IMG/VR virus record: IMGVR_UViG_3300024239_000011 | Location: 80,303 to 144,302 of that record | Source of the DNA: a virus | Strand: one strand, 5' to 3' | Length of the DNA stretch: 64,000 bases | Shown here: one piece after another, positions 1 through 64,000 of the stretch | Layout: each line of letters opens with the position of its first letter | Position numbering within the stretch: the stretch's first letter is position 1 | Program-made: the position numbers and the translations under genes | Notes under the pieces: model-generated | What the model was told of the DNA's origin: nothing | The model's database searches: none | The model's input: only the letters and a program-made list of their open reading frames with translations

Positions 1-546
1 CGCGTTCTACCCCCTGAACTACACCCGCACCTCATCCTTGTAGCAAGACTATTTAGCACGGTCAATATTCTTTTTGTCCCTTATCCTCCAATCTGATCGG
101 TGGTAGTGCCTCATCAACCCCGTCAAAAATGACAGAAAGATAGTCTTGCCCAAAATCCCTTACAATTCTGGTGCGCAAACTAACACTCCGTGCGGTTGCC
201 TCTTCAATTGAACGTTGCTTTTTCAAATATTTTCTATCCATACAATTTCCTTTCGATTACCGGGTTGCTTGACCCGACGTTCAAAACCCCTTATACTATC
301 TAAGGTTTGAACAATTATGGTTAAAACAGCATGTTTCACAGCAATCTCGCCATACGCGACCGTACCCGGAAGAGTGCCGCGCCGCGTATCGACCCCAGCG
401 CGCCGGTTTACCAGTTTAAGGCGGAAGGGTTTATTGGTGGTCGTTTTGTCGTCAAGACCATTTGGGCACGGTCGGACGTGGAAGCGTCTTCCAAAGCGCG
501 TCGTTCGTTTGATATGTCCAGCGAAATCACGATGTACTCGGTATAA

Positions 547-847
547 TATGTCCACACCGGAACCCAAAAAGAAAGGGTTGGGGCGTAAGTGGTTCCCACC
601 TCGTGAGGATCGTGGGAATTACCGTTTCTTCAAGAAGTGGTCTGAAAAACTTGAAGTTCAAGCTAATATAGCCTTGACTTCTCAACTTTCAGTCTTCGTC
701 CGCCCCCAGATCAAGACTTGGCTCGCTACTGAAGTTGGGGAAGGGAAATTCGGGTTCGAGGTGGGTGAAACCACCGTGACCTTCGGTTTTAAGACGGAAA
801 TCGACCGAATGAAATTCGAACGGTTTCTTGAAGCGAATTACAAGTGA
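547..847 (+). CDS. hypothetical small protein
   Basis: ORF (C-terminal 100 aa of the 317..847 track ORF); ATG at 547 directly after a TATAAT box; no recognisable domain. Confidence 0.35.
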
Positions 848-852
848 AAGTT

Positions 853-946
853 TGGAGGAAAGGGTCGGACTCGAACCGACATACCCCTGCGTTTGCAGGC
901 ACCTGATTTGCACTCAAGGACCGTCGCCTATTCCGGTCACCTTTCC
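853..946 (-). tRNA. type II (long variable arm) tRNA, anticodon GCA (Cys-like), U73
   Basis: 7-bp acceptor GGAAAGG/CCTTTCC, D stem ACC/GGT, anticodon arm CTTGA-GTGCAAA-TCAGG, 21-nt variable arm with CCTGC/GCAGG hairpin, T arm GTCGG-TTCGAGT-CCGAC, encoded CCA. Confidence 0.55.
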
Positions 947-1083
947 ACAACCTTATTTACCTATTGCCACTCAAAGTAAAGTTTGAAATACGGCATGTCA
1001 ACATTTGCATGCCGTAAATAAGTGGTTATTTTACCCTCGTAAACCACTATCTAAATAAGCTGGGTGCAACGAGGGGTGTTTCC

Positions 1084-1524
1084 GTGCGTGTTCTTCTACT
1101 AGAAGAAAAAGTCAATGGACTAGAATTCGTCGTTCAGCATTTGCGAGGCGTCGGCGGAATGTCGTTCATGCTCGCAAAAGATATCAGCGAAATTGAACCC
1201 TTTGTTTTTAAGCAACACTACGATTTTTGTTTCGTGTGTTTAAATGGTGATTATATACCGAAACTTGATTATATCAAATCGGTACTCCATCCCGAAACCA
1301 TTCTTATTTTGGCACTTGATGACGATGACAGTGTAATTACCGATATTGTTGACGACGTAATTACCGCCTCAACTAAAGGCGAACGTCTATACCGGTTGGT
1401 CGGATTGTCTATAATGCAAAAGAAACATCAGGCGTGCCCCCAAAAATTTGAAATGGTCAAATCTCTTCGGGAAATTAGGCAAATTACCAGTTATCAAAAC
1501 GTCGTGATGGCAGGTAAAGCCTAG
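1084..1524 (+). CDS. hypothetical protein (possible receiver-like fold)
   Basis: 146-aa ORF; no confident motif. Confidence 0.4.
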   Translation: MRVLLLEEKVNGLEFVVQHLRGVGGMSFMLAKDISEIEPFVFKQHYDFCFVCLNGDYIPKLDYIKSVLHPETILILALDDDDSVITDIVDDVITASTKGERLYRLVGLSIMQKKHQACPQKFEMVKSLREIRQITSYQNVVMAGKA

Positions 1525-1583
1525 GACCACTTGACTACCACTATCCAAGATCGTATATTAGAACCTCCTTTGGAGGTTCCATC

Positions 1584-1832
1584 ATGAATGTGGAAATCAT
1601 TCGCGAAGTTACTCTGCGCTCGGTCGTTATGAACGTTGATCGGAGCGGTGAATTGGTTCTGGCAACCCTGTGTCGGGAATATTCCGCCAAGAACGTTACC
1701 GTTTCCATGGTCAATAACAAGGTGCGCATCGGTAAAGATGCCTACAGGATGACCGTACAGATCGATGACGCACACGCTGACGAATTTATGACCACGTTGC
1801 TGGCTCAGATCAACACTCGTCGGGCTGCCTAA
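1584..1832 (+). CDS. hypothetical protein
   Basis: GGAGG RBS at 1566-1570; TAATG stop/start overlap with next ORF. Confidence 0.55.
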   Translation: MNVEIIREVTLRSVVMNVDRSGELVLATLCREYSAKNVTVSMVNNKVRIGKDAYRMTVQIDDAHADEFMTTLLAQINTRRAA

Positions 1833-2062
1833 TGCCCGAACTCATCATTCGCGAGAAACAAGTACAACCGCGTGGCGCTCATTACCCACTACCCACGGCG
1901 ATGATCTCGGTCATGCTGTCTAATGGGAAGAACGAGACACTGCTTCAGAGTTTCCCCGACCGCGAAGGGCTAGTTGGTGCAAATATTGACCAGTTGCGCA
2001 TCCAGGCGACCGAATACGCCACAAGGGTGGCTGGCGTTCTTGGATGTAAAATCAGTCAATAG
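1832..2062 (+). CDS. hypothetical protein
   Basis: translationally coupled to upstream ORF. Confidence 0.45.
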   Translation: MPELIIREKQVQPRGAHYPLPTAMISVMLSNGKNETLLQSFPDREGLVGANIDQLRIQATEYATRVAGVLGCKISQ

Positions 2063-2311
2063 GCTGCCTGATCCAATCGTCCTCATCATCGCGAAATTCC
2101 CAGACACATCCCGATTCATGTCCATGGTGTGGTCCATTACCGACCGCCATGGTTTGTTGGCTTGCTGGTTTCTGATCAACCATGCTTGTTTGACGGCGTT
2201 GATCAACGCCCTCTGGAAATCCCGCCATAACGGGTAAATTGGCGGGGTGCTAAGCACCCCACCTTTCCGGGCGCTTCATACGCCGCTGTACAAAGTCCCG
2301 ATCTGCGTACA

Positions 2312-2572
2312 TCATACCTCACAACGCAAGGGTGCGTAAGCGTACCGGTGATGCAAACAATCCAGATGCTCTAACACGATGGTGCTGACCGCGCCAAGGT
2401 GATCGAATAAACTGGCTGACACCAGCGGACCCCAGTGAATTTCGCCATTATGAAAACGAAGGAATTTCTGCGTGGACAAATCCTTGATCGTGTATACCAC
2501 GTTCGGGTCCACATGCTGGGTGTCTTCGGAGGGTAGTACCACCGAGGCAGTAATCGGAATTTCAGTAGTCAT
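2312..2572 (-). CDS. hypothetical protein
   Basis: ATGA overlap with upstream HNH gene. Confidence 0.45.
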   Translation of the reverse strand: MTTEIPITASVVLPSEDTQHVDPNVVYTIKDLSTQKFLRFHNGEIHWGPLVSASLFDHLGAVSTIVLEHLDCLHHRYAYAPLRCEV

Positions 2573-2913
2573 TTCAATCCTTTCAAAAGCCGCTGTGAAT
2601 CGCGGTAAGCTTTATCGTAAGATGAACCAATGATTCGGTAAAGATCATTCGGGTGTAAACCCTCGACCCACCTCTTACCCCCACTGATGTGGAACTGTTC
2701 TGCCTTCATATGGCAGCCATTTTCACCATCACACAAAGAGATACCGTTGCTGGCGACATAGCCGCCATTTGGCATCAAATGGCGATCTGTGATGTGGTGA
2801 GCATCAAGCTTATATTTCGATGCAGGCTTGCTGCAAATGCGGCACTTATTGCCGTCCCGTTTGAACACAGCCTCACGGAATGCGTCGCGCACTAATTGTT
2901 TCTGTTTAGCCAT
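2569..2913 (-). CDS. small HNH endonuclease
   Basis: CxxC...DAHHI...N..LC...H motif arrangement typical of HNH nucleases. Confidence 0.6.
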   Translation of the reverse strand: MAKQKQLVRDAFREAVFKRDGNKCRICSKPASKYKLDAHHITDRHLMPNGGYVASNGISLCDGENGCHMKAEQFHISGGKRWVEGLHPNDLYRIIGSSYDKAYRDSQRLLKGLK

Positions 2914-2935
2914 GGTCTTTTAGTTGGTCGAGAAT

Positions 2936-3017
2936 GGTGCCGGGTGAGGGACTCGAACCCCCGATGTTTGTATCCCGACTTACGAAGTCGGTGCTGTCGC
3001 CGCTGAGCCAACCCGGC
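2936..3017 (-). tRNA. tRNA-Thr(CGT) with enlarged (~12 nt) variable region
   Basis: acceptor GCCGGGT/ACCCGGC, anticodon arm CCGAC-TTCGTAA-GTCGG, T arm GGGGG-TTCGAGT-CCCTC, CCA encoded; paralog of tRNA at 25116. Confidence 0.6.
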
Positions 3018-3379
3018 AGACAACCATTCTAATGACCTTGGTGCGGGATTCCCGATTCTCCACCCGCCCCACCCCGCTGAAGGACCATACATCCTTCTCT
3101 TTGTGGCTTGCTACGAGGTCATGCAATTTCTGGATCGTATCTTCTCTACACCACCCAAGGTCATAACGCCTCATTAGGCAAGTCTATTTATCAGTCCCCG
3201 GAGGTCTTAGTCAATCATTATATCGTGCGGACCACGGATACCACGACCACCGACTGGGTGGTTTTCAAATTCTTCCCCGAGAACATCATAAGAACAATCG
3301 TCACAAACCCAGCCTTCTTTGGCTTCATGCATCCCAGTGATGTCAGGGGACAATTCGATTTTGCACTTGGCACACTGCG

Positions 3380-3823
3380 TCATTTCGATCCGCCCAACTT
3401 GATTGTGAGAAACTGCCCTAGCGAGACATCGAACCAGTTTGTGTAGTTCCCACAGCTTCCGAGAAGGAACGGGGTCTCGTCTTTAACCACAGCCGGGTCA
3501 ATTTGTATCGCATGCAAGTCGGTGATCTCTACAACCGACGACACCCACTCTAATTTACCCCACTCCGGTCCCGCAACGTCGAACTCACTGCCACCATGAT
3601 CGGTGCAATAGAAGTCGTCCACGTCCTCATCGTACAGCCCAATTCCATAAAAGGAATAGCTCCCCTTGGTACACATGTTGGTGTATCGAAACAACCGACC
3701 GCGCTCCCGGAACAACTGTGCCACATCTTCCTTTGTGTTAGGCATAAGCGTTCCACAGACAGTGCAGCGGTACCCGTTCTCCCGTTTCACCGTGAATGAT
3801 CGACAATCGTGGCACTGAAGCAT
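3380..3823 (-). CDS. hypothetical Zn-ribbon protein
   Basis: 147-aa ORF with CxxC...CxxC. Confidence 0.4.
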   Translation of the reverse strand: MLQCHDCRSFTVKRENGYRCTVCGTLMPNTKEDVAQLFRERGRLFRYTNMCTKGSYSFYGIGLYDEDVDDFYCTDHGGSEFDVAGPEWGKLEWVSSVVEITDLHAIQIDPAVVKDETPFLLGSCGNYTNWFDVSLGQFLTIKLGGSK

Positions 3824-3838
3824 CGTCTACCTGCGTTT

Positions 3839-3905
3839 TGGCGTCCCCGAACCTGCGACCTTCAATTTAGGAGATTGACGCTCTTCCAATCTGAGCTACG
3901 GGGAC
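3839..3905 (-). pseudogene. tRNA-Arg(CCT)-like with deletion of most of the T arm
   Basis: acceptor GTCCCCG/CGGGGAC+G+CCA, D arm GCTC/GAGC, anticodon arm TCAAT-CTCCTAA-ATTGA, but only GCAGGTT remains between variable loop and acceptor 3' strand (66 nt total). Confidence 0.4.
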
Positions 3906-4203
3906 TTGAAAAGTTGAAATTATATATCATGGCATGTGCAGCGGATCAATCTTGCTGTTATGCCTATACCGATAAAAGCGATTAATTCATAAATAGATTC
4001 GTAGTAACAGGGTGGGTAAATGCTAAAGGTAGTAAGCTACACACCGTTTCCAAAACGAACCCCCGAAAGGGCGGAACTGAAGGTCGTTGTCTCCAACGAA
4101 CGTCCTCAGATGTCCCTATCTGATATTGTGGTTTCGTGGTGGCTTTTCCCGCTAATCCTGTTGACCAAAACCTACAGTTTCTCATTCACGTATGTGGAAA
4201 AAG

Positions 4204-4238
4204 AACGGGCGGCTCGATAAGCCGCCCGTTCCTTTTTG
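4204..4238. terminator. intrinsic terminator (bidirectional)
   Basis: GAACGGGCGGCT-cgat-AAGCCGCCCGTTC hairpin flanked by A and T tracts. Confidence 0.7.
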
Positions 4239-4260
4239 AAGACCGCCGAGAATATTGGTC

Positions 4261-4659
4261 TTAGTTAACCGACAGGGCGCTGTTGGTGTCGTCCACCTTC
4301 ACCTCGAACCAGCCGCCCCGGCTGTAGCCTCGCGCCCATCGAGCGCGAGGGGTCCACGCGCCCATATCGAAGGCATCCAGGGACAGCTTGTCACCCTTGG
4401 ACAGACCCAGGCTGGCAGCCACGTCTTCCGGCAGACGGAAACGGTTGCGGGTATTGTTCTTCTTGCTCACCAACACGGTAGCGGTAGCCGCCTTCTTCTC
4501 GGCATCGGTCAAAGCGACGCCAGCCGGGACGAACTTGATCAGGGTGTGTTCGCCATGCTTGGTGACGACGATGGTCATGGTGCCGACCGAAGCGACATTC
4601 GACTTGACGGTGATCTCGGTCTTGGCAGTGACGGGGGCGGTAGCGGAAACGTGGGTCAT
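4261..4659 (-). CDS. AbrB/MazE-like (swapped-hairpin) DNA-binding domain protein
   Basis: C-terminal RFRLPEDVAASLGLSKGDKLSL motif; overlapping GC-rich ORFs on other frames judged artefacts. Confidence 0.45.
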   Translation of the reverse strand: MTHVSATAPVTAKTEITVKSNVASVGTMTIVVTKHGEHTLIKFVPAGVALTDAEKKAATATVLVSKKNNTRNRFRLPEDVAASLGLSKGDKLSLDAFDMGAWTPRARWARGYSRGGWFEVKVDDTNSALSVN

Positions 4660-4860
4660 GGCGATCTCCTGTCTCTCTTTTGGGCGGTTTCGAACCGCCG
4701 AACCATGAGTAGATACTACCAGGGGTTTGATACCATGTCAACAGGTCGGACAACTTTTTCTTCGATTTTCTTTAGCATACAAGAACAACAAGTAATTCCA
4801 TTTTGTGGACGACTTTCATGTGGACATAAATATGGCTTTAACCCGGTCATGAGGTGAAAC

Positions 4861-5214
4861 ATGTTGGCATTTCGTCTAACTGCAATTCACGATAATAATA
4901 TCAGCAGACTACCAGAATACGACGGAATACCAATTTACCAAGCGGAAGACTGGCTCCGACATGCCGATATTTCATCAGACCAGTACACAATTCGTTATAT
5001 TCATCACGCCGATGACCGGGACGAATATGATCTTGTGTTTGAATCCAGCGACCTCATGCAGCAGTTCATCGCCGCTGTCGTTGCACCAAAGGCGCCGATC
5101 ATGATGGTGAATACCACGTGTCCGTATTGTGGTTATCTGACGCCGGTAGCGTCATCCGCCAAAGCCATTGAGCGGCTAAGTGTTTGTCCAGATTGCAGGA
5201 AAAAGGGGGCTTAA
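4861..5214 (+). CDS. hypothetical protein with C-terminal Zn ribbon
   Basis: CPYC...CPDC; followed by terminator. Confidence 0.5.
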   Translation: MLAFRLTAIHDNNISRLPEYDGIPIYQAEDWLRHADISSDQYTIRYIHHADDRDEYDLVFESSDLMQQFIAAVVAPKAPIMMVNTTCPYCGYLTPVASSAKAIERLSVCPDCRKKGA

Positions 5215-5220
5215 GCCCCC
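5195..5220. terminator. intrinsic terminator between convergent genes
   Basis: AAAAAGGGGGCTTAAGCCCCCTTTCTCTTT. Confidence 0.7.
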
Positions 5221-5227
5221 TTTCTCT

Positions 5228-6781
5228 TTACCAGTGTGCCAAGATCAGCGGCGTGTCTTGATAAGACTGCCAAATTCGTTCGGTGATATATGGCATCATC
5301 GGATGTGCCAGACGTAGGCATTGATCGAGGCACCGCATAATCGTTCCCAATGCATCCATGTCGTTCTGATCGTACAAACGATCCTTGGACGCCTCGATGT
5401 ACCAATCGCAGAACTCGTGTTTGAAGAACAATCGGAACGCATCCGCCGCTGCTCGGTAATCAAATGCATCCAGGGCATTTGCCATAGTACGTTTTGTTTG
5501 ATCGAGTGATGCGAGGATACGCAGATCATCAGGATGTTGAGACTCGTTCCAGGCAGATGGACGACCCATCCGGTCGAAATGACTGAGACAGAACCGCGAG
5601 GCTTGCCACAGTTTGTTTGCGAACCGTTTTGCAGAATCGAAAATATCGTTCGACAATCGGATATCCTGCCCGGCGGTACCGTTCTCCAAGAACCCGAACC
5701 GCAAAGCGTCACATCCGAATTTTTCGATGATTAGCAGAGGATCAATGCCGTTTCCCTTCGACTTACACATTTTTTCCCCATTGGCGTCACGAATGATGCC
5801 GTGGAGATAGATGGTGTCAAATGCCATCTGATCGGTCAGGGCAAGCCCCATCATCAACATACGGGCACACCAGAAGAATAGGATGTCCGCTGCCGTCTCG
5901 ATCATACTCGCCGGGTAGAAAGTTCGCAGATCGGGCGTGTCGTTTGGCCAGCCCAAAATGGCGAAGGGCCAAATTGCGGACGAGAACCATGTATCAAGGA
6001 CATCGTGATCTTGTCGGATGTCATCCCCCAGAATAGCTCTGGCATCCGCCTCTGTACGTGCCGCGCAAAAAGCACCAGAACCGTTGTACCAAATCGGGAT
6101 ACGGTGTCCCCACCAAATCTGACGCGAAATACACCACGGCTCGATGTTTTCGAGGAAATGACAGAAGGTTTTCCCTTCATATTCCGGGATAATCTTTAGT
6201 TCACCCGCATGATAACGTGCAAGAAGGTCGGTAGCCAGTTGACTAGTGTCCAACCACCACTGCCCATCCTGACGGTAAATCAATCCTTTTTCGAAACACC
6301 GGTTGAACGCCTCTAGGGTGGCGGTGGGATGTTCGGGGCTAAGCGTATACCATTCGCGCGACCAATCACAGCTTGCGCCCAGACGGCGAATTTGCTGGGT
6401 GATGCGCCCACCCGTCGTTTTCTGCCATGCATCTGCTTTGGCAAAATACTGGTCACGGGTTGGTTCGGTAATCCCTTCGGCGGCAAGCTCAGCCTTAATC
6501 TTAGCATCGGTTGCCAAACCCGCATGATCAGTACCGGGCTGCCATAGTGCATTAAAGCCCTGCATGCGCTTGTACCGGATCGTCGTATCCTGAAGGGTGG
6601 TGAAAAGTGCATGCCCCATGTGCAGTTGCCCAGTGATATTGGGCGGCGGCATTGGGATGTTGAAGGCTGGTGCCTCTGGGTTCATGCTTGGCTTAAAAAA
6701 GCCATTATTTTCCCAATGCGCGTAGATGTTCGGTTCTTCGGTTTTATAGTCGAAGTTCCGAGTTAGTTTGTTACGTCCCAC
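5228..6781 (-). CDS. valS: valyl-tRNA synthetase-like class Ia aaRS catalytic core, lacking CP1 editing domain and C-terminal domains
   Basis: HIGH motif PPPNITGQLHMGHA, WQPGTDHAGLAT, ISRQIWWGHRIPIWY, KMSKS-like KMCKSKGNG, start of anticodon-binding helix GCDALRF...NKLWQASRF. Only ~290 aa separate HIGH from KMSKS (ValRS normally ~500), so the editing domain is absent. Confidence 0.85.
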   Translation of the reverse strand: MGRNKLTRNFDYKTEEPNIYAHWENNGFFKPSMNPEAPAFNIPMPPPNITGQLHMGHALFTTLQDTTIRYKRMQGFNALWQPGTDHAGLATDAKIKAELAAEGITEPTRDQYFAKADAWQKTTGGRITQQIRRLGASCDWSREWYTLSPEHPTATLEAFNRCFEKGLIYRQDGQWWLDTSQLATDLLARYHAGELKIIPEYEGKTFCHFLENIEPWCISRQIWWGHRIPIWYNGSGAFCAARTEADARAILGDDIRQDHDVLDTWFSSAIWPFAILGWPNDTPDLRTFYPASMIETAADILFFWCARMLMMGLALTDQMAFDTIYLHGIIRDANGEKMCKSKGNGIDPLLIIEKFGCDALRFGFLENGTAGQDIRLSNDIFDSAKRFANKLWQASRFCLSHFDRMGRPSAWNESQHPDDLRILASLDQTKRTMANALDAFDYRAAADAFRLFFKHEFCDWYIEASKDRLYDQNDMDALGTIMRCLDQCLRLAHPMMPYITERIWQSYQDTPLILAHW

Positions 6782-6860
6782 ATGGTCATTTCGTTATCCT
6801 CCATAGTTTGAGTGACCAACCAAAACGATAAACAAATATTTTGGCTATGGCTATTTATTT

Positions 6861-7208
6861 TTGTTAGAATCCGGGGGAAAGCGAGGAATCATGCTTAACT
6901 TTTTTTTGCGTGTGAATAACCCCTTTAAAAAGGATACCCATTCAAATTTCCACCATCTATGGGGCTGGCACAAATCATTGACCCAATATAGGGAATTCGA
7001 AATCGAAACATATTATAGTCCGATGATCGTTGATGTTGAAATTGTGTTTGAAATGAAGGGACGTGATCACGCTGGTCCCCGAATCACCATTGGTATACTT
7101 GGATGGACAATTAGCGCATCAATCTATGATAATCGCCATTGGGATTATGATGCCGGATATTGGGAACAGGATGTGGTAGGGGATGACGGTACTGCCCCGC
7201 CTTCGTGA
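6861..7208 (+). CDS. hypothetical protein
   Basis: 115-aa ORF. Confidence 0.35.
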   Translation: MLESGGKRGIMLNFFLRVNNPFKKDTHSNFHHLWGWHKSLTQYREFEIETYYSPMIVDVEIVFEMKGRDHAGPRITIGILGWTISASIYDNRHWDYDAGYWEQDVVGDDGTAPPS

Positions 7209-7238
7209 CCGTTATGAGCGGTCGGCATTACTTTTATG

Positions 7239-7668
7239 CTAATCCCCAACAAAATTCACAACGTCGCTGATAAGGGTGTGTTGGTCAACACGCCCACCCG
7301 CCCTAAATTCATCATAGGTTAGCCACACCACTTCTTTGGTTTCCTTGGTGGGCTTACCCAGACCCTTAGGTTTCTTGATCTCAGCCACAAAGATGTATAG
7401 GTCGAAATATTCGTCTCGCCCTTCTACCCGATCTTTCTTGGCAAAGCACAAGTTGCGAACGTTGTCTGCCTTAATCCCAAGTTCTTCAGAACCTTCCCGG
7501 ATTGCAGCAGCTTCAATGGTTTCACCAAGGTCTTGTTTGCCTTTGGCAATTTGGGGCAATACTCCACCAAAACCCGCTTTTGACGGTACCATAAACAACA
7601 TACGCAAAATACCATTATCAATGTAATAGGGTACTAACCCAGCACGATTTGTCGTTGAAAGTCCCTTC
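7239..7668 (-). CDS. NUDIX hydrolase
   Basis: Nudix box AKGKQDLGETIEAAAIREGSEELGI; probable TTG start after GGGAGG RBS (track ORF extends to 7898). Confidence 0.7.
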
Positions 7669-7764
7669 AATTGGTACCTCCCGCCGTTCTTTATATTTAG
7701 ACTTAAACGTCCAATGGCAAGCAAATAATACCACCAATTTGCGGTATATTTGCTTGCCATGGCA

Positions 7765-8370
7765 TCATTTCCACTGGGTGCGGCGCTGCTGCTTCCAATT
7801 CTTCTGCGGGCGCCGCCAGTAATCATCCCAGACAGTCGGCAGGCACGCCTTGCGACGACGACCACGAGCCTTGATTCGATATTCGACCGCATCTTCATCG
7901 TAGTTCAGGAAATCGTTCTCACGAATCTCCTGGGTCGTTGCCATGTGACGAAGCGACTGGCACTTCCAGTGACGGCGGCAACGGATGCCCTTGACCGGAC
8001 CATTCCGGAAATCCGTCTCCGGATCGTAGTTAAAACGGGACCACTGCGTGCGGTTCGGGCACCCAAGCTGGAAAAACCGTTCCACAATGGTTTCCGGCGC
8101 AATCACCAGCCCCAATTCATCCAGAAGGACAAACTGCCCGCGCGTCCACGACGCCGGTTCCAGGGAGCTACGAATGTACGCCATCCGCGCAACACGGACG
8201 ATCTCACGATGAAACGTGGGTTCGTCCATCAAGGAAGTCTTAACCACCCCATTGTAGGCAATATAAATGAATGGACGACTTGCCCGAGATTTCAGGAAAG
8301 CATCCAAACTTTCATAGACCCACGTTTCCTTGCTGTGGATGTCCTTGAGAGTGACTTCATACTTGTACAT
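7765..8370 (-). CDS. hypothetical protein, paralog of 8585..9169, basic W/R/K-rich C-terminal tail
   Basis: shared block RENDFLNYDEDA.EY.I.ARG...WDD....KNWK.QR.T.W. Confidence 0.6.
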   Translation of the reverse strand: MYKYEVTLKDIHSKETWVYESLDAFLKSRASRPFIYIAYNGVVKTSLMDEPTFHREIVRVARMAYIRSSLEPASWTRGQFVLLDELGLVIAPETIVERFFQLGCPNRTQWSRFNYDPETDFRNGPVKGIRCRRHWKCQSLRHMATTQEIRENDFLNYDEDAVEYRIKARGRRRKACLPTVWDDYWRRPQKNWKQQRRTQWK

Positions 8371-8454
8371 ATTGGTTCTCCTTTAACGCTAATTGCGTTA
8401 ACGGAAACCCAAATATTCCTCGCGAATAACGTACATTTTATTCTCCGACGTTGA

Positions 8455-8522
8455 TGGACGCTGCCGGATTTGAACCGCGCTCGGCTCCGTCGAGCCTATC
8501 CCAGTTGGTCAAATACCCGTCC
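8455..8522 (-). tRNA. degenerate tRNA-like sequence (68 nt)
   Basis: minus-strand T arm GCGG-TTCAAAT-CCGG, partial acceptor pairing GGACG/CGTCC, hairpin GCTCG-ACGGAGC-CGAGC; no canonical D arm or variable loop. Confidence 0.3.
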
Positions 8523-8537
8523 AGGGCGCCCCATAGA

Positions 8538-8612
8538 TGGTGGAGCGCGTGGGGATCGAACCCACTGACCAGCGCCCTAAGTTGTTAACGCCAGCGGGTT
8601 TTCCGCTGACGC
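8538..8612 (-). other. tRNA 3'-half-like fragment
   Basis: canonical T arm GTGGG-TTCGATC-CCCAC plus acceptor 3' strand GCGCTCC-A-CCA, but no matching 5' acceptor strand found. Confidence 0.3.
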
Positions 8613-9169
8613 TTCCAGTTTTTTTCGTGGTGGCGACGCTGAGCGAAATCGTCCCAGGTGTCGGGTAATTCCTTATAGCGGCTACCACGTGCCCGAATAT
8701 GGTACTCTCGGGCATCTTCATCGTAGTTCAGGAAATCGTTTTCACGATGCTCCTGGGTGGTGCGGATGCCCTGGCAGAAACGACCATGGCGCTTGTGAAC
8801 GCCGGGCACCGGACCACACCGGAAATTCTTGGCGTAGGTCCAACCCTTCTTGCGCATCCACTCAGTTTCAACAAGTTCGTGGGTCAGGTGCCCATGATAC
8901 AGGGCGACCCACAGCACGGCTTCCGGCTGAATGATGTGCGCACCGGTCTGATCACACAGGTACCAACCATCACGCTGCTCGGTATAATCCTCGAAGCTGC
9001 TCAAACCGCACTGCGGCTTGTCCAGCATGTCGCGATACACATACCGATACTGGGTCTGGTTAAAAAAATCCTGAAACGAATCGAAACTGGCTTGGTAGTA
9101 GCAGATTTCGTAAACGCCGCGCCACCGGCTCCAATAAATTTGCTTCAGGATGACAGGTCCGTTGTACAT
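8585..9169 (-). CDS. hypothetical protein, paralog of 7765..8370
   Basis: shared C-terminal block and basic tail. Confidence 0.6.
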   Translation of the reverse strand: MYNGPVILKQIYWSRWRGVYEICYYQASFDSFQDFFNQTQYRYVYRDMLDKPQCGLSSFEDYTEQRDGWYLCDQTGAHIIQPEAVLWVALYHGHLTHELVETEWMRKKGWTYAKNFRCGPVPGVHKRHGRFCQGIRTTQEHRENDFLNYDEDAREYHIRARGSRYKELPDTWDDFAQRRHHEKNWKRQRKTRWR

Positions 9170-9338
9170 GGTTTCCTCCTAGAGACGAAGCGTCCCTAAT
9201 GGAAACCGGCATACTCCCGAATGTTCATGACACGGACTCCCGTGGTTGATGATGTCCTTATAGCGATATTTACTAGCGCCGTCAATATCTGGCGTTGTAA
9301 TCACCTAAAAATCATGTATCCTCACGCCGTTATTATGG

Positions 9339-9692
9339 GTGAGTGTCATGGACCTGAAGCACATCACGACAAACCGTTGTCCACATTGCGGCTGCACGAT
9401 TGTAACCGAAGAAACCGTTGAAACCACCAAGGGGGTGAACGGTATCGAGATTCGCGTACACGTGAATGGACAACGGTGGGAAACCAGCAAATTCGCGTGC
9501 GGTCACAAGATCGCCTGGATTCCGAACTTCTCCCGCGAGGAAGTCAAGCAGGAATGCAAGCAGTCCGACGCGGCGAAATTGAAGAAAGCCAAGCGGGCCA
9601 AGGCGACCGAAGAGGCGAAGGCGTTTATCGCTACCCTCGACGTGGACGAAGACTGGAAGAACGATGTTCGTCTACCGGTCGATTGGGACTAA
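9339..9692 (+). CDS. hypothetical Zn-ribbon protein
   Basis: CPHCGC...CGH; lysine-rich C-terminal half. Confidence 0.5.
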   Translation: MSVMDLKHITTNRCPHCGCTIVTEETVETTKGVNGIEIRVHVNGQRWETSKFACGHKIAWIPNFSREEVKQECKQSDAAKLKKAKRAKATEEAKAFIATLDVDEDWKNDVRLPVDWD

Positions 9693-9704
9693 AAGAAAAG
9701 AAAA

Positions 9705-9731
9705 GCGGCACCGAAAGGTGCCGCTTTTCTT
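9705..9731 (+). terminator. intrinsic terminator
   Basis: GCGGCACC-gaaa-GGTGCCGC then TTTTCTTT. Confidence 0.75.
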
Positions 9732-9740
9732 TGTAATGAG

Positions 9741-9815
9741 TGGTAGTCGGAGAGGGATTTGAACCCCCGGCCACCGCCTTATCAAGACGACGCTCTACCG
9801 CTGAGCTATCCGACT
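9741..9815 (-). tRNA. tRNA-Ile(GAT)
   Basis: acceptor AGTCGGA/TCCGACT, D GCTC/GAGC, anticodon loop TTGATAA, T arm GGGGG-TTCAAAT-CCCTC, CCA. Confidence 0.75.
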
Positions 9816-10505
9816 ATAGCCTGCCAGGGAATTTCTTCCCCAGCGGCGTTGTTCTCGATACCCTCTTCCCGATTACTCGGTATCCCCTGTCCCAGGTAGA
9901 TCGCTTTCGCGACGGGCGCTGGCTATTGGGTTTCCCCTCAACCGACCAGTCCAGCGTAAGGTGCTTCGTTTTGACTCAACTGCGTCCAGTTTCCTAGCAC
10001 AGTCCCTAAGGACATCGCAGCGGAGTGCATCTATTTATACATCCACCCACGATGGGTCAATTTCAACAGTCGGTGCCTTTCCTTAGCTCATCGGGGTCGG
10101 AAATCAAAACTTTCGTTCTGCAAACTGTCGTGTTGAAGGGATGCCAGACTCCCTTCCGCCAACCAACGGGAACTATATCTGACCGTCACCCCGTTTATGC
10201 TCTTGCGTTTTATCCCGCATCGGTTCTGCGGTAGATGATATTTAGTCCTTACGACTTGGCCTCATCCAGCGGCGCTCGCCCGAACCTGATCCACTTTACC
10301 GTGAACTTCATCTTTAACGACCGCTAGGCGCCCGAGCGGTCGGGCACCTGTGGTATACGCGGGGTGCCGCCACGATCAAGCCCAGCAGAATACCCGTCAT
10401 CGTCTGGACGGGCACAGAATGACGAACACCAAGCGCGATTGCTTCCGGGTCACCACCACGACAGGGTTTAACAAGAAACCACGTCGTGTGTCTATTTATA
10501 TTTGG

Positions 10506-10579
10506 TGGTCCCGACTGGACTCGAACCAGCGCAAACCTACCTTCGGAGGGTAGTGCTCTTCCAACTGAGCTACGGGACC
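10506..10579 (-). tRNA. tRNA-Arg(CCG)
   Basis: acceptor GGTCCCG/CGGGACC, anticodon arm CTACC-CTCCGAA-GGTAG, TTCGAGT T-loop, CCA. Confidence 0.8.
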
Positions 10580-10582
10580 AAA

Positions 10583-10789
10583 TCAATGAGGTTCCTCACC
10601 TTCAGGAACCTCTTCAAGAAAATACGGCAAAACCATATCATCTTCAAGTTTATAAATGAGGCACTTCTTACCATCAGCAGACGTTGCCCACCCAAGCCGG
10701 TCGGGATGGAAATCACCGGTTTGTGTCCTGATATCAGCAACAAGGATTTCGTAAAGATCGCGCGGTAAGACTTCAGCGTGTTCGAACAT
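10583..10789 (-). CDS. hypothetical protein
   Basis: internal ATG start chosen to avoid overlap with upstream ORF; track ORF is 10583..10927. Confidence 0.3.
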   Translation of the reverse strand: MFEHAEVLPRDLYEILVADIRTQTGDFHPDRLGWATSADGKKCLIYKLEDDMVLPYFLEEVPEGEEPH

Positions 10790-10898
10790 GGCAATCCTTT
10801 GTATATCGAAAAGCAGACCGTAGCTAAATAAAGGCACCACGTCAATTTTCGATACGGTGAAACAAGGGTAACGGTCGCCAATCACGCGGCGTAAGGCG

Positions 10899-11318
10899 TT
10901 AATCAATCTCGTAACGCTGTTCTTCAAAGAATGACTTCACCGACACGTTCCCATCAACCATGTCCTGAGTAATCTCGTATTCGAAAACACGCCGATCCTC
11001 CCGTGGCTGGTCTTGTTCGATTAAATTTTCTAACCGGAATTCATCGAAATACACGATGGTCACATCGGGACCGAAGAATTTTTTGAACTCGATGGCAATT
11101 TTTCGCCCTTCTTCGGCGAAACCTTCGCAACCCCAATCGTCGTTGTCCAGCGCGGTTTCAAACCACTGGCGCCAGCGATAATGCCGATCAAAGAGGTCAT
11201 CGGGCAACCCGAGTTCGTCCACGTCCAGCATAACACCATGTTCATCCCACACACCGTCCGACGAATAGTCAGCCATTATTTTGATGTATTTCATCAAAAC
11301 CACAGTTTGCGGAGCCAC
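10899..11318 (-). CDS. hypothetical acidic protein
   Basis: 139-aa ORF. Confidence 0.45.
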   Translation of the reverse strand: MAPQTVVLMKYIKIMADYSSDGVWDEHGVMLDVDELGLPDDLFDRHYRWRQWFETALDNDDWGCEGFAEEGRKIAIEFKKFFGPDVTIVYFDEFRLENLIEQDQPREDRRVFEYEITQDMVDGNVSVKSFFEEQRYEID

Positions 11319-11438
11319 GGCGTGGTCAGCGTCCTCAACGGGCGCCGTGGTCCTTTGGGTGCCGTGTAGGCATCACCGAAGCCGATATCCAAGCGTCCTT
11401 GGTGGTTATTTCGGGAGAGGGCATCACGACTAGGAAAT

Positions 11439-11511
11439 TGGAGCGGGTGAAGGGGATCGAACCCTCGTCCTCAGAATGGGAATCTGATGCACTACCACTG
11501 TGCTACACCCG
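11439..11511 (-). tRNA. tRNA-Gly(CCC)
   Basis: acceptor GCGGGTG/CACCCGC, anticodon arm TCAGA-TTCCCAT-TCTGA, T arm GAGGG-TTCGATC-CCCTT, CCA. Confidence 0.7.
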
Positions 11512-12021
11512 CATTGAGCATCCAACCCTTACAATGCTCAGCCACCATTTCGAGTGGATTTTTCGTACTACACAGAATTGCTTCCGTGGTTCCAAGGCAT
11601 AGTCCAACTTGCGTCCTCTGATCGGTCTGCCTATTAGAGTACCCGATCTTCCAACTCATCAGGGCGTTCTTTCCAGAGCGACCAAAAGTCTGTCTGTACT
11701 CAAACCTGAGGACGTGCCCCGGTGGCTTTTTCGACGGACGATACACCGGAGAGCCACCCCAATGTACCGGGAACCACGGTGGTTTGCTCCCTCCCGCATG
11801 CGGCTAACATGCACAGGAACCTTGACCATCCCGTACCTCTTTACCTGATCCGGGGAAACCCTGTCCACCTTACAGGTGGCATTTCCCATTCCTTAGCAGC
11901 AACAGGGTTTTTCTGCTGTCGGATCAAATTACCCATCCTATTTATCTCAACCATAATCAAATGTCAATTTTCCCTGACGCCCGGCATAAATATATAAAAT
12001 CAAAACAGGAGTCAACAAACA

Positions 12022-13308
12022 ATGGGCATTAAAGTGTATAATACTACTTTAGGTGGGATTAATTTTAAAACACCAACCACGTTGAGTGACCCATACTTAC
12101 AAAATGTTGTCCTTCATATTGATAGTAGTTTGCCTCAATTATCAGACAAAACAGGAAAAATATTTACTAAATATGGCACTGCTTCATCTGGAAATTCGGG
12201 GTTTAATGCTGCCTATTTTGATGCAAATACTTATTGGGAAATAGACTCCATTTACGATTGGGGTCTTTCAGATTTCACGTTTGAATACGAAATATATCAC
12301 AATGCCACACCTACCACTGGTGGTATTTTCGGCTATCGTGCATCATCAACCGATAATTTTTCAGTATATTATGGTTGGCCAACCACAGGCTATCATATGA
12401 TATTAAATGATGTTGAATTAATAGGAACAACAGCGGTTCCGCCGGTTGGGCAATTTCAACATTATGCATGGTGCCGTAAGGGTAATACGTTAACTCTATA
12501 TATCGATGGTGTGCTTATAACCACAAAATCATTTACAGGCTCATTAACAAAAAACTTACCAAAAATGTTTTTAGGTTGGATCAATTTTGGAAGCGCATTT
12601 AATGGTATGATAAGAAATTTCACATTCACCAAATCATGCCGTTACCTTTCTAATTTCACGCCATCAAATTTGGATAGAAATCAACTCAACGACCCGTTAT
12701 GGAATTCGGTGGTATTTCATATACCCGCTTCTGGATCAAATGGGTCATTGCTTAAAAATACAAAAACTAATAATACATTAGTACGACATGGCACCTCTGC
12801 TATTATCAATAGCATTTTTACCAAAAATACAGTGTATGCAAATGGTGGTTACTACAGTACCCCAGGATCAATTGATTTTCAATTTGGACGTGATGATTTC
12901 ACTATTGAAATGTGGGGGTATGATTTAACTCGCTCAGCAGAAGCACCGTGGATCAGTACCGGATGGGTCAATACCAATTCATGGGTAATTCATCCACAGC
13001 ATTCCAGTCATAATTTTTCATTTTGGTCACAAGCATACGGAACAACCAATCCAATCGTTAAAGGACCAGCATTGCCACTACGCGAATGGGTTCATGTTGC
13101 CATATCAAGACAAGCAGGAACTACCCGGTTGTTCAATAATGGAACACTTGTTGCAACAAGTACGGTCAATTATAATATAACCAACCCAACCCTATTACCA
13201 TTCGAAATCGGGCACGAAAGTCCATTAACAAGAACCGTCAATGGATGGTATGCTGATATTCGAATTACCAAAGGCGTATCAAGATATAATCAATCATTTA
13301 CCGTTTGA
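12022..13308 (+). CDS. tandem LamG/concanavalin-A-like lectin-fold protein (possible receptor-binding or adhesin)
   Basis: two repeats each with W..VA.SR..GT..LY.NG pattern; AGGAG RBS; strongly AT-rich compared with neighbours. Confidence 0.7.
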   Translation: MGIKVYNTTLGGINFKTPTTLSDPYLQNVVLHIDSSLPQLSDKTGKIFTKYGTASSGNSGFNAAYFDANTYWEIDSIYDWGLSDFTFEYEIYHNATPTTGGIFGYRASSTDNFSVYYGWPTTGYHMILNDVELIGTTAVPPVGQFQHYAWCRKGNTLTLYIDGVLITTKSFTGSLTKNLPKMFLGWINFGSAFNGMIRNFTFTKSCRYLSNFTPSNLDRNQLNDPLWNSVVFHIPASGSNGSLLKNTKTNNTLVRHGTSAIINSIFTKNTVYANGGYYSTPGSIDFQFGRDDFTIEMWGYDLTRSAEAPWISTGWVNTNSWVIHPQHSSHNFSFWSQAYGTTNPIVKGPALPLREWVHVAISRQAGTTRLFNNGTLVATSTVNYNITNPTLLPFEIGHESPLTRTVNGWYADIRITKGVSRYNQSFTV

Positions 13309-13319
13309 TAAAGGAAAAG

Positions 13320-13347
13320 GCTGGTAGGTCAACGACCTACCAGCCTT
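13320..13347. repeat. hairpin repeat copy 1 (GGCTGGTAGGTC..GACCTACCAGCC)
   Basis: near-identical copy at 14054-14081; both followed by AAACTTGGTGGAGC. Confidence 0.7.
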
Positions 13348-13425
13348 TAAACTTGGTGGAGCCTGCCCGAAACGAATTTTCGACGTTGATAAATACATCG
13401 TGAACCAAAACAACAAGGCTCCACG

Positions 13426-14046
13426 ATGGAAATTGAACTCAAAGAGAAACTTTCTAAACGACCACAAAATCAGAATTTTGGCGCCCGTGCAGGACGTGAT
13501 TATGGCTTGAAGGTTGCTGCTGAACATCGGGCTGCTTATGCCCTGTCTCCGAAACATTGTACCGAATGCGACTCGGAACTCCCGTATGAACAACGCGACT
13601 GCAAATTTTGCTCTCGGTCATGTGCCGCCTCGCACAACAACAAAGAACGCAATCGACCAAAACGCGAAGCCATCTGTCTTCATTGTGGGAAAACTTTCTC
13701 GGCTAACCGAAAAAGCCATGGAAAGTTTTGCTCTCTTAAATGCCAAGGACAACACAAATGGGAAAATGAAACAAAACCACGTATTCAAGAAGGAAAAGTA
13801 CGTGAACGAAAAACGCTCAAGAAATTCCTCATTGAACGGGACGGACATCAATGTTCGTGCTGTGGAAACACTGAGTGGCTGGGCAAACCCATTCCCATTG
13901 AAGTAGATCACATCGACGGCAACCCAGCTAATGACATGCCTGACAATTTGCGTCTACTCTGCCCAAATTGTCATAGTATGACAGAAACCTACAAAGGTAA
14001 GAATATTGGGTCCGGTAGGGGTGCGAGAGGAATATCGCGATCCTAA
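13426..14046 (+). CDS. HNH homing endonuclease (tRNA-adjacent family)
   Basis: Cys-rich N-terminus, C-terminal EVDHIDGNPANDMPDNLRLLCPNCHS. Confidence 0.8.
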   Translation: MEIELKEKLSKRPQNQNFGARAGRDYGLKVAAEHRAAYALSPKHCTECDSELPYEQRDCKFCSRSCAASHNNKERNRPKREAICLHCGKTFSANRKSHGKFCSLKCQGQHKWENETKPRIQEGKVRERKTLKKFLIERDGHQCSCCGNTEWLGKPIPIEVDHIDGNPANDMPDNLRLLCPNCHSMTETYKGKNIGSGRGARGISRS

Positions 14047-14053
14047 AAACAAT

Positions 14054-14081
14054 GGCTGGTAGGTCGATGACCTACCAGCCA
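14054..14081. repeat. hairpin repeat copy 2
   Basis: GGCTGGTAGGTCGATGACCTACCAGCC. Confidence 0.7.
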
Positions 14082-14091
14082 CTAAACTTGG

Positions 14092-14165
14092 TGGAGCAGA
14101 GGGGGATCGAACCCCTGACCTGAAGCTTGCAAAGCTACCGCTCGTCCCAACTGAGCTACTGCCCC
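14092..14165 (-). tRNA. tRNA-Ala(TGC)
   Basis: acceptor GGGGCAG/CTGCTCC with G3:U70, D GCTC/GAGC, anticodon loop TTTGCAA, T arm GGGG-TTCGATC-CCCC, CCA. Confidence 0.7.
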
Positions 14166-14234
14166 ATAAATGACAACTCGCGTCGCCATGACCAAACTAT
14201 TTATACGAACCGCTCGGGCGGCGCAATAAGAAAA

Positions 14235-14915
14235 TTAAAAAATCTCGATTCCTATTTCCCCCAGGAATTTCGTCAACGGGCGGGATGGTACAAACAATTT
14301 TTCTCGTTTGGCCAGCAGAACTTTGCCCATGCCTTCCTGGGTACGTTTATTCACAATTTTTCGATGTTGAAATACTTGTAAAACTTCGGTCGCATCAAAC
14401 CCCATCATGGTTACTGCGATGGTGTCATGTTTAATACGAAAAACGTGTTTTTCGTCAACATGATGTTTCACTTCATCGATAACCATTCGCATCACAAGCT
14501 CCCCAATATCATACCCGAAAGCTTTAGTAAAATGGTTCATGTTGAATATAGTTAACATGCATATAGGGGTATCATTTCGCTGAAGCGACAAGAAATCAAT
14601 GAATACCTGTCGATCTTCATCAACATCAAGTGAAATCTTTTTGAAAGCATCAAAGTCTGCACGCAGGTTACCAACATCAGCCGTAACCTCTTCAACGTCA
14701 CGCACCACCCCATTAAGGTCAGAACGGGTTCGAATGGTTGCATCTAGAAGAATTTCAGCAGCTTCACGTAATACATCAATATTTTGAGCATTTTGAATAT
14801 GGTCGGCGTAGGTGGACAACGTTGCATCAAAAACTGTTGCCCGATGCTTCATCCGCCCGAGAATTTCTTCGATTTTCGAAAGGTTCTGTTCAAACCTGCC
14901 GTTATGGGACATCAA
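14235..14915 (-). CDS. degenerate GGDEF-like (nucleotide cyclase fold) protein with N-terminal coiled coil
   Basis: FGYDIGELVMRMVIDEV ... FRIKHDTIAV aligns with the YGHxxGDxxL ... RxGGDEF region but GGDE is replaced by KHDT. Confidence 0.45.
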   Translation of the reverse strand: MMSHNGRFEQNLSKIEEILGRMKHRATVFDATLSTYADHIQNAQNIDVLREAAEILLDATIRTRSDLNGVVRDVEEVTADVGNLRADFDAFKKISLDVDEDRQVFIDFLSLQRNDTPICMLTIFNMNHFTKAFGYDIGELVMRMVIDEVKHHVDEKHVFRIKHDTIAVTMMGFDATEVLQVFQHRKIVNKRTQEGMGKVLLAKREKLFVPSRPLTKFLGEIGIEIF

Positions 14916-15105
14916 TGCTCACCAAAAATAATTGTTCGTAACCTACTTAGCCGATTTTTGATATCAGGGAACGTAGGATATAACCCACCTATTGCAAGTA
15001 TAAACATATTATGGTATCTAGATAGTCGAAGAAAAAGAAGGCATAACTAAAAAAAGAGGCGCAATAATAGGGCGCCCCTTTTCACAACCAATAAAGGCGG
15101 TTTCA

Positions 15106-15807
15106 ATGTACACCCTCCCCACCACAAAATTTCTCGTTACTATTGTTTTTTCGCTGACCTTCTATGGTATTTGTAATTTAATCGCGTCACCCGTGCCATT
15201 TACCCTTGGTACTTTTTGGTATCTACCAGAAACATGGGAACCGTTCTGGTGGGCTATTGCACCGATGCTGGTGTGGGGATGTGCGATAAACATCATCTTT
15301 ACTGCCGCACACAAAGGTGACCACCCTGGTGAAATTTTGGTTGCGGGAACCCTTGTCAGTCTTCATGCCGGAATTCTTGAGGAACTGGTTTACAGATGGG
15401 CTGCATTTTATGCCGCTATCATCAGCGTCAAGATCGGTGATTTTCTGCTTGGCGGGTTTATGTTCCCCCATGGGTTGACGTGGGTTTTCCACAATTACGT
15501 GGTTGGACATATCGTCAATTTCACCACATTTGGTTTATTGAACGACTTTATCTTCCATCCAACGACCTGGGCGATTGGTGCGGGAATGATCGCGGTTAAT
15601 GCCACTTTCCGCGATGGTCACAAATACCAGGGTTTCTGGGGTTTTTGGAATAGCTGGTTCTGCGGTATGTACCTGTTCTACGTGATGTTCACGTATGGAC
15701 TTCCAGCAGCAATTATCACGCACTTTTTGTACGACTTCATCATCTTCGCAACCATTGCCGCAAAGGTAGCGGTTTTACCGAATTCGATGAAACGGGTCAG
15801 ACTATAA
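15106..15807 (+). CDS. CPBP-family (CAAX protease / Abi) intramembrane protease
   Basis: multi-TM protein with EELVYRW, FMFPHG...HN and HIVN motifs. Confidence 0.7.
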   Translation: MYTLPTTKFLVTIVFSLTFYGICNLIASPVPFTLGTFWYLPETWEPFWWAIAPMLVWGCAINIIFTAAHKGDHPGEILVAGTLVSLHAGILEELVYRWAAFYAAIISVKIGDFLLGGFMFPHGLTWVFHNYVVGHIVNFTTFGLLNDFIFHPTTWAIGAGMIAVNATFRDGHKYQGFWGFWNSWFCGMYLFYVMFTYGLPAAIITHFLYDFIIFATIAAKVAVLPNSMKRVRL

Positions 15808-15810
15808 TTT

Positions 15811-15885
15811 TGGTGCCGGATAGAGGAATCGAACCTCTGACATCCACGTTACGAGGGTGGCGTCCTTCCACTGAACGAATCCGGC
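15811..15885 (-). tRNA. tRNA-Thr(CGT)-like
   Basis: acceptor GCCGGAT/ATCCGGC, anticodon loop CTCGTAA with C31:C39 mismatch, T arm AGAGG-TTCGATT-CCTCT, CCA. Confidence 0.55.
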
Positions 15886-16109
15886 ATTAAGAAAGAAATT
15901 GTGCATTGCAATAAATAGGTAATAATAATATTCCAACTATCCTATGTGGAGCATTGCAATGATCGGACAATTTGATCACGAACAAGAACGTCTTGACCGA
16001 ATCACAGAAGCCCTTGACGAAGAGTGCCACTGCCAGGATCATCATGAAACTTCATGCCATCCATGTGTGATCAAAAAGGCGGCAAACGTCAAGCAATCCG
16101 AAAATGGTT

Positions 16110-16193
16110 GATGGTAGATTGGCGATCCTGAGAGGATTCGAACCCCCCTTTTCAGCATCCGACTACGGTTAAGCGGGTAGAAGCCGCCCCCGG
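16110..16193 (-). tRNA. 84-nt type II tRNA, anticodon unresolved
   Basis: acceptor GATCCTG/CAGGATC+G+CCA, T arm GGGGG-TTCGAAT-CCTCT; D stem GCCG/CGGC with 4-nt loop; anticodon arm ambiguous (possible CTTCTAC loop, anticodon TCT, or Leu/Ser type). Confidence 0.45.
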
Positions 16194-16353
16194 CTACAGG
16201 ATCAAATTTCTATACTTCCACTCCGTTATTTGGTATGGTCGAAGCCTTGGCGGCTACCGCCAAGGACATCTACTCCCAGTTGACCGGGTTTGAAGACCCC
16301 GCAGCTATTTCCGCTTTCTTCGACGGACAGCGCGTCGGTCCTGCCAACTAAAT

Positions 16354-16428
16354 TGGCGCGGGTACGGAGGATCGAACTCCGACTCCTTGGTTGGGAACCA
16401 AGTAGACACCCCAGTATCTTATACCCGC
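16354..16428 (-). tRNA. tRNA-Gly(CCC)
   Basis: acceptor GCGGGTA/TACCCGC, anticodon arm CTTGG-TTCCCAA-CCAAG, T-loop TTCGATC; same backbone as the duplicated Gly(GCC) genes. Confidence 0.7.
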
Positions 16429-16471
16429 AAATACAAAATGGGTGGGCAATGCCCACCCATTTGTTGTACTA

Positions 16472-16548
16472 TGGAGGATCGGGTGGGACTCTCACCCACT
16501 AGGACAAGGTTTGCAATCTTGTGCCTCGGATACTTTGGCTTCCGATCC
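16472..16548 (-). tRNA. tRNA-Cys(GCA)-like with non-canonical T-loop
   Basis: acceptor GGATCGG/CCGATCC, anticodon region CAAGA-TTGCAAA-CCTTG, T arm GTGGG-TGAGAGT-CCCAC. Confidence 0.45.
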
Positions 16549-16555
16549 ATAACTT

Positions 16556-16638
16556 GGTGCGGCTGAAGGGAATCGAACCCCCATTTTCAACATCCTTTAC
16601 CGTTCCACCGATTCGAAGTCGGGGCGGGTTACAACCGC
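16556..16638 (-). tRNA. 83-nt tRNA-like, internal structure unresolved
   Basis: acceptor GCGGTTG/CAGCCGC+A+CCA, T arm GGGGG-TTCGATT-CCCTT, hairpin CCGA-CTTCGAA-TCGG; no clear D arm. Confidence 0.35.
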
Positions 16639-16642
16639 AGGA

Positions 16643-16716
16643 TGGTACCCAGTACGTGAATCGAACACGTTCGCATGCTATGTGAAAGCAAGCAGGCTTC
16701 CAAGCCGTCACCGGGT
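16643..16716 (-). tRNA. tRNA-Val(CAC) candidate
   Basis: acceptor ACCCGGT/ACTGGGT, T arm ACGTG-TTCGATT-CACGT, anticodon loop TTCACAT. Confidence 0.5.
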
Positions 16717-16717
16717 A

Positions 16718-16792
16718 TGGTGCCGAATGTGGGGATTGAACCCACCACAACTGCTGTGTAAGAGCGGTCGTCACCCCAGTGATCTATTCGGC
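16718..16792 (-). tRNA. tRNA-Val(TAC)
   Basis: acceptor GCCGAAT/ATTCGGC, anticodon loop CTTACAC, T arm GTGGG-TTCAATC-CCCAC, CCA. Confidence 0.65.
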
Positions 16793-16809
16793 GTGATTTG
16801 GTGGAGCGA

Positions 16810-17436
16810 TTACGGTCTTAATCCGCGTGTCCGTCTACCATTTCCGCGATTGCGGTATCCAAATGTAGGTGTTTGGCTATGACAATTTGGACAAAGCAAA
16901 CGAAGATTGTCAGGTTTATTATTCGACGGGTCGCCGTCAATGTGATCAAGTTGAAAAACTAACGTTTCGTTATTCCATCCCATGATCCCACATTTACTAC
17001 ATTGCTCACCATCACGTTCGGCAACGTAGCGTTTTAGTGTCGGGGACGTAGTAACCTCACCGCGCCGAATTCGTTCGTTCGTCTTTATTTTACGCAAATG
17101 TTCGGCGCGACACGACGAGGAACAAAATTTGCGGCGGCGAGACTGGGTAGTTGAAGTAATCTTAAATTTCTCATTACAATGGTGACAAACACAATGTGTT
17201 TCAGGCTCAAGTTTGAGTTTTAAAGTTTCCAAGCGTGTAGTTGCAGTTGCTCTAGCCGAGCAAGACGACGAACAATATTTGTTGGCTCTCCGCTCATATG
17301 GAATAACGGTGTTACAGCACTCACAAACTTTTGGATTTTCGTAATACTTGTTCCGATTTTGCTCAGCAATTCCTATCGCATATTTTGCCCCGATTACTCC
17401 GAAATTTTTATTTTGTGGTCGTTGCGACATACTCAT
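16810..17436 (-). CDS. HNH homing endonuclease (tRNA-adjacent family)
   Basis: multiple CxxC Zn fingers; QLDHIDGDPSNNKPDNLRLLCPNCHS. Confidence 0.8.
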   Translation of the reverse strand: MSMSQRPQNKNFGVIGAKYAIGIAEQNRNKYYENPKVCECCNTVIPYERRANKYCSSSCSARATATTRLETLKLKLEPETHCVCHHCNEKFKITSTTQSRRRKFCSSSCRAEHLRKIKTNERIRRGEVTTSPTLKRYVAERDGEQCSKCGIMGWNNETLVFQLDHIDGDPSNNKPDNLRLLCPNCHSQTPTFGYRNRGNGRRTRGLRP

Positions 17437-17702
17437 ATGCAGTCCCTCAAAATCATTGATGTGACAATTTTATTTATCACGTAACGATTTTGAGTTCCGC
17501 CTACCACAGTGCGCGTACTCAGCGCATGTCGTGAATTTGGAAACAATGGAGCCAGCAACACCGGGCACCAACCACACATACATTCCGATGTTCACAGACG
17601 CCAGCAAAGCGCAACTGATGCGTAAACTGCTGCTCAAGGCAAATCCCGATGGGAAATTTGCGGTCGCTACTGTTCGTGGCATGAAGCTGCACTTTGAGTA
17701 AA

Positions 17703-17777
17703 TGGCGCGGGTACGGAGAATCGAACTCCGACTCCTTGAGTGGCGCTCAAGTAGACACCCCAGTATCTTATACCCGC
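17703..17777 (-). tRNA. tRNA-Gly(GCC), copy 1 of perfect duplicate
   Basis: GCGGGTATAAGATACTGGGGTGTCTACTTGAGCGCCACTCAAGGAGTCGGAGTTCGATTCTCCGTACCCGCGCCA; identical to 22389..22463. Confidence 0.7.
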
Positions 17778-17855
17778 ATAGAAACGTGCGAGCCTACTGC
17801 GGTGAAGTGGCGGCTGAAGCCCACTCAACGATATAATCGTTGCCGCTTTCCTCAT

Positions 17856-17933
17856 TGGCGTTCCCGGAGGGAGTCGAACCCCCAACCTTCGGATTCGTAA
17901 TCCGATGCTGCTATCCAGTTGAGCTACGAGAAC
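17856..17933 (-). tRNA. tRNA-Arg(ACG)
   Basis: acceptor GTTCTCG/CGGGAAC, anticodon arm TCGGA-TTACGAA-TCCGA, T arm GGGGG-TTCGACT-CCCTC. Confidence 0.75.
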
Positions 17934-17940
17934 ATTGTTT

Positions 17941-18029
17941 TGGCACGGGTGTGAGGAATTGAACCCCTTCGGCATCCACCTGAATTTTTGTGCCACTGGG
18001 TTTGGAATCCAGCTTCAGGAAACACCCGC
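17941..18029 (-). tRNA. 89-nt long tRNA-like, anticodon unresolved
   Basis: acceptor GCGGGTG/CACCCGT (G1:U72), T arm AGGGG-TTCAATT-CCTCA, CCA; internal arms could not be resolved by hand. Confidence 0.4.
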
Positions 18030-18033
18030 GTAA

Positions 18034-18109
18034 TGGCAGGGGATGAGGGAATCGAACCCCCTCTGCAAGGTTTTGGAAACCCGCCGACTTCCAGTTATCT
18101 TAATCCCCT
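18034..18109 (-). tRNA. tRNA-Trp(CCA)
   Basis: acceptor AGGGGAT/ATCCCCT, anticodon loop TTCCAAA, T arm GGGGG-TTCGATT-CCCTC, CCA. Confidence 0.65.
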
Positions 18110-18110
18110 A

Positions 18111-18183
18111 TGGTGGAGTAAACGCGAATCGAACGCGCCGCAACCGCATTGCGAATGCAGTTCGCCCCCTTGGTCATGCTACC
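18111..18183 (-). tRNA. tRNA-Ala(CGC) candidate
   Basis: acceptor GGGGTAG/TTACTCC with G3:U70, anticodon arm CTGCA-TTCGCAA-TGCGG, T arm GCGCG-TTCGATT-CGCGT; weak D arm. Confidence 0.45.
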
Positions 18184-18246
18184 CCAATGTGATTAATTGT
18201 GGTTGATCCACTAGAGTGATATTATCCTCATCCGAAAGGGGAGGAC

Positions 18247-18528
18247 ATGCGCACTCTTGTTCTCATTTTCATGCTATTCTTGGTCGCATGCCGGGATGAT
18301 TCCAGACGTGCCAACCTTGTCTGTACCTTTGAGTCAGACACCTTCCATTGGAAAATCGATACCGAGAAAGCCGAAGTCAGCGGCGACCGAATCGAAACAA
18401 CGGAAGTAAAAATAAGCAATCTGTCTTACGTGTTCACCTCGGGTACCGTCAACATCGTCATCCGGCGCACAGATTGGCAAGCCTGGATTCACGGGAACGG
18501 ACAATCAATCCAAGGAAAATGTAAGTAG
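18247..18528 (+). CDS. small lipoprotein
   Basis: signal peptide with LVAC lipobox. Confidence 0.45.
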   Translation: MRTLVLIFMLFLVACRDDSRRANLVCTFESDTFHWKIDTEKAEVSGDRIETTEVKISNLSYVFTSGTVNIVIRRTDWQAWIHGNGQSIQGKCK

Positions 18529-18614
18529 AAATGGCTCCCGACCCAGGTACCGCCCCTGGCAGCCATCGCTTAACAGGCGAGTCCGTTCGCTTGCTCGGTC
18601 GTCGGGAATAAATG

Positions 18615-18706
18615 TGGCTCCCACTTGAGGTTTCGAACCTCACCCCGCATCGCTGCGAGACTTCCGGTTAACAGCCGGATACCTTCACCAAGCCGGTCCA
18701 GTGGGA
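18615..18706 (-). tRNA. type II (long variable arm) tRNA, anticodon GTT (Asn codons), G73
   Basis: acceptor TCCCACT/AGTGGGA, D ACC/GGT, perfect anticodon arm TCCGG-CTGTTAA-CCGGA, variable arm with CGCA/TGCG hairpin, T arm TGAGG-TTCGAAA-CCTCA, CCA. Confidence 0.55.
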
Positions 18707-19272
18707 ATGAATTCATTCTGAAGTTTCTGCCATCGCTTACGGACGGCGGCTTCAGAAACACCTAACATATCTCCAATTTGCATAAATGTTTTTGTCTTAC
18801 GCAATTCGATAAGATCAACCGTTTCCCAGCGAACTTTTCCATGCAGCGAACCGGCGCATTTCCACGAACAAGTCAAATTGGTTGTTGGTTTTGATTGCCC
18901 GCAAACAGGGCATTCATCGGTGGGAACACTGGTACGGTGGGTTTTGTACTCTGCAAATTGTTCATTAAATGATGGTGCTGTGCTAGGAACCTCAATCAAC
19001 CCATCGTGTATCTCAGCATGGCAACGATTGCATACCAAAACACACTTCCGTAATTCTTCAACAATAGCCGACCACGATTGCGGGTTCGCACGAATTGCAC
19101 CAAAATGAAATTCTTTTTGTGACGGATCACGGTGGTGGAAATCAAACGCCCGCAACGAGCGACTGTAACCACAAACACAACATTCTCCACCAAAGGCATC
19201 AACCATTCTTTGCTTAGTACGTTCGCGCCAGCGCCGAACTGCTTCACTTCCTCTTGACATCCAACACCTCAT
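18685..19272 (-). CDS. HNH endonuclease with C-terminal sigma-70 region-4-like HTH
   Basis: CxxC pairs, H..H, C-terminal TFMQIGDMLGVSEAAVRKRW. Confidence 0.7.
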   Translation of the reverse strand: MRCWMSRGSEAVRRWRERTKQRMVDAFGGECCVCGYSRSLRAFDFHHRDPSQKEFHFGAIRANPQSWSAIVEELRKCVLVCNRCHAEIHDGLIEVPSTAPSFNEQFAEYKTHRTSVPTDECPVCGQSKPTTNLTCSWKCAGSLHGKVRWETVDLIELRKTKTFMQIGDMLGVSEAAVRKRWQKLQNEFIPTGPAW

Positions 19273-19320
19273 AGTCGAACCGGACTATGAGTATTTAGCA
19301 AACCTTGTTAATTATGGATA

Positions 19321-19410
19321 TGGAGGACACGGTGGGAATTGAACCCACGAGGGGCTTTCGCCCGTGCGATTAAAAGTCGCATGTTCTCAACCAACAAGAA
19401 CGTCGTGTCC
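19321..19410 (-). tRNA. type II tRNA, anticodon TTT (Lys codons), U73
   Basis: acceptor GGACACG/CGTGTCC, D GTTC/GAAC, anticodon arm TGCGA-CTTTTAA-TCGCA, variable arm GGGC-GAAA-GCCC, T arm GTGGG-TTCAATT-CCCAC. Confidence 0.55.
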
Positions 19411-19418
19411 ATAAGAGT

Positions 19419-19504
19419 TGGAGGACCGGTGGGGAATCGAACCCCTTATCGCACGGTTTAAAAGACCGCTGCCCCCACCAGGGTGGCTGTAACGTTCCCG
19501 GTCC
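19419..19504 (-). tRNA. 86-nt tRNA-like with enlarged D region; hairpin loop CTTTTAA
   Basis: acceptor GGACCGG/CCGGTCC+T+CCA, hairpin GCGGT-CTTTTAA-ACCGT, T GGGG-TTCGATT-CCCC; ~28 nt between acceptor and this hairpin. Confidence 0.4.
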
Positions 19505-19569
19505 AATCGTTTTCGATCAAGTTCCGGTTTTCGTTTTCGAAGCATAGCTTCACCTTTCACTTAGGATTT

Positions 19570-19654
19570 TGGAGCGGGTAGGGGGAATCGAACCCCTTTC
19601 CAGTTAAGGGCTTGCTTGGAAGGCAAGTGAGCAATCCATTGCTCGACTACCCGC
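19570..19654 (-). tRNA. type II tRNA, anticodon TCC (Gly codons), U73
   Basis: acceptor GCGGGTA/TACCCGC, D GAGC/GCTC, anticodon arm CTTGC-CTTCCAA-GCAAG, variable hairpin CCCTT/AAGGG, T-loop TTCGATT. Confidence 0.5.
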
Positions 19655-19666
19655 ATATTGTGATGT

Positions 19667-19754
19667 TGGAGACGCGAGTGGGAGTCGAACCCACCTGACC
19701 TTTCGGTACAAACGGTTTTGCAGACCGCCGACTAAACCGCTCATCCATCGCGCC
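19667..19754 (-). tRNA. type II tRNA, anticodon GCA (Cys codons), U73
   Basis: acceptor GGCGCGA/TCGCGTC (G2:U71), anticodon arm GCGGT-CTGCAAA-ACCGT, variable ACC-GAAA-GGT, T arm GTGGG-TTCGACT-CCCAC. Confidence 0.5.
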
Positions 19755-19946
19755 CGTTTAAATTGGTTGCTGGATGCACCCTCTCACATCCCGGTCGAGC
19801 GTCCACGACCTTTCAGATCAAGTAACGACACCGCTTATCGGGGTCCAGCACTCCCGACTCACCGTTGCATGCCGATAACCCCATGTCGTCGGGGTCGTCA
19901 GCAGGGGCTTCGGTGAGGGTAGGCGATAGGTGAACATCGCCTATCT

Positions 19947-20021
19947 TGGTAGTCGGAGAGAATTTCGAAATCTCGCCCTCACGCTTATCAAGCGTGCGCT
20001 CTGCCTCTGAGCTACCCGACT
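19947..20021 (-). tRNA. tRNA-Ile(GAT)
   Basis: acceptor AGTCGGG/TCCGACT, D GCTC/GAGC, anticodon arm CACGC-TTGATAA-GCGTG, T-loop TTCGAAA. Confidence 0.65.
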
Positions 20022-20028
20022 ATAAAAT

Positions 20029-20102
20029 TGGTAGTCCCTGGCGGAATCGAACCACCATCAAACGCTTATCGGGCGCTCGCACTACCGTTGTGCTAAGGGA
20101 CT
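20029..20102 (-). tRNA. tRNA-Ile(GAT)-like with C33
   Basis: acceptor AGTCCCT/AGGGACT, anticodon arm AGCGC-CCGATAA-GCGTT, T arm GGTGG-TTCGATT-CCGCC; paralog of 23869. Confidence 0.45.
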
Positions 20103-20152
20103 AAAAGGATACGGTCGCAACAGGTAGGAATCGAACCTTTCCAGACCAAGGA

Positions 20153-20178
20153 TTATCAACACCGATTTCTGTTGATAA
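20153..20178. repeat. 9-bp perfect inverted repeat between two tRNA-like T-arm fragments
   Basis: TTATCAACA-ccgatttc-TGTTGATAA. Confidence 0.6.
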
Positions 20179-20365
20179 CGAAGGGGATCGAACCCTTCAT
20201 CTACCGGCATGCCTTTACAGGGTGGTACCCGACCAGGGCTGTTACTTACCTTGACACCTCCGACATTGCTCCCTCCCCGACATCCGGAGTAGGAGAGTTC
20301 ACGCCGTTTTCGGTGCTTCGGTCAACGGTTGACCCCGGCATCAATCTCCACTATCCTACTCGCGG

Positions 20366-20484
20366 TCTGCTGTAGGATCAGTTGGTAGAGAGAACCACCC
20401 CTCGTGAGGCGTAAGCCTCCCGGTGAAGGACCGTAATGCCGGGGATAATGGTTGGCCGTGGGTTCGAGTCCCACCAGCAGACCA
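20366..20484 (+). tRNA. plus-strand oversized tRNA-like (~117 nt)
   Basis: perfect acceptor TCTGCTG/CAGCAGA, D-loop-like AGTTGGTAGAG, canonical T arm GTGGG-TTCGAGT-CCCAC then CCA; ~42 extra nt between D region and T arm. Confidence 0.4.
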
Positions 20485-20500
20485 CTTTAGATGTTAACAT

Positions 20501-20575
20501 TGGTGGGTCTGGGTGGGATCGAACCACCTCTCTTCGGCGTGTCATACCGACGCTTTCCCAATAAGCTACAGACCC
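20501..20575 (-). tRNA. tRNA-Val(GAC)
   Basis: acceptor GGGTCTG/CAGACCC, anticodon arm TCGGT-ATGACAC-GCCGA, T arm GGTGG-TTCGATC-CCACC, CCA. Confidence 0.65.
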
Positions 20576-20585
20576 AATGAAGAAA

Positions 20586-20670
20586 TGGAGAACCGTGGAG
20601 GAATCGAACCTCTTAGCCACCGGGTAAGAGCCGGTTGCGGACCCCAGTCATCGTCTTGGCGCACGGTTCA
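20586..20670 (-). tRNA. 85-nt tRNA with possible 8/4 acceptor/T-stem architecture, anticodon CTT (Lys codons)
   Basis: 8-bp acceptor GAACCGTG/CACGGTTC, 4-bp T stem GAGG/CCTC with TTCGATT loop, anticodon arm ACCGG-CTCTTAC-CCGGT, T73+CCA; enlarged D region. Confidence 0.45.
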
Positions 20671-20676
20671 TTGATT

Positions 20677-20751
20677 TGGTGGAGCGTATCGGAATCTCAC
20701 CGATCAGGCTAGAATCTTGCAAGGATTCTCCGGGTACATAGCCCACGCCCC
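20677..20751 (-). tRNA. tRNA-Ala(TGC) with non-canonical T-loop
   Basis: acceptor GGGGCGT/ACGCTCC (G3:U70), anticodon arm GAATC-CTTGCAA-GATTC, T arm ATCGG-TGAGATT-CCGAT. Confidence 0.65.
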
Positions 20752-20757
20752 ATGTGG

Positions 20758-20834
20758 TGGTAGGTCTTCCGCGAATCGAACGCGGTCAATAACACCATGT
20801 CACGGTGTTGCCTTCCCATCTGGCTCAAGACCTA
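20758..20834 (-). tRNA. tRNA-Val(GAC)
   Basis: acceptor AGGTCTT/AAGACCT, anticodon arm ACACC-GTGACAT-GGTGT, T arm CCGCG-TTCGATT-CGCGG; overlaps 3' end of HNH ORF. Confidence 0.65.
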
Positions 20835-21423
20835 TTGAACGTTTGGTAGTTGGTGTCGTGAGCCAATCACCAAAAACACCAGCCACCCTAATTTCACGTA
20901 TCTTATCGACTAACAAAAACCACGCTTCATATGGCATGTCGCGGCGTAATAAATTGCACCTAATACAACAAGCAACCACATTATCCATTGTGTGACCAAT
21001 GCTATTATTCTTTCGGTCAACTGTCATGGTTATTGTCGTCTCACCACAATACGAACAACCATTTGCAATCAATTCATCAACGAACTTAATAGAAAGGTCG
21101 TTTTCCAATCCTCGTTTGCGGTCAGACTTGCGCGAATCTTCAACAATGTATTTTGCACGATTGATACCGTGTTGACGTTCAAATTTTATTTTTGCTTGTT
21201 TCTTCTCTTCACGCCGTTTTCGGGAATCTAAGGTTTCGTATGTTCTGGCACGTGATTGATCACATTTCCGGCAATACACCTTCGGGTATCTTCTTCCTTT
21301 TACGGTTCGCATACCAAATGAAGTGATCGGCAATACTTCTCCGCAACTCGAACATATTTTAGTCTCACACATTTTTAACCTCTTTTGGTACTCGGGGATT
21401 ATGTATTTATCACCGAGTACCAA
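20800..21423 (-). CDS. HNH homing endonuclease
   Basis: CxxC Zn fingers; VDRKNNSIGHTMDNVVACCIRCN HNH core; C-terminus runs into tRNA-Val. Confidence 0.65.
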   Translation of the reverse strand: MVLGDKYIIPEYQKRLKMCETKICSSCGEVLPITSFGMRTVKGRRYPKVYCRKCDQSRARTYETLDSRKRREEKKQAKIKFERQHGINRAKYIVEDSRKSDRKRGLENDLSIKFVDELIANGCSYCGETTITMTVDRKNNSIGHTMDNVVACCIRCNLLRRDMPYEAWFLLVDKIREIRVAGVFGDWLTTPTTKRSIGLEPDGKATP

Positions 21424-21636
21424 AAGATAGTTTGGAGCCGGGTGCGGGGTTCGCGCCCGCCCAGTCTAAGCCCGCTCTCGCGGTCGAACGCAAAGACTGC
21501 CTCTCGGCACCGGCATAAAAAATTGATAAATGATGACTAGCCCCAACTCATCGCCGCCATCAACGAACCACCATAACAGCAGTCCTTGCCTAACTTGGTC
21601 TACCCCAATAAAACCTAGTTTTATAGCATAGATGCT

Positions 21637-22425
21637 ATGCTAAATACTTGCATGGAACCAAACATTATAAATGAAATACGGTCGAAGCGACGTGATGGAT
21701 ATAGTCTTCAGTGGCTATCTCGTGAATATAATGTCGCAGTTGGCACCATACGATACCATACTAAGGGCATCCTTGTTAATAAAACCCCACATACATTGAT
21801 ACAAGAGAAGCCAATCATCGTACCAATACCATCCGAGGATTGGGCATATTTTTGGGGATTTTATACTGGGGATGGTTGTTTAACGCAAATGACAAGAAGT
21901 TATTCAATAAGTATTTCCTGTGACATCAAGTATGAATATTTGATTGCGAATTATAGTGCTATTCTTTCTGATTTATTCAGACGCGAAGCAAAAATTTACA
22001 AAACCAAACGGAATTGTGCAATCGTTCGTATTCACGGGGTTGACCTACCCAACATTCTTCAGCTACCACCGGGGGCGAAAACTGAAGAGTATAAAGTCCC
22101 AGAGTGGATATTTTCAGATAGAAAATACGCAGTTCAATTTCTAAAAGGTCTTATAGAAACTGACGGAAGTTGTTACCGACGAGATATAACACAATATGGT
22201 GTCATGTTCACTCAAAAAAACAAAACGATATTCGACTATTACAGCACCGCAATGTCTCTTTGTGATTACTCATTTACCAAGAGTAAAGGTAATGCTTACC
22301 AAGCACAGACATCAACCAAAAACGGTGCAAAGGAAATGATTGATGAATTAAGGCTTCATCAAAAGATGCGAACATATTCAAGAAAAAATGGCGCGGGTAC
22401 GGAGAATCGAACTCCGACTCCTTGA
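21637..22425 (+). CDS. LAGLIDADG homing endonuclease
   Basis: two LAGLIDADG motifs (FWGFYTGDGCL and FLKGLIETDGS); AT-rich; 3' end overlaps the duplicated tRNA-Gly(GCC) copy. Confidence 0.8.
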   Translation: MLNTCMEPNIINEIRSKRRDGYSLQWLSREYNVAVGTIRYHTKGILVNKTPHTLIQEKPIIVPIPSEDWAYFWGFYTGDGCLTQMTRSYSISISCDIKYEYLIANYSAILSDLFRREAKIYKTKRNCAIVRIHGVDLPNILQLPPGAKTEEYKVPEWIFSDRKYAVQFLKGLIETDGSCYRRDITQYGVMFTQKNKTIFDYYSTAMSLCDYSFTKSKGNAYQAQTSTKNGAKEMIDELRLHQKMRTYSRKNGAGTENRTPTP

Positions 22426-22463
22426 GTGGCGCTCAAGTAGACACCCCAGTATCTTATACCCGC
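22389..22463 (-). tRNA. tRNA-Gly(GCC), copy 2 of perfect duplicate
   Basis: 75/75 identical to 17703..17777. Confidence 0.7.
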
Positions 22464-22481
22464 ATTGTGTTGGTGTAGAAA

Positions 22482-22556
22482 TGGTGGAGCATATCGGAAT
22501 CAAACCGATCAGGCTATCATACTGCCAGCATGATCCGGGTACTCAGCCCATGCCCC
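22482..22556 (-). tRNA. tRNA-Ala(GGC)
   Basis: acceptor GGGGCAT/ATGCTCC (G3:U70), anticodon arm TCATG-CTGGCAG-TATGA, T arm ATCGG-TTTGATT-CCGAT. Confidence 0.6.
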
Positions 22557-22561
22557 ATTAT

Positions 22562-22637
22562 TGGTGCCACCACCCGGATTCGAACCGGGAACCTTCACTT
22601 TACCAAAGTGCTGCTCTACCATTGGAGCTATAGCGGC
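22562..22637 (-). tRNA. tRNA-Thr(GGT)
   Basis: D GCTC/GAGC, anticodon loop TTGGTAA, T arm CCCGG-TTCGAAT-CCGGG, CCA. Confidence 0.7.
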
Positions 22638-22647
22638 TTGAATTTTT

Positions 22648-23232
22648 TTAATGTATACGCAGCCCGCGTGATTTTCTCCCATTCCCCCTGTTTTTTCCTT
22701 TGGACGTGGGCATCAGAGAATGGCAATTCGGGCAAAGTAAGCGAATATTTTCAGGTTTATTATTCGAAGCATCTCCATTGACATGATCTAGTTCAAGGCT
22801 CAATGGTTGACCGTGCCAATCGGAAATGCCGCATTTTTCACAACAATTACCTCGAATTTTTCTAAGGTAATTTTTCAGAGTTTTCCTTTCTGAAACTAAT
22901 CCATTTTCTATTTTTGGTAATGTTTCTTGAGTGAACTGGTAATCTCGCTGGCATTTATGAGAACAATATGTCCTTATTGCACGATTTTCACCCGTAATTT
23001 CATTTCCGCAATTAAGACAAAAGCATTTCTGAAAATTTTCAGCAGCGTAAAATAGACCAGAGCACCGTTGACAGCAGAACCTATTCTTTCGCATATCATA
23101 CGGTAATGGCTGTTTGCAGTATTCACAACACGATGGACTTATCTCATAAGTCCGTATTTTTTCTTGTTTTATGAGTTTAGCTTTCTCTGCCCATGCTTTT
23201 CCGCCGAGTTTCCCTGCTTCTGATTTGTTCAT
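22648..23232 (-). CDS. HNH homing endonuclease (tRNA-adjacent family)
   Basis: multiple CxxC; ELDHVNGDASNNKPENIRLLCPNCHS; AT-rich. Confidence 0.8.
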   Translation of the reverse strand: MNKSEAGKLGGKAWAEKAKLIKQEKIRTYEISPSCCEYCKQPLPYDMRKNRFCCQRCSGLFYAAENFQKCFCLNCGNEITGENRAIRTYCSHKCQRDYQFTQETLPKIENGLVSERKTLKNYLRKIRGNCCEKCGISDWHGQPLSLELDHVNGDASNNKPENIRLLCPNCHSLMPTSKGKNRGNGRKSRGLRIH

Positions 23233-23320
23233 TATGTCCTCTACGTATAGTATCCTACGACACTATTTATTTCGGAGAATATAGTGGATATAAACCAGTC
23301 AAGGGCTGGGAGAATATATT

Positions 23321-23409
23321 TGGAGAACCGGGTGGGAATCGAACCCACGACGGGCTTTCGCCAGCAGTTTAAGAGACTGTTCCTACCAACCAACAGTAGG
23401 CTCCGGTTC
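23321..23409 (-). tRNA. type II tRNA, anticodon CTT (Lys codons), U73
   Basis: acceptor GAACCGG/CCGGTTC, D CCTA/TAGG, anticodon loop CTCTTAA, variable GGC-GAAA-GCC, T arm GTGGG-TTCGATT-CCCAC; paralog of 19321. Confidence 0.55.
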
Positions 23410-23420
23410 ATTAAGAGAAT

Positions 23421-23490
23421 TGGTGGCGAAGGTTGGTAACGCTCCAACCTGACCGGCTTATGAGACCAGTGTCCTCCTTGAGGCATCGCC
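23421..23490 (-). tRNA. short (70 nt) tRNA-Met/Ile2(CAT)-like
   Basis: anticodon loop CTCATAA, T arm GTTGG-AGCGTTA-CCAAC, short D arm, acceptor with one mismatch. Confidence 0.45.
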
Positions 23491-23597
23491 ATGGTATTCA
23501 ATGCGCGTTGGATGATCTGTCAGTCCGTTCGAGCGAACATCTGTATGATAGGCACCTTGCCCGAAGATCATCACGTCATACCTACAACATCGCAATT

Positions 23598-23673
23598 TGG
23601 TTGCGGGGGTGGGATTTGCACACCACGACCTCTTGGGTATGAACCAAGTAAGCTACTGCTGCTCTACCCCGCA
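23598..23673 (-). tRNA. tRNA-Met(CAT), copy 1 of 80-nt near-perfect duplicate
   Basis: acceptor TGCGGGG/CCCCGCA, anticodon arm CTTGG-TTCATAC-CCAAG, CCA; copy at 23986. Confidence 0.6.
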
Positions 23674-23704
23674 ATATTACATTGGTCAATCCGCCGTCCC
23701 AAAA

Positions 23705-23780
23705 ATGGAACTCCGTAGTGGAATCGAACCACCGCAGTCAGGTTTCGTAGACCCGAAGCCGTAAATACCAACGGACGGAG
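23705..23780 (-). tRNA. tRNA-Arg(ACG)
   Basis: acceptor ACTCCGT/ACGGAGT, anticodon arm CGGGT-CTACGAA-ACCTG, T-loop TTCGATT. Confidence 0.65.
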
Positions 23781-23785
23781 TATGT

Positions 23786-23860
23786 TTGGTGGAGAATATC
23801 GGAATCAAACCGATCAGGCTATCTGCGTGCAAGGCAAATCCGGGTACTCAGCCCATTCCC
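23786..23860 (-). tRNA. tRNA-Ala(TGC)
   Basis: acceptor GGGGAAT/ATTCTCC (G3:U70), anticodon loop CTTGCAC, T arm ATCGG-TTTGATT-CCGAT; paralog of 22482 and 20677. Confidence 0.6.
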
Positions 23861-23868
23861 CGTTGTAT

Positions 23869-23942
23869 TTGGTAGTCCCTGATGGAATCGAACCATCGTC
23901 TAACGCTCATCAGGCGCTTGCTCTACCATTGAGCTAAGGGAC
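23869..23942 (-). tRNA. tRNA-Ile(GAT)-like (G37)
   Basis: acceptor AGTCCCT/AGGGACT, D GCTC/GAGC, anticodon arm AGCGC-CTGATGA-GCGTT, T arm GATGG-TTCGATT-CCATC. Confidence 0.45.
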
Positions 23943-23985
23943 TAGAAATGGTTGTCGCTACCAGCCGAAGCGAGCGACGGTTAAA

Positions 23986-24061
23986 TGGTTGCGGGGGTGG
24001 GATTTGCACACCACGACCTCTTGGGTATGAACCAAGCAAGCTACTGCTGCTCTACCCCGCA
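23986..24061 (-). tRNA. tRNA-Met(CAT), copy 2 of duplicate
   Basis: one mismatch relative to 23598..23673. Confidence 0.6.
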
Positions 24062-24066
24062 ATAAT

Positions 24067-24142
24067 TGGTGCCAGGGGTCGGGATCGAACCGACATCTGC
24101 GGTTTTTCAAACCGCCGCATGGACCACCACTGCCACCCTGGC
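24067..24142 (-). tRNA. tRNA-Phe(GAA)
   Basis: acceptor GCCAGGG/CCCTGGC, anticodon arm GCGGT-TTGAAAA-ACCGC, T arm GTCGG-TTCGATC-CCGAC, CCA. Confidence 0.7.
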
Positions 24143-24166
24143 ATGGATTACTTGGTGATCTTGTAT

Positions 24167-24242
24167 TGGTGCCGCCCCACGGTTCTGACCCGTGTTCTCC
24201 GGGGTTTCAATCCGGTGCAATGACCACATCTGCTAGAGCGGC
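24167..24242 (-). tRNA. tRNA-Phe(GAA)-like with non-canonical T-loop
   Basis: acceptor GCCGCTC/GGGCGGC, anticodon region CCGGA-TTGAAAC-CCCGG, T arm CACGG-GTCAGAA-CCGTG. Confidence 0.45.
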
Positions 24243-24249
24243 TTGAAGT

Positions 24250-24326
24250 TGGTTGCGGATGTCGGTGCTGCCCCGACTCTTCACAGCTTATGAGGCTGGC
24301 GACTTATCTTCCTTGTCCTATCCGCA
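24250..24326 (-). tRNA. tRNA-Met/Ile2(CAT)
   Basis: acceptor TGCGGAT/ATCCGCA, anticodon loop CTCATAA, T arm GTCGG-GGCAGCA-CCGAC. Confidence 0.55.
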
Positions 24327-24331
24327 TTAAT

Positions 24332-24407
24332 TGGCACCAAGGGTCGGTATCGAACCGACATGTCTGGTTTTTCAGACCAGTGCATGAACCATCACTGCCA
24401 CCTTGGT
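24332..24407 (-). tRNA. tRNA-Phe(GAA)
   Basis: acceptor ACCAAGG/CCTTGGT, anticodon arm CTGGT-CTGAAAA-ACCAG, T arm GTCGG-TTCGATA-CCGAC. Confidence 0.6.
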
Positions 24408-24446
24408 ATAAATACTACTAACTAAGCTTAATTTCAGGTAATCGTC

Positions 24447-24980
24447 ATGTTCATCCAAAACAAATACACCGCCGCGTATTTTCGCATCATTGAGAAAGCC
24501 AGATCAGAAGCACGAAGCAAATGTGACGGCTATTTTGAACGCCATCACATCACACCGCGATCTTTTGGTGGGACAAACAAGAAAGACAATCTTGTACTTC
24601 TGAAACCACGAGAGCATTTCGTATGCCATCTTCTCTTAACTAAGATGGTTTGTGCCAATTCACCGGAATGGCACAAAATGCTTCATAGCTTTATGCTTAT
24701 GAAAGGTCAAAACAAATTCCAAGACCGTTACATCAATAACCGTCTATACGATAAACTCAAAGAGGCGTATGCCGAATATCGACGCTCCGTTACCATTGGA
24801 GTTCCGCATACCGCAGAACATCGGGCGAAGATCGCACAAGCAATGACGGGACGCACGATGTCAGAAGAAGCCAAGAAAGCGATTTCCGAAAAAGCTGCCA
24901 AGCGCCCACGCAAACCGTTTAGCGACGAATATCGCGCAAAGATGTCTGCGATAATGAAAGAACGTCGGAAAACGGGTTGA
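24447..24980 (+). CDS. HNH homing endonuclease with NUMOD3 repeats
   Basis: ERHHITPRSFGGTNKKDNLVLL...EH HNH core, then repeated G.PHTAEHRAKI / GRTMSEEAKKAIS motifs. Confidence 0.75.
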   Translation: MFIQNKYTAAYFRIIEKARSEARSKCDGYFERHHITPRSFGGTNKKDNLVLLKPREHFVCHLLLTKMVCANSPEWHKMLHSFMLMKGQNKFQDRYINNRLYDKLKEAYAEYRRSVTIGVPHTAEHRAKIAQAMTGRTMSEEAKKAISEKAAKRPRKPFSDEYRAKMSAIMKERRKTG

Positions 24981-24982
24981 AT

Positions 24983-25058
24983 TGGCTGGGGTGGTAGGGA
25001 TCGAACCTACGACATTCGGTTTAACAGACCGACGCTACTACCGCTGAGCTACACCCCA
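24983..25058 (-). tRNA. tRNA-Asn(GTT)
   Basis: acceptor TGGGGTG/CACCCCA, anticodon arm TCGGT-CTGTTAA-ACCGA, T arm GTAGG-TTCGATC-CCTAC, CCA. Confidence 0.75.
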
Positions 25059-25115
25059 ATATTTCGTAAAATGATTAACCCGGTGAAAGTTCAAAACCTC
25101 CCACCGGAATAGATT

Positions 25116-25198
25116 TGGCGCCGGATGAGGGACTCGAACCCCCGGTGTTGGTATGCCGCGTTACAAAGGCGGTGCTGTCGCCACTGAGCCAATCCGGC
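25116..25198 (-). tRNA. tRNA-Thr(TGT) with enlarged variable region
   Basis: acceptor GCCGGAT/ATCCGGC, anticodon loop TTTGTAA, T arm GGGGG-TTCGAGT-CCCTC; paralog of 2936..3017. Confidence 0.6.
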
Positions 25199-25299
25199 TT
25201 GACTTTTAAAAGGAAAAATGCTAAATAAGAAGCTTGAGCCACCAGGGGATCACTCCCTTCCACAGTTATGATCCCCACAGTGGTGTACATAGGCAGGCG

Positions 25300-26121
25300 T
25301 TATTGATGCGCCACTACCTTCGAAATCGCTTCTTTGATTATACTCAAATCACCGTAAGCGATTTTTACCTTAGTTCTAATGTACTCCATTTTCTCGTGAT
25401 CCTGTTGCATGACCAGATGGTTCTTCGGATCAAGATATAAGTCAAAATCTGGCAAATAAAAATCTGGAAAATATAGATGTTTAATAGCTCGGTTGTCATG
25501 CCATTCTATGGGTTTCGGGCGTATCCATTTGATTCCCATGGTATCAAGCAATGATGCAATTTCCAGTTCCCACGTACTCTGCAATTTTATTACTTTGTTT
25601 TGGTAGCGATTGAAATAACAAATGACCTTCGCCCCTAATGTTGGCTTGCTATTATTTCTCAATGCGACGATACAAGCCATTCCCCCACATGTCTTTCGTT
25701 GTTTTAATGCATCCTTGCCACAAATAGGACAGTGTTTAGCAGGGGTTTGTTGCTTTGAACACCCGATAGCATCCAATGCAGCATGCCACGACCCGAAAAC
25801 ACTCACGTAATGACAATAATGCGGATATTTCAACCCGTCAAACATAGTGCTGGTTGGTATTGTCCCGGTTTCATCTGCATATCGTCGTAATTCTGATAGC
25901 AAAACATCATTGGAATGTTTTGTTCCTTTATTATTACCAAACTTAACAATAGGCAGACCAGCTTCGGTCAATGCACTATTCCAATTTCCGAACACATTCT
26001 TATAAGTGTTGGAACCAAATAGATAACCCTCAGGCTTGGGGCGAAAATCCCTTTCACGGGGCACCCTTCCAAATTCCTTGTAAAAACGTTGCAACTCTGC
26101 TAACATGATCTCTCTAGACAT
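25300..26121 (-). CDS. homing-endonuclease-like protein: N-terminal helix-turn-helix repeats plus C-terminal PD-(D/E)xK-like nuclease motif
   Basis: repeated F..G.W..ALTEAGL-type repeats; C-terminal W.LE...L...GIKW....YFPDFYLPDFDLYLD. Confidence 0.55.
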   Translation of the reverse strand: MSREIMLAELQRFYKEFGRVPRERDFRPKPEGYLFGSNTYKNVFGNWNSALTEAGLPIVKFGNNKGTKHSNDVLLSELRRYADETGTIPTSTMFDGLKYPHYCHYVSVFGSWHAALDAIGCSKQQTPAKHCPICGKDALKQRKTCGGMACIVALRNNSKPTLGAKVICYFNRYQNKVIKLQSTWELEIASLLDTMGIKWIRPKPIEWHDNRAIKHLYFPDFYLPDFDLYLDPKNHLVMQQDHEKMEYIRTKVKIAYGDLSIIKEAISKVVAHQ

Positions 26122-26352
26122 ATGAAACCTCGTTTTGGCGCGTTCCTAATAGTATTTAGCAGACACCACAAGAAACGCGCCAAAACAGCGCAAAATGTTA
26201 TTGATGCACCACATTTTGCTGGGTGCTCAAACATATCAGCACTGGAAACCAGAGGGTGGGCTACCACCATCGCTGTGAGTTACGCGCCTACGCACGCTCT
26301 CACTCCCTACCAGATACCTAGCTTTCCCCTCTCGGGTACCGGCTTTACAAAA

Positions 26353-26410
26353 CAAAAAGCCCCGCTCCACTTTGCCTTTTTTGGCTTCGCGGAGCGGGGC
26401 TTTGTTTTAG
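26353..26410. terminator. long GC hairpin with flanking T tracts (probable bidirectional terminator)
   Basis: GCCCCGCTCC ... GGAGCGGGGC then TTTGTTTT. Confidence 0.5.
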
Positions 26411-26925
26411 CCCTTTTTGGAGTAGTTGGATCAGATTTCTTTGATCCTTCCTTCTCCGTTCGCTCCATCAGCCGTTCCGCGCTTATTTGCAACGGTGGCG
26501 ACAGTAAACCAACGACCACGACCGCGACCGCACACGGCGGCGGCGATAATCGTCGCTTTCCGCATATTGGTGGTGGTCATGGTGGCGAACATTGAAGGCA
26601 AACTCCTAAATCTCGTTGAGCGAGGACATGTGTCCGTCGCGTTGATGGGGTCAATCTAATGGCTTTGATCACCCCCGTCAACATTTATTTAGCACGGAAC
26701 GCATTTTTTGTGTCCAAAATACATAACCAATTGAAAAATAAGTATTTTTGATAGCTATCTTCTGTGGTTTAAACCGATACTTCAAAATTTTTTGAGGTCT
26801 TTTACCCAGAAAATGATGCTGACCCTCCATAATGAAAGTTCGGCATACCCATCGTCTGTAAGATAACCCCTCAGAAGTAGTCCGCCAAGGTGACTAAATA
26901 TTCGATCAACCATAGGGGGTTCACT

Positions 26926-27747
26926 ATGTCATATGTTCCACGGGAGGCAGTTGCTTCCGATGTTGAAAAATACGCCGACCAAACAGGTGTGCTGCGCATT
27001 TCTACGTTGTCGGATAATGATGCTGACACGTTTATTAAACTCGAAACTACAACGGATGACGATTTCATCCGCGTGTCTACGGCGGGTACGGAACGGCTTG
27101 TATTGGACAATACCGGTACACTGACCATTAAGACGGCAACGGTATCCGCCACTGATGCGACCACCGTCAACTTAGCAACCAGCGCATCCAATACAACGGT
27201 CAACATTGGTACTGGTGCTGGTTCTAATACAATTACATTGGGTGGTAGTGCGAGCGTGATTGTACTCGGGTCAACCCCAACGGCATCGAGCCATGCGGCC
27301 AACCGTGGTTATGTCGATTCCCAGATCAGTGGATTATCCAGCACCTATCTTGGACTCGCGGGTGGTACCCTTACCGGCGCCCTTACCTTACATGCCGATC
27401 CATCTTCAAACCTTCATGCCGCAACGAAGCAGTATGTGGACAGTTATGTAGGAACGAACAAGGTGGTAGTGACTAGTGGTTCCAGTTCAACCGTTGCCAC
27501 TAATACCGACATTCTCATCATCAATAAAGGTACTGGTGGTGCCCATACAGTTGTATTACCAGCCGGGGCATCATTCACGCGCAAAACCCTTATTATCAAA
27601 GACGGTAAAGGGGACGCGGGTACCAATCCCATAACCATTGATGCGAATGAAAATGAGACAATTGATGGGTCTGCTACCAAAATTATCGATGCAAATTACA
27701 TGGCGCTTACCCTTACGTGGAATGGCACCGAATGGAACATTGTTTGA
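26926..27747 (+). CDS. phage tail fibre protein
   Basis: AGGGGG RBS; Ser/Thr/Gly-rich repeats, ANRGYVDSQI and LGLAGGTLTGALTL motifs. Confidence 0.75.
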   Translation: MSYVPREAVASDVEKYADQTGVLRISTLSDNDADTFIKLETTTDDDFIRVSTAGTERLVLDNTGTLTIKTATVSATDATTVNLATSASNTTVNIGTGAGSNTITLGGSASVIVLGSTPTASSHAANRGYVDSQISGLSSTYLGLAGGTLTGALTLHADPSSNLHAATKQYVDSYVGTNKVVVTSGSSSTVATNTDILIINKGTGGAHTVVLPAGASFTRKTLIIKDGKGDAGTNPITIDANENETIDGSATKIIDANYMALTLTWNGTEWNIV

Positions 27748-27759
27748 TAAGGGGCTACA

Positions 27760-28290
27760 ATGACATATCTTTCAACAGATAATATAGTCGATAAGGCATA
27801 TCGCCCTTTCATCGCCCTAAGTCTTCAAACGGATTTGGCGATGAATAGATCAACCCCCACCGAAATTACCTGGGATCGTGCAGACTATGTGTGTGACGTA
27901 TACACATTCACCCTTGGGCAATCCGGGATCACAATCAACGTGGACGGATGGTATCATCTGACAGCGGAAATCAGCCTAAAACTGCTGAACAATTCCGCAA
28001 CCACATCTGTCATTGCCATTTTCCAAAACAACACCCAGGTGGGAAACAGCCTATCCTTTGGTTACCACACCAACAAATCCAACGGAACCAGCACCCTTAC
28101 CGTAGAAGGGACCGTACAAGCATTAGCTAATGATGTTCTGGATGTTCGCGGCTGGAATTACGCGGGTTCTGGCAATCTCTCGACCGTTGCGTCCGGGTGC
28201 CGTATGCGCATCGAACAAATGTTGGATAGTCCGTACAAATCCAACTACCTGTGGCGTGTCACCAATTTAAAAAGCGGCAAAGGGGTCTGA
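27760..28290 (+). CDS. tail-fibre-associated beta-sandwich protein (receptor-binding-tip-like)
   Basis: immediately downstream of fibre gene; no named motif. Confidence 0.45.
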   Translation: MTYLSTDNIVDKAYRPFIALSLQTDLAMNRSTPTEITWDRADYVCDVYTFTLGQSGITINVDGWYHLTAEISLKLLNNSATTSVIAIFQNNTQVGNSLSFGYHTNKSNGTSTLTVEGTVQALANDVLDVRGWNYAGSGNLSTVASGCRMRIEQMLDSPYKSNYLWRVTNLKSGKGV

Positions 28291-28291
28291 T

Positions 28292-28951
28292 ATGCCGAAA
28301 CCAACATATACGCCAGTCCCCACAAACCAATTCGTTCATGCTGACTGGAATAACCAACGAATTATCATTGGTCCAATCTCTCTTCCTGCAAATATGACCG
28401 TTGCCGGGAAATCATGGAAGTTGAAAGACAAGAACGTTGCCGAACTGGCTCAGATGCAATGGTATCCATTCGTCTACACGAACAGTCCGCCGATCATTCC
28501 ATATGAGGTTTACACTAATATCGACCTGAAATGGCGAAACGGGCAAGTGGAGGCGACTTTCGTCAAACAGCAAATTCCACTCGAAACGGCCAAAGGCTAT
28601 CGACGTGATGAAGTCAATTCACGGCGTGAAGAATTGCTGAAGGCTGGCATCGTTTTCCAGGGAAATACGTTCGATACCGATGATCGTTCCATCCAAAACA
28701 TCATGGGCGTGAATACCCGTATTGCGCTGGGAATGGTATTGCCTGCGGGGTTCACATGGCGTAGCGCCAACAACCTTGATGTGCCCATGGATAACGTCAA
28801 GATTCTCGCGTTGGGCGCCTCAATGGCGCATTGGACTGACGCGATCTACAATGCGTCATGGACGCATAAACGTGCCATCGACGCACTGACCACGGTCGAT
28901 GCGGTGATCAACTACGACACCGATACTGGGTGGGTATCAAACGTGTACTAA
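28292..28951 (+). CDS. tail fibre assembly / chaperone-like protein (DUF4376-like C-terminal region)
   Basis: GNTFDTDDRSIQNIMG...WRSANN..V.M...ILALG.SMAHW motif pattern; overlapping stop/start with upstream gene. Confidence 0.5.
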   Translation: MPKPTYTPVPTNQFVHADWNNQRIIIGPISLPANMTVAGKSWKLKDKNVAELAQMQWYPFVYTNSPPIIPYEVYTNIDLKWRNGQVEATFVKQQIPLETAKGYRRDEVNSRREELLKAGIVFQGNTFDTDDRSIQNIMGVNTRIALGMVLPAGFTWRSANNLDVPMDNVKILALGASMAHWTDAIYNASWTHKRAIDALTTVDAVINYDTDTGWVSNVY

Positions 28952-28959
28952 AAGCAAAA

Positions 28960-28990
28960 CCCCCTGGTTGTTAGCCAGGGGGTTTTGGTT
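28960..28990 (+). terminator. intrinsic terminator
   Basis: CCCCCTGG-ttgttag-CCAGGGGG then TTTTGGTTT. Confidence 0.8.
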
Positions 28991-30246
28991 TAGATTTCCA
29001 CGGCGTGAGATTACCGCCATGAAGGATGGGTCTTTGGAACCGTACCGCGTAGCTTGCGACCAGCGTTAATTCCTAACATCCATGGGCTTTTGACCCATAT
29101 CCCACCAGAGCCGCTTTTTTTAGCGAGTAGCTTATCTCGCGTCGTTGGTGATTACTCGGTGTCTCTTCCACAGAGATAGGTCAGCTAAACCCACCAATGC
29201 AGCGCCCACACCAAACTGCTTCGCTTTGCGGGCTAGGCAGCACCTCCTTCCTTACGGGGAGGCGTTAGGCTCCTTCTCATCACCAACCGGGACAGGCTTT
29301 TGCGTTTTTGCATATCAAAGCCATGATTGATGCCGGATTCTCACCCGGCGGGCACCCTATCAGTGACGTGCTGTCCCAGTCCCTCCATGAGTTTTTGACC
29401 CACAGAATTATAGACACGCCACGTACTTTTCTGCTTGCAAGCATACTCAGCGGTTTTTCAAGTTCCAGTCCCCACGGGCATTACGCTTAGGGTCCAGCAA
29501 CTTTCAAACTGTCTTTCGCCCTTGGCTGCGAACCTCGGACTACGGCAGTAATGTACCATATTACCAGTCTCGGCACCACCCGTTAGCTGGAACATCCTCA
29601 TTGGGTTGGTAGCCCTCCGAAGATGTTGTCTATGACACAAAACGTCCACAGACTATCCCTTAGTCTTCCACTTGGACTGGTTTTGCCATGGAGGGGTTCG
29701 TCACCCTCTTCCCTGATCGCCCTTTCTGTTCTCACCTCTCGGCGGAACTCGGATTGAACAGAGTTCGTTCCCATGCCGTCGTCAGTTTTATTCACCGCCT
29801 GCTCTCGCAACCGATGACCACCCTCTCGGGTGAGACTGGGACTTGCTTAGATGAACCGTATTGCTACGGCGGGGTTATCGTAGGGATTTCCGCCTTTACA
29901 CGAGTTGCCTCGTGCTATTCTTATGGACGCCAAGCCGCCCAATCTATCGATTAACAAATTCAAAGAGCAAGCTGAGTTAATCTACCCAGCTAAACCAGCC
30001 TTTCGACCGGCGAGGCACGGTTTATACCGTTCCTCTTTTTCTTCGTCAACAACTATTTTCGTTCGTCGCGATTTTTATTTCGCTTCGTCCCGAGCGTTCG
30101 TTGTCGCCGTCGAAGTGAGGTGTTTATATCTTTCCTCATGGGAACCGTCAACACCTTTTTCCATAATAATGCGATTTTTATCCGGTCGTATTGACCGTTT
30201 GGTTTTACAACGCTACAATGTATTGAAACTATACAAGGTTTATATC

Positions 30247-30489
30247 ATGACCACACATTGTCATTATCAGCAAGTCGTTGTTGACCCTGGCGGCAATCCG
30301 CGCACGGTTCTCGCCCTCGACAGCTTCGCGATGGATGAAATTCGGCGTGGGCTGGAACTGGTCGCCCGTGAGAAAACGGGAGGCACCACCGATGCCAAGC
30401 GAAACACCCTGCTGGGCGAGTTCAACATCGCCATGGGTCAATCGGAAACCGAACTTCGTCGGTTGCCCCGGAATTCGGACGAGGAATAA
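30247..30489 (+). CDS. hypothetical small protein
   Basis: 81-aa ORF; weak RBS. Confidence 0.3.
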   Translation: MTTHCHYQQVVVDPGGNPRTVLALDSFAMDEIRRGLELVAREKTGGTTDAKRNTLLGEFNIAMGQSETELRRLPRNSDEE

Positions 30490-30493
30490 AAAA

Positions 30494-30520
30494 GGGCGCC
30501 GAAAGGCGCCCTTTTCTTTT
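30494..30520. terminator. bidirectional intrinsic terminator
   Basis: AAAAAAGGGCGCC-gaaa-GGCGCCCTTTTCTTTT. Confidence 0.8.
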
Positions 30521-30536
30521 ACCGGGGAATGGTCGC

Positions 30537-30989
30537 TTACGCGGTGACCATTTCCTTGGCGATCCGGCTGGCGGTCGCGTTGTCGAACTGACCAGCATAC
30601 TGGGAATTCAACGCACCCATGATCTTGCCCATGGACTTCTGTTCCTTGGGAAGGTTCTGCTCGCTGATGATCTGGGTGACCAGTTCACGAATCTTGTCCT
30701 CGGACATCTGCGGGGGTAGGAAGGTTTCGAGGATAACCGCTTCAGCTTCACAGACAGCCGCTTCGTCGGCACGACCAAGGTTCGCATAGCCAGCGCCAGT
30801 CTCACGCTTCTGACCGACGTTCTTCTTGATCGTGGCGATCACATCCAGATCAGTCGGCTCCTTGCGCTCCTTACCGGAAGTCATGGCAGTATTCACATCC
30901 GAAATGACCTGACGGATCAACCCCAGCTTCACGGAGTCTTTGGCGCGCATAGCATCCTTCATAGATGCCTTCAAAGTCTCCATCAATGC
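30537..30989 (-). CDS. yqeY: GatB/YqeY-domain protein
   Basis: LIRQVISDV...GKERKEPTDLDVIATIKKNVGQKRE...MGKIMGALNSQYAGQFDNATASRIAKEM; ATG chosen at MSALMETLKA. Confidence 0.7.
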   Translation of the reverse strand, partial: ALMETLKASMKDAMRAKDSVKLGLIRQVISDVNTAMTSGKERKEPTDLDVIATIKKNVGQKRETGAGYANLGRADEAAVCEAEAVILETFLPPQMSEDKIRELVTQIISEQNLPKEQKSMGKIMGALNSQYAGQFDNATASRIAKEMVTA

Positions 30990-31098
30990 GCTCATGACAC
31001 TATACTCCCTTCCAAATGTGCGCGGACAATACACGCCGTGATCGCATTTGGCAAGAAAATATTGTGTAACTGATTGGGTCATCTTTACGAAAAGAAAA

Positions 31099-31123
31099 GG
31101 GGGCGCAAGTGCGCCCCCTTTAT
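31099..31123. terminator. intrinsic terminator downstream of flotillin operon
   Basis: GGGGGCGCA-agt-GCGCCCCC then TTT. Confidence 0.75.
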
Positions 31124-31138
31124 GAAGGTCAACCAACC

Positions 31139-32815
31139 CTATTCCTCATTATCGTCCGACATGTCTCCGTCCACATCATCAACGAATTCATCGGTGAGTA
31201 GGGAAGAAGCACCAGTAACGCTGCTGATATCCATACCAATTTGCTTGGCAAGGGCATCAACTGCCGGGCTTTGCAGGCGGAAATTCAAAAGACCATCGAT
31301 CACCTGATTGGCGACGCTACCACCGGTAGCCGTAGGCTTACCATCAGTGCCGGTCATCACGCCACCGACACCGCCCAAACCGGACAACATGTGGACGCGC
31401 ACGCCTTCGATGTTCTCAAGCGGCTTAACCATCTGTTCGAGAATGCTGGGCATCTGCTCGATAGCGGTCAGGCGGACGCGGTTGGACAGAACCTTGATGT
31501 CCAGAGTATTTTCGGCTTCGTTCAAAGCACGACGACCAGCAGCTTCAACTTCAAAGTCCTTCGCTTTGGCTTCCGCTTTGATCTGAATGGTTTCGGCTTC
31601 GGCTTCCGCCTCGATAATCAATGCAGCAGCGCGATCTTCTGCCGCAGCCTTTTCAGCAGCGGCAGCGACCTTGATACCCACGGCATCCTGTTCGGCTACC
31701 TTGGTCGCTTCGATCACGGCGATGTTCTTGTTACGCTCGGCAATCGCAGTTTCCTTGGCGGTAACCACCGCTTCTTCTGCGGCGACCGCAGAAGCTCGTG
31801 CCTTGGCAGCATCCGCTTGTGCCTTCGAGTTCTCTTCAGACTTCTTGGCGATGGCGATCTTCTGATCCTGCTGGGCGAGTTCAATTGCCTTGGCGGCGTC
31901 GATCTCGTTTTCCTTCACCTTCTGGTTCTTGGCAATACGGGCTGCCTCAGTTGCCTGCTCAGCCGTAATACGGGCAATTTCAGCGGCACGGTTCTGCTCG
32001 GCTTCCTGCTCAGCAATCACACGCTGCTGTTCCGCACGACGGGTGGCAACTTCCCGTTCTTGTGCCATCTGCGCATACTCTTGTTCACGAGAAATTTCCA
32101 AGCTGCGCTGATTGGCTTTGAGGTTTTCTTCCTCAATCGCAACACGGGTTTTCGCCTGGATTTCGTTGCGCTGCCGATTTTTTTCTTCGGTAATGGAAGT
32201 CAGCTTTGCCAAACCCTCAGCGTCAAACGCATTGTTCGGATTGAAAAATTCCGCAGGAGTCTGGTCAAGACCGGTCAATGAAACCGACTCAAGTTCCAGA
32301 CCATTCTTGGCAAGGTCTTCGGCAACCGTAGTCTGCACCCGCTGGACAAAAGTCACGCGGTTCTCATGGAGTTCCTGCATTTCCATCTGGGCAGCGACCG
32401 AACGCAGGGCGTCCACAAACTTACCTTCGACCAACGCCGACAATTCACGCGGCTCCATGGTACGGCGACCAAGGGTTTGAGCGGCAGTCGCAATACCGTC
32501 ACTATCAGGCTTCACCCGGACATAGAATTCCGCCATCACATCAACGCGCAGGCGATCCTTGGTAATCAAAGCTTCCTGGCGTTTACGCTCGACCTGAAGT
32601 CGAAGAGTTTGCATGTTCACGTCAATGACTTCGTGAAACATCGGGATCACAACGGCGCCGCCGTCCTTGACCACTTTCTGACCACCAGCACCGGTACGGA
32701 CAAATGCCCGTTCCTTAGTCGCACGGCGATAAAGCTTCATCAGCACCAGACCGAAGCCAATAAACCCAACAAACAACACACCAACAACCGTGGCAATAAA
32801 ACCCCAGTTCTCCAT
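31139..32815 (-). CDS. yqiK: flotillin-like SPFH/band-7 protein (YqiK family)
   Basis: N-terminal TM helix, SPFH domain, long Ala/Glu/Lys-rich coiled-coil flotillin region; antisense Ala-rich ORFs rejected. Confidence 0.85.
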   Translation of the reverse strand: MENWGFIATVVGVLFVGFIGFGLVLMKLYRRATKERAFVRTGAGGQKVVKDGGAVVIPMFHEVIDVNMQTLRLQVERKRQEALITKDRLRVDVMAEFYVRVKPDSDGIATAAQTLGRRTMEPRELSALVEGKFVDALRSVAAQMEMQELHENRVTFVQRVQTTVAEDLAKNGLELESVSLTGLDQTPAEFFNPNNAFDAEGLAKLTSITEEKNRQRNEIQAKTRVAIEEENLKANQRSLEISREQEYAQMAQEREVATRRAEQQRVIAEQEAEQNRAAEIARITAEQATEAARIAKNQKVKENEIDAAKAIELAQQDQKIAIAKKSEENSKAQADAAKARASAVAAEEAVVTAKETAIAERNKNIAVIEATKVAEQDAVGIKVAAAAEKAAAEDRAAALIIEAEAEAETIQIKAEAKAKDFEVEAAGRRALNEAENTLDIKVLSNRVRLTAIEQMPSILEQMVKPLENIEGVRVHMLSGLGGVGGVMTGTDGKPTATGGSVANQVIDGLLNFRLQSPAVDALAKQIGMDISSVTGASSLLTDEFVDDVDGDMSDDNEE

Positions 32816-32832
32816 AGAACTAACTCCTAAGA

Positions 32833-33459
32833 TTAGTATTTTTGAGCACGAAAGTGGTTTTCACCCAGACACTTAGTCAGGAGTATGCGTGACCCCTGCT
32901 CAATTTCGCCGTCATTGGGTTCCACTCGCAGATAGTGAACTTGACCATACTGATCTGTACATTTGGCTTCCGCCGGAAACCCCGGACGTGCAGTTCCAAT
33001 GGTAATCCAAGCTTCTCCACCAACGAAATCACGGATGGTCACTGCACTGGTGATTTCTTTTGGAAAGATTCGCGCGGTAATCACGCAGATAATCTTCGCC
33101 GGGACAACTGCAACCGGAACCACCAACAACCCGGCGATCCACACCGGAACCATTCCCCCGAAAATACCAGCGGCGATCCACTGAACAGTCCAACCGATCA
33201 ACCCGTAGCACATCATGAACGCCATCAGAATGATAAGGAACGGAACCTTACCGAAGTACATCCACCCAAGGAAATGAGTCAACACCCCAGCATCAACGTG
33301 AATATCAACATCCACATCAGCATCGGTATCCATCCCCGCAAATTCACCAACAGAGTGATCCACCGATAACCCGAATGCTTGGAGTACGGTGATCGCAAAC
33401 ATAAGTCCAATTGCAACCGTAAACGGCACAACCGAATCATTGGTAAAGAATTCAAACAT
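32833..33459 (-). CDS. yqiJ: NfeD-like membrane protein (YqiJ family)
   Basis: multiple TM helices then C-terminal beta domain; directly upstream of flotillin gene. Confidence 0.65.
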   Translation of the reverse strand: MFEFFTNDSVVPFTVAIGLMFAITVLQAFGLSVDHSVGEFAGMDTDADVDVDIHVDAGVLTHFLGWMYFGKVPFLIILMAFMMCYGLIGWTVQWIAAGIFGGMVPVWIAGLLVVPVAVVPAKIICVITARIFPKEITSAVTIRDFVGGEAWITIGTARPGFPAEAKCTDQYGQVHYLRVEPNDGEIEQGSRILLTKCLGENHFRAQKY

Positions 33460-33545
33460 GGCAAGTCCTTGGCCGGTGGTTTGTATCTTCTTATCCCATA
33501 ATCAACGGGCAGTCAAAGAAGAAAGAGAGGGGAATGTCCCCTCCC

Positions 33546-33971
33546 TTACCCCAACATACGCAGGATAAACGGAACGCTTGGGTCACGAACTTCAATGATT
33601 GCGTTCCACGGCACGAATACCGAAGTTGCAACCCCACTGAAGTAAATTACCACCGTGAACCCTTCATCAGAAATTTCCAGATCATGGAACTGGTTCTGAA
33701 GCACGATGACAGTTTCCCCACGCAAATGAAGGGGGAACCCCGATACCCCGAAAATCGTGGTATCGAGGGTGATGTAGAAATGGTGTCCGTGATCATCAAC
33801 ATTAGGATCATCACGGAAATTGGATAAGACCTCACGAATCATCCGAATGTTTGCAAGATGGTGTTCTCGCCGGAAGATACCGTCGTAATCAAATGCAGTG
33901 GGACTGTTCCCGGTCGCCGCTGATTTGTCTACCTGGGATTTTTTACCAGGGAAATGAATTACGTTTGTCAT
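33546..33971 (-). CDS. sspB: SspB-like (ClpXP adaptor fold) protein
   Basis: GETVIVLQNQFHDLEISDEGFTVVIYFSGV...VFVPWNAIIEV parallels the SspB core; ATGA overlap with upstream NTase gene. Confidence 0.5.
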   Translation of the reverse strand: MTNVIHFPGKKSQVDKSAATGNSPTAFDYDGIFRREHHLANIRMIREVLSNFRDDPNVDDHGHHFYITLDTTIFGVSGFPLHLRGETVIVLQNQFHDLEISDEGFTVVIYFSGVATSVFVPWNAIIEVRDPSVPFILRMLG

Positions 33972-35137
33972 CAGTCAATCAACTGGATTGTTTTCGAGGA
34001 TGGCTTGGGCTTGATCTTGGTAGGTTCCAAATCTTTTTCGGAGGGGTCTACCACACGGGTCACCAGGGCACGCTTGAGACGGACGACGCCACCTTCTTCA
34101 AGGATGATGTCGTTAACACATCCCGGCTTCAATTCAATTACTACAGCCTTGTCGCGATAGGTGCAATAATCAAACGCCTGTTTAATCGTCTGCTTGGCGT
34201 AGATGTATGGGTCACCAGACTGCACGTATTCACCAACTACATACTTAAATGTTGGTTTGTACATCGAGACTAGCTCATCGCCATTACGATAGACCTTCTT
34301 GAAGAACACACGATCCTTAAAGATTTCACCAACATCAACCATCTTACCATTTACTGGGCGGCAAGGAACCGGCTCATAGTCATCGCTATCCGTATAGACC
34401 CGTGCATAGAACTTTCCGTTCAGTTGATAATACTCGATCTCACGTTTACCAACTGCGAGAATGACTTCTTCTGCGCTCCCTACAGGGGATTTAGTCGGAA
34501 AAGTCAGACGGTCGTTCATTGCAGCAAACATGTTCTCTATTGAGAACGGGGTATCTTCAGGTACCCGCACCGCCTCGCCGTAAATACCGCCAATCTGATC
34601 AACCAGTTCATCCCATGAATTGATTGGTTTCAGCGCACAAGCCGCCAGGATTTTGAAGTTCTCAAACTTACCAATGGTGTATCCACGTTCCTTGTACTTG
34701 TTTACACGCCATGCGGACGCATACGGGAACCGTGTCTTCGGGTTAAAACGAAGAACTCGCTGACAGCAATCTTCCAAAAAATCGTCGTGGAGAACGAATT
34801 TCTTGGTATCAACGTCATATGCCCCCATGCACACCGTAAAGTCGAAACATTCAAAAATTTTCTCAGCAGTTTCGAACGTATCAAAATGCATGATTTGGAT
34901 CGGGATATCATCGCCCTGCACAAATGTCACGGCACGTTCCGAAACATCGGCACAAAAGTACCCGCTCTCGAACATCAAATGTACTAAATCCTCAAACGCC
35001 GCTTCCGTTTTCGGATATACATCGATGTCGTTGATTGGTTTGTTCGTATATATGGAGGTAATTGAGCCACCCGCAATAAAGCAATCTTTGGCTTCCTTGG
35101 GGAGATACCCGGCTATCATCGTTGCCTTTGTCATCAC
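33971..35137 (-). CDS. tRNA nucleotidyltransferase / poly(A) polymerase family (Pol-beta superfamily) enzyme
   Basis: head-domain motifs GGS-x12-DIDVY and FECFDFTVCMGAYDV (RRDFTINA-like) then RVLRF. Confidence 0.65.
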   Translation of the reverse strand: MMTKATMIAGYLPKEAKDCFIAGGSITSIYTNKPINDIDVYPKTEAAFEDLVHLMFESGYFCADVSERAVTFVQGDDIPIQIMHFDTFETAEKIFECFDFTVCMGAYDVDTKKFVLHDDFLEDCCQRVLRFNPKTRFPYASAWRVNKYKERGYTIGKFENFKILAACALKPINSWDELVDQIGGIYGEAVRVPEDTPFSIENMFAAMNDRLTFPTKSPVGSAEEVILAVGKREIEYYQLNGKFYARVYTDSDDYEPVPCRPVNGKMVDVGEIFKDRVFFKKVYRNGDELVSMYKPTFKYVVGEYVQSGDPYIYAKQTIKQAFDYCTYRDKAVVIELKPGCVNDIILEEGGVVRLKRALVTRVVDPSEKDLEPTKIKPKPSSKTIQLID

Positions 35138-35247
35138 ACGACCTATGTTTTGTACGGTTGAGTGATTCTTAGGTTATCCAATGCATAACGGTCAAAATTT
35201 CTTTTACATAGAAAACAAGGCATAAATACTATCTGAAAGGATTTCAG

Positions 35248-35574
35248 ATGAACAAATACGAGAGGTTGAAGCAAGACCTCGACACAAATGGCACCGGTAC
35301 CATGAAATGTTTCGGATCATCCATGCTTCCAATTCTTACCAATGGAACTACAAACACTTACGTTCGGGAAAATGAGTACAAAATTGGTGATATTGTATTC
35401 TGTAAAGTTAATGGAAGATATATAGACGCCCACAAGATAACAAAAAAAGCCGCTGATGGGAGATACATGATTGCGAACAATAACGGTCATGAAAATGGAT
35501 GGACCAGAACCATTTATGGCAGAGTAATCAAAGCGGTCGATAATCACGGAAACGTGAAAGAATTCACCCGGTAG
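35248..35574 (+). CDS. S24/S26-type peptidase-fold small protein
   Basis: GSSMLPIL motif. Confidence 0.45.
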   Translation: MNKYERLKQDLDTNGTGTMKCFGSSMLPILTNGTTNTYVRENEYKIGDIVFCKVNGRYIDAHKITKKAADGRYMIANNNGHENGWTRTIYGRVIKAVDNHGNVKEFTR

Positions 35575-35594
35575 GCGCCCTACGGCGCCTTTTT
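35574..35594 (+). terminator. intrinsic terminator
   Basis: GGCGCCCTACGGCGCC then TTTTT. Confidence 0.75.
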
Positions 35595-35673
35595 CATTTT
35601 ATACGCACTCGAAAAGTTTTAATGAGATCGGGTATCCACTCCGCATTCTCAAAATCATCAAAATCCCGAGAAA

Positions 35674-36234
35674 ATGTTGATCATGCTACTAGTGACGTGG
35701 CGCGATGATGACGCGGTGGAGCGTCAGGCAAAAACTCTATTACATCCACGTGGATGGTTTGTCGCAGAGACGTATACACCAGACGAGGATGAGGATGATG
35801 GAACCACGCTATTCCGCATTGAACCGTTCGTCGGACAACGAACAACTGAAATCCCGGACAAGCTTTATCACGCCACCCCTGCACAAAATGTCCCGCGCAT
35901 TCTCAAGCAAGGGCTGATCCCACAACGGGGAAAGCACACCGGAATGTTCGCGGCTACACCAAACCGAATCTATATCGCCAAATCACTTGCCTACGCCGTT
36001 GATATCAAGAATATGCTTCAGAAGCACGATGGCTACAGACAAGACTACGCGATCATCGAGATCGATACGACGAAACTCCGGAAGGGGACGAAATTCTATA
36101 TCGACCCGCAATACCATTCTGGCGTCTACACGACCACGCCTGTTCCACCCGCCGCGTTGCGCGTACTCGGCAATGAGGAAGTGGAACAGTGTCCGGAACC
36201 GGATTTCGACTACGAACTAGCGATGAATGTCTAA
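35674..36234 (+). CDS. kptA: RNA 2'-phosphotransferase (Tpt1/KptA family) with N-terminal extension
   Basis: KLYHATP...GLIPQRGKHTGMFAA...DYAIIEIDTTKLRKGTKFYIDP..GVYTTTPVPP. Confidence 0.7.
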   Translation: MLIMLLVTWRDDDAVERQAKTLLHPRGWFVAETYTPDEDEDDGTTLFRIEPFVGQRTTEIPDKLYHATPAQNVPRILKQGLIPQRGKHTGMFAATPNRIYIAKSLAYAVDIKNMLQKHDGYRQDYAIIEIDTTKLRKGTKFYIDPQYHSGVYTTTPVPPAALRVLGNEEVEQCPEPDFDYELAMNV

Positions 36235-36334
36235 CAACCGAGCGATATAGCGTTCTGCGATTTGATCATGAAAAAGCCCCTTAATGGTCCAAACCTGCAT
36301 TAGTATTTAGCAAGTTCTCCCATTAAGGGGCTAT

Positions 36335-36629
36335 TGGATCGGGGAGAGGGATTCGAACCCCCATAAAGTGGACCCTTACCACTTCGACTTTCGCCGCCCT
36401 CTTTCGAGGTTTGTGGTCTGGACTTTATCTTCACCATAGCTTGCGCCGTAGGTGCTGCCCGTCAAGTCTCTACACCTTCCGCTCTCGCGGCTTGGCTCGG
36501 GATTGGCATTTTACAGCGTTCCCCGAATTTGAGCAGTTCTACATCAAAGGTTTCCCTTTAAGCATCCGGTTTTCCTCTGTGTGGGAGGAAGGTAAAAACC
36601 ACTGGTCCTACCGTTAGACGATCCCCGAA
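36335..36629 (-). tRNA. tRNA gene (best fit Gln-UUG; Lys-UUU or Pro-UGG possible) interrupted in the anticodon loop by a ~221-nt group I (IC3-type) intron
   Basis: 5' exon 36596..36629 TCGGGGA-TC-GTC-TAACGGTAG-GAC-C-AGTGG-TTTT; 3' exon 36335..36374 GGT-CCACT-TTAT-GGGGG-TTCGAAT-CCCTC-TCCCCGA-T-CCA; intervening RNA contains GGATGCTTAAAGGGAAACC, AATCCCGAGCCAAGCCG, GGAAGGTGTAGAGACTTGACGGG and AAGATAAAGTCC, matching the conserved core of cyanobacterial/plastid tRNA-Leu(UAA) group I introns as I recall them. Confidence 0.55.
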
Positions 36630-36678
36630 TAGCGGTGGGAGGTATTTAGCAAAACCCCAACCCCACCGCAATAACTTT

Positions 36679-37272
36679 TTACCATCGTGTCGGTAACTGA
36701 GCTTCACCCGCAATCAAGGACGGCTCATAGATAATATCCTTCGGGTCATGATCTTTGTACCCAAACCCACGATACTTTTTCAACCGATCAGCCTTGACAT
36801 CACCACCCGGCTTGGATGGACGCAACGTCATAGTCTTATTGTCCCAGAAGAAGTTATCGGTACATATCACTACGCGATTAAACACGTCAAGCGCACCTTG
36901 ACACACCGTCATATCAAACGACTCAAAAATACTCATGGGCGAATCGAAAGTACGTTCGACCAACTGTATACTAACATAGTGATCTTCTCCGATCAGAATG
37001 CTTTCATAGCTAGTGGCGTTGGTACTATTGTAGGCAACTTCCTCACCACCCGCATATTCAGACAAATAATCATTGAATTTTGCATGATCGTTGCTCGACC
37101 GTGTGTAGCAGTCCACATCACCATCTAGAAGATTACGACCAGTTAGAAGCCGAGAAACAAATCCCCCGGCAATCATAACCTCGACCCCACTATCACTGAT
37201 GAACTTGAAAAGTTCTTTAAATGGATAATCATGGGGGTATTTCTGGGTTAGACTGAACAACGGTATGATCAT
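36679..37272 (-). CDS. short paralog of the tRNA-NTase/poly(A) polymerase head domain
   Basis: AGGFVSRLLTG-x-DGDVDCY and FESFDMTVCQGALDV motifs. Confidence 0.55.
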   Translation of the reverse strand: MIIPLFSLTQKYPHDYPFKELFKFISDSGVEVMIAGGFVSRLLTGRNLLDGDVDCYTRSSNDHAKFNDYLSEYAGGEEVAYNSTNATSYESILIGEDHYVSIQLVERTFDSPMSIFESFDMTVCQGALDVFNRVVICTDNFFWDNKTMTLRPSKPGGDVKADRLKKYRGFGYKDHDPKDIIYEPSLIAGEAQLPTRW

Positions 37273-37413
37273 GCTATACCCGCGATCATTATATGGTTGA
37301 AGGGTTGGCCGTGGTTATAACCCAACCACGACTGAGATGCATCAAGAAATTATAACCAATTGACTTATCCAACACATGGTTGTATAATCTCTAACCGGTT
37401 TGGAGGTTGGTCT

Positions 37414-37728
37414 ATGCGTCTTATTAATCCCGATATTCGCAAATATGGCACTTTGATCTACAATAGCGACGGCAAAACCGCAGGATTCGGAAACCCGTAC
37501 CAGATCACCGTGGACGTGATTGAAGACGCCCACGACTATGTGGTGGTTAAATTTCGTCCGTCAAAGAAAGTGTTGGGTGCCCATCGTATTGGGTTGGAAC
37601 CCACTTACGAACCCGGTTTTTTCGTCAAGTTCCAGATAATCAAGATCGTAGCGCACTGCCGCGTTGAGGTACGAGAAATCGAACGTTGGACTGGTCGGCG
37701 GTCGAAAAAAGACGGTAAGTATATCTGA
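37414..37728 (+). CDS. hypothetical protein
   Basis: GGAGG RBS at 37401 then ATG. Confidence 0.45.
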   Translation: MRLINPDIRKYGTLIYNSDGKTAGFGNPYQITVDVIEDAHDYVVVKFRPSKKVLGAHRIGLEPTYEPGFFVKFQIIKIVAHCRVEVREIERWTGRRSKKDGKYI

Positions 37729-38043
37729 TTACCGAATCTTCAGGTAAAGATTCTCACCGTCTCGGTGCTGATCCAACTGCTGCTTGGTGGGTTCGTAGAA
37801 ATCCATCAGCGCAGGAACAGTCAGTCCGAGGTCGTAGGCGTACCGAAGAAGCTGTCGAATCTGCTCCTGGCTGAACATGCCTTCATTGGCAAAATGATCG
37901 GTCATCAATTCAACATGAAATGCAGCTTCTTCATTGCCGCGTAGCTTTGCCATGTCGAACACGTTGCGTATGAGATCAAGCAACGGCTCAATCATTTCAT
38001 CACGAATTTTCATTAGCTTACCTTCTGTGGAATCGTAGTTCAT
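37729..38043 (-). CDS. hypothetical protein
   Basis: 104-aa ORF overlapping the start of the HNH gene. Confidence 0.4.
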   Translation of the reverse strand: MNYDSTEGKLMKIRDEMIEPLLDLIRNVFDMAKLRGNEEAAFHVELMTDHFANEGMFSQEQIRQLLRYAYDLGLTVPALMDFYEPTKQQLDQHRDGENLYLKIR

Positions 38044-38650
38044 CTACCTCGATATCAATGTCGTACTTTGCCCACAGCAAGGTCAAGAAATCAGTGGCTT
38101 CTTGCTCACTAAATTCCGACGAAAAAGCAGTCATGTTCAATGCGCGGAATTGCACGCAGCGTCGCAGGTCTTCTTTGATTTGAATGATGTGGGGATGGTT
38201 CTTATATACTTCGCCAATCCGTTGGCGGATGGCATTCAACTTGATGAATTTTGTTCGTTCTGGTGGTAGAACAACCTTATCGGCTTTCTTCCCATTACAG
38301 TTGGCACACATGGGTTGCCCATTCGCCAATGTGTCGTTCCCGCCTTTTGATTTCGGAACGATGTGATCCAACGTCATCAGATCACGACCACCGTTCCGCA
38401 TCCCATACAGGTTCATAATCGAAAGAGTACAGTCCTTGGGCGTATCCAACCATATTTCAACGAAATGATGTCCTTCCAGCCCGCAAGAAACGCATTTGGT
38501 GCCTTTCTCAACAAACAACTGAAGGGTACGAGATATCCGCAGACGATTACCACTGGGTAGCCAAATGCTGCGTTTGCCATCGGCACGTGCCTGGGTCAGC
38601 AACGGCATAATCTCAGCAATAGGATAACTCGCTAAGGGCTGTTCGGACAT
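38018..38650 (-). CDS. HNH nuclease with Zn finger
   Basis: CVSCGLEGHH ... DHIVPKSKGGNDTLANGQPMCANCNGKKADK. Confidence 0.7.
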   Translation of the reverse strand: MSEQPLASYPIAEIMPLLTQARADGKRSIWLPSGNRLRISRTLQLFVEKGTKCVSCGLEGHHFVEIWLDTPKDCTLSIMNLYGMRNGGRDLMTLDHIVPKSKGGNDTLANGQPMCANCNGKKADKVVLPPERTKFIKLNAIRQRIGEVYKNHPHIIQIKEDLRRCVQFRALNMTAFSSEFSEQEATDFLTLLWAKYDIDIEVDELRFHRR

Positions 38651-38664
38651 ATTATTTCCGACAA

Positions 38665-38898
38665 CTACTTCTTACTATAAATGATGTGAACTTCTCGGCT
38701 CCCATCAGGGCGAATAGCGGTACAACGAATTTCACCGCGATCCGGCTCGTGTCCGACAGTCGCCTTATAGTGGTCAAGATACTCGATTGCTGCGATCTCA
38801 CATTGCGCCATGGTATCCATGGTTTCGCTGATCCCACTTTCAAACCCCCGATGACCCGTCCAATACATCATCGTACCCAGGAGCAAAATCTTAACCAT
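38665..38898 (-). CDS. hypothetical protein
   Basis: 77-aa ORF. Confidence 0.35.
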   Translation of the reverse strand: MVKILLLGTMMYWTGHRGFESGISETMDTMAQCEIAAIEYLDHYKATVGHEPDRGEIRCTAIRPDGSREVHIIYSKK

Positions 38899-39089
38899 TG
38901 GTTAATCCTATGCCTTCTCAAGATCGCCTTCACTTGGGCGTGCGCAGACCCACATATTACCGCCCATACAGCGGTAATGCGTCCAACCAGACCGGGATAA
39001 AATGGTAGAGGAACAGGATATGACGACCTTCTTTTACCAGAATCCGAATCCGAATCGGTCTAGATTTCATGATTTGATCCAATGGAAAT

Positions 39090-39179
39090 TGGCGGAACGG
39101 GAGGGATTCGAACCCCCGGAACCCTTACGAGTTCGCAAGTTTAGCAAACTTGAGCCTTAAGCCTCTCGGCCACCGTTCC
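39090..39179 (-). tRNA. tRNA-Ser(GCT)
   Basis: acceptor GGAACGG/CCGTTCC, G73, anticodon arm CAAGT-TTGCTAA-ACTTG, long variable arm, T arm GGGGG-TTCGAAT-CCCTC, CCA. Confidence 0.85.
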
Positions 39180-39278
39180 TTGACACCTATTTATGCTGTT
39201 TAGATATTATGGTCAATAAACATTTGTCCATGGTCAACAACCCGGCTACACTTTCCCAATCTTTCAGGAGTCCCAACC

Positions 39279-39494
39279 ATGACGTGTACTTGTAGCACCC
39301 GAATCATTGAATTCCACGGCAAAACCGATGACCGTAGTGAAACGCATATTCTTGCGCCCGCCAGGGGAAAATCCCATTATGGAAATGTCCTGTATGGTAT
39401 CGGAATTGGCGGTGGCGATTACGTTCACTTCAAATACTGCGCGGACTGTGGTCGCATCCAGGGCAAATTCCCACTCTCGGACGAGATAATTTAA
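39279..39494 (+). CDS. hypothetical Zn-ribbon protein
   Basis: AGGAG RBS; CTCS...CADCG. Confidence 0.5.
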   Translation: MTCTCSTRIIEFHGKTDDRSETHILAPARGKSHYGNVLYGIGIGGGDYVHFKYCADCGRIQGKFPLSDEII

Positions 39495-39509
39495 CGAAGC
39501 GTTTGAAAA

Positions 39510-39815
39510 ATGACCGACTTCACCACAACCATCTACACAGACATCCATGGAACGGTACTGGAAGCTGGGCAACGGGTACGGCATGCCGACGATGATGGCT
39601 ATTTTTATTACGGGCGTCTAGCAGTAACCGAGTTCGAATTAGATGGTGACCAGCACAAAATGCTGGAATTCTACTATGACGAAATGCCGCGTAATTCAGA
39701 TGAACTTGAAAGTATCCCAGTTTCATGTATGCTTGACACTATTGAAGTCTTAACGGCAGCAATAAAAACCCGTCCAGACATTGACACGGCAACCTCCGAC
39801 CCTTATACTACCTAA
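39510..39815 (+). CDS. hypothetical protein
   Basis: 101-aa ORF. Confidence 0.45.
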   Translation: MTDFTTTIYTDIHGTVLEAGQRVRHADDDGYFYYGRLAVTEFELDGDQHKMLEFYYDEMPRNSDELESIPVSCMLDTIEVLTAAIKTRPDIDTATSDPYTT

Positions 39816-39832
39816 GATTTTCGGAGGTTATC

Positions 39833-40261
39833 ATGTCTGAAATTCGCGCATCACTCCACTGGCAAGAACAAAAAGGGCGCGGAACTAATATGTCTCTGTT
39901 TGGCGACCTTGTGGTGGTCGAGGAATGGTTTCATCGCGTTCGCGATACTTATTATAAAGCCTGGATCGAAAAGGCGATGTTTCCGCAGTACGTTACCGCG
40001 ATAACTTGCGGATATCTACGGGAAGTCTATGGGTTGGAAGCCAACCTGCGATATCATCGTCGCAAGGGGATGGAAACCGAAAAATCAGGTGAAATCCTCA
40101 AAAACGGCGATGTAATCGCCATCGCCCGTCGTATCTCACATCCTGAATTCATTCGACCTTTTTGGGAAGTTGATTATCAAGGACACACTTTCCAATCCGG
40201 TTGCCTGGAAGGGCTACTGCTGGAAATCGCGGATTTCGAAGGTAACCACAATGAGTGTTGA
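39833..40261 (+). CDS. hypothetical protein
   Basis: GGAGG RBS. Confidence 0.5.
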   Translation: MSEIRASLHWQEQKGRGTNMSLFGDLVVVEEWFHRVRDTYYKAWIEKAMFPQYVTAITCGYLREVYGLEANLRYHRRKGMETEKSGEILKNGDVIAIARRISHPEFIRPFWEVDYQGHTFQSGCLEGLLLEIADFEGNHNEC

Positions 40262-40748
40262 ACCTCGCCCTGTCCTATTTCTCGCATTCAATCAGAAGCA
40301 TGCGCACACCGTCGCGCATGCTTGGGGTGTTGATCCACGCATGTTCCGGTATGTGCGCAACGAACGTGATCTCATGGGCATCCCCCGTGGAACCCCACTG
40401 GTTACCTACTTTCCGCCGGGTTTCTTCCCATCGCGGGTACAATCGGATGCCCTTGTGGTTGCTCATGCTCGTGGTTTAACCATCGAAGAATTCGAAGACC
40501 TATACACGCCCGAGAAAACCGCCACCCAGGCGTTCGCCAATGTTCTGTTTAATGACGGGGTGGGGGTTGGTCCCGATCCGGTCATTGACCGCATCCAGCG
40601 TCGAGTGGACGAGGCAGAAGCCCGAATCCTAGCGTCGGTTGGACTTCAGGCGCCGGAAATTGATCTCGATGCCCGCCGCACCGAAGCGTGGAAGGAACAT
40701 TTCCGCACGGTGATTAAGCAGCACTATGCGGAAAGAAACGCCCGATGA
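40250..40748 (+). CDS. hypothetical protein
   Basis: internal ATG of track ORF 40170..40748; overlaps neighbours by a few nt. Confidence 0.45.
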
Positions 40749-41236
40749 TTGTCACCCTCACCCTCGATATGCTTCCAGCTACGTGCAATATCAATGTTGC
40801 GATTGGTTGGATCAGCGATACCGAGTATGTGACTTTGGTAGGTTCGCCTACTAAAGTACGTGAACAGTGTGAACGTGATGGGGTGAAACGGGTCGATATC
40901 TCCGATATTCAGTGGAATGTGATCGGAAATTCCAGCGCGAAAACACATTTGGACGCAATTATATTGGACTATCTGCAATACGAAGAAATGTATTCTCACC
41001 ACGGCGATATTTCGCCGTTTAATCCTGAACAAGTGATGACTGCGGTCGGTGAAAAAGCCATTCGTACCGGAATCGAAGCTGCTCGAAATGGCAACCCCGA
41101 GCAAGGATTGCACGACATGTTATTCGAGTTTCAATCTTATATCGGACAGACTGACTGCAATTTAGCAGGCGTTTTCGTTTCCGGAAACGTCAAAAAGCAA
41201 ATTATGGAAATACTATCAGAAATAGCTTCAGTCTAA
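40745..41236 (+). CDS. hypothetical protein
   Basis: ATGA overlap with upstream gene. Confidence 0.5.
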   Translation: MIVTLTLDMLPATCNINVAIGWISDTEYVTLVGSPTKVREQCERDGVKRVDISDIQWNVIGNSSAKTHLDAIILDYLQYEEMYSHHGDISPFNPEQVMTAVGEKAIRTGIEAARNGNPEQGLHDMLFEFQSYIGQTDCNLAGVFVSGNVKKQIMEILSEIASV

Positions 41237-41563
41237 TTGAGCCAGACGAACGGTGAACCATACTCCGGTAAACCCGGAAATAAAATATTCACCATCCTTG
41301 TTAATAGCTTGCCAAATCAATGATACAACATCATTGACCGTTGATCCCGGTGGCACTTCAAAAGCCTGATCAATACCAGGGTTTTCGGCAGCATCCTTTA
41401 CATAATCTATTAATTTTCCAGTCCACTCCAATGTACCATCTTCATCGGTACTATCATGCGAACGAACTTCAACTAATGTATCACCGATACTTTCTTTTAG
41501 TTGAATTTTGTTAATATTTTCAAGTGTTTCGATTAATTTACGAATTTGTTCAATTTGTGACAT
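41228..41563 (-). CDS. hypothetical protein
   Basis: 111-aa ORF. Confidence 0.45.
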   Translation of the reverse strand: MSQIEQIRKLIETLENINKIQLKESIGDTLVEVRSHDSTDEDGTLEWTGKLIDYVKDAAENPGIDQAFEVPPGSTVNDVVSLIWQAINKDGEYFISGFTGVWFTVRLAQLD

Positions 41564-42094
41564 GGCAAACCCTGTTAATAATTAACAAATTGTATTTAGT
41601 TGATTTTGTATTTGACCTAGATTGGAGGTACACCTTCCCCCTTTCGGAGGAAAAGGTGTTTTGACCTGAGTTGTCGTATCGTCAAACGAGGGATATCCGC
41701 AGGCGGACTGGCTATATTCCTGCGTACCTCTTACCTTCCACGGCGCAATGCCGTCCAGTCGGGACAGTGGGTTAACCTTGACGATGATACCCCACCGTTG
41801 CTTGTTGTGGTTTGTCACAGAGCAAGCATCCATTCACCAAGATCGGCTGTACCATAGCCGAAACAGGGCTTACCACCAGCATCACTGGCGTATCCTCTTT
41901 TTGTGTGGGCAGGAACCGCAGTAGCGATTTTCCCATCGGGTGGAAGAAGCACCCTCATACCCCCGGTCAGGCGTCCCGGTCTTAGGCGTTTATGTTTTGT
42001 TCTTCGTGAGACGAAAATACACTCCACTACTTATACGAGTCAATTTTTTACGCCTATACCGGGGCTGGTTTGTGTCGCCCTATGGGCAAAAGAA

Positions 42095-42120
42095 AACCGG
42101 CGCTTGAGCGCCGGTTTGAA
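42095..42120 (-). terminator. intrinsic terminator
   Basis: AACCGGCGCT-tg-AGCGCCGGTT. Confidence 0.7.
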
Positions 42121-42122
42121 AG

Positions 42123-42998
42123 TTAATTAAGGGAAGCCACCTGGGTTTGTTTGGACTTCCGATCAAATTTTTTGAAGTCGTATTGTTTGATATGACCCTT
42201 GATTTTTGAAACGTATTTGTGTCCTAGGGTCGAATACGACATTATTCCGGTGAGCAATTCACTACTATCCAGTGGTTGCTCGTTCTTACGCATATCCCAC
42301 CGCGTTTGGCGAAATTTATTGTAAGCCGGATGTGTGTTCAGATTCCGCATATACGAACGGATTGATGCACGTGGGTTGTTGAAACAGGGATGGCTCCCAC
42401 CATCTGATGCGGACACCGCGCAAGTGCTGGTGCCTTTCTGTCCAAAGAACCCATTGGTCTTCTGAGCCACACGGGATGTTCCCCATCCGCTTTCTTCAAC
42501 CGCTTGTGCCAGCGCCATTGAGACCGGAACGACATCGACGCGCTTTACAAGTTCGCCAATGTCTCGGGGGTCGGAAACCTTGTATTCTGCCATTTTGGTT
42601 TGCAACCATTCCTTCTCACTTACAGTGAGACGGGGTTTGGAAGCAAGCCTGAGAATGGTACGTCGGTCATGCAAGATTTCATCCTGTACTGCCCCGATCA
42701 TAGGTACCATCATCTTGACAAATTCCGACTTTAATTCTTCACCCTCCATTTGGGTGAGTTCGATTGGGTAATTGGGCGCGTATTTGCTACGCTGCACGGG
42801 CTGCTCAGCAGTTTGAACAACCGGCGTCGGCGCATGGGGGGCGGGGGTTCGATCCTTGTACAGACCGTATGACCCAGCCGCTAAAGTCGCGGCGACGGCA
42901 CTAGCAGCGACAGCACTACGGAACCCCGTCATGCTTTCTGCCATATCTACCTGCTGTGTTAGTTCATCATCTATAATCTCGATAAGCCTCATTGTCAT
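42123..42998 (-). CDS. glucosaminidase-domain peptidoglycan hydrolase (Bax/FlgJ-like; possible lysis enzyme)
   Basis: LAQAVEESGWGTSRVAQKTNGFFGQKG. Confidence 0.7.
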   Translation of the reverse strand: MTMRLIEIIDDELTQQVDMAESMTGFRSAVAASAVAATLAAGSYGLYKDRTPAPHAPTPVVQTAEQPVQRSKYAPNYPIELTQMEGEELKSEFVKMMVPMIGAVQDEILHDRRTILRLASKPRLTVSEKEWLQTKMAEYKVSDPRDIGELVKRVDVVPVSMALAQAVEESGWGTSRVAQKTNGFFGQKGTSTCAVSASDGGSHPCFNNPRASIRSYMRNLNTHPAYNKFRQTRWDMRKNEQPLDSSELLTGIMSYSTLGHKYVSKIKGHIKQYDFKKFDRKSKQTQVASLN

Positions 42999-43162
42999 AA
43001 CCGATTATCTATCGTTTGTCTACTATTTATGTCGTTTCTATACGAGAAAATCCTACCTTAACCTCGCCAATAGGGTCATTACCTATAATAAGATACAATA
43101 TATTGTATGCCTCGGTGGGATTTGTGCAGTGCAAAAGATAAAACGAATCTTTAAAAGCAAAA

Positions 43163-43190
43163 TGCCGCCCTAAAAAGGCGGCATTAATTA
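43163..43190. terminator. hairpin terminator
   Basis: ATGCCGCC-ctaaaaa-GGCGGCAT. Confidence 0.6.
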
Positions 43191-43191
43191 T

Positions 43192-43283
43192 TGGCGGACA
43201 GGGAGGGATTCGAACCCCCGATACGCTATTAACGTATACACACTTTCCAGGCGTGCGGATTAAACCAACTCTCCCACCTGTCC
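43192..43283 (-). tRNA. tRNA-Ser(GGA)
   Basis: acceptor GGACAGG/CCTGTCC, G73, anticodon arm CACGC-CTGGAAA-GTGTG, long variable hairpin ATACG/CGTAT, T arm GGGGG-TTCGAAT-CCCTC. Confidence 0.8.
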
Positions 43284-43315
43284 AATATATTCTATTTATC
43301 ATCGCAGTCAAAATA

Positions 43316-44293
43316 CTACGTTTGAAGTGATGCTGCTTTCACTTTTTGAGTATAGGTTATTACACAATGGTCGGTGATCCCGTCTAGTAATCCCAGCGAG
43401 CCATTGTTTACCGCTCCAAATTTGTGCAAAACCCATTGACCTCGCATAATCACATCATCCACCCAACGATGCCACCAGCGAGCGTTGTGAATTAATTCGC
43501 CCACATGAGAAATGTAGATCATATGCCCGGTATGACGGAAAAAGATTGGTGGTGGTAACTGAGGTACGATGTCGTCGTTATGAACAAAGCGAAAGTGCGG
43601 AATAAGGTACTTCACACGCTTGGCAAATTTGCTATCTCCGACTCTCGGGCTACCGAACGTATAGAGTCCGTGACCACCAAAGCGACTTGCCGCAATGGTC
43701 GCTAATGCACCACCAAGAGAATGCCCGCACCACCATATAGATCGACCGTGTTTATTTGCTTGGATACAGCGTTCCATTTCTGGCCAAATCAAATCCAGTG
43801 CATGTTGGAAACCGTTATGAACTTTTCCGCCGTTCTCGGAGTCTGTAAATAGAAAATCCATATCAGTTTTGATGTCTTTGAACTCATTCAATTCGGTGCC
43901 ACGAAATGCTATTACAATTATATGGGTACCGATGGCAATGAATGCCTGGGTACCTTCACAATCATAAAAATGAACATCCACAAACCCAGCATTAATAAGT
44001 TGGGCAGCAACACGCTCATTGTCTCGCAAATATACCAACCGGGAGCATTCTACCAGCCATGTTGCGTTGATAGGACTATAAAGCAATGTGTCATAATCAA
44101 ATGGATGGGTTTGATGATAATCGAACCAGCCATATTTACCCGGAGGATCAATAATATCTAACTTGGAATAGGAAATCACCCCCATAGCACACACCTCGCA
44201 ATTCTCTTGCGAATATTTATGCAGCTTTGGGTAGTTCAGATGTGACGATACAGTGAACTTTGGGATGACCAATTTCTTCGTCATTACGTCCAC
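43316..44293 (-). CDS. class 3 lipase (alpha/beta hydrolase)
   Basis: GHSLGGALA nucleophile elbow. Confidence 0.8.
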   Translation of the reverse strand: MDVMTKKLVIPKFTVSSHLNYPKLHKYSQENCEVCAMGVISYSKLDIIDPPGKYGWFDYHQTHPFDYDTLLYSPINATWLVECSRLVYLRDNERVAAQLINAGFVDVHFYDCEGTQAFIAIGTHIIVIAFRGTELNEFKDIKTDMDFLFTDSENGGKVHNGFQHALDLIWPEMERCIQANKHGRSIWWCGHSLGGALATIAASRFGGHGLYTFGSPRVGDSKFAKRVKYLIPHFRFVHNDDIVPQLPPPIFFRHTGHMIYISHVGELIHNARWWHRWVDDVIMRGQWVLHKFGAVNNGSLGLLDGITDHCVITYTQKVKAASLQT

Positions 44294-44774
44294 GGAGAAT
44301 TCTTCTTGATAGAACTTGTTCTAAAATAGTTGCTAGATGTAGAGCGGTATTTCCTGAAATCCTTTCTGCATCGATGACGAAACCAGTAGGATTTGAGTAC
44401 AACACCAAATCTGCGGCATTATTTTCATCAAGAGTGCGTTTGATAACCCGAGAAAGTTCAGAAATCACATTAAAACGATACGAACCACACTCCGGTATGT
44501 CGGTATGTATTGTGATAACAATTGCATTTACCGCGTCACGTGAGACTATCGACCGAAGTAATTTTAGTTCAGCAGAAATCAATGCTATCTCTGTTTGGAT
44601 AGCGGTAATTTGCTTCCGCATTGCCCTGGTTTCTTTAATTACGGAATACAGTAATTTGAATAGTTGGACGAGCATAATCGACCCCAGCACAGTATTCCTA
44701 TGCAGGTATTTACATCTAACCATTGGCGGCAAAACATATAATTTTACGAAAATTGTGGGGAAAATTCCCCACAA
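44217..44774 (-). CDS. hypothetical protein (start uncertain)
   Basis: ORF overlapping lipase start; competing plus-strand ORF 44374..44799. Confidence 0.3.
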   Translation of the reverse strand: MWGIFPTIFVKLYVLPPMVRCKYLHRNTVLGSIMLVQLFKLLYSVIKETRAMRKQITAIQTEIALISAELKLLRSIVSRDAVNAIVITIHTDIPECGSYRFNVISELSRVIKRTLDENNAADLVLYSNPTGFVIDAERISGNTALHLATILEQVLSRRILRGRNDEEIGHPKVHCIVTSELPKAA

Positions 44775-44776
44775 TT

Positions 44777-45823
44777 TTAGGAATAGAGATCGCTATTGAG
44801 GTACTGATCCAATGTATACGCCGTCACAACACTGATGGCGGCGGCGGCGGGTACTGCCACAAAGACCCCAACAAATCCGAACAGTGTAGCGCCTGCCAAC
44901 ACCGCGAAGATCACCATAACCGGGTGAATCCCAATGCTTTCCCCAATCAGTTTTGGGACGAGTACACCACTTTCAACGACATGAACCACCGCAAACACCG
45001 CACCAACAATGGCAAGATGGTACACGTCGTGGAATTGAAGGAACGCGAGGATTAATGCAACCGATACGCCCCCAATCATGGCGACATACGGAATGAATGC
45101 GAAAATACCGGTCAGCATCCCGACAATCAGCCCGAAATCAAGACCGACTAACCACAACCCAACACCATAACCGACCGCAAGGCACGCACAAACCATACCC
45201 TGACCACGGAAGTATGCAGATAGCTTTCCATCAATTTTGGTGGTGATGTGATCAAATGCGGGTTTCACCGACCGAGGGAGATGGAGATGAACCCATTCGA
45301 TCAGTTTTGGCCAATCCTTGACCATGTAATAGGCGACGATTGGGGTTAACGCCAAAAGGGCGAAGAGATGAATTGCCCCAAGGCTTCCTGTGATCATATG
45401 GGATGCAATCGCCCCGGCTTTCTCAAATGCCGCGCTTCCATGTGCCGCTAACGTTTCCTTGAGTTGGGCGATTTGATCATCACTCATATATTGTTTTAAG
45501 TACGGCATGAGTTCGCTCGTGCGTGTATTGAGCGCCATTTTCATGTCAGGGATGCGCTGAATAAGGTTGGTGATTTGATGCCAGATCAGCGGACCCACAC
45601 CAAGTCCAATCATTCCAATAAGCAGGAAGAAAGAACCGACTACGCCACCGGCAGCAACAGATCGCGATACCCCGCGTCGATCCAGTTTTTCAACGAGGGG
45701 ATCAACCAGATACGCAATCACAGCGCCAATCACAAACGGTGCCAGGATAGAAGAAAGGTAGTGGATCAAGACACCAGCGGTGACAATCACCGCCAGCCAA
45801 ACAATAGTTTTTTTCGACATCAT
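44777..45823 (-). CDS. AI-2E family transporter (PerM/YdiK-like membrane protein)
   Basis: 8-TM profile and AI-2E-like N-terminus; my recall of the family. Confidence 0.75.
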   Translation of the reverse strand: MMSKKTIVWLAVIVTAGVLIHYLSSILAPFVIGAVIAYLVDPLVEKLDRRGVSRSVAAGGVVGSFFLLIGMIGLGVGPLIWHQITNLIQRIPDMKMALNTRTSELMPYLKQYMSDDQIAQLKETLAAHGSAAFEKAGAIASHMITGSLGAIHLFALLALTPIVAYYMVKDWPKLIEWVHLHLPRSVKPAFDHITTKIDGKLSAYFRGQGMVCACLAVGYGVGLWLVGLDFGLIVGMLTGIFAFIPYVAMIGGVSVALILAFLQFHDVYHLAIVGAVFAVVHVVESGVLVPKLIGESIGIHPVMVIFAVLAGATLFGFVGVFVAVPAAAAISVVTAYTLDQYLNSDLYS

Positions 45824-46218
45824 GGCACCGTCACTTCGAAGTTGATTGTGATGGTAAACGGGAGCGACTGCTTTTCACCGAATACCTCGATGATCTGCAT
45901 ACCCATCGGTATGTTTTTAACGATAAATGCTTCCATTTCTTCGTAGGTCATAAATCCTTCCACAAAATGTCGTGGTGCGCGTTTCGCAACGGATTTCATA
46001 CCAACCGCAATCCATGGAAATTCATTAAAGATCGCCATTTTTTCCCCAAGAGTGAATGCAAGCTGGGGATCGATGAACGGGTATTTGTTTTCCATGTCAT
46101 TAAGACGTTGCTGAATTTGTACCAGATCATAGCAATGGGCATGCATCATGCCGTTTTCGGACATATGTACATACCCACCGTTAATTGGCTGATTGCAATG
46201 AACACACGACACCGGCAC
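45820..46218 (-). CDS. hypothetical protein
   Basis: ATGA overlap with downstream transporter gene. Confidence 0.5.
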   Translation of the reverse strand: MPVSCVHCNQPINGGYVHMSENGMMHAHCYDLVQIQQRLNDMENKYPFIDPQLAFTLGEKMAIFNEFPWIAVGMKSVAKRAPRHFVEGFMTYEEMEAFIVKNIPMGMQIIEVFGEKQSLPFTITINFEVTVP

Positions 46219-46267
46219 ACCTCCATTTGTTATGCGAAGTGTACTAATCGGAAATGCGTTCGTCCAG

Positions 46268-46642
46268 TTAAACCGCGTGGTCGAGTTCTGGTTTCACCAG
46301 AAATTCAATACGAATACCACCGGACCCGGCAACGATCTTGTAATCGTTTGCCAACCCAGACTGATGTAGATGCATTAGCTTGGTTAGGGCGACATCATCA
46401 TCTAGATTTATGACGCCTTCACGGGTTGCGTCGTCGTAATAGATGGAATTGCGGTCGTAAGAATCGAAGGGTAATCCAATTCGCCGGGCTGCTGCGATGA
46501 TCAGTTTGGTGATCTTTTGCTCACGCTCTATGCGTCGATCCTGTTCTTCCGCTTCTGGATCAGGAGCGTCAATATCATCAGGGCTAAACACATCTTGTTC
46601 GTTTAACCCGGCGAGGTGGCGAAGTCTGCGTATGTCTTCCAT
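46268..46642 (-). CDS. hypothetical protein
   Basis: 124-aa ORF. Confidence 0.45.
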   Translation of the reverse strand: MEDIRRLRHLAGLNEQDVFSPDDIDAPDPEAEEQDRRIEREQKITKLIIAAARRIGLPFDSYDRNSIYYDDATREGVINLDDDVALTKLMHLHQSGLANDYKIVAGSGGIRIEFLVKPELDHAV

Positions 46643-46718
46643 GTATCTATTTAGTTATAAGCTTGGAAAAATTGTGTCATAAAAGGAAAGTGAAGTATAA
46701 TGTTTTTGGAGACAAACC

Positions 46719-47075
46719 ATGCATACTTCTTATTTTGCCAATTTGAAAAATGTCAAAAATCCTTTATCAATTAGTGGTAAAGCACCGGAATGGTACACGG
46801 GACCGCAGTTTAAGATTTTGTCTCCCAAATATAGGTTCTTTCGAGACTATAAAGATGGCAACATAGATCAGCTTGGTTATACTGAGCAGTTCCTTGATCA
46901 AGTGCTGAAACCACTTGACCCACAAAGTACCTATGATTATCTGATCACCACTTATGGTGAAGACGTGACCCTTCTGTGCTACGAAAAACCGGGTGATTTC
47001 TGCCACCGGCATATCGTTGCATTGTGGTTTGAAATGAACCTGGGCGTGAAGGTATCTGAAATTCCGCGTCCTTAA
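46719..47075 (+). CDS. DUF488-family protein
   Basis: CYEKPGDFCHRHIVALWF. Confidence 0.6.
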   Translation: MHTSYFANLKNVKNPLSISGKAPEWYTGPQFKILSPKYRFFRDYKDGNIDQLGYTEQFLDQVLKPLDPQSTYDYLITTYGEDVTLLCYEKPGDFCHRHIVALWFEMNLGVKVSEIPRP

Positions 47076-47464
47076 TCGTGCAAGGATGGAACAAACTCTT
47101 CGATTTTTTCACGGAGGGATGACGTATCAAATGGCTTGATAACATAGCCAGATACACCAGCTTGCATAGCTGCCTCGACCGCATCCGTATGCGTTTCTGC
47201 CGTAATGATGATATATGGAATTTTGCGCAGATCGCGGTTCCCCCGAACCCGTGATAGCAATTCCAAACCATTCATCGGAAGCATATGAAAATCAGAAATA
47301 ATCAAACCAAATGGACCTTCTTTTTGAAGAATGTCCATTGCGGAATATCCATCCGCAGCTTCATAGATGTGCTGGAAACCAATTTCGTTTAACGTCATTT
47401 CAATGATGCGCCGCATGGTATTATAGTCGTCAACGACGAGAATTTTCATATCTTGCGACTGCAT
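47072..47464 (-). CDS. CheY-like single-domain response regulator
   Basis: MKILVVDD, ISDFHMLPMNGLELL, KIPYIIITA; AGGAG RBS before MQSQDM. Confidence 0.75.
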   Translation of the reverse strand: MQSQDMKILVVDDYNTMRRIIEMTLNEIGFQHIYEAADGYSAMDILQKEGPFGLIISDFHMLPMNGLELLSRVRGNRDLRKIPYIIITAETHTDAVEAAMQAGVSGYVIKPFDTSSLREKIEEFVPSLHD

Positions 47465-47536
47465 GATGGCTCTCCTAGGCACAGGGATATTTAGAGCCAT
47501 ATTTGGATGAGTTAACACCTACGTAGACTTCATAGG

Positions 47537-47737
47537 TTAGATCGAAAACTTGTAAGAAGTACAATAGGTTAAGCTAAGAATGTTTACCATATATCCAGTA
47601 ACACCAGCTTTCTTTGCTAATAGTACATTTCCGAGGCTGGCGTCCGAGTTGATCATGATAAAAGGTATGTTCTGATAATGCCCAGCATCACCAGCACGAA
47701 TGGCTTGAAGCAATAGAAAACCACTCATTGGTTCCAT
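47537..47737 (-). pseudogene. truncated receiver-domain fragment (C-terminal half only)
   Basis: aligns to alpha3-beta5 of the adjacent CheY-like protein; no phospho-acceptor half. Confidence 0.4.
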
Positions 47738-47750
47738 GGAACATAGTAGT

Positions 47751-47784
47751 GTCTTTTCTCCGGTGTATTTACCGGAGAAAAGAC
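47751..47784. terminator. perfect 14-bp hairpin
   Basis: GTCTTTTCTCCGGT-gtattt-ACCGGAGAAAAGAC. Confidence 0.6.
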
Positions 47785-47807
47785 ACCTAATAACCCTAGG
47801 GTTATTT

Positions 47808-48359
47808 TTACATGATGCCGTTTGCTCGCAGTACCGGACGTAGAATATTCATTGACCGGGTATACCGGTCAGCAATCCCTTGCTTGTCCGGGGGCAACTG
47901 CGCTATGCGCTCGGGATCACGGTTGTCCTCGTTATCGCAGTATTTCACCTCGATTACGTCGAGGTTGCCTTCATCCACCATCTTGCGGATTTTCTGAATA
48001 TAGGTCAGCCCGTCATTAGGGTCACGGGTCATACCAATCACACCGATGATGACGCTCTCGGTGAAGCCCCAGGCACGCAGATCGTCCGGGGTGATCGGAT
48101 CGGGGCGCCCAAGCGCCAGATCGACCATTTCCACTGTGTCTTCGATCACGTCATGCATGAGGGCAATTTTCTTCTTGCGATCAGTCGGCTTCTTCAGCCG
48201 ATTCATCACACTGACCGGGTGGTGCCAGTAGGCGAAACCACCCTTATCAACCTGTCCTTCATGAACGATCTTGATGATCTCGGTGGTCTGGGCGACCGAA
48301 GGTTCCTGACCATTGATATCCGCGATCAACGCGGCGATACGCTGTTTCTTGCTCGGCAT
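47808..48359 (-). CDS. HD-domain protein resembling the SpoT/RelA (p)ppGpp hydrolase domain
   Basis: YWHHPVSV ... MHDVIEDT. Confidence 0.65.
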   Translation of the reverse strand: MPSKKQRIAALIADINGQEPSVAQTTEIIKIVHEGQVDKGGFAYWHHPVSVMNRLKKPTDRKKKIALMHDVIEDTVEMVDLALGRPDPITPDDLRAWGFTESVIIGVIGMTRDPNDGLTYIQKIRKMVDEGNLDVIEVKYCDNEDNRDPERIAQLPPDKQGIADRYTRSMNILRPVLRANGIM

Positions 48360-48424
48360 TCCTGTTTCTCTCTTCTTTTTCAGGATGGAGAGTAACAAGA
48401 ATGCCATTACAAGTCAAGATCGCG

Positions 48425-48952
48425 TTATTTCTTCGTCTTGCGGTCGAAGATCGAACAGAAACTCTCTTTCTTTTCACCATAATAGGTCTGTGCCAACCCC
48501 TCACTGATCAAGGTTTCAGCAAGGTCGTTCCCGTTGACCAGAACTTTCGCATCAAATCTCCCACCGAATTTATCCCAGTGATATGGGATGATTACGATGT
48601 CGTTCGTAGGATTGGTGATGAGGTTCGTCACCCGTTCCATGGATTTTTTGGAAAGTTCTTTCTCGGCGTCACATTCCGCGCGATTACCTTTTTCGGCAGT
48701 ATTCGCTCCCAGTACACGCACCAGCCATTTGCGCAAAACGACCGGGTAATTGTCATCGGTCAACTGGAAGTCAACGCGAATAGTGTCGCTATCGACAACT
48801 TCAAGAATTTTCCATTGATGCTTTCCCACCACTGGCTGAATGCTGGCAGTGAAATGCTGAAGTTCGGCATCTTTGTTTTTAGGTTGCTTCGCAGTAACCG
48901 GCGAAGCAACCATCATTGCCAAAAAGACCGTGGCGAGAATACGGCAGACCAT
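48425..48952 (-). CDS. secreted thermonuclease (SNase-like)
   Basis: signal peptide; EVVDSDTIRV...VRVLGANTAE...AE.EL SNase pattern. Confidence 0.7.
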   Translation of the reverse strand: MVCRILATVFLAMMVASPVTAKQPKNKDAELQHFTASIQPVVGKHQWKILEVVDSDTIRVDFQLTDDNYPVVLRKWLVRVLGANTAEKGNRAECDAEKELSKKSMERVTNLITNPTNDIVIIPYHWDKFGGRFDAKVLVNGNDLAETLISEGLAQTYYGEKKESFCSIFDRKTKK

Positions 48953-48971
48953 AGATTAACCTCTTGCGCGT

Positions 48972-50072
48972 TTAGGCGAAAATACCCGCTTCTTGGAGCA
49001 TTTTCCAGCCCAAATCCAATTCCGATTTCGACCCGGCAACGAACACCACATTCTCGCTGCGGGCGCTGAATTCGAAGGGGTCGCCGTTCGCGGGAACCGC
49101 GAGGTTCCGGCGTTCGCTATTGGGAACGGGCACCGTGGCGACGACTTCGGCGGTCGTCCCATCATTGAAAATGACCCAGCTACCCGGCGCCAGCGTGCCG
49201 ATGTCGGCGGCGAACACCCGCGTGGCTTCGGGAAGCGTGGGTGAATAGTAGCCGCCGTACTTCCACGACATGCGCTTGCGGTACCACGATGCGTGACGAC
49301 CATCCCAGGTATCGGCGCCAATGATGATGGCATTGCAACCACGGCGATGAACCCGATCCGGATGTTCACCGGGCTTGGCGCCCAGGTAGTCGTATTGATG
49401 GGTCTGGCGCATCGAGAACGCGACTAGAACGCGCAATTCATCCATGCTGTATTGGCTTGCGGGTGACTGGACGAAGACCACGCTTTTGTAGTCGAAACGC
49501 CCTTCCGACTGGTTCGGGCGATCATCGCCCCAAATCATCGCCCCAGCGAACGAGCAGATACCGAAACCGGTGCCGCTGTCTTCGCTCAACCATTCGAGGG
49601 CGAGGATCAATTGATCCCGTGTCATCGTCATGGGATTGAGCCGGGTGATGGTGGTCGTGGGGGTTTCCACGAAGCCCGACTCGCGGGTCTTCCGGTCGCA
49701 TCGCTGCGTCTCGTACTTGAACCCATCGCCGTTCCAGTACCCGGCGGTGAGGATTTGCAGCATCACCCCATCATGCTCGATGAAGTCGCCGCAATGCAAG
49801 GTCGGTACCAGTTTGCCCTTGTGGGCGTTCCAGGCAGCCATGACCTTCGCCGCCTCGACCAGGGCAGCGGTATTGTCCGGGGCGATTTCGTGCCCCTGGA
49901 ACCGGACGACGTATTTGGGACCATTGGTCCGGTACGACTCTTCCAGTTTGTACCCATAGGGGTACAACGCCGCCATTTCCTTGGTGGACGCCGGGCGATC
50001 ATCCCGCACAACGTGATCGTCATCATCCCACACCCGGACATTACCATAGGAATCCATGAAGGCACGAAACAT
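48972..50072 (-). CDS. hypothetical protein
   Basis: GAGGTGA RBS before internal ATG; no recognised domain. Confidence 0.5.
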   Translation of the reverse strand: MFRAFMDSYGNVRVWDDDDHVVRDDRPASTKEMAALYPYGYKLEESYRTNGPKYVVRFQGHEIAPDNTAALVEAAKVMAAWNAHKGKLVPTLHCGDFIEHDGVMLQILTAGYWNGDGFKYETQRCDRKTRESGFVETPTTTITRLNPMTMTRDQLILALEWLSEDSGTGFGICSFAGAMIWGDDRPNQSEGRFDYKSVVFVQSPASQYSMDELRVLVAFSMRQTHQYDYLGAKPGEHPDRVHRRGCNAIIIGADTWDGRHASWYRKRMSWKYGGYYSPTLPEATRVFAADIGTLAPGSWVIFNDGTTAEVVATVPVPNSERRNLAVPANGDPFEFSARSENVVFVAGSKSELDLGWKMLQEAGIFA

Positions 50073-50076
50073 GTCG

Positions 50077-50430
50077 TCACCTCTTACCAAAGGGAAAAAC
50101 AACGACATTATCCCCGCCGACCTTAACTCTGTCAGGCATTGGGTTCGGGTGAGGGATTTGCAGCGTTGTCACTTCATTCAACCAATGGCTAATTGCCGAA
50201 TGCGGATGCGTGGACATGAATTGCCGGAATGTTGAACGTACCGCAACATCAAAATCCTCAAACGACCCATCCGACTTGTTGACTTTCATGATTCGAAAAT
50301 CGTCAAGGAAGCGTTCCTTGCTTTCAGCCATTGCCATCGGATCACCCGCGCAACGCTTGATGCATGCATCCCCGAAAATCATTAGCCCGAACATAGCGTC
50401 GGTAATCATCGGCACCTCCATTTTCACCAA
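50077..50430 (-). CDS. hypothetical protein
   Basis: 117-aa ORF immediately upstream. Confidence 0.4.
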   Translation of the reverse strand: MVKMEVPMITDAMFGLMIFGDACIKRCAGDPMAMAESKERFLDDFRIMKVNKSDGSFEDFDVAVRSTFRQFMSTHPHSAISHWLNEVTTLQIPHPNPMPDRVKVGGDNVVVFPFGKR

Positions 50431-50487
50431 CTATACCACCCACGGCTGTATAGTCAATACCGATAAATACAGAAAACGTTTTTCAAG

Positions 50488-50709
50488 GTGGTATTGATGG
50501 CATTACGTGATAAGCAGCAAATTGAAGTCGAAGGCTGTATCGCTTCTATTCGCGAAACTGCGACCGCACTCACTCAGTTTGAGAGCGATAATAAAGATAC
50601 AGCCCTTTTGGCCGAGCAACTTGGTGACACCCTGAATAAACTGGCTGCGGTGGTAAATATACTCTACCGGGAAGTTCTAACGGTGGGGAATACTATTTAC
50701 GATGTCTAA
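50488..50709 (+). CDS. hypothetical protein
   Basis: 73-aa ORF. Confidence 0.4.
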   Translation: MVLMALRDKQQIEVEGCIASIRETATALTQFESDNKDTALLAEQLGDTLNKLAAVVNILYREVLTVGNTIYDV

Positions 50710-51076
50710 AAAACTCAGCGAAGAAATCCGTGAATATGTAGAAACATTAGGAATGATCACGGAGGGTGAATATATCCCCAATCGTCCACGCACCCTTCAA
50801 GTCAACATGGATCACTGGGATGCGTTCCCACGCATGATGATCCGATGGCACAATCCATTTGGACCGACCCCGGCTGTTTTCGATAAGGGAATTTTGAATT
50901 TTTATGACGAACAGTCGTATGAAGACGCCAAGAAAAAACTTCAAACCCTTGGCATTTCCTTTGATGAACTTGATGACGGAATGACGACACATAAAGACAA
51001 AGAACTTCGGCATGATACGGCTGGACAATTGTCACCGTATCCGAGCAATCGTGACATCTTCGATCATGAGTTCTGA
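50702..51076 (+). CDS. hypothetical protein
   Basis: overlapping start with upstream ORF. Confidence 0.45.
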   Translation: MSKKLSEEIREYVETLGMITEGEYIPNRPRTLQVNMDHWDAFPRMMIRWHNPFGPTPAVFDKGILNFYDEQSYEDAKKKLQTLGISFDELDDGMTTHKDKELRHDTAGQLSPYPSNRDIFDHEF

Positions 51077-51276
51077 AAGTGCTCACGAATGCGCGTCAGG
51101 AAATTAATCGCCTGCTCATACCCATAGGCGTGGATGCCGGTATGACCTTTAGTGTTGTTGTCATCAAACAGCGCCAGGAAATCGCGATTGGTTGCTGACC
51201 AATCGATGTCGATAACGCGCTTGCGACAGCCGATTTTGAACCGCCCAAAGTCAGGGATATTTATCAAAATCGCCAA
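51064..51276 (-). CDS. hypothetical protein
   Basis: 70-aa ORF. Confidence 0.35.
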   Translation of the reverse strand: MAILINIPDFGRFKIGCRKRVIDIDWSATNRDFLALFDDNNTKGHTGIHAYGYEQAINFLTRIREHFQNS

Positions 51277-51279
51277 GGT

Positions 51280-51361
51280 TGGTGGGGACGACGGGACTTG
51301 AACCCGTAAGCCGAAGCGGAGGTTTTTAAGACCTCTGTGTTTGCCCTTTCACCACGTCCCC
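51280..51361 (-). tRNA. tRNA-Leu(TAA)
   Basis: acceptor GGGGACG/CGTCCCC, A73, anticodon arm GAGGT-CTTAAAA-ACCTC, long variable arm, T arm ACGGG-TTCAAGT-CCCGT, CCA. Confidence 0.85.
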
Positions 51362-51367
51362 GTTACC

Positions 51368-51598
51368 CTATTCTTCACGCGCTCTGATCGGCGTGATAGT
51401 TACTTTTACCGCAATAACCTCGATCCCGTCAAAATTTTCCTTCATCGGGATGGCATCTTCTACTGCATCTTCTCGCAAATCATACACCAGAGATTCGCTG
51501 ATACGATGATCCCACCCCGTCATTCCGTTTGCCGAGTAATATCGAAATTTTCGTTTATCGAGTTTCTGACGGATAACGTACTTGTTTGACATGTCCAC
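51368..51598 (-). CDS. hypothetical protein
   Basis: 76-aa ORF. Confidence 0.35.
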   Translation of the reverse strand: MDMSNKYVIRQKLDKRKFRYYSANGMTGWDHRISESLVYDLREDAVEDAIPMKENFDGIEVIAVKVTITPIRAREE

Positions 51599-51635
51599 AC
51601 CTCATTATGTGTGGATATTTATGTCAAACTATTAC

Positions 51636-51884
51636 TCAGGGTTCCTGATGTAGCCAGATACGCACCCGATCAACGGTTTGCTCTACAAAGCGCGGATCAG
51701 TTTCGATTTTTTGTCGAAGATACGTCTGAAACACCCGGACAGACGGTTTATCTTCACTGTGATCGGGGATGTGAAGTTTCGGGATCACTGAGGGCGGTTC
51801 CGGGGTGGGATTTGATGTTTCGGGGGCTACCTTGATGGCATGTTGTACCGCCCGTTGGATCAACCACTCTTTGATTCGCTTCAT
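51636..51884 (-). CDS. hypothetical protein
   Basis: 82-aa ORF. Confidence 0.35.
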   Translation of the reverse strand: MKRIKEWLIQRAVQHAIKVAPETSNPTPEPPSVIPKLHIPDHSEDKPSVRVFQTYLRQKIETDPRFVEQTVDRVRIWLHQEP

Positions 51885-52021
51885 CGTTACCCCAAGAATG
51901 CTCGGATTTTAGGAGAGTATTATGGGAACCTATGCGGTTGTCAAAAAGTTTCGCACGTCCCGAGGCAGTTGGTAGACGTGTTTTGCTAAATACGCATGTC
52001 CCTCTTCCAATCAGGTGGAAC

Positions 52022-52534
52022 ATGCGCAAATCAAAGTACACAAAAGAACTTCTTGAACAACACGTTGCAACGGCAATTTCATACTCGACATTGATCCAGT
52101 CATTTGGGTTAAAACCAACCGGCGGGACGTATGTTTACTTTCAAAAACTGGTACGCCAGCACGAAATCAACGTCGATCATTTTAAAGGTATGGGATGGGC
52201 GAAGGATTTAACCAAAGATAATAATACGACGATCAAAAGAATAGCTGAGCGCAATTCTTATACTGACGAGCAGGTACTTTGTGATAAATCCCCGGCGTCG
52301 ATCCGCCCAACCCGTCTCCGTGATCTGATGATCAAGAACGGCATCCCCTATGTTTGCTCAGAGAGCGACTGTGATGTTGGGGCGGAATGGAAAGGGAAAC
52401 CGATCACCCTTCATATCGACCACGTGAACGGCATAAGCAATGATAACCGCCTAGAGAATTTGCGGTTCCTTTGCCCAAATTGCCACCAACAAACACCAAC
52501 ATGGGGTCGGCACAAAGAAAAAGAGCCGGGGTGA
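52022..52534 (+). CDS. HNH homing endonuclease (tRNA-adjacent family)
   Basis: HIDHVNGISNDNRLENLRFLCPNCH; AGGTGG RBS before internal ATG. Confidence 0.75.
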   Translation: MRKSKYTKELLEQHVATAISYSTLIQSFGLKPTGGTYVYFQKLVRQHEINVDHFKGMGWAKDLTKDNNTTIKRIAERNSYTDEQVLCDKSPASIRPTRLRDLMIKNGIPYVCSESDCDVGAEWKGKPITLHIDHVNGISNDNRLENLRFLCPNCHQQTPTWGRHKEKEPG

Positions 52535-52569
52535 GGTACCCCGACTCCACATACCCATTAAGGGAAACT

Positions 52570-52656
52570 TGGTGCGGATGACTGGACTCGAACCAGCACG
52601 GGTGTTACCCCACATCCACCTCAAAGATGCGCGGATACCAATTTCGCCACATCCGC
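52570..52656 (-). tRNA. tRNA-Leu(GAG)
   Basis: acceptor GCGGATG/CATCCGC, A73, anticodon arm CATCT-TTGAGGT-GGATG, long variable arm, T arm CTGG-TTCGAGT-CCAG. Confidence 0.85.
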
Positions 52657-52714
52657 ATACACACCTATTTATATTTTTCGTGCTTGGTAGTCAACATATT
52701 TCTTCAAGATTTTA

Positions 52715-53089
52715 TCAAGCAATGAAACCATGTCGCCAATCCGTACTGATGGGTTGGGCAGCACGTACATGTATCTCAGCCATCACTTCGTCAAATGAAT
52801 GATGTCGCTCGGGGAACATATCACCTGCATGACAGCGACGAGCAGCTTCTTGGTCGTATGCGGTACGTCGATCATCCGCCACCCACACCATGGCATAACT
52901 CTCAGTGTCGCCCGGACCCACATAGACCTGTAAGTTGACAATTTCACCGGTTTCCGGATGAAATACGACATCAACCCGCTGGCTGAAATTGGTAATCAGA
53001 CAGTCCTTGAGGCAATCCCAGCCGTGGAATTGCGTTCCTTCGGTAAGTCGATACCCGAGTATATGCATCAGATCATTGATGTGCATCAT
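52715..53089 (-). CDS. hypothetical protein
   Basis: 124-aa ORF. Confidence 0.4.
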   Translation of the reverse strand: MMHINDLMHILGYRLTEGTQFHGWDCLKDCLITNFSQRVDVVFHPETGEIVNLQVYVGPGDTESYAMVWVADDRRTAYDQEAARRCHAGDMFPERHHSFDEVMAEIHVRAAQPISTDWRHGFIA

Positions 53090-53391
53090 TCGTCCCCGAG
53101 GGTAATCATCGCGACGGTTTCGATACGTGAGGTTTTTCCACTTTGATAGGTTTCTGACGCGGAAAGACCAACAACGTTTTTACATCCATCGTTATTTTTT
53201 ACAAGAAAGTAAACACGATCTTCGGTTCCATCTTTGTATTTTACTTGCTTGACCATTAGAGGGCAGCCATTGATGGTAGCAACCGCCACCGCATTTCCAG
53301 TGACAAATGCCTGTTGGTTGGCATCGTCAGAGAATTTCTCACATCCAGACAGCGCCAATACGACACCGCCAACCATCAAAATTTTACGCAT
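53086..53391 (-). CDS. small lipoprotein
   Basis: signal peptide with LSGC lipobox. Confidence 0.5.
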   Translation of the reverse strand: MRKILMVGGVVLALSGCEKFSDDANQQAFVTGNAVAVATINGCPLMVKQVKYKDGTEDRVYFLVKNNDGCKNVVGLSASETYQSGKTSRIETVAMITLGDE

Positions 53392-53432
53392 GGGACAACC
53401 CTCCGTTTAGGGTTGGATATACCAGTCCAACC

Positions 53433-53867
53433 CTATACCGCGCAACCAACTATTTCATGAATCGCCGCAAGGTAATCCACTTGTTCAGGTTCTTTGATCG
53501 TTGCTACGACCTGAACAAGGCGATAATCACTAACTCGCAGATCAGTGTCCAGCATTCCGGTACCACATGCTGCAAGGCGGAATGGCGCATTCTCTGTAAC
53601 CATCCCTTGAAGAATTTGACCAGCAGGGGTGTCCAACAGCTTGATCTCTGCCATCAGCGCGTTTCCGTCGAAGAATAGGTTCTCTACGGTATGCGATACC
53701 TTGTCCATGCTGATGACTAGCGTTCCTTCTGGGAAACCAAGTTGACCCGTTCGAAATGTCTGGGACATATACTCGGTTATTGCCGCTTGCATCATATCGC
53801 GTGGGTAAATGCGCCCGGTAATGGTCGGGGCATCGCAATCAAGAACTTTTTGGGTAATAATTTTCAT
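53433..53867 (-). CDS. hypothetical protein; C-terminal DYLAAIHEIVG motif shared with 54965..55492
   Basis: 144-aa ORF. Confidence 0.45.
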   Translation of the reverse strand: MKIITQKVLDCDAPTITGRIYPRDMMQAAITEYMSQTFRTGQLGFPEGTLVISMDKVSHTVENLFFDGNALMAEIKLLDTPAGQILQGMVTENAPFRLAACGTGMLDTDLRVSDYRLVQVVATIKEPEQVDYLAAIHEIVGCAV

Positions 53868-53873
53868 GTTTCC

Positions 53874-54197
53874 TCACACGGGCGCATTGCCCTCATAAAA
53901 ACGTTCACGATGACATGCGACCCCTGGTGAAAAGAGATGGTATCTTTTGCCGTTTTTTCCAACTTCGACTCCATAGTCGTAAAACGTCCAGTCCCATCCA
54001 TCTCGCGTGTCGAACGTATAATATGCCTTATTGAGTTGGCATGTCAGGATAGCATATGAATATTTTACTTCAGGTGCCACTTGCTTTTGAGGTTCACATC
54101 CAGCGAGTAACCACATGACACCACTAAGCCACAGAAGTCTCTTCACTTTTCGCCTCCCAATACGTTCCATAACCATGCTGGCGCATATGATCAGCAA
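53874..54197 (-). CDS. lipoprotein
   Basis: LAGC lipobox. Confidence 0.45.
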   Translation of the reverse strand: MLIICASMVMERIGRRKVKRLLWLSGVMWLLAGCEPQKQVAPEVKYSYAILTCQLNKAYYTFDTRDGWDWTFYDYGVEVGKNGKRYHLFSPGVACHRERFYEGNAPV

Positions 54198-54756
54198 GTT
54201 TTTTCATGGATATCTTTGTTGTCCAGTTGACCGGGATCGAGAAACGGTCATCTGACCATTTTTTGCGAACCCAAATTATAGCATCAGTTTCATTCAGGAA
54301 ATCCACCCCGGCATACATGTACGAGTATTCCTCATACTTCCAAAAAGTCTTGATCACTTTTTGTTGGAATTTGAACTGATCGCCTTCCAGTAGCTCGTAA
54401 TCGTTTAGTCCGGTGATCGGCACGAACGACTCATTTCCCACATGGCAGAGGCGGTCAGACCCGATTTCTCGAACCATCATTTCGCCATTGCCTCGGTTCT
54501 CTTCACAGAAACCCACAACCCATTCATTCAAGGGCATGCTTTGACACAGCACCAAATCGCCTTTTTGAGGCGTGCGATAAGTGGCAAAATGGGTACGCCG
54601 ACTGAAGTCAGACGCGAACAGGGTTTCGGTACTTTCCCCGCTCCGTGTCGCTCGCAAGGTCAAGTACAATTGCGTCCCGTACAACCCGCGAATCACGCTA
54701 AGCAGGATGCGTTCACGATCAGTCAATATCGGTGAAACCAACCGCATTAGTGACAA
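54124..54756 (-). CDS. hypothetical protein
   Basis: 210-aa ORF. Confidence 0.45.
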   Translation of the reverse strand: MSLMRLVSPILTDRERILLSVIRGLYGTQLYLTLRATRSGESTETLFASDFSRRTHFATYRTPQKGDLVLCQSMPLNEWVVGFCEENRGNGEMMVREIGSDRLCHVGNESFVPITGLNDYELLEGDQFKFQQKVIKTFWKYEEYSYMYAGVDFLNETDAIIWVRKKWSDDRFSIPVNWTTKISMKKLADHMRQHGYGTYWEAKSEETSVA

Positions 54757-54968
54757 CTCTCAGCGCAATTACCCGTACACGGTTCTGGTACTTCGACATT
54801 CATCACCACGTTGTGAAGTTCATCCACAGCGTCGTCATGCTGTTCCATGGCGCGAATAAATGCCCCTTGCCAAGCATCACAGTCGCTTGGCGGATTCTGG
54901 TCCAGCCATTCGTGCAGAGCTTTGATATGGGCGGCAAATTTCTCTGCCGCTTCAACCATGACCGTCAT
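54747..54968 (-). CDS. hypothetical protein
   Basis: 73-aa ORF; overlapping start/stop. Confidence 0.35.
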   Translation of the reverse strand: MTVMVEAAEKFAAHIKALHEWLDQNPPSDCDAWQGAFIRAMEQHDDAVDELHNVVMNVEVPEPCTGNCAESCH

Positions 54969-55492
54969 AGACCAGCCCCCACGATGTCCCGGATCGCCTG
55001 AAGGTGATCAACCGGCTTGGGTTTGTTCTCTCGCTCGAAGGCTTCCATGAACAAAGTGGGATAGGTCTTGGAGTAATGCTTCTGACCCGAGTACAACATC
55101 GGAAGAAGCGACTTCCCAGTGCCGCCCTGTTGCGACAGGATAAAGGGAGTGTTCAGCTTCATTGCCTGCTCGCGAAGCTTGTCAACCCACTCAGCCATCG
55201 CGGCATACATCGACTTGGTTTCAGCGCGAGCAGTCTCACTCATACTGAGGCAAGCATCCGGGTCGTAATAGAAAATCTTGTTCGGCATCAGCGCACCCAA
55301 TTGGGTCTTCGGCTCACGACTCTTTGCCACGAAAATGTTCATTTCGCCGCGCCGAATACCGCCAGCAAGTTTGTCGATACGGTCAAACCCGGAGACGACC
55401 CACGGGGTGTCCTTAACCGAATCATTACCTTCAGTAACGTAAATCTCTTCCATCGGGCGAACCCTCCCTAAAACGTCAACCACATTCCCCAT
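54965..55492 (-). CDS. hypothetical protein; C-terminal DHLQAIRDIVG motif
   Basis: 175-aa ORF. Confidence 0.45.
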   Translation of the reverse strand: MGNVVDVLGRVRPMEEIYVTEGNDSVKDTPWVVSGFDRIDKLAGGIRRGEMNIFVAKSREPKTQLGALMPNKIFYYDPDACLSMSETARAETKSMYAAMAEWVDKLREQAMKLNTPFILSQQGGTGKSLLPMLYSGQKHYSKTYPTLFMEAFERENKPKPVDHLQAIRDIVGAGL

Positions 55493-55935
55493 TCCATGTC
55501 GGCGGGGTCAATTTTATTCAGCAAACGTTGAACTGCCGGGATGAACTTGTCCTTCGCTTCCTGCGGCATGTCATGAATTTTGCAGAAATTCTTCCCGTAC
55601 TGGCTGATCTCGAACCGGTGCCCAACGATCAGTGCAATGGTTTGACACTGCATGGGATCACCATGCCAAGCTTTCGGGTTGTGAAGGACGGTCGTTTCGA
55701 CCCCCATTGCATGTTGGTTCTCGTCTGGGATTAATTCGTATTCAAGATCATGCAGGCTGCGGTTATCTTCGATTTCGCGCCACATAGGGGCGCCACACTC
55801 GCCGCAGAATTTAGACGGGCTTTCCGGGTGAGTGCATCCACGTTCTTGTCCGTGGTTAAGGTAGGCGTCGTAGATCACGTCAGCAGGTATCTTGTACCCG
55901 ACGAAGACGGACGCATGGCATGTGTGTCCCATCAT
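55468..55935 (-). CDS. hypothetical Cys/His-rich protein
   Basis: 155-aa ORF. Confidence 0.45.
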   Translation of the reverse strand: MMGHTCHASVFVGYKIPADVIYDAYLNHGQERGCTHPESPSKFCGECGAPMWREIEDNRSLHDLEYELIPDENQHAMGVETTVLHNPKAWHGDPMQCQTIALIVGHRFEISQYGKNFCKIHDMPQEAKDKFIPAVQRLLNKIDPADMEWGMWLTF

Positions 55936-56405
55936 AACCCCCCAACGATGTCACGAATAGCTTGAAGATAATCAGGTTTGTTCCGCGCCTGGATGAACTC
56001 TTGAATATCGCCTTCGGTTGGATTGATGAAAAGCTGTGTGTTTGGATACCGAGTTCCAATCCGACGCATCAACGCACCGAGCTTTCTCGGTAGCCATGTG
56101 TGTTTGGTTTCTACCTACCGTACTTGTCCCGCCGCGCGGTCGAGAGAAGCAGTGCCTATACAGGGTCGGTCAAGAGGTACACAAACCTCTTAATTACTTT
56201 TGAACGACGGTGAAATACGAACCATCCACCCGGTTGCCAAAAGCGTTCAGATGGACTTCAGTATTTCCGTCCTTGAGGATCAACGTCTCAGATTCACCGT
56301 TATCCTCGCTGGTAATCACCACATCATCCTTCAGAAAAGGACGGAGGCTGTTGGCCACATCTTCAAGACGTTCGGCAATGGACATCATGATCCTCGTTGT
56401 ATTTG

Positions 56406-56491
56406 TGGTGCGGGTGAGAGGATTCGAACCTCCATGGATTGCTCCGCTGCGACCTAAACGCAGTGTGTCTAGCCAATTTCACCACACCCGC
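56406..56491 (-). tRNA. tRNA-Leu(TAG)
   Basis: acceptor GCGGGTG/CACCCGC, A73, anticodon arm CTGCG-TTTAGGT-CGCAG, long variable arm, T arm GAGG-TTCGAAT-CCTC. Confidence 0.85.
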
Positions 56492-56519
56492 ATCTTTACC
56501 ACGTTTACCAACAAGGGGT

Positions 56520-56603
56520 TGGTGCGAGAGACGAGACTCGAACTCGTAAGCCTTGCGGCAGCAGTGTTTGAGACTGCCGTGTATGCCGTTCCACCACTCT
56601 CGC
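56520..56603 (-). tRNA. tRNA-Leu(CAA)
   Basis: acceptor GCGAGAG/CTCTCGC, A73, anticodon arm GCAGT-CTCAAAC-ACTGC, long variable arm, T arm ACGAG-TTCGAGT-CTCGT. Confidence 0.85.
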
Positions 56604-56617
56604 TCCGTGGTGAATAT

Positions 56618-57253
56618 TTATGTATCAGAGCTTTCCAGTAGCAGCAACAATTTTTTGGCCCGCTTGTAATTTCCCCCTTTCGGGTCTAGTCCAACCTCAA
56701 TCAACGCTTGGCGAATGCTATCTGTGCGAGCAAGAGCGGTAATTAAGTCTTGGTCAGGTACCTTAATTCGACCAGTGTTTCTACGTCCCTTAAATGTCGG
56801 TGTTTGGCTATGGCAGTTGGGACACAAAAATCGTAAATTTTCCAAACGATTATCACGTCGATTGCCGTTTATATGGTCGAGTTCGAGAATCAGGGGTTTG
56901 TTATTCCATGACCCGTCCAAACCACATTCAGTACATTTGTATGGTAATAGACGTTCAGTCAAAATCAACTTTTTCAATCGTTCTGTTGTAATCTCAGACC
57001 CTTCTATAAAAATATTAGACGGCTCTACTTTGCGTTTTACTCTTCCGTCTGATAAAACGGTTTTGTGTTTATTCCAAGGTGTTTGACCTTTGAAATGATC
57101 ATAAGCCATTTTTCCGTCTTCATGCGCCTTGCGTAATCCTGCTGCATTTTTTTCTTTAACAGCAGGGCACGCATTATAGCTAGTTGTACAGCATTGGCGC
57201 CCGTTTCTAAGAACATTTGTTGCTTCATTTCCACAACCATATTCACATAACAT
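56618..57253 (-). CDS. HNH homing endonuclease (tRNA-adjacent family)
   Basis: ELDHINGNRRDNRLENLRFLCPNCHS. Confidence 0.8.
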   Translation of the reverse strand: MLCEYGCGNEATNVLRNGRQCCTTSYNACPAVKEKNAAGLRKAHEDGKMAYDHFKGQTPWNKHKTVLSDGRVKRKVEPSNIFIEGSEITTERLKKLILTERLLPYKCTECGLDGSWNNKPLILELDHINGNRRDNRLENLRFLCPNCHSQTPTFKGRRNTGRIKVPDQDLITALARTDSIRQALIEVGLDPKGGNYKRAKKLLLLLESSDT

Positions 57254-57416
57254 TTGATACCTCCATATAAAACACAGAGGTATTTAGCAAATTGGTATAC
57301 GCATCATGTCTACACTGCAAAATTAAAGCTTTTGGCCGGTCGCAACATCTTTTTGTACGACTTGACAATACTACTCAGGGCTGTTATCTTGGCGGAAATT
57401 TCCAAGGAACTTCACC

Positions 57417-57866
57417 ATGGTAAAGCCCGCGAAGCACAATTTCTCTGTCGTTTCGATGCTGGCGCTTCACTGTAAGTTTAGCGCCCAGTCTCCCGATCTG
57501 ATGGTGATGGTTCACCAGTCCACGGGCGGCGACTGCTGCACGACCGGTTGCGTGTTCTTCGACCGGGGTAAGTGCCCGTCCTACCAGAAGCTCAAGACCG
57601 CCGAGACTGGCAGCAAGGCTGCCCTGGAAAGCGTGCTGCACCACACGGGCATGTTGACCCTGGTGATGGGGATGAGTGCCAACTACGGCATTCAGCCGCC
57701 CTACATCGTCGCCGGGCTGTCCAACCTGCTCGCGGCGAACCCGCTGGTTCCCACGGCGGAAGAACTGTGGGTGGGCGCCAAGACCAAGTTCCCCAGCGAG
57801 GACGGCGGCATCGACACCGATGCGCTGGCGGCGAAGATCAAGGAAATCTACAAGCTGCGGGGTTAA
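57417..57866 (+). CDS. hypothetical protein
   Basis: AAGGAA RBS; GC-rich stretch with competing antisense ORFs. Confidence 0.4.
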   Translation: MVKPAKHNFSVVSMLALHCKFSAQSPDLMVMVHQSTGGDCCTTGCVFFDRGKCPSYQKLKTAETGSKAALESVLHHTGMLTLVMGMSANYGIQPPYIVAGLSNLLAANPLVPTAEELWVGAKTKFPSEDGGIDTDALAAKIKEIYKLRG

Positions 57867-57870
57867 CGCC

Positions 57871-58227
57871 ATGCCGAAGATGAACGCCAATGACGCGATG
57901 CTTCGGATGGGCATCGCGTTGACCGAGAAGCGCGTAGAGTCGGAAGTTCTCTGCGCGGTTCCGTTCGAACACAAGGTCAATGTGGTCGTGCGCAACGGTA
58001 AGCAGGGATCGAATCGCTACACCGTGGTAACCTTCTATGATGGTACCCCGGCAAGCGCCAGCGGCACCCTGACCGGCTGGGTGGACATCGCCTTTTATTT
58101 GGAAGGCGAAGGTTGTAAGAACGTCAATGAAGTCGTCTGGAAACGCGAACCGAATGAACGGGCGTTTCGGCGCATGGCGAGCGTTCTGACCACGATTCAA
58201 GCGTTTGAAGAAATGCAGGGGCGTTAA
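57871..58227 (+). CDS. hypothetical protein
   Basis: ATG right after upstream stop. Confidence 0.4.
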   Translation: MPKMNANDAMLRMGIALTEKRVESEVLCAVPFEHKVNVVVRNGKQGSNRYTVVTFYDGTPASASGTLTGWVDIAFYLEGEGCKNVNEVVWKREPNERAFRRMASVLTTIQAFEEMQGR

Positions 58228-58229
58228 TC

Positions 58230-58601
58230 ATGGGAATGTGTTTTCCGTTTTCGGTATCGGCACACGAGATTGCGCCGTATGACCACAAGTACGGCGGTGG
58301 ACGACATTTTTCTGCTATTCACTTGGTGTGGAATCGGTGGGTTGACCATGGTAATTCCCGCACACCCACGAAGCTGGGATCGTGGAAGGGGACATGTATC
58401 ACCGTCAATGACGACATCGCAATCATTCAACTAATTGATCCCCCGGCTGGTTGGTCCCGTACTGTGAAAGTTCCCATCACCATGATCAAACGGTGGTGTG
58501 ACGAATCAAGGCATGTGCGTGACTGGTTCGAGGCTGAATGGCAACCGTCCGCGTGGCGTCGTCTATGTGGCTGGATCGCCAACAAGATCAAGAAAGGTTG
58601 A
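58230..58601 (+). CDS. hypothetical protein
   Basis: 123-aa ORF. Confidence 0.4.
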   Translation: MGMCFPFSVSAHEIAPYDHKYGGGRHFSAIHLVWNRWVDHGNSRTPTKLGSWKGTCITVNDDIAIIQLIDPPAGWSRTVKVPITMIKRWCDESRHVRDWFEAEWQPSAWRRLCGWIANKIKKG

Positions 58602-58605
58602 TCAG

Positions 58606-59424
58606 ATGCCGTTGCTGAATTGGGCGCCGCTCAAAGACTATGTACCGGAAGGGCATTATGGTTGTTGGATCAACCAAGATGGGTTGGTACACCGGGTTGG
58701 CTTCCAGGCGCATTGGCAAGTTGCTGCTATGTGTTTCGGTTCGGATTACGGTAATGCCAACAGCGCCGCGTTGCATGCCGGGTGGATTGGTATTAAGCAC
58801 CATCCGTTTGAGGTCAGCGCGGATTTCTACGCACCCACGAAGAAGGCGCAGCGGGTGGCAGTGAAGTTGCTGCGTGATTTCTGTAAGGCGCACAACCCGC
58901 AGATTTTCACTACCTTGACTGCGCGGCATGAAACCCTACAGGAAATGCTCGCGTATATCAACGATCCCTGGCAGGAGCCGATGAAGGATGGGGAAATCCG
59001 CCATACCTACCTGGGTTCGGCGTTCGAGGACTTGTCCGGTACTGCGCGTACTGACGTAGAACCATGCATGCCGCATGCCTGGATTATCGACAATAATTGT
59101 GAAGATCAGCCGATTCCCATGGAAGAATACGCTTCTTTCAACCGGGAAGTGTTGCATGTTGTTATTCCGAAGACACGTCGGGATGCGGACCCCATAGATA
59201 TTCAGTCTGACACTCTTGATTCGATTCTGGATTTTGGAATGCGGCACTACTTGAAGGTGCCGCTGATTTTGTTCGGTATGGATCAGACATACCGGTGGGC
59301 AATGGATCAAGTCTTCCCGGTATTGACCGGTAAGAAAGTAGATTTCAAGTATTGCCATACAGGTTTACGAGATGCGTTGATAAATCGTGCGCAGGAACGA
59401 AAAATGATGTTGACAATGGAGTAG
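58606..59424 (+). CDS. hypothetical protein
   Basis: 272-aa ORF from internal ATG. Confidence 0.45.
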   Translation: MPLLNWAPLKDYVPEGHYGCWINQDGLVHRVGFQAHWQVAAMCFGSDYGNANSAALHAGWIGIKHHPFEVSADFYAPTKKAQRVAVKLLRDFCKAHNPQIFTTLTARHETLQEMLAYINDPWQEPMKDGEIRHTYLGSAFEDLSGTARTDVEPCMPHAWIIDNNCEDQPIPMEEYASFNREVLHVVIPKTRRDADPIDIQSDTLDSILDFGMRHYLKVPLILFGMDQTYRWAMDQVFPVLTGKKVDFKYCHTGLRDALINRAQERKMMLTME

Positions 59425-59472
59425 ATGGCTCTATTATAGCCATGTGACAGAAAAAGGGGTAAAAGGGTCGTT

Positions 59473-60072
59473 GTGACCACCCGGCTCTCTGTGAAAACGG
59501 AGTGTCACGAAATGGAAAATGAGACCGCCCAGAGTGGCGTTACTAAGATTGTCGAGCCTGCTCTTGTTGCACTCGACACCACCAATCTCCCTCAAGAACT
59601 GATCAAACCACTGGCACAGCTTCAGAGCCTCTATGCTCTACGCTCCATGTCGGCTGATGATTGGGTTGAAACTCACGGCTCCGGAACCTTGCGTAAGAAC
59701 AAGCGCATTGGTTTTGCGTGGAAAGCCCAGTACCGCGAAGAACGTGCCGCCTATGAGTTTGGCTGGACGTTTGAAGTTGTCCCTGCCAGTCGGGTGATGT
59801 GGGGTATCCCCTTCACTGAAGGTGATTGTCACGCGGTTACTGAAGCTGGATGGCACATCGAACGCTTCTTCGAGAAGAAAGTGTTTGCCGAAGACTTCTA
59901 CGAAGCCAAGTACATCAAAGTCGAATACCCTGATGGGGCGACCAAAGAAGGTATTGGCATCGTCGTGCGCCAGACCTCGGCCAAATGGGTCGGGGAAGGT
60001 CAGCTTGTCTTCGCCATTGTTGCCGAGTTCGTGCCGGGCAAAGGCTGGAAAGAAGCCGAGAACCCGTTCTAG
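59473..60072 (+). CDS. hypothetical protein
   Basis: 199-aa ORF. Confidence 0.45.
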   Translation: MTTRLSVKTECHEMENETAQSGVTKIVEPALVALDTTNLPQELIKPLAQLQSLYALRSMSADDWVETHGSGTLRKNKRIGFAWKAQYREERAAYEFGWTFEVVPASRVMWGIPFTEGDCHAVTEAGWHIERFFEKKVFAEDFYEAKYIKVEYPDGATKEGIGIVVRQTSAKWVGEGQLVFAIVAEFVPGKGWKEAENPF

Positions 60073-60083
60073 GGAGTCGTGTC

Positions 60084-60599
60084 ATGGAATTTGTCTTTGA
60101 AAAAGGCTTGTTCCCCGACAACTGGTGCTACGTCCGGAACATTTTCATCATCGGCAAGACCAAAAGCGCCAAGAGCGCCTTGGCTGACTGGATTGAGACG
60201 AAATATCCGGAATTCTGCCGGGTTCAGGCTTCGGAATGGATCAAGGCAGAATGCCCGTGGGAAAGCTACCAGTTGTTAGAGGACAGCTATCCTGAGTATG
60301 TGAAGTTCCTCAGTCATCTGAGCGCAAAACGTCTCAAGGAGAACCCAGACGCTTGCATCGACTACATCAAGCGGAAGTATCGGATTGAAAACGGTATGTA
60401 CGCAATTGAGGGCATTCGGAACCCTCGCGACTTCATGTCGTTGTTTGACCCTGAACGGGACATGGTGCTTTTCTTGAGCAACCCCGGTCATGAGTTCGAC
60501 GGCAATTTCGATGACGGTATCGAGGTGATCAAGGGTTATGTGGAATGGCTGGCGAAACACATGCTGTTCGCCAATTTTGAGGGGGTGTTGGTAAAATGA
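60084..60599 (+). CDS. hypothetical protein
   Basis: 171-aa ORF. Confidence 0.45.
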   Translation: MEFVFEKGLFPDNWCYVRNIFIIGKTKSAKSALADWIETKYPEFCRVQASEWIKAECPWESYQLLEDSYPEYVKFLSHLSAKRLKENPDACIDYIKRKYRIENGMYAIEGIRNPRDFMSLFDPERDMVLFLSNPGHEFDGNFDDGIEVIKGYVEWLAKHMLFANFEGVLVK

Positions 60600-61114
60600 T
60601 TCGCTATGATTTGCCGAAGCCGATCAAAGCTGTGATCGCGGAAATGTATCTCTACGACATGGACGAAACCAAGACTGCCTGGGTGCCCTGTAAGGTGTTC
60701 GCCATCGACGCCTACCCAGGAGAAGCCCTGACTGTCACCGTCCTGCTCGATGATGGGTCGATGTTCAACTACATTCCGTTGGACGCGGTAATGACCAAGG
60801 CACCAGAGGAAGGCGCGTTCCTGCTCCCCTACACCGATCTGGTCTACAACAACTGCATTGGTGGCAAGGTGGCTGTCACCGTCCACGAGGTACTAAATCA
60901 GCCGGTGTGGGCTTATTTCAAGAACAAGAACCTCTGGATGGGTGCCGAGTTCGTCTGTTGCTTGGATTTCTATGAGGGCAACGACCTGATGAACTTCTTG
61001 ATCTTGGAGAGCGGGCAGTTTGCGGCACTCCCCAACCACAAGATCAAGTTCGGAGCGAACGCACCCAAGGAATTGCCCCAGTACAAAAAACTGCGGAAGG
61101 TCTGGAAGGTCTAA
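60596..61114 (+). CDS. hypothetical protein
   Basis: ATGA overlap. Confidence 0.45.
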   Translation: MIRYDLPKPIKAVIAEMYLYDMDETKTAWVPCKVFAIDAYPGEALTVTVLLDDGSMFNYIPLDAVMTKAPEEGAFLLPYTDLVYNNCIGGKVAVTVHEVLNQPVWAYFKNKNLWMGAEFVCCLDFYEGNDLMNFLILESGQFAALPNHKIKFGANAPKELPQYKKLRKVWKV

Positions 61115-61142
61115 AATGAAAGGGCGAGGATTACCCGCCCTT

Positions 61143-61481
61143 TCAAATAACCGGTTCACCGAGGATTTGCACAACTTCCAAAATCGCCGGGTCCACAAAC
61201 GCCGTGAAATAATCATCCGCGCCATTCATGATGTGGACCGTATCATCAATGAACGTAACCGTGGGATTACCATCAATGATGGTTGGAATGATTCGAATGG
61301 CGACCCGTTCCGGTGCCATTACCGCCATGCCCTTTTCATTCTCTTTGGGGTCGGCGGCGATATACGCCAGCGACCCCACCTTCGGGGTGTGGTTGCGCGC
61401 GACCGGATCACGGGTCGTTATGCGAAGAATCGTTCCGGCGTCCCATTTCATGACAACCCCCCTTCTAATGCTGATATTCAC
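61143..61481 (-). CDS. hypothetical protein
   Basis: 112-aa ORF. Confidence 0.4.
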   Translation of the reverse strand: MNISIRRGVVMKWDAGTILRITTRDPVARNHTPKVGSLAYIAADPKENEKGMAVMAPERVAIRIIPTIIDGNPTVTFIDDTVHIMNGADDYFTAFVDPAILEVVQILGEPVI

Positions 61482-62007
61482 CGTTCCAAACCGGAATGTC
61501 GCTAATTTTCATGCGCAGAACCGGGCGACTATCCAACAATTCTTTGGCAGCGATACGACGAGCCGAAAACTGATCCTTCTTGCCAATATGGTTCAGGTCG
61601 TAAAGCGTGCGGTAGCTACCGTTCGGAATGAAAAACGGATCGAAGCCAAAGGCATCGGACGGGGCATTGTCAGTCTTAACCAGCGTGCCCGTGATCACGC
61701 CCCTATAAACGTGAATGTGTTCACCGTCATTGTAGCCGAGCGAAACGACCCACTGGGCGTCTTTGGCAGTTTTGATCTGGTTTAGCTTCCAGCGAATGTC
61801 AACGACTTCTTCGCCGTCGATGACAAGGATGGTGTCTTCGACAACCATATCCTTGCCAGCGTCAAGAGCCTTGTAGAGAATGACCTGATCGGGAGTGCCT
61901 TGGACTTCCTTTAGGTCCAAGCCCTTCTTGATCTGAATGTCAAGACCGAGGCGCCGAAATTCGGCAAGCTTCTTGTCATTGGACGAAACCAGATACATGT
62001 CAGACAT
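61465..62007 (-). CDS. rdgB: Ham1/RdgB-family non-canonical NTP pyrophosphatase (ITPase)
   Basis: LVSSNDKKLAEF N-terminus, GFDPFFIP...SARRIA C-terminal motif. Confidence 0.7.
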   Translation of the reverse strand: MSDMYLVSSNDKKLAEFRRLGLDIQIKKGLDLKEVQGTPDQVILYKALDAGKDMVVEDTILVIDGEEVVDIRWKLNQIKTAKDAQWVVSLGYNDGEHIHVYRGVITGTLVKTDNAPSDAFGFDPFFIPNGSYRTLYDLNHIGKKDQFSARRIAAKELLDSRPVLRMKISDIPVWNGEYQH

Positions 62008-62093
62008 CCGCGTTGGTGAGCCACAAATATAAGTTTTTCCGGTACAACTGTCAACCCTGAGGTACTAAATATCAGTAAATCAAGGGACTGGTA

Positions 62094-63056
62094 ATGCGCA
62101 TCAAAGAAATCCTCGAAGATACATCCACATCACCATGGTACTTTGTCATTTCCAAGGATGGTATGGCCAAGGTATTCAATGAAGATGATCCCGAATACCT
62201 GAAGCATATCTGTGATCTGGGCTGGGAAGTTGAATGGGATAGCGCCCGTAGTCCCGAGCAAGGATACCGTTTTGCCCGTGAACATGGATTGAAACCTGTT
62301 GGTCAAAAAGAAAGCCCGCTTGACAATCCGAACTTCCGTAAATGGTTCGCAGGCAGTAAGGTTGTAGACAAGAACGGTAATCCGCTTGTCGCCTACCATG
62401 GCACGTCCCAGGATTTTGAGGCATTCAGTGTGAAACCCACCAAGAACGTTGGTCGTTATGGTTTCAACCGTATTGGGTTCTGGTTTGATACCGACCCCAC
62501 TACCCCTAATTATTTCGCGGGCGATGATGGCGATAGTATTGAAGGGCGTCAGGGTGGTGGAAACGTTATGCCGTGTTACCTGTCGATCAAACACCCATTG
62601 GTTATTACCAGTGAGGCTTTAAGCGCACGAATGGAAGCACAGCTTCGTGATCTGTGGGCACAACATAAGGCGCTCTGGCAGAAATACAACACCGAACGTA
62701 AGGCGACCCCCACTTACGATGATAACCTTCATCGAAAATATAGTGCCCTGTCCAAGAAAATCATGGCTGAAATTGAAGATATCAAAGCTCGGCGCGGGTC
62801 GGATTCTTTCTATAAACTCATGAGCCTACTTCCCCATGGACCAAAGACCAAGGATGCCGATGTTGACCAATTTGTGGCTGACGCGAAAGCCGAGGGATAT
62901 GACGGCATTCTGCTCAAGGATACCCTGGCAGATGACGGCTCCCGTGGTGGGAAGCTGACTGACTGGTGGTTGCCTTTCGACCCCCACCAGATCAAGTCAG
63001 TGTTCAATAAGGGCACGTGGAGTACGGAGACGCCCAAGCTCTCCGAAGGGGCTTAA
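62094..63056 (+). CDS. putative ADP-ribosyltransferase-fold protein (H-G-T class candidate)
   Basis: LVAYHGTSQDFEAF then GRYGF; assignment tentative. Confidence 0.4.
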   Translation: MRIKEILEDTSTSPWYFVISKDGMAKVFNEDDPEYLKHICDLGWEVEWDSARSPEQGYRFAREHGLKPVGQKESPLDNPNFRKWFAGSKVVDKNGNPLVAYHGTSQDFEAFSVKPTKNVGRYGFNRIGFWFDTDPTTPNYFAGDDGDSIEGRQGGGNVMPCYLSIKHPLVITSEALSARMEAQLRDLWAQHKALWQKYNTERKATPTYDDNLHRKYSALSKKIMAEIEDIKARRGSDSFYKLMSLLPHGPKTKDADVDQFVADAKAEGYDGILLKDTLADDGSRGGKLTDWWLPFDPHQIKSVFNKGTWSTETPKLSEGA

Positions 63057-63316
63057 TCCAGTCCCAACCGGGCACGGACGTGCAGGTTCACCACATCCAT
63101 ATCAACCACCTTTCGAGTGGCGCGTGCCCGCTGAAAATGGCTCGCGAAAACCTCTTTGGCCGTTTTCTGCTTGATTGCCGTGCGGAGTGCCCAGCGCGTA
63201 GAGATTCGTTCCAGGCTGGCGGCGATGTGGGGGAGCAATCCAGCCTTCCAAAGAAGGATAGATTCGCGGGTAACGACGTAAGCTGTTGGGGAGTTTTTGC
63301 TAAGAATGAACAACAT
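63053..63316 (-). CDS. hypothetical protein
   Basis: 87-aa ORF. Confidence 0.3.
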   Translation of the reverse strand: MLFILSKNSPTAYVVTRESILLWKAGLLPHIAASLERISTRWALRTAIKQKTAKEVFASHFQRARATRKVVDMDVVNLHVRARLGLD

Positions 63317-63558
63317 ATAGTACCTCCTTGCTGTAGGCGTGAAAAGACATCCCGTAGTTCACTATTCAGGACCGTCTTTCGTATTTTCCTACAGTGAGTT
63401 GGTCTTACATGTTGGTTTACCTTGCAGTTCTGCTGGTATTTAGTCGGTAATTAGCATAGTCGCTGGAAAACCTTCAATTTTCCGCGAGATTGTCCCTTTG
63501 AAAAAGTAAGAAAGGTGGGGTATAGTCCGGGTATATCCAACTCCCGGAGGCTCGGACT

Positions 63559-64000
63559 ATGGACGAAGAAGCGATTCCTGACCTGAAAATGGGTATCTAC
63601 AAGGGGTACTCCCGCATCAATCTCGGTTCAAAAGTGGCGGACCACATCATGAAAGTCGGTCCATATGTCGCGATCAGTGGGCGATGGTCGGAAGGCTTCT
63701 ATCTTACCCCAAGTGCCGCGAAGATCGACAACATGCCGTCGCAGCGGAAAGTGATGGATTCGCCCGGAACCAACGGCGGGCGTGCGTTCCCCCTGTTCGT
63801 GGATTTCAACTCCCGAACCCTTGGTGATCTTCCTTTCACCCGGCTCAGTGCCACACCAATTCAGGTGGAGTTTCAAAAGGATGGGCGCCTGTGGCTGCGT
63901 ACCGATATCCTTAACCTGAAGTCATTGGACATCGAGCCGTCTGCCCCCGCAGAACCGGTGGCAAAACCTGCCGATACCGTCGTGCGAGTGCAGCGTACCC
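63559..64000 (+). CDS. hypothetical protein (partial; runs off window end)
   Basis: GGAGG RBS then ATG; open to end of window. Confidence 0.45.
   Translation, partial: MDEEAIPDLKMGIYKGYSRINLGSKVADHIMKVGPYVAISGRWSEGFYLTPSAAKIDNMPSQRKVMDSPGTNGGRAFPLFVDFNSRTLGDLPFTRLSATPIQVEFQKDGRLWLRTDILNLKSLDIEPSAPAEPVAKPADTVVRVQRT

Follow-up and report, generated by a model that had tools for sequence, protein, structure and literature searches.

An intact LAGLIDADG gene within a phage tRNA array

The window, by which we mean the whole 64,000-nucleotide stretch of viral DNA analyzed here, matches a stretch of an 869,618-bp ENA contig (ERZ27245855 k141_178484) with 100% identity and carries the tRNA array of a very large phage-like genome. 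ARAGORN called 39 tRNAs in the window, all on the minus strand, and several more were found by Rfam only. Scattered between the tRNAs in these 64 kb are about nine ORFs that have HNH or HNH-associated domains; the window also encodes tail-fiber and baseplate-like proteins, a class I aminoacyl-tRNA synthetase, and a flotillin, and it contains a group I intron. Between tRNA-like genes of this array, and running opposite to the array's tRNAs, lies an intact ORF (21637..22425, plus strand) that encodes 262 amino acids and ends in a stop codon at 22423..22425. The JGI and ENA gene calls use the second ATG, at 21652, as an alternative start to give a 257-amino-acid product. We did not detect an intron at this locus, and no promoter or terminator consensus near the gene scored above shuffled sequences. 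A tRNA-like cloverleaf at 21432..21516 was also considered and was rejected, having gained no support from Rfam or from the folding z-score.

The original prediction had singled out this ORF as an AT-rich LAGLIDADG gene with two clean motifs, and we reached the same view. The GC content of the gene is 37.5%, compared with 48.6% for the whole window, and the Pfam LAGLIDADG_3 match of its product scored 26.1 bits (E = 1e-5), above the curated cut-off of 22.5. The two motifs are located as follows:

21844..21876, plus strand: LAGLIDADG motif 1, AYFWGFYTGDG; D79 is invariant in the family alignment
22141..22167, plus strand: LAGLIDADG motif 2, LKGLIETDG; E174, D176, and G177 are invariant in the family alignment

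Both motif aspartates, D79 (in YTGDG) and D176 (in IETDG), as well as the GDG and ETDG motifs, did not vary among the 16 sequences of that alignment. The AF2 model of the protein (pLDDT 90.5) has an N-terminal three-helix/helix-turn-helix region (residues ∼8–41), a low-confidence linker, and a double LAGLIDADG core (residues 67–247) made of two alpha-beta-beta-alpha-beta-beta-alpha halves in the expected secondary-structure order. When the model was compared with the PDB by Foldseek, the best matches were I-DmoI, I-Tsp061I, I-AniI, I-SceI, and intein endonucleases, with a probability of 1.00; LAGLIDADG endonucleases in the PDB were also matched by a profile search of PDB sequences. The predicted protein resembles I-DmoI, I-Tsp061I, I-AniI, and I-SceI in its two motifs, conserved acidic residues, ∼180-amino-acid core, and predicted fold. 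Unlike these intron- or intein-encoded enzymes, it is encoded by a free-standing gene, has an extra helix-turn-helix, and is only 10–20% identical to them.

An exhaustive HMMER search returned 645 homologs, the closest of which are 34–40% identical, are ∼250 amino acids long, and share the same architecture. The homolog set rests on this search, given that a word-indexed search yielded the self-match only and a profile search added little. The protein has no PHROGs or NCBIfam family, and domain searches gave no GIY-YIG match. We found no other LAGLIDADG gene or remnant within the 64-kb window, where the gene is therefore single copy. On the evidence of its sequence and modeled structure, 21637..22425 is a free-standing, intact, double-motif LAGLIDADG endonuclease gene; it has the LAGLIDADG fold and the conserved acidic motif residues, and its product, like other LAGLIDADG homing endonucleases, is predicted to make double-strand cuts at a specific, long target of ∼18–24 bp.

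The gene abuts a duplicated tRNA-Gly(GCC)-like element

The 3′ end of the endonuclease gene runs into a tRNA-like element that occurs twice in the window and has a third paralog within the array:

22389..22463, minus strand: tRNA-Gly(GCC)-like copy B; 75 nt, encoded CCA, C33, G73
17703..17777, minus strand: tRNA-Gly(GCC)-like copy A; identical to copy B, with no endonuclease gene or remnant adjoining
16354..16428, minus strand: tRNA-Gly(CCC), the third member of the paralog family; 89% identical, with a canonical loop TTCCCAA

Nearly all differences between the tRNA-Gly(CCC) and copies A and B fall in the anticodon stem-loop. Copies A and B lie 4.7 kb apart and had been described as a perfect 75-nt duplication restricted to the tRNA itself. 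Indeed, the two are 100% identical, and we could extend the block of identity to 80 nt (22386..22465 = 17700..17779), where it ends abruptly on both sides; no similarity between the flanks was detected outside this block. Duplication of a tRNA alone is not unique to this pair, since several families of paralogous tRNAs exist in the array, and one pair, separated by 388 nt, is 99% identical.

The element is an unusual tRNA-like gene. ARAGORN called neither copy, and neither appeared in the list from a whole-window Rfam scan (gathering threshold, fast filters); a local cmscan, however, matched copy B to RF00005 with 43.5 bits (E = 2.4e-8), compared with a gathering score of 29. The 75-nt element forms a regular cloverleaf with the anticodon GCC in a loop of sequence GCGCCAC, with C in place of U at position 33. 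In the MFE fold, G32 and C38 can pair to give a 6-bp stem and a 5-nt loop instead of the canonical 7-nt anticodon loop with U33. The discriminator is G73, versus U in the other Gly tRNAs of the window. Because of the noncanonical loop, the discriminator, and the failure of ARAGORN to call them, we refer to the 75-nt copies as tRNA-Gly(GCC)-like. Exact-pattern scans for the duplicated tRNA, with three patterns in IMG/VR and one in metagenome_contigs, returned no match, these collections evidently being without the contigs of this genome. Among INPHARED phages there was no close relative, and the sole match was a 75-nt tRNA match to Synechococcus phage S-SRM01.

The ORF overlaps copy B by 37 nt (22389..22425), confirming that it ends inside the minus-strand tRNA, with its stop codon within 22389..22463. 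The part of the protein that is encoded here is:

22390..22425, plus strand: non-native C-terminal tail GAGTENRTPTP and stop codon, read from the antisense strand of the tRNA

Homology to the relatives of the endonuclease ends at about residue 250 (window ∼22377–22386), that is, at the tRNA 3′ end, and the relatives themselves end 1–4 residues past a conserved K-x-R-x-Y-x-Y motif. The 80-nt block shared by copies A and B begins exactly where this family homology stops. The tail within the tRNA has a pLDDT of 53–55 and was modeled as disordered. Since homology stops at the tRNA end and the confidence of the model is low there, we regard the overlap as a read-through tail and not as a conserved part of the enzyme. 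The native stop codon would have been lost at the AAA/tRNA boundary, leaving the ORF to read 11 extra codons of antisense tRNA up to the first TGA; the 37-nt overlap would thus be a scar of the junction.

Near-identical genomes differ in the presence of the gene

We searched for alternative alleles of the locus via contigs that encode the neighboring HNH protein. The endonuclease gene is carried by the window and by contigs L001–L004, L019, L020, and L023, and is missing from L021 (JGI 3300034073, 3285 bp) and L022 (Logan SRR10854513, 1503 bp). L021 and L022 are 99.8–99.9% identical to the window down to 22459, through a shared GCGGG at the 5′ end of the tRNA-Gly, and then diverge from it. Sample 3300034073 holds both alleles, with the gene on L004 and without it on L021. 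Presence/absence polymorphism at one site in near-identical genomes, as observed here, is the mark of a mobile gene. We also considered the ends of two Logan contigs (L025 and L026, both at 17729) as a sign that the alleles coexist in SRR10854513, and dropped this as too indirect.

The whole of the empty allele is spanned by one contig only, L022. Its order is tRNA-Ala(GGC), an 85-nt tRNA-Gly(GCC), a 13-nt spacer, and a second tRNA-Ala(GGC), whereas the occupied allele in the window reads tRNA-Ala(GGC), the 75-nt copy B, the endonuclease gene, and what remains of the second tRNA-Ala, an 11-nt stump. The tRNA-Gly(GCC) of L022 has a canonical loop TTGCCAT, a U discriminator, and a long variable arm (Rfam 52.8 bits); its tRNA-Ala(GGC) is 77 nt long with G3:U70 (Rfam 57.3 bits). 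Both score higher than copy B. The 85-nt tRNA-Gly(GCC) was absent from the ∼76 kb of the endonuclease-carrying genome that we examined. Comparison of the two alleles defined the following boundaries and flanking differences:

21607..22458: 852-nt segment specific to the occupied allele; copy B from nucleotide 6 on, the endonuclease gene, and ∼30 nt upstream of its start
21596..21606, minus strand: tRNA-Ala(GGC) stump, 11 nt; the 5′ acceptor strand GGGGTAG joined to the discriminator and CCA (ACCA)
22469..22476: left-flank marker SNPs; the sole two differences in 1169 nt, both close to the 5′ end of the tRNA-Gly, at 6 and 13 nt
21517..21588: variable tract of the right flank; 5 SNPs and a total of 21 nt deleted versus the empty allele, within ∼85 nt

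The counterpart of the 852-nt segment in the empty allele is 93 nt long and consists of nucleotides 6–85 of the tRNA-Gly(GCC) plus the 13-nt spacer. Next to it, the 66-nt body of the tRNA-Ala (L022 1270..1335) is precisely missing from the window allele, and 10 of the 11 nt in the remaining stump agree with the intact gene and the bases upstream of it. Past the tRNA-Ala, L022 rejoins the window at 21599 (ACCAAGTTAGG...). Beyond the right-flank tract, the two alleles are identical from 21516 down to the end of L022. The flanking differences therefore cluster at the junctions and resemble a co-conversion tract, or gradient.

In the alleles compared, neither the endonuclease gene nor copy B occurs without the other; a genome with both tRNA-Gly copies and no LAGLIDADG gene, which would have spoken against the original prediction, was not seen, copy B being absent wherever the gene is absent. 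Both junctions of the occupied allele are crossed with identical sequence in JGI 3300035670 and 3300034072, ENA ERZ4201046 and ERZ27245855, and Logan SRR7690231, that is, in independent assemblies from at least five samples. The arrangement is thus not a product of repeat-induced misassembly.

Relatives of the endonuclease lie flush with tRNA genes

The closest paralog of the endonuclease, P0002, is encoded in the same genome ∼3 kb past the end of the window and is 40% identical by HMMER (37% by alignment). Its gene ends 1 nt before a co-oriented tRNA-Pro(TGG). A co-oriented tRNA-Pro was likewise present in seven of the eight loci of the closest metagenomic relatives and in eight of the ten best genome loci (Abditibacteriota, Armatimonadota, and Chloroflexota). 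The tRNA-Pro (CGG, TGG, or GGG) starts between −24 and +26 nt from the stop of these relatives, and three of the tRNA-Pro-adjacent ORFs end inside the tRNA. Genes flanking the different tRNA-Pro groups are unrelated, so that the adjacency is seen in several independent contexts. In most loci of a more distant subfamily of ∼200 amino acids, mostly from Patescibacteria, a co-oriented tRNA-Leu(CAA) immediately precedes the gene, and in many of them the ATG falls 0–7 nt past the 3′ end of this tRNA.

There are exceptions. The P0015 and P0151 homologs adjoin integrases and have no tRNA at the locus, and a search of IMG/VR for relatives of the protein gave only four distant loci, none with tRNAs. 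Since vertical synteny inflates the counts within a phylum, we take the tRNA-edge pattern as a lead toward target specificity and not as a demonstration of it. The literature that we consulted describes endonuclease genes in tRNA and rRNA introns, and SegB beside tRNAs; none of it concerns LAGLIDADG genes flush with tRNA ends. A family-wide position directly against tRNA-Pro and tRNA-Leu(CAA) genes seems not to have been described before.

Proposed homing into the tRNA array and alternative explanations

We reasoned that a selfish, free-standing LAGLIDADG gene probably entered the tRNA array by homing and replaced the empty allele; here, we infer cleavage, the target, and the order of events. 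An endonuclease supplied by a co-infecting, gene-carrying genome would cut the empty allele in or near the tRNA-Gly/spacer/tRNA-Ala segment, and resection would then remove both tRNAs. Repair would copy in the endonuclease gene with adjacent donor sequence, which would account for the clustering of flank differences at the junction. On the left, the patch would come from the other tRNA-Gly(GCC)-like sequence of the array (copy A or its equivalent in the donor) via the shared 5′ GCGGG. Afterward, the occupied allele and copy A would both be immune because the target no longer exists there. The losses in the occupied allele suggest the segment composed of the 85-nt tRNA-Gly, the 13-nt spacer, and the tRNA-Ala as a better candidate target than copy A, although this is a guess from what the allele has lost.

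Several details qualify this scheme. The tRNA-Ala stump shows that an intact tRNA-Ala existed in the precursor of the occupied allele, which fixes the polarity for that part only; the swap of the tRNA-Gly could predate the endonuclease gene. The sequence shared at the left boundary amounts to 5–7 nt (ATGCGGG), too short for ordinary homologous recombination, and the left patch would thus need microhomology, template switching, or a donor with the same tRNA. The perfect identity of copies A and B could alternatively come from later gene conversion. Counting against homing is the orientation of the gene, which is antisense to its tRNA neighbor, unlike in all relatives examined. The lack of a promoter or terminator consensus and the single contig that spans the whole empty allele count against it as well.

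The original prediction had read the locus as a footprint of endonuclease homing that carried a tRNA segment, or of an endonuclease that targets the tRNA-Gly gene. The first half survives insofar as the gene behaves as a mobile cassette and copy B belongs to the same event, given their joint absence from L021 and L022 and the junction-clustered flank differences. The second half was not supported. With the duplicated tRNA-Gly(GCC)-like sequence as the enzyme's target, 17703..17777 (copy A) would be a site that is yet to be invaded; the gene does abut a copy of that sequence, the enzyme's relatives do sit flush with tRNA genes, and SegB is an endonuclease that recognizes tRNA sequence (PMC2330249). 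However, copy A, identical over 80 nt, stands intact and unoccupied beside an apparently intact gene in every assembly, no LAGLIDADG remnant adjoins it, and the tRNAs lost from the occupied allele are others, not the copy A sequence. Given an identical copy A that stays unoccupied in a genome with the gene, cleavage of this sequence by the enzyme is unlikely, and we consider a not-yet-invaded copy A highly doubtful. The insertion of the gene and the tRNA copy might instead be unrelated, with the ORF merely running to the next stop. An array in which tRNA genes often duplicate and diverge, as its several paralog families and the 99% identical pair suggest, and in which endonuclease genes often land between tRNAs, as with the roughly nine HNH-type ORFs, offers room for such a coincidence, but the joint absence of gene and copy B from the alternative allele, the exact correspondence between the edge of the 80-nt block and the end of family homology, and the clustering of flank differences at the junctions make chance juxtaposition improbable, if marginally less so than a copy A target.

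We also weighed whether the protein could be a domesticated LAGLIDADG DNA- or RNA-binding factor, WhiA- or maturase-like, that acts in tRNA expression or processing, so that its linkage to tRNAs would be functional. Its N-terminal helix-turn-helix domain, the WhiA structures among the Foldseek fold matches, one homolog annotated as "Predicted transcriptional regulator," and the strictness of tRNA adjacency across phyla would all fit. WhiA has lost the metal-binding aspartates. In the endonuclease family, however, both metal-binding aspartates are invariant, and a functional linkage sits poorly with presence/absence polymorphism in near-identical genomes, with the low GC content and antisense orientation of the gene, and with an occupied allele that lost two good tRNAs rather than gaining a function. 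We therefore give domestication very little credence. Least credible of all is the reverse polarity, with the window allele ancestral and the empty allele formed when the cassette was replaced by a tRNA-Gly/tRNA-Ala pair from another phage. Only two allele states are known, and the clustering in the flanks is symmetric as to direction; the precise 7+4-nt tRNA-Ala stump, however, is easily explained as a deletion and is hard to explain as a precursor.

Comparison with known homing systems

That homing endonucleases reside in phage tRNA clusters is already known from T4 SegB, an enzyme that recognizes a T-psi-C motif of tRNA and promotes the inheritance of the tRNA region (PMC2330249). Amplification by SegB of a segment that contains tRNA has been described as well (PMC13096335). 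By analogy, SegB of T4/T6 would be the functionally closest case to the endonuclease gene in the window. In both, a free-standing endonuclease gene lies within a phage tRNA array, close relatives are without the gene and differ in neighboring tRNA content, flanking tRNA-region markers are inherited with the gene, and there is an extra copy of tRNA-containing sequence. However, SegB is a GIY-YIG enzyme, and the protein encoded in the window, a LAGLIDADG protein with an N-terminal helix-turn-helix, is not a member of the SegB family. Unlike with SegB, the occupied allele falls short of the empty one in both the number and the scores of its tRNAs, and the tRNA copy is dispersed, 4.7 kb away, rather than amplified in tandem.

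Nuclease genes are reported to lie at boundaries of genetic exchange between bacteriophages (PMC10448857). Like other free-standing phage endonuclease genes that replace or adjoin conserved genes, such as the T4 seg and mob genes, the endonuclease gene in the window lies at a boundary between conserved and variable sequence with graded flank divergence; it differs in its nuclease family and in the replacement of a neighboring tRNA by an intragenomic paralog. Endonuclease genes also occur inside group I introns of bacterial tRNA genes, in the anticodon loop (PMC13011429). Whether of the LAGLIDADG or another type, they share with the present clade the use of tRNA genes as conserved landing sites, whereas members of this clade lie next to the tRNA, directly at its 5′ or 3′ end.

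Implications

Phage genomes are shaped by free-standing homing endonucleases. For SegB, a remodeling of tRNA gene content has recently been demonstrated that is relevant to evading tRNA-targeting defenses. The locus described here shows an invasion in which, on our favored reading of homing, two good tRNAs were replaced by an intragenomic paralog. Its natural pair of alleles, with and without the gene and with boundaries precise to the base, is a concrete substrate for studying the specificity of a LAGLIDADG enzyme.

More tentatively, and with less confidence than in homing itself, we can envisage the present LAGLIDADG_3 clade as one specialized on the outer edges of tRNA genes, where insertion would be harmless because of tRNA end-processing. 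The window copy would then have jumped to a new pair of tRNAs, destroying both and leaving a paralog patch, whose odd C33/G32-C38 anticodon loop might itself be of consequence, for example by making a nuclease-resistant or decoy tRNA. If the tRNA adjacency of the family reflects target specificity, it would define a new insertion niche for homing endonucleases and provide a set of natural enzymes with tRNA-gene targets; if such a specialization is true, tRNA-gene edges would be a third "safe harbor" for these genes, besides introns and inteins.

Relatives of the endonuclease gene and a second family member beyond the window

To place the LAGLIDADG gene in a wider context, we compared it with its relatives in metagenome and genome loci (L028-L170), in which the ORF lies flush with a tRNA gene. 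In relatives from Abditibacteriota, Armatimonadota and Chloroflexota, the end of the ORF coincides with the 5' end of a tRNA-Pro gene; at many Patescibacteria loci, the ATG lies 0-7 nt past the end of a tRNA-Leu(CAA) gene. Our literature search found no published description of LAGLIDADG ORFs flush with tRNA-Pro or tRNA-Leu(CAA) ends.

We also observed a second gene of the same family ~3 kb past window position 64000:

L015 8001..8825: LAGLIDADG gene P0002

Its 248-aa product is 40% identical to the window protein (HMMER search). A co-oriented tRNA-Pro(TGG) begins 1 nt after the end of P0002 and is followed by a terminator-like hairpin, and an 8-bp hairpin lies immediately 5' of the P0002 ATG. 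Small hairpins also occur at the start of the LAGLIDADG ORF in the window:

21600..21650 (+): two small hairpins, directly 5' of and across the first ATG

One is AAAACCTAGTTTT, and the other is a stem formed by an inverted repeat within ATAGCATAGATGCTAT. The hairpins at the ATGs could exert translational control, but the folding z-score is only -1.7.

Duplicated, unusual and candidate decayed tRNAs

Several tRNAs in the window were detected by Rfam and missed by ARAGORN:

23598..23676 (-): tRNA
23986..24064 (-): tRNA
3842..3905: tRNA
16475..16548: tRNA

The first two form a pair that is 99% identical and 388 nt apart. Duplication of the tRNA alone, with unrelated flanks, recurs across the array (tRNA paralog families D1, D2, D4, D5 and D7).

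All tRNAs of the window encode CCA. Many tRNAs of usually short types (Cys, Asn, Lys, Gly, Thr) reach 83-94 nt here with an extra or long variable arm, and for several of these 83-94-nt tRNAs the tRNA-Sec model outscores the tRNA model. The array also includes a tRNA with a four-base anticodon, possibly either a degenerate gene or a tRNA that resembles a frameshift or stop suppressor:

853..946, 18615..18706, 19321..19410, 19570..19654, 19667..19754, 23321..23409, 2935..3017, 25116..25198: long tRNAs, 83-94 nt
16120..16203 (-): tRNA with anticodon CTTA in an 8-nt anticodon loop (ARAGORN)

U33 is near-universal in tRNAs. It is replaced by C33 also in tRNA-Ile(GAT) (20029..20102, -) and, in the empty allele (this site without the endonuclease gene), in tRNA-Ala(GGC) (L022 1263..1339), so the duplicated tRNA-Gly-like gene is not the only one in the genome with such an odd loop.

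One further element is kept in the empty allele and may be a decayed tRNA:

21432..21516 (-): GC-rich 85-nt element ending in CCA, with a loose cloverleaf-like fold

Neither Rfam nor ARAGORN recognized it, and its folding z-score is -0.55.

A group I intron

The window also carries a group I intron with an ORF on either side:

36395..36598 (-): group I intron (Rfam, 52.1 bits)
36679..37272 (-): ORF 5' of the intron, weak nucleotidyltransferase match (DUF2204)
35674..36234: opposite-strand ORF on the other side, sub-threshold Tpt1/KptA RNA 2'-phosphotransferase match

Source contig and strain variation

The window matches part of the metagenomic contig k141_178484 (ENA ERZ27245855; 869,618 bp; L015, L019 and L024) at 100% identity. 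Besides dozens of tRNAs, it encodes phage-like tail-fibre and baseplate proteins, an aminoacyl-tRNA synthetase and a flotillin. Should the contig represent a single phage genome, its size would exceed that of every phage genome known to us. Comparison of the window at 59610..61651 with L016, a JGI contig that belongs to the same series of samples, gives 99.3% identity over one stretch but only 87.6% over the adjoining 2 kb; strain variation is thus mosaic in other parts of the genome as well.

Follow-up and report, generated by a model that had tools for sequence, protein, structure and literature searches.

Bacterial and plastid tRNA-Leu introns of the IC3 group are compact group I ribozymes without an ORF, inserted after a U in the anticodon loop (site 34/35), with GAAA-capped P2 and P9 hairpins and core blocks that include CAAAUUCGGGGAA, AAUCCCGAGCCAAGCC, GGAAGGUGUAGAGACU-GACGGGCAGCACCU, AGUCCAGACCAC and GGCGGCGAAAG-CGAAGUGGUA-G. 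The IC3 intron of Azoarcus pre-tRNA-Ile(CAU), for which a cryo-EM structure is available, is likewise a small ribozyme in the anticodon loop (site 36/37); its P1 is very short, and the anticodon stem holds its exons (PMC13168695). A further set has been described in Patescibacteria: these introns are almost all of the IA type, lie in bacterial tRNAs with GUN anticodons at the site after U35 and self-splice precisely there in vitro, and the genes that carry them are missed, or given a shifted junction, by annotation tools (PMC13011429). The host and site classes of tRNA-borne group I introns number at least 21, at nearly every position of the loop (Williams 2020; Nakagawa 2026, PMC13011429). 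As for phages, a 2014 review stated that all introns then known lay in protein-coding genes, despite the many tRNA genes of phages (PMC3984707), and our literature searches found no later paper describing ribozyme introns in phage tRNAs.

The locus described here lies in a 64,000-nt stretch of viral DNA, referred to below as the window. It is very likely a tRNA-Gln(UUG) gene in which a group I intron of the IC3 tRNA lineage, 220 nt long and free of ORFs, interrupts position 35/36 of the tRNA, a reading drawn from the sequence and its comparison with relatives. All of the core blocks named above recur identically in the window intron, as do the GAAA-capped P2 and P9 hairpins, the lack of an ORF and the insertion after a U. 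It differs from the bacterial and plastid tRNA-Leu introns in its probable host (Gln, not Leu), in its probable site (35/36, not 34/35), in an extra L1 hairpin of about 20 nt and in its phage-like genome. The small size of the ribozyme, the very short P1 and the holding of the exons by the anticodon stem are features in common with the Azoarcus intron, which differs in site and host and which presumably also resembles the window intron in sequence. The Patescibacteria introns share the site after U35 and differ in type, in host tRNAs and in being bacterial.

The split gene and its group I element

The gene lies on the minus strand, as do all 39 tRNA genes that standard ARAGORN finds in the window, and consists of two tRNA halves around a 220-nt insert (Table 1). 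It was missed by ARAGORN in its standard mode and by the Rfam model for tRNA; in intron mode, ARAGORN joined the halves into a 74-nt cloverleaf with a 220-nt intron. From its 5' end the first half reads UCGGGGA (acceptor strand, 36628-36622), UC, the D arm GUCU-AACGGUA-GGAC, C, the anticodon-stem strand AGUGG and UUUU. The second reads GGU, the complementary strand CCACU, the 4-nt variable loop UUAU, the T arm GGGGG-UUCGAAU-CCCUC, the acceptor strand UCCCCGA (36345-36339), U73 (36338) and an encoded CCA (36337-36335). Together the exons complete a perfect cloverleaf, and the CCA end is intact. All of the arms listed in the initial annotation are present on the minus strand, with two corrections: nucleotide 1 of the tRNA lies at 36628 and not at 36629, and the intervening sequence measures 220 nt rather than about 221 nt.

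The 294-nt pre-tRNA was identical in independent assemblies of two other samples, and in a third further sample its first 122 nt, which are all that the contig holds, were identical too. One of the full-length contigs diverges elsewhere (99.6% identity over 5.2 kb), yet its pre-tRNA is 100% conserved. Because the pre-tRNA is identical in independent assemblies, one of which differs elsewhere, an assembly artefact is ruled out. Contigs with the flanking gene were examined for variants of the pre-tRNA and none was found, the pre-tRNA being identical in every one.

Table 1. Features of the split gene, its intron and its flanks, given in window positions; helices are those of the comparative model unless stated otherwise
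Feature	Position	Strand	Remarks
Upstream hairpin GCGGUGGG / CCCACCGC	36632..36669	-	ends 3 nt before the tRNA; possible promoter/leader element
5' exon, probable tRNA-Gln(UUG)	36595..36628	-	34 nt; acceptor 5' strand, D arm, AGUGG, loop U32-U35
Group I (IC3-like) intron	36375..36594	-	220 nt, no ORF; starts UACC, ends GGUAAG; omega-G 36375
Extra L1 hairpin UUCCUC / GAGGAA	36572..36590	-	predicted in the MFE fold; -13.3 kcal/mol
Candidate internal guide sequences for P1	36564..36575	-	placed by positional homology, A1 columns 35-38
P2 hairpin, GAAA loop	36544..36561	-	compensatory changes in 7/7 pairs across the family
P3-P6 domain and P7 5' strand	36455..36536	-	from the column-to-coordinate map of A1
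P3	36536-31/36460-55	-	
P4	36526-21/36502-36497	-	
P5	36517-16/36507-06	-	
P6	36496-94/36476-74	-	
P6a	36490-88/36481-79	-	
P7	36468-64 (5' strand), 36425-21 (3' strand)	-	pseudoknot, guanosine-binding helix
Region of P8 and P7 3' strand	36421..36454	-	
P8	36454-51/36435-32	-	3/4 pairs compensatory
3' module	36375..36417	-	P9.0, two P9 hairpins, then AAG with omega-G 36375
P9.0	36417-13 (ACCAC) x 36382-78 (GUGGU)	-	
Two GAAA-capped P9 hairpins	36409-36398 and 36397-36384	-	
3' exon	36335..36374	-	40 nt; G36 G37 U38, CCACU, UUAU, T arm, acceptor, U73, CCA
Downstream 12-bp hairpin GCCCCUUAAUGG / CCAUUAAGGGGC, then UUUUU	36271..36331	-	second TTGCTAAATAC in the loop

The Rfam group I model (RF00028, Intron_gpI) matched positions 36395-36598 on the minus strand over its full length (model 1-253) with 52.1 bits, where the gathering score is 50; the E-value is 2.4e-10 over the window as a whole and 2.3e-12 locally. 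This model is insensitive for the present lineage, since it gave no match at its gathering threshold to the relatives L001-L004, of which L001 and L002 are split tRNAs according to ARAGORN. As the score of the window intron clears the threshold only narrowly, independent support was sought in a lineage-specific alignment (A1) of the window intron and 16 viral relatives, 17 sequences in all, the nhmmer profile of which hits a single place in the window (E 5e-49). RNAalifold recovered P2, P3, P4, P5, P6, P8, P9.0 and P9 from A1, with compensatory changes in 26 of 41 pairs. The P7 pseudoknot was added to the model by hand before pairs were counted, and the resulting 46 pairs in 10 helices are 95.1% paired, versus 27-46% in slid controls. 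Both sides of the pair change in 27 of the 46, and the covariation score of 0.494 (at most 0.122 in slid controls) was reached by none of 500 shuffles. P7 is paired in 100% of the 17 sequences and contains an A-U to U-A swap (12:5) in which the window has the minority state; across the P3-P4-P5-P6 domain and P7, pairing per helix is 97-100%.

In the window, helices P2-P9.0 are all intact and the conserved core positions of the family are all retained; the base of the last P9 hairpin has one G-A mismatch. An unconstrained MFE fold of the 294-nt precursor (z-score -2.4) formed most of the intron helices as well as the acceptor stem and the T arm. The roughly 20-nt insertion in L1 corresponds to a gap in all 16 relatives in A1. 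The only ORF listed within the intron is a 68-aa ORF with a TTG start on the opposite strand, and the intron has no homing endonuclease gene; the nearest HNH gene lies 1.4 kb away behind other ORFs and is not counted as part of the element.

The proposal of an IC3 group I intron, tRNA-Leu-like, in the anticodon loop is borne out by the Rfam match, by covariation and by the closest relatives, which are IC3 introns in tRNA genes of viruses and bacteria, mostly Leu(UAA); the core helices P2-P9, the P7 pseudoknot included, are found with covariation behind them. Over aligned positions, the window intron is 81-82% identical to IC3-labelled bacterial tRNA introns in the accessible part of Table S5 of PMC13011429, where an IB2 example gives 73% and an IA1 example 79% by the same metric, which is crude and separates the groups modestly. 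Acidobacteriota Leu and Actinomycetota Lys(UUU) IC3 introns listed in the same part of that table share long identical blocks with the window. The label 'IC3, tRNA-Leu type' seems a fair one on this comparison.

Splice junction and tRNA identity

Eight junctions that leave a 7-nt anticodon loop were enumerated, with a U at position -1 and a terminal omega-G of the intron required. Two passed, UUUU/GGU (anticodon UUG) and UUUUU/GU (anticodon UUU), the slash marking the junction, and no others. A UGG anticodon, which the initial annotation had kept beside UUG and UUU while disfavouring it, drops out because its intron would end in A; the other two stand.

Of these, UUUU/GGU makes G36375 the omega-G, at the end of a conserved GGUAAG and 3 nt past the P9.0 strand, as in relatives whose junction is unambiguous. 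Fourteen of the 16 relatives, those with a clean alignment, keep exactly this 3-nt distance from the P9.0 3' strand, and in the remaining two (L091 and L109) omega-G is shifted by one column by an extra base in the P9.0 strand. Relatives with a unique junction all end in GGUA(A/C)G or a close variant. Base for base, GGCGGCGAAAGUCGAAGUGGUAAG/GGU in the window has the same length as GGCAACGAAAGUUGUAGUGGUAAG/AAA in the tRNA-Leu intron L084. An exon that starts with G does not in itself shift the splice site, as the junction GUGGUAAG/GUAA of the tRNA-Thr(UGU) intron L073, whose exon also begins with G, indicates. The 35/36 site is in use elsewhere in the viral lineage, in tRNA-Lys(CUU) (L040 and L086) and tRNA-Lys(UUU) (L095), and in Patescibacteria it has been confirmed as a splice site in vitro, in tRNAs for Asn and Asp (PMC13011429).

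The exon sequences point the same way. Nineteen IMG/VR loci share an identical 22-nt segment of the D arm with the window gene, and the intact genes among these are all tRNA-Gln. When the exon body, its loop masked, was compared with 234 distinct tRNAs, the six closest were all Gln (scores 42-35), and Lys was among the worst isotypes, the best Lys scoring 8; the best body match from outside the gene's own query was L061, a tRNA-Gln(UUG). The loop UUUUGGU occurs verbatim in L014, an intact viral tRNA-Gln. U36628 and A36339 form a U1-A72 pair, which in an independent set is present in 5 of 11 Gln, 4 of 9 Asn and none of 9 Lys tRNAs; G37 is present in 3 of 11 Gln and again in none of 9 Lys tRNAs. 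The U1-A72 pair is a hallmark of bacterial tRNA-Gln and tRNA-Asn that is recognised by GatCAB. G37 and U73 are atypical for a textbook bacterial tRNA-Gln, the E. coli tRNA having A37 and G73; among the viral genes, G37 recurs in L031 and L061, and U73 with CCA in L031. Gly(UCC), the second-best body match with the same AGUGG/CCACU stem, was rejected because no junction can give an NCC anticodon.

From the homology of the 3' terminus, the Gln-type exon body, the loop UUUUGGU and the U1-A72 pair with G37, the junction is very probably UUUU/GGU, giving Gln(UUG) and an intron at 35/36, and the preference for Gln(UUG) expressed in the initial annotation is upheld on the placement of omega-G, the body and these two bases. 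Spliced in this way, the 74-nt product is called tRNA-Gln(ttg), with an anticodon that rests on the inferred junction, and folds as a cloverleaf at -26.5 kcal/mol. It would presumably be charged with glutamine, directly or by way of Glu and transamidation, and would then read CAA and CAG.

Cutting one base further 3' (UUUUU/GU, site 36/37) would give the same intron a UUU (Lys) anticodon with G37 and U38. This junction also has U(-1), omega-G and a 7-nt loop, it is the one that ARAGORN reports in intron mode, and 36/37 is one of the classical insertion sites of tRNA group I introns, for instance in Arg (PMC13011429). We nevertheless consider it unlikely: omega-G would lie 4 nt past P9.0 rather than the 3 nt of relatives, the exon body scores 8 against Lys and 42 against Gln, neither U1-A72 nor G37 occurs in the Lys set, and ARAGORN already finds Lys(UUU) and Lys(CUU) genes in the window, which is without a Gln gene. 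The Lys(ttt) label given by ARAGORN in intron mode is a junction error of the kind documented for annotation tools on split tRNA genes in PMC13011429.

P1 does not discriminate between the two. The guide of relatives is a 4-nt sequence directly next to P2, GAGU in Leu and GGAG in Lys introns. In the window GGAU (36567-36564) adjoins P2 in the same way, and any three of the five U's are possible partners for it. The energies of GGA(U) with U33-U35 and with U34-U36 are -11.2 and -10.8 kcal/mol. A longer alternative, GGAAAACC (36575-36568), is complementary to exon GGUUUU(U); its longest pairing, with GGUUUUU, places a U.G wobble at U36, a point in favour of the UUUUU/GU junction, and uses two bases of the anticodon stem. 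Folding and pairing energies of the P1 alternatives are similar and do not separate U35 from U36.

Predicted splicing and its alternatives

With UUUU/GGU as the preferred junction, a conventional course of events can be proposed, in which splicing activity and the exact 5' splice site are predicted. The gene would be transcribed from the minus strand, probably as a small unit of its own, and the intron would fold into the P1-P9 architecture with its P3/P7 pseudoknot. A free guanosine bound in P7 would attack the phosphodiester after U35, which would be held in a short P1 helix by the G-rich guide just upstream of P2. Omega-G (36375), placed by P9.0 and 3 nt downstream of that helix, would then replace the free guanosine, and the 3'-OH of U35 would attack the bond after omega-G, joining UUUU to GGU. 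Ligation would leave a tRNA of 74 nt whose anticodon loop reads UUUUGGU and whose CCA is encoded in the genome; its short 5' leader would be trimmed by RNase P. Ectopic transfer from another tRNA gene is the most likely route by which the intron reached the Gln gene, and we propose that it persists because self-splicing makes it nearly neutral.

A decayed relic, in which splicing is lost or poor and the split gene is a passively carried pseudogene, is distinctly unlikely. The Rfam score only 2 bits over threshold, the unusual 20-nt L1 insertion with a weak 3-bp P1 and the G-A mismatch in P9 would fit such decay. It is harder to reconcile with the retention of every conserved core position and of helices P2-P9.0, with exons that form a perfect cloverleaf and an intact CCA end, with a pre-tRNA that is 100% conserved in a contig diverged elsewhere, and with the gene being the sole candidate tRNA-Gln in an array that looks maintained.

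Two further proposals let the single locus yield more than one tRNA. In the first, which is very unlikely, the choice would be functional: the ribozyme would use either U35 with G36375 or U36 with G36374, giving Gln(UUG) together with either a UUU-anticodon tRNA or a frameshifting tRNA with an 8-nt loop. Such a choice would be possible because the exon ends carry a U-run and a G-run and guide pairing is equal in the two registers; if it occurs, the ratio of products might be set by Mg2+ or GTP levels or by the phage-specific L1 hairpin. In the second, which we rate as even more improbable, the choice of splice site would simply be loose and the product a mixture of Gln(UUG), a UUU-anticodon species and the 8-nt-loop tRNA UUUUUGGU. 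Two legal junctions, isoenergetic P1 registers and the acceptance of all products as tRNAs by ARAGORN, including one with the 4-base anticodon UUUG, are compatible with this; against it, P9.0 sets omega-G at one fixed place throughout the family, splicing of group I introns is generally accurate, and a mixture of tRNAs would be harmful. Finally, the chance that a tRNA 3' fragment lies 294 nt from an unrelated 5' fragment with a coincidental acceptor pairing, a concern raised in the initial annotation, is next to negligible: 5' halves of tRNA-Gln that share this D arm and are cut short do occur (L013, L016, L020, L023, L027 and L029), apparently at prophage att sites, but here the halves complete one cloverleaf, the ribozyme spans exactly from anticodon loop to anticodon loop, and the layout equals that of about 25 other split tRNAs.

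A milder form of the functional proposal, likewise improbable, is that phages deliberately keep self-splicing anticodon-loop introns in U34-type tRNAs (Gln, Lys, Leu-UAA, Ser-UGA, Thr-UGU, Arg-UCU). In that case the introns might time the supply of tRNA, or shield the gene or its precursor from anticodon-directed host nucleases.

Viral relatives and genome context

Scanning IMG/VR for a degenerate core motif yielded 96 loci. According to ARAGORN in intron mode, about 25 different loci among them are tRNA genes that lie within viral tRNA clusters and are interrupted in the anticodon loop. Their hosts are Leu, Ser, Thr, Arg, Lys and Met, and none is Gln. These introns belong to the same lineage as the window intron and share its 3' module; examples are L084 (Leu), L095 (Lys(UUU), 35/36), L040 (Lys(CUU), 35/36), L073 (Thr(UGU)), L091 (Arg(UCU)) and L189 (Ser(UGA)). 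The nearest relative is L084, a viral tRNA-Leu(UAA) intron with 75.7% identity over 205 core columns, and core identity to the window intron is 58-76% among the 19 introns compared. Split tRNAs are also present, unannotated, in the Agrobacterium jumbo phage Atu_ph07 (Leu), in the Gordonia phage Daredevil (Lys(UUU)), whose GGCGGCGAAAGUCGAAGUGG is identical to that of the window, and in the 735-kb huge phage LR756501 (Leu). The other viral IC3 introns differ from that of the window in that none lies in tRNA-Gln and none has the L1 insertion.

Searches for a second Gln host used exact motifs. In IMG/VR, the D arm with the P3/P4 motif gave no match, nor did the intron terminus followed by G and the T arm; the terminus followed by an exon starting G-purine returned Ser(UGA) and coding-gene introns only. 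The terminus, G and T arm gave four matches in GTDB genomes, all chance or tRNA-Ser, and the D arm with the core gave 46 loci in JGI metagenomes, among which two were real introns, both in Leu(UAA). Thus these exact-motif scans of IMG/VR, GTDB species genomes and JGI contigs, together with about 110 loci of the lineage, yielded no other tRNA-Gln host, and none was found in the searchable literature, including the accessible part of the published tables. The absence of other Gln hosts is unproven, since the scans need exact motifs and the published tables are readable in part. An intronless allele (CAGTGGTTTNNGTCCACT) was sought in IMG/VR and gave only chance matches in non-tRNA sequence. Within the window, two further ARAGORN intron calls (20081-20483 and 29513-30404) were rejected, having no match to the IC3-lineage profile and none to Rfam at the gathering threshold.

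The initial annotation had known of no such intron in a phage tRNA array or in a bacterial tRNA-Gln. The second part holds in so far as no other tRNA-Gln host was found; the first does not, as group I introns are common in phage tRNA arrays in public data. IC3 introns are frequent in such arrays, among them those of isolated phages such as Atu_ph07 and Daredevil, and the broader pattern seems to be undescribed; their presence there contradicts the textbook view that phage introns sit in protein-coding genes only (PMC3984707). The window intron itself is mechanistically ordinary. What is new, relative to the searchable literature, is the Gln host and the phage tRNA setting, which add tRNA-Gln(UUG) at 35/36 to the hosts of tRNA-borne group I introns. 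The gene was missed by standard annotation, and without it the array, in which ARAGORN (standard and intron mode) and Rfam find no other tRNA-Gln, would appear to have none; counts of phage tRNA repertoires, and the codon-usage arguments drawn from them, are biased likewise. The locus is of value mainly as a correction to tRNA annotation and as an entry point to a wider, under-reported pattern that merits a survey, and it raises the question whether such introns pass between bacterial and phage genomes by way of tRNA genes.

The metagenomic contig from which the window is taken measures 869,618 bp, and the window carries about 43 tRNA genes. Its encoded proteins include a short ValRS-like synthetase, several free-standing HNH endonucleases and Gad2-like nucleotidyltransferases, and there are baseplate-, tail- and endolysin-like matches; among GenBank phages there was no close DNA relative. 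The source is likely a very large phage, which is unproven because no capsid or terminase gene lies within the window.

The split gene is flanked by two hairpins. The loop of the upstream hairpin carries TTGCTAAATAC (36652-36642), 13 nt upstream of the tRNA, a motif with 8 occurrences in the window where 0.94 would be expected, several of them roughly 25-40 nt upstream of ORF starts. A sigma-70 promoter scan found nothing. The 106-nt context of the motif at the downstream hairpin has an MFE of -37.1 kcal/mol, and this hairpin with its U-run looks like an intrinsic terminator that the terminator scan missed because its loop exceeds 8 nt. The transcription unit would then run from TTGCTAAATAC upstream to the hairpin and U-run downstream.

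Seven viral loci with the same 5' half (L013, L016, L020, L022, L023, L027 and L029) were considered as further split genes and rejected, having no group I match at E<0.01. L016 lies on one contig with L024, and L022 is followed by another tRNA gene. Apart from L022, the 5' half runs into non-tRNA sequence, and we read most of these loci as tRNA fragments like those at att sites.

Unannotated introns in sequenced phages

The IC3 lineage, the family of group I introns of bacterial and viral tRNA genes to which the window's intron belongs, extends to phages already in GenBank. Split tRNA genes whose introns align with this lineage are present in Agrobacterium phage Atu_ph07, Gordonia phage Daredevil and LR756501.1, and none of the three is annotated there. 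The Rfam model RF00028, applied at its gathering threshold to two of these introns, those of Daredevil and LR756501.1, matched neither.

The intron mode of ARAGORN, which joins tRNA halves across an intron, often misplaced the junction in tRNAs split by group I introns (the IMG/VR loci L183, L188 and L191, and the loci L085, L138 and L155), and the isotype label was therefore wrong. Ser(UGA) was reported as His(atg) and Leu(UAA) as Phe(gaa), the Phe calls being those of L085, L138 and L155, and the split tRNA of the window was itself labelled Lys(ttt).

In Pelagibacter phage HTVC120P (MH598807.1, 19433-20607) the annotation divides the capsid protein between two coding sequences, gp29 and gp30. 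The stretch between them matches the core of the window's intron family, so a group I intron probably splits the capsid gene.

Unusual tRNA genes of the window

Long variable regions bring several tRNA genes of the window, with isotypes Cys, Asn, Lys(UUU), Gly(UCC), Cys, Lys(CUU) and Thr, to a length of 83-94 nt. Long variable arms are normally limited to Leu, Ser, Tyr and Sec tRNAs. In most of these genes the extra nucleotides fold into a stem capped by a 4-nt loop; in the Gly gene and both Thr genes they are shown without pairing. Rfam called 19670-19755 a tRNA-Sec (50.6 bits), yet its anticodon is GCA.

A further tRNA-like gene has an 8-nt anticodon loop with the four-base anticodon CUUA; ARAGORN reported it as 'tRNA-???', and in intron mode as Leu(taa) with a 3-nt intron instead. 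Possible readings are a tRNA resembling a frameshift suppressor and a degenerate copy.

Coordinates of the features, in the window unless another sequence is named
Feature	Position (strand)	Remarks
Split tRNA, Atu_ph07	L132 1453-1814; MF403008.1 about 112890-113251	Leu(UAA), 278-nt intron
Split tRNA, Daredevil	L002 479-790; NC_048021.1	Lys(UUU), 238-nt intron
Split tRNA, LR756501.1	L001 543-833	Leu(UAA), 205-nt intron
Long tRNAs	853-946, 18615-18706, 19321-19410, 19570-19654, 19667-19754, 23321-23409, 2935-3017, 25116-25198 (all -)	
tRNA-like gene, anticodon CUUA	16120-16203 (-)	
tRNA-Met(CAU) pair	23601-23673, 23989-24061 (-)	nearly identical; found by Rfam, missed by ARAGORN at default settings
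Short tRNA-like match	3842-3905 (-)	37.4 bits; not accepted by ARAGORN
Genes flanking the split tRNA	36679-37272 (-), 33971-35137 (-), 35674-36234 (+)	two Gad2-like, one with a weak, sub-threshold Tpt1/KptA match
TTGCTAAATAC copies	13386-13396 (+), 19291-19301 (-), 21637-21647 (+), 26152-26162 (-), 36303-36313 (-), 36642-36652 (-), 51983-51993 (+), 57280-57290 (-)	

Genomic surroundings of the split tRNA

The source contig of the window (ENA ERZ27245855 k141_178484) is 869,618 bp long. If it is a phage genome, it is larger than LR756501 (735 kb), the largest within the GenBank phage set searched; its phage nature is unproven, as the window holds no hallmark capsid or terminase genes.

Two of the genes flanking the split tRNA encode Gad2-like (PF26128) nucleotidyltransferase-fold proteins, and the third gave a weak, sub-threshold match to the RNA 2'-phosphotransferase Tpt1/KptA (22.3 bits vs a cutoff of 26). 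Together the three genes give a hint that the neighbourhood serves anti-defence or RNA repair.

The motif TTGCTAAATAC, allowing at most one mismatch, occurs eight times in the window, where chance would give 0.94 copies. Several of these sites precede an ORF start or tRNA 5' end by about 25-40 nt, and several copies are housed in a long hairpin, within its loop. The motif may be a promoter or leader element specific to this genome.
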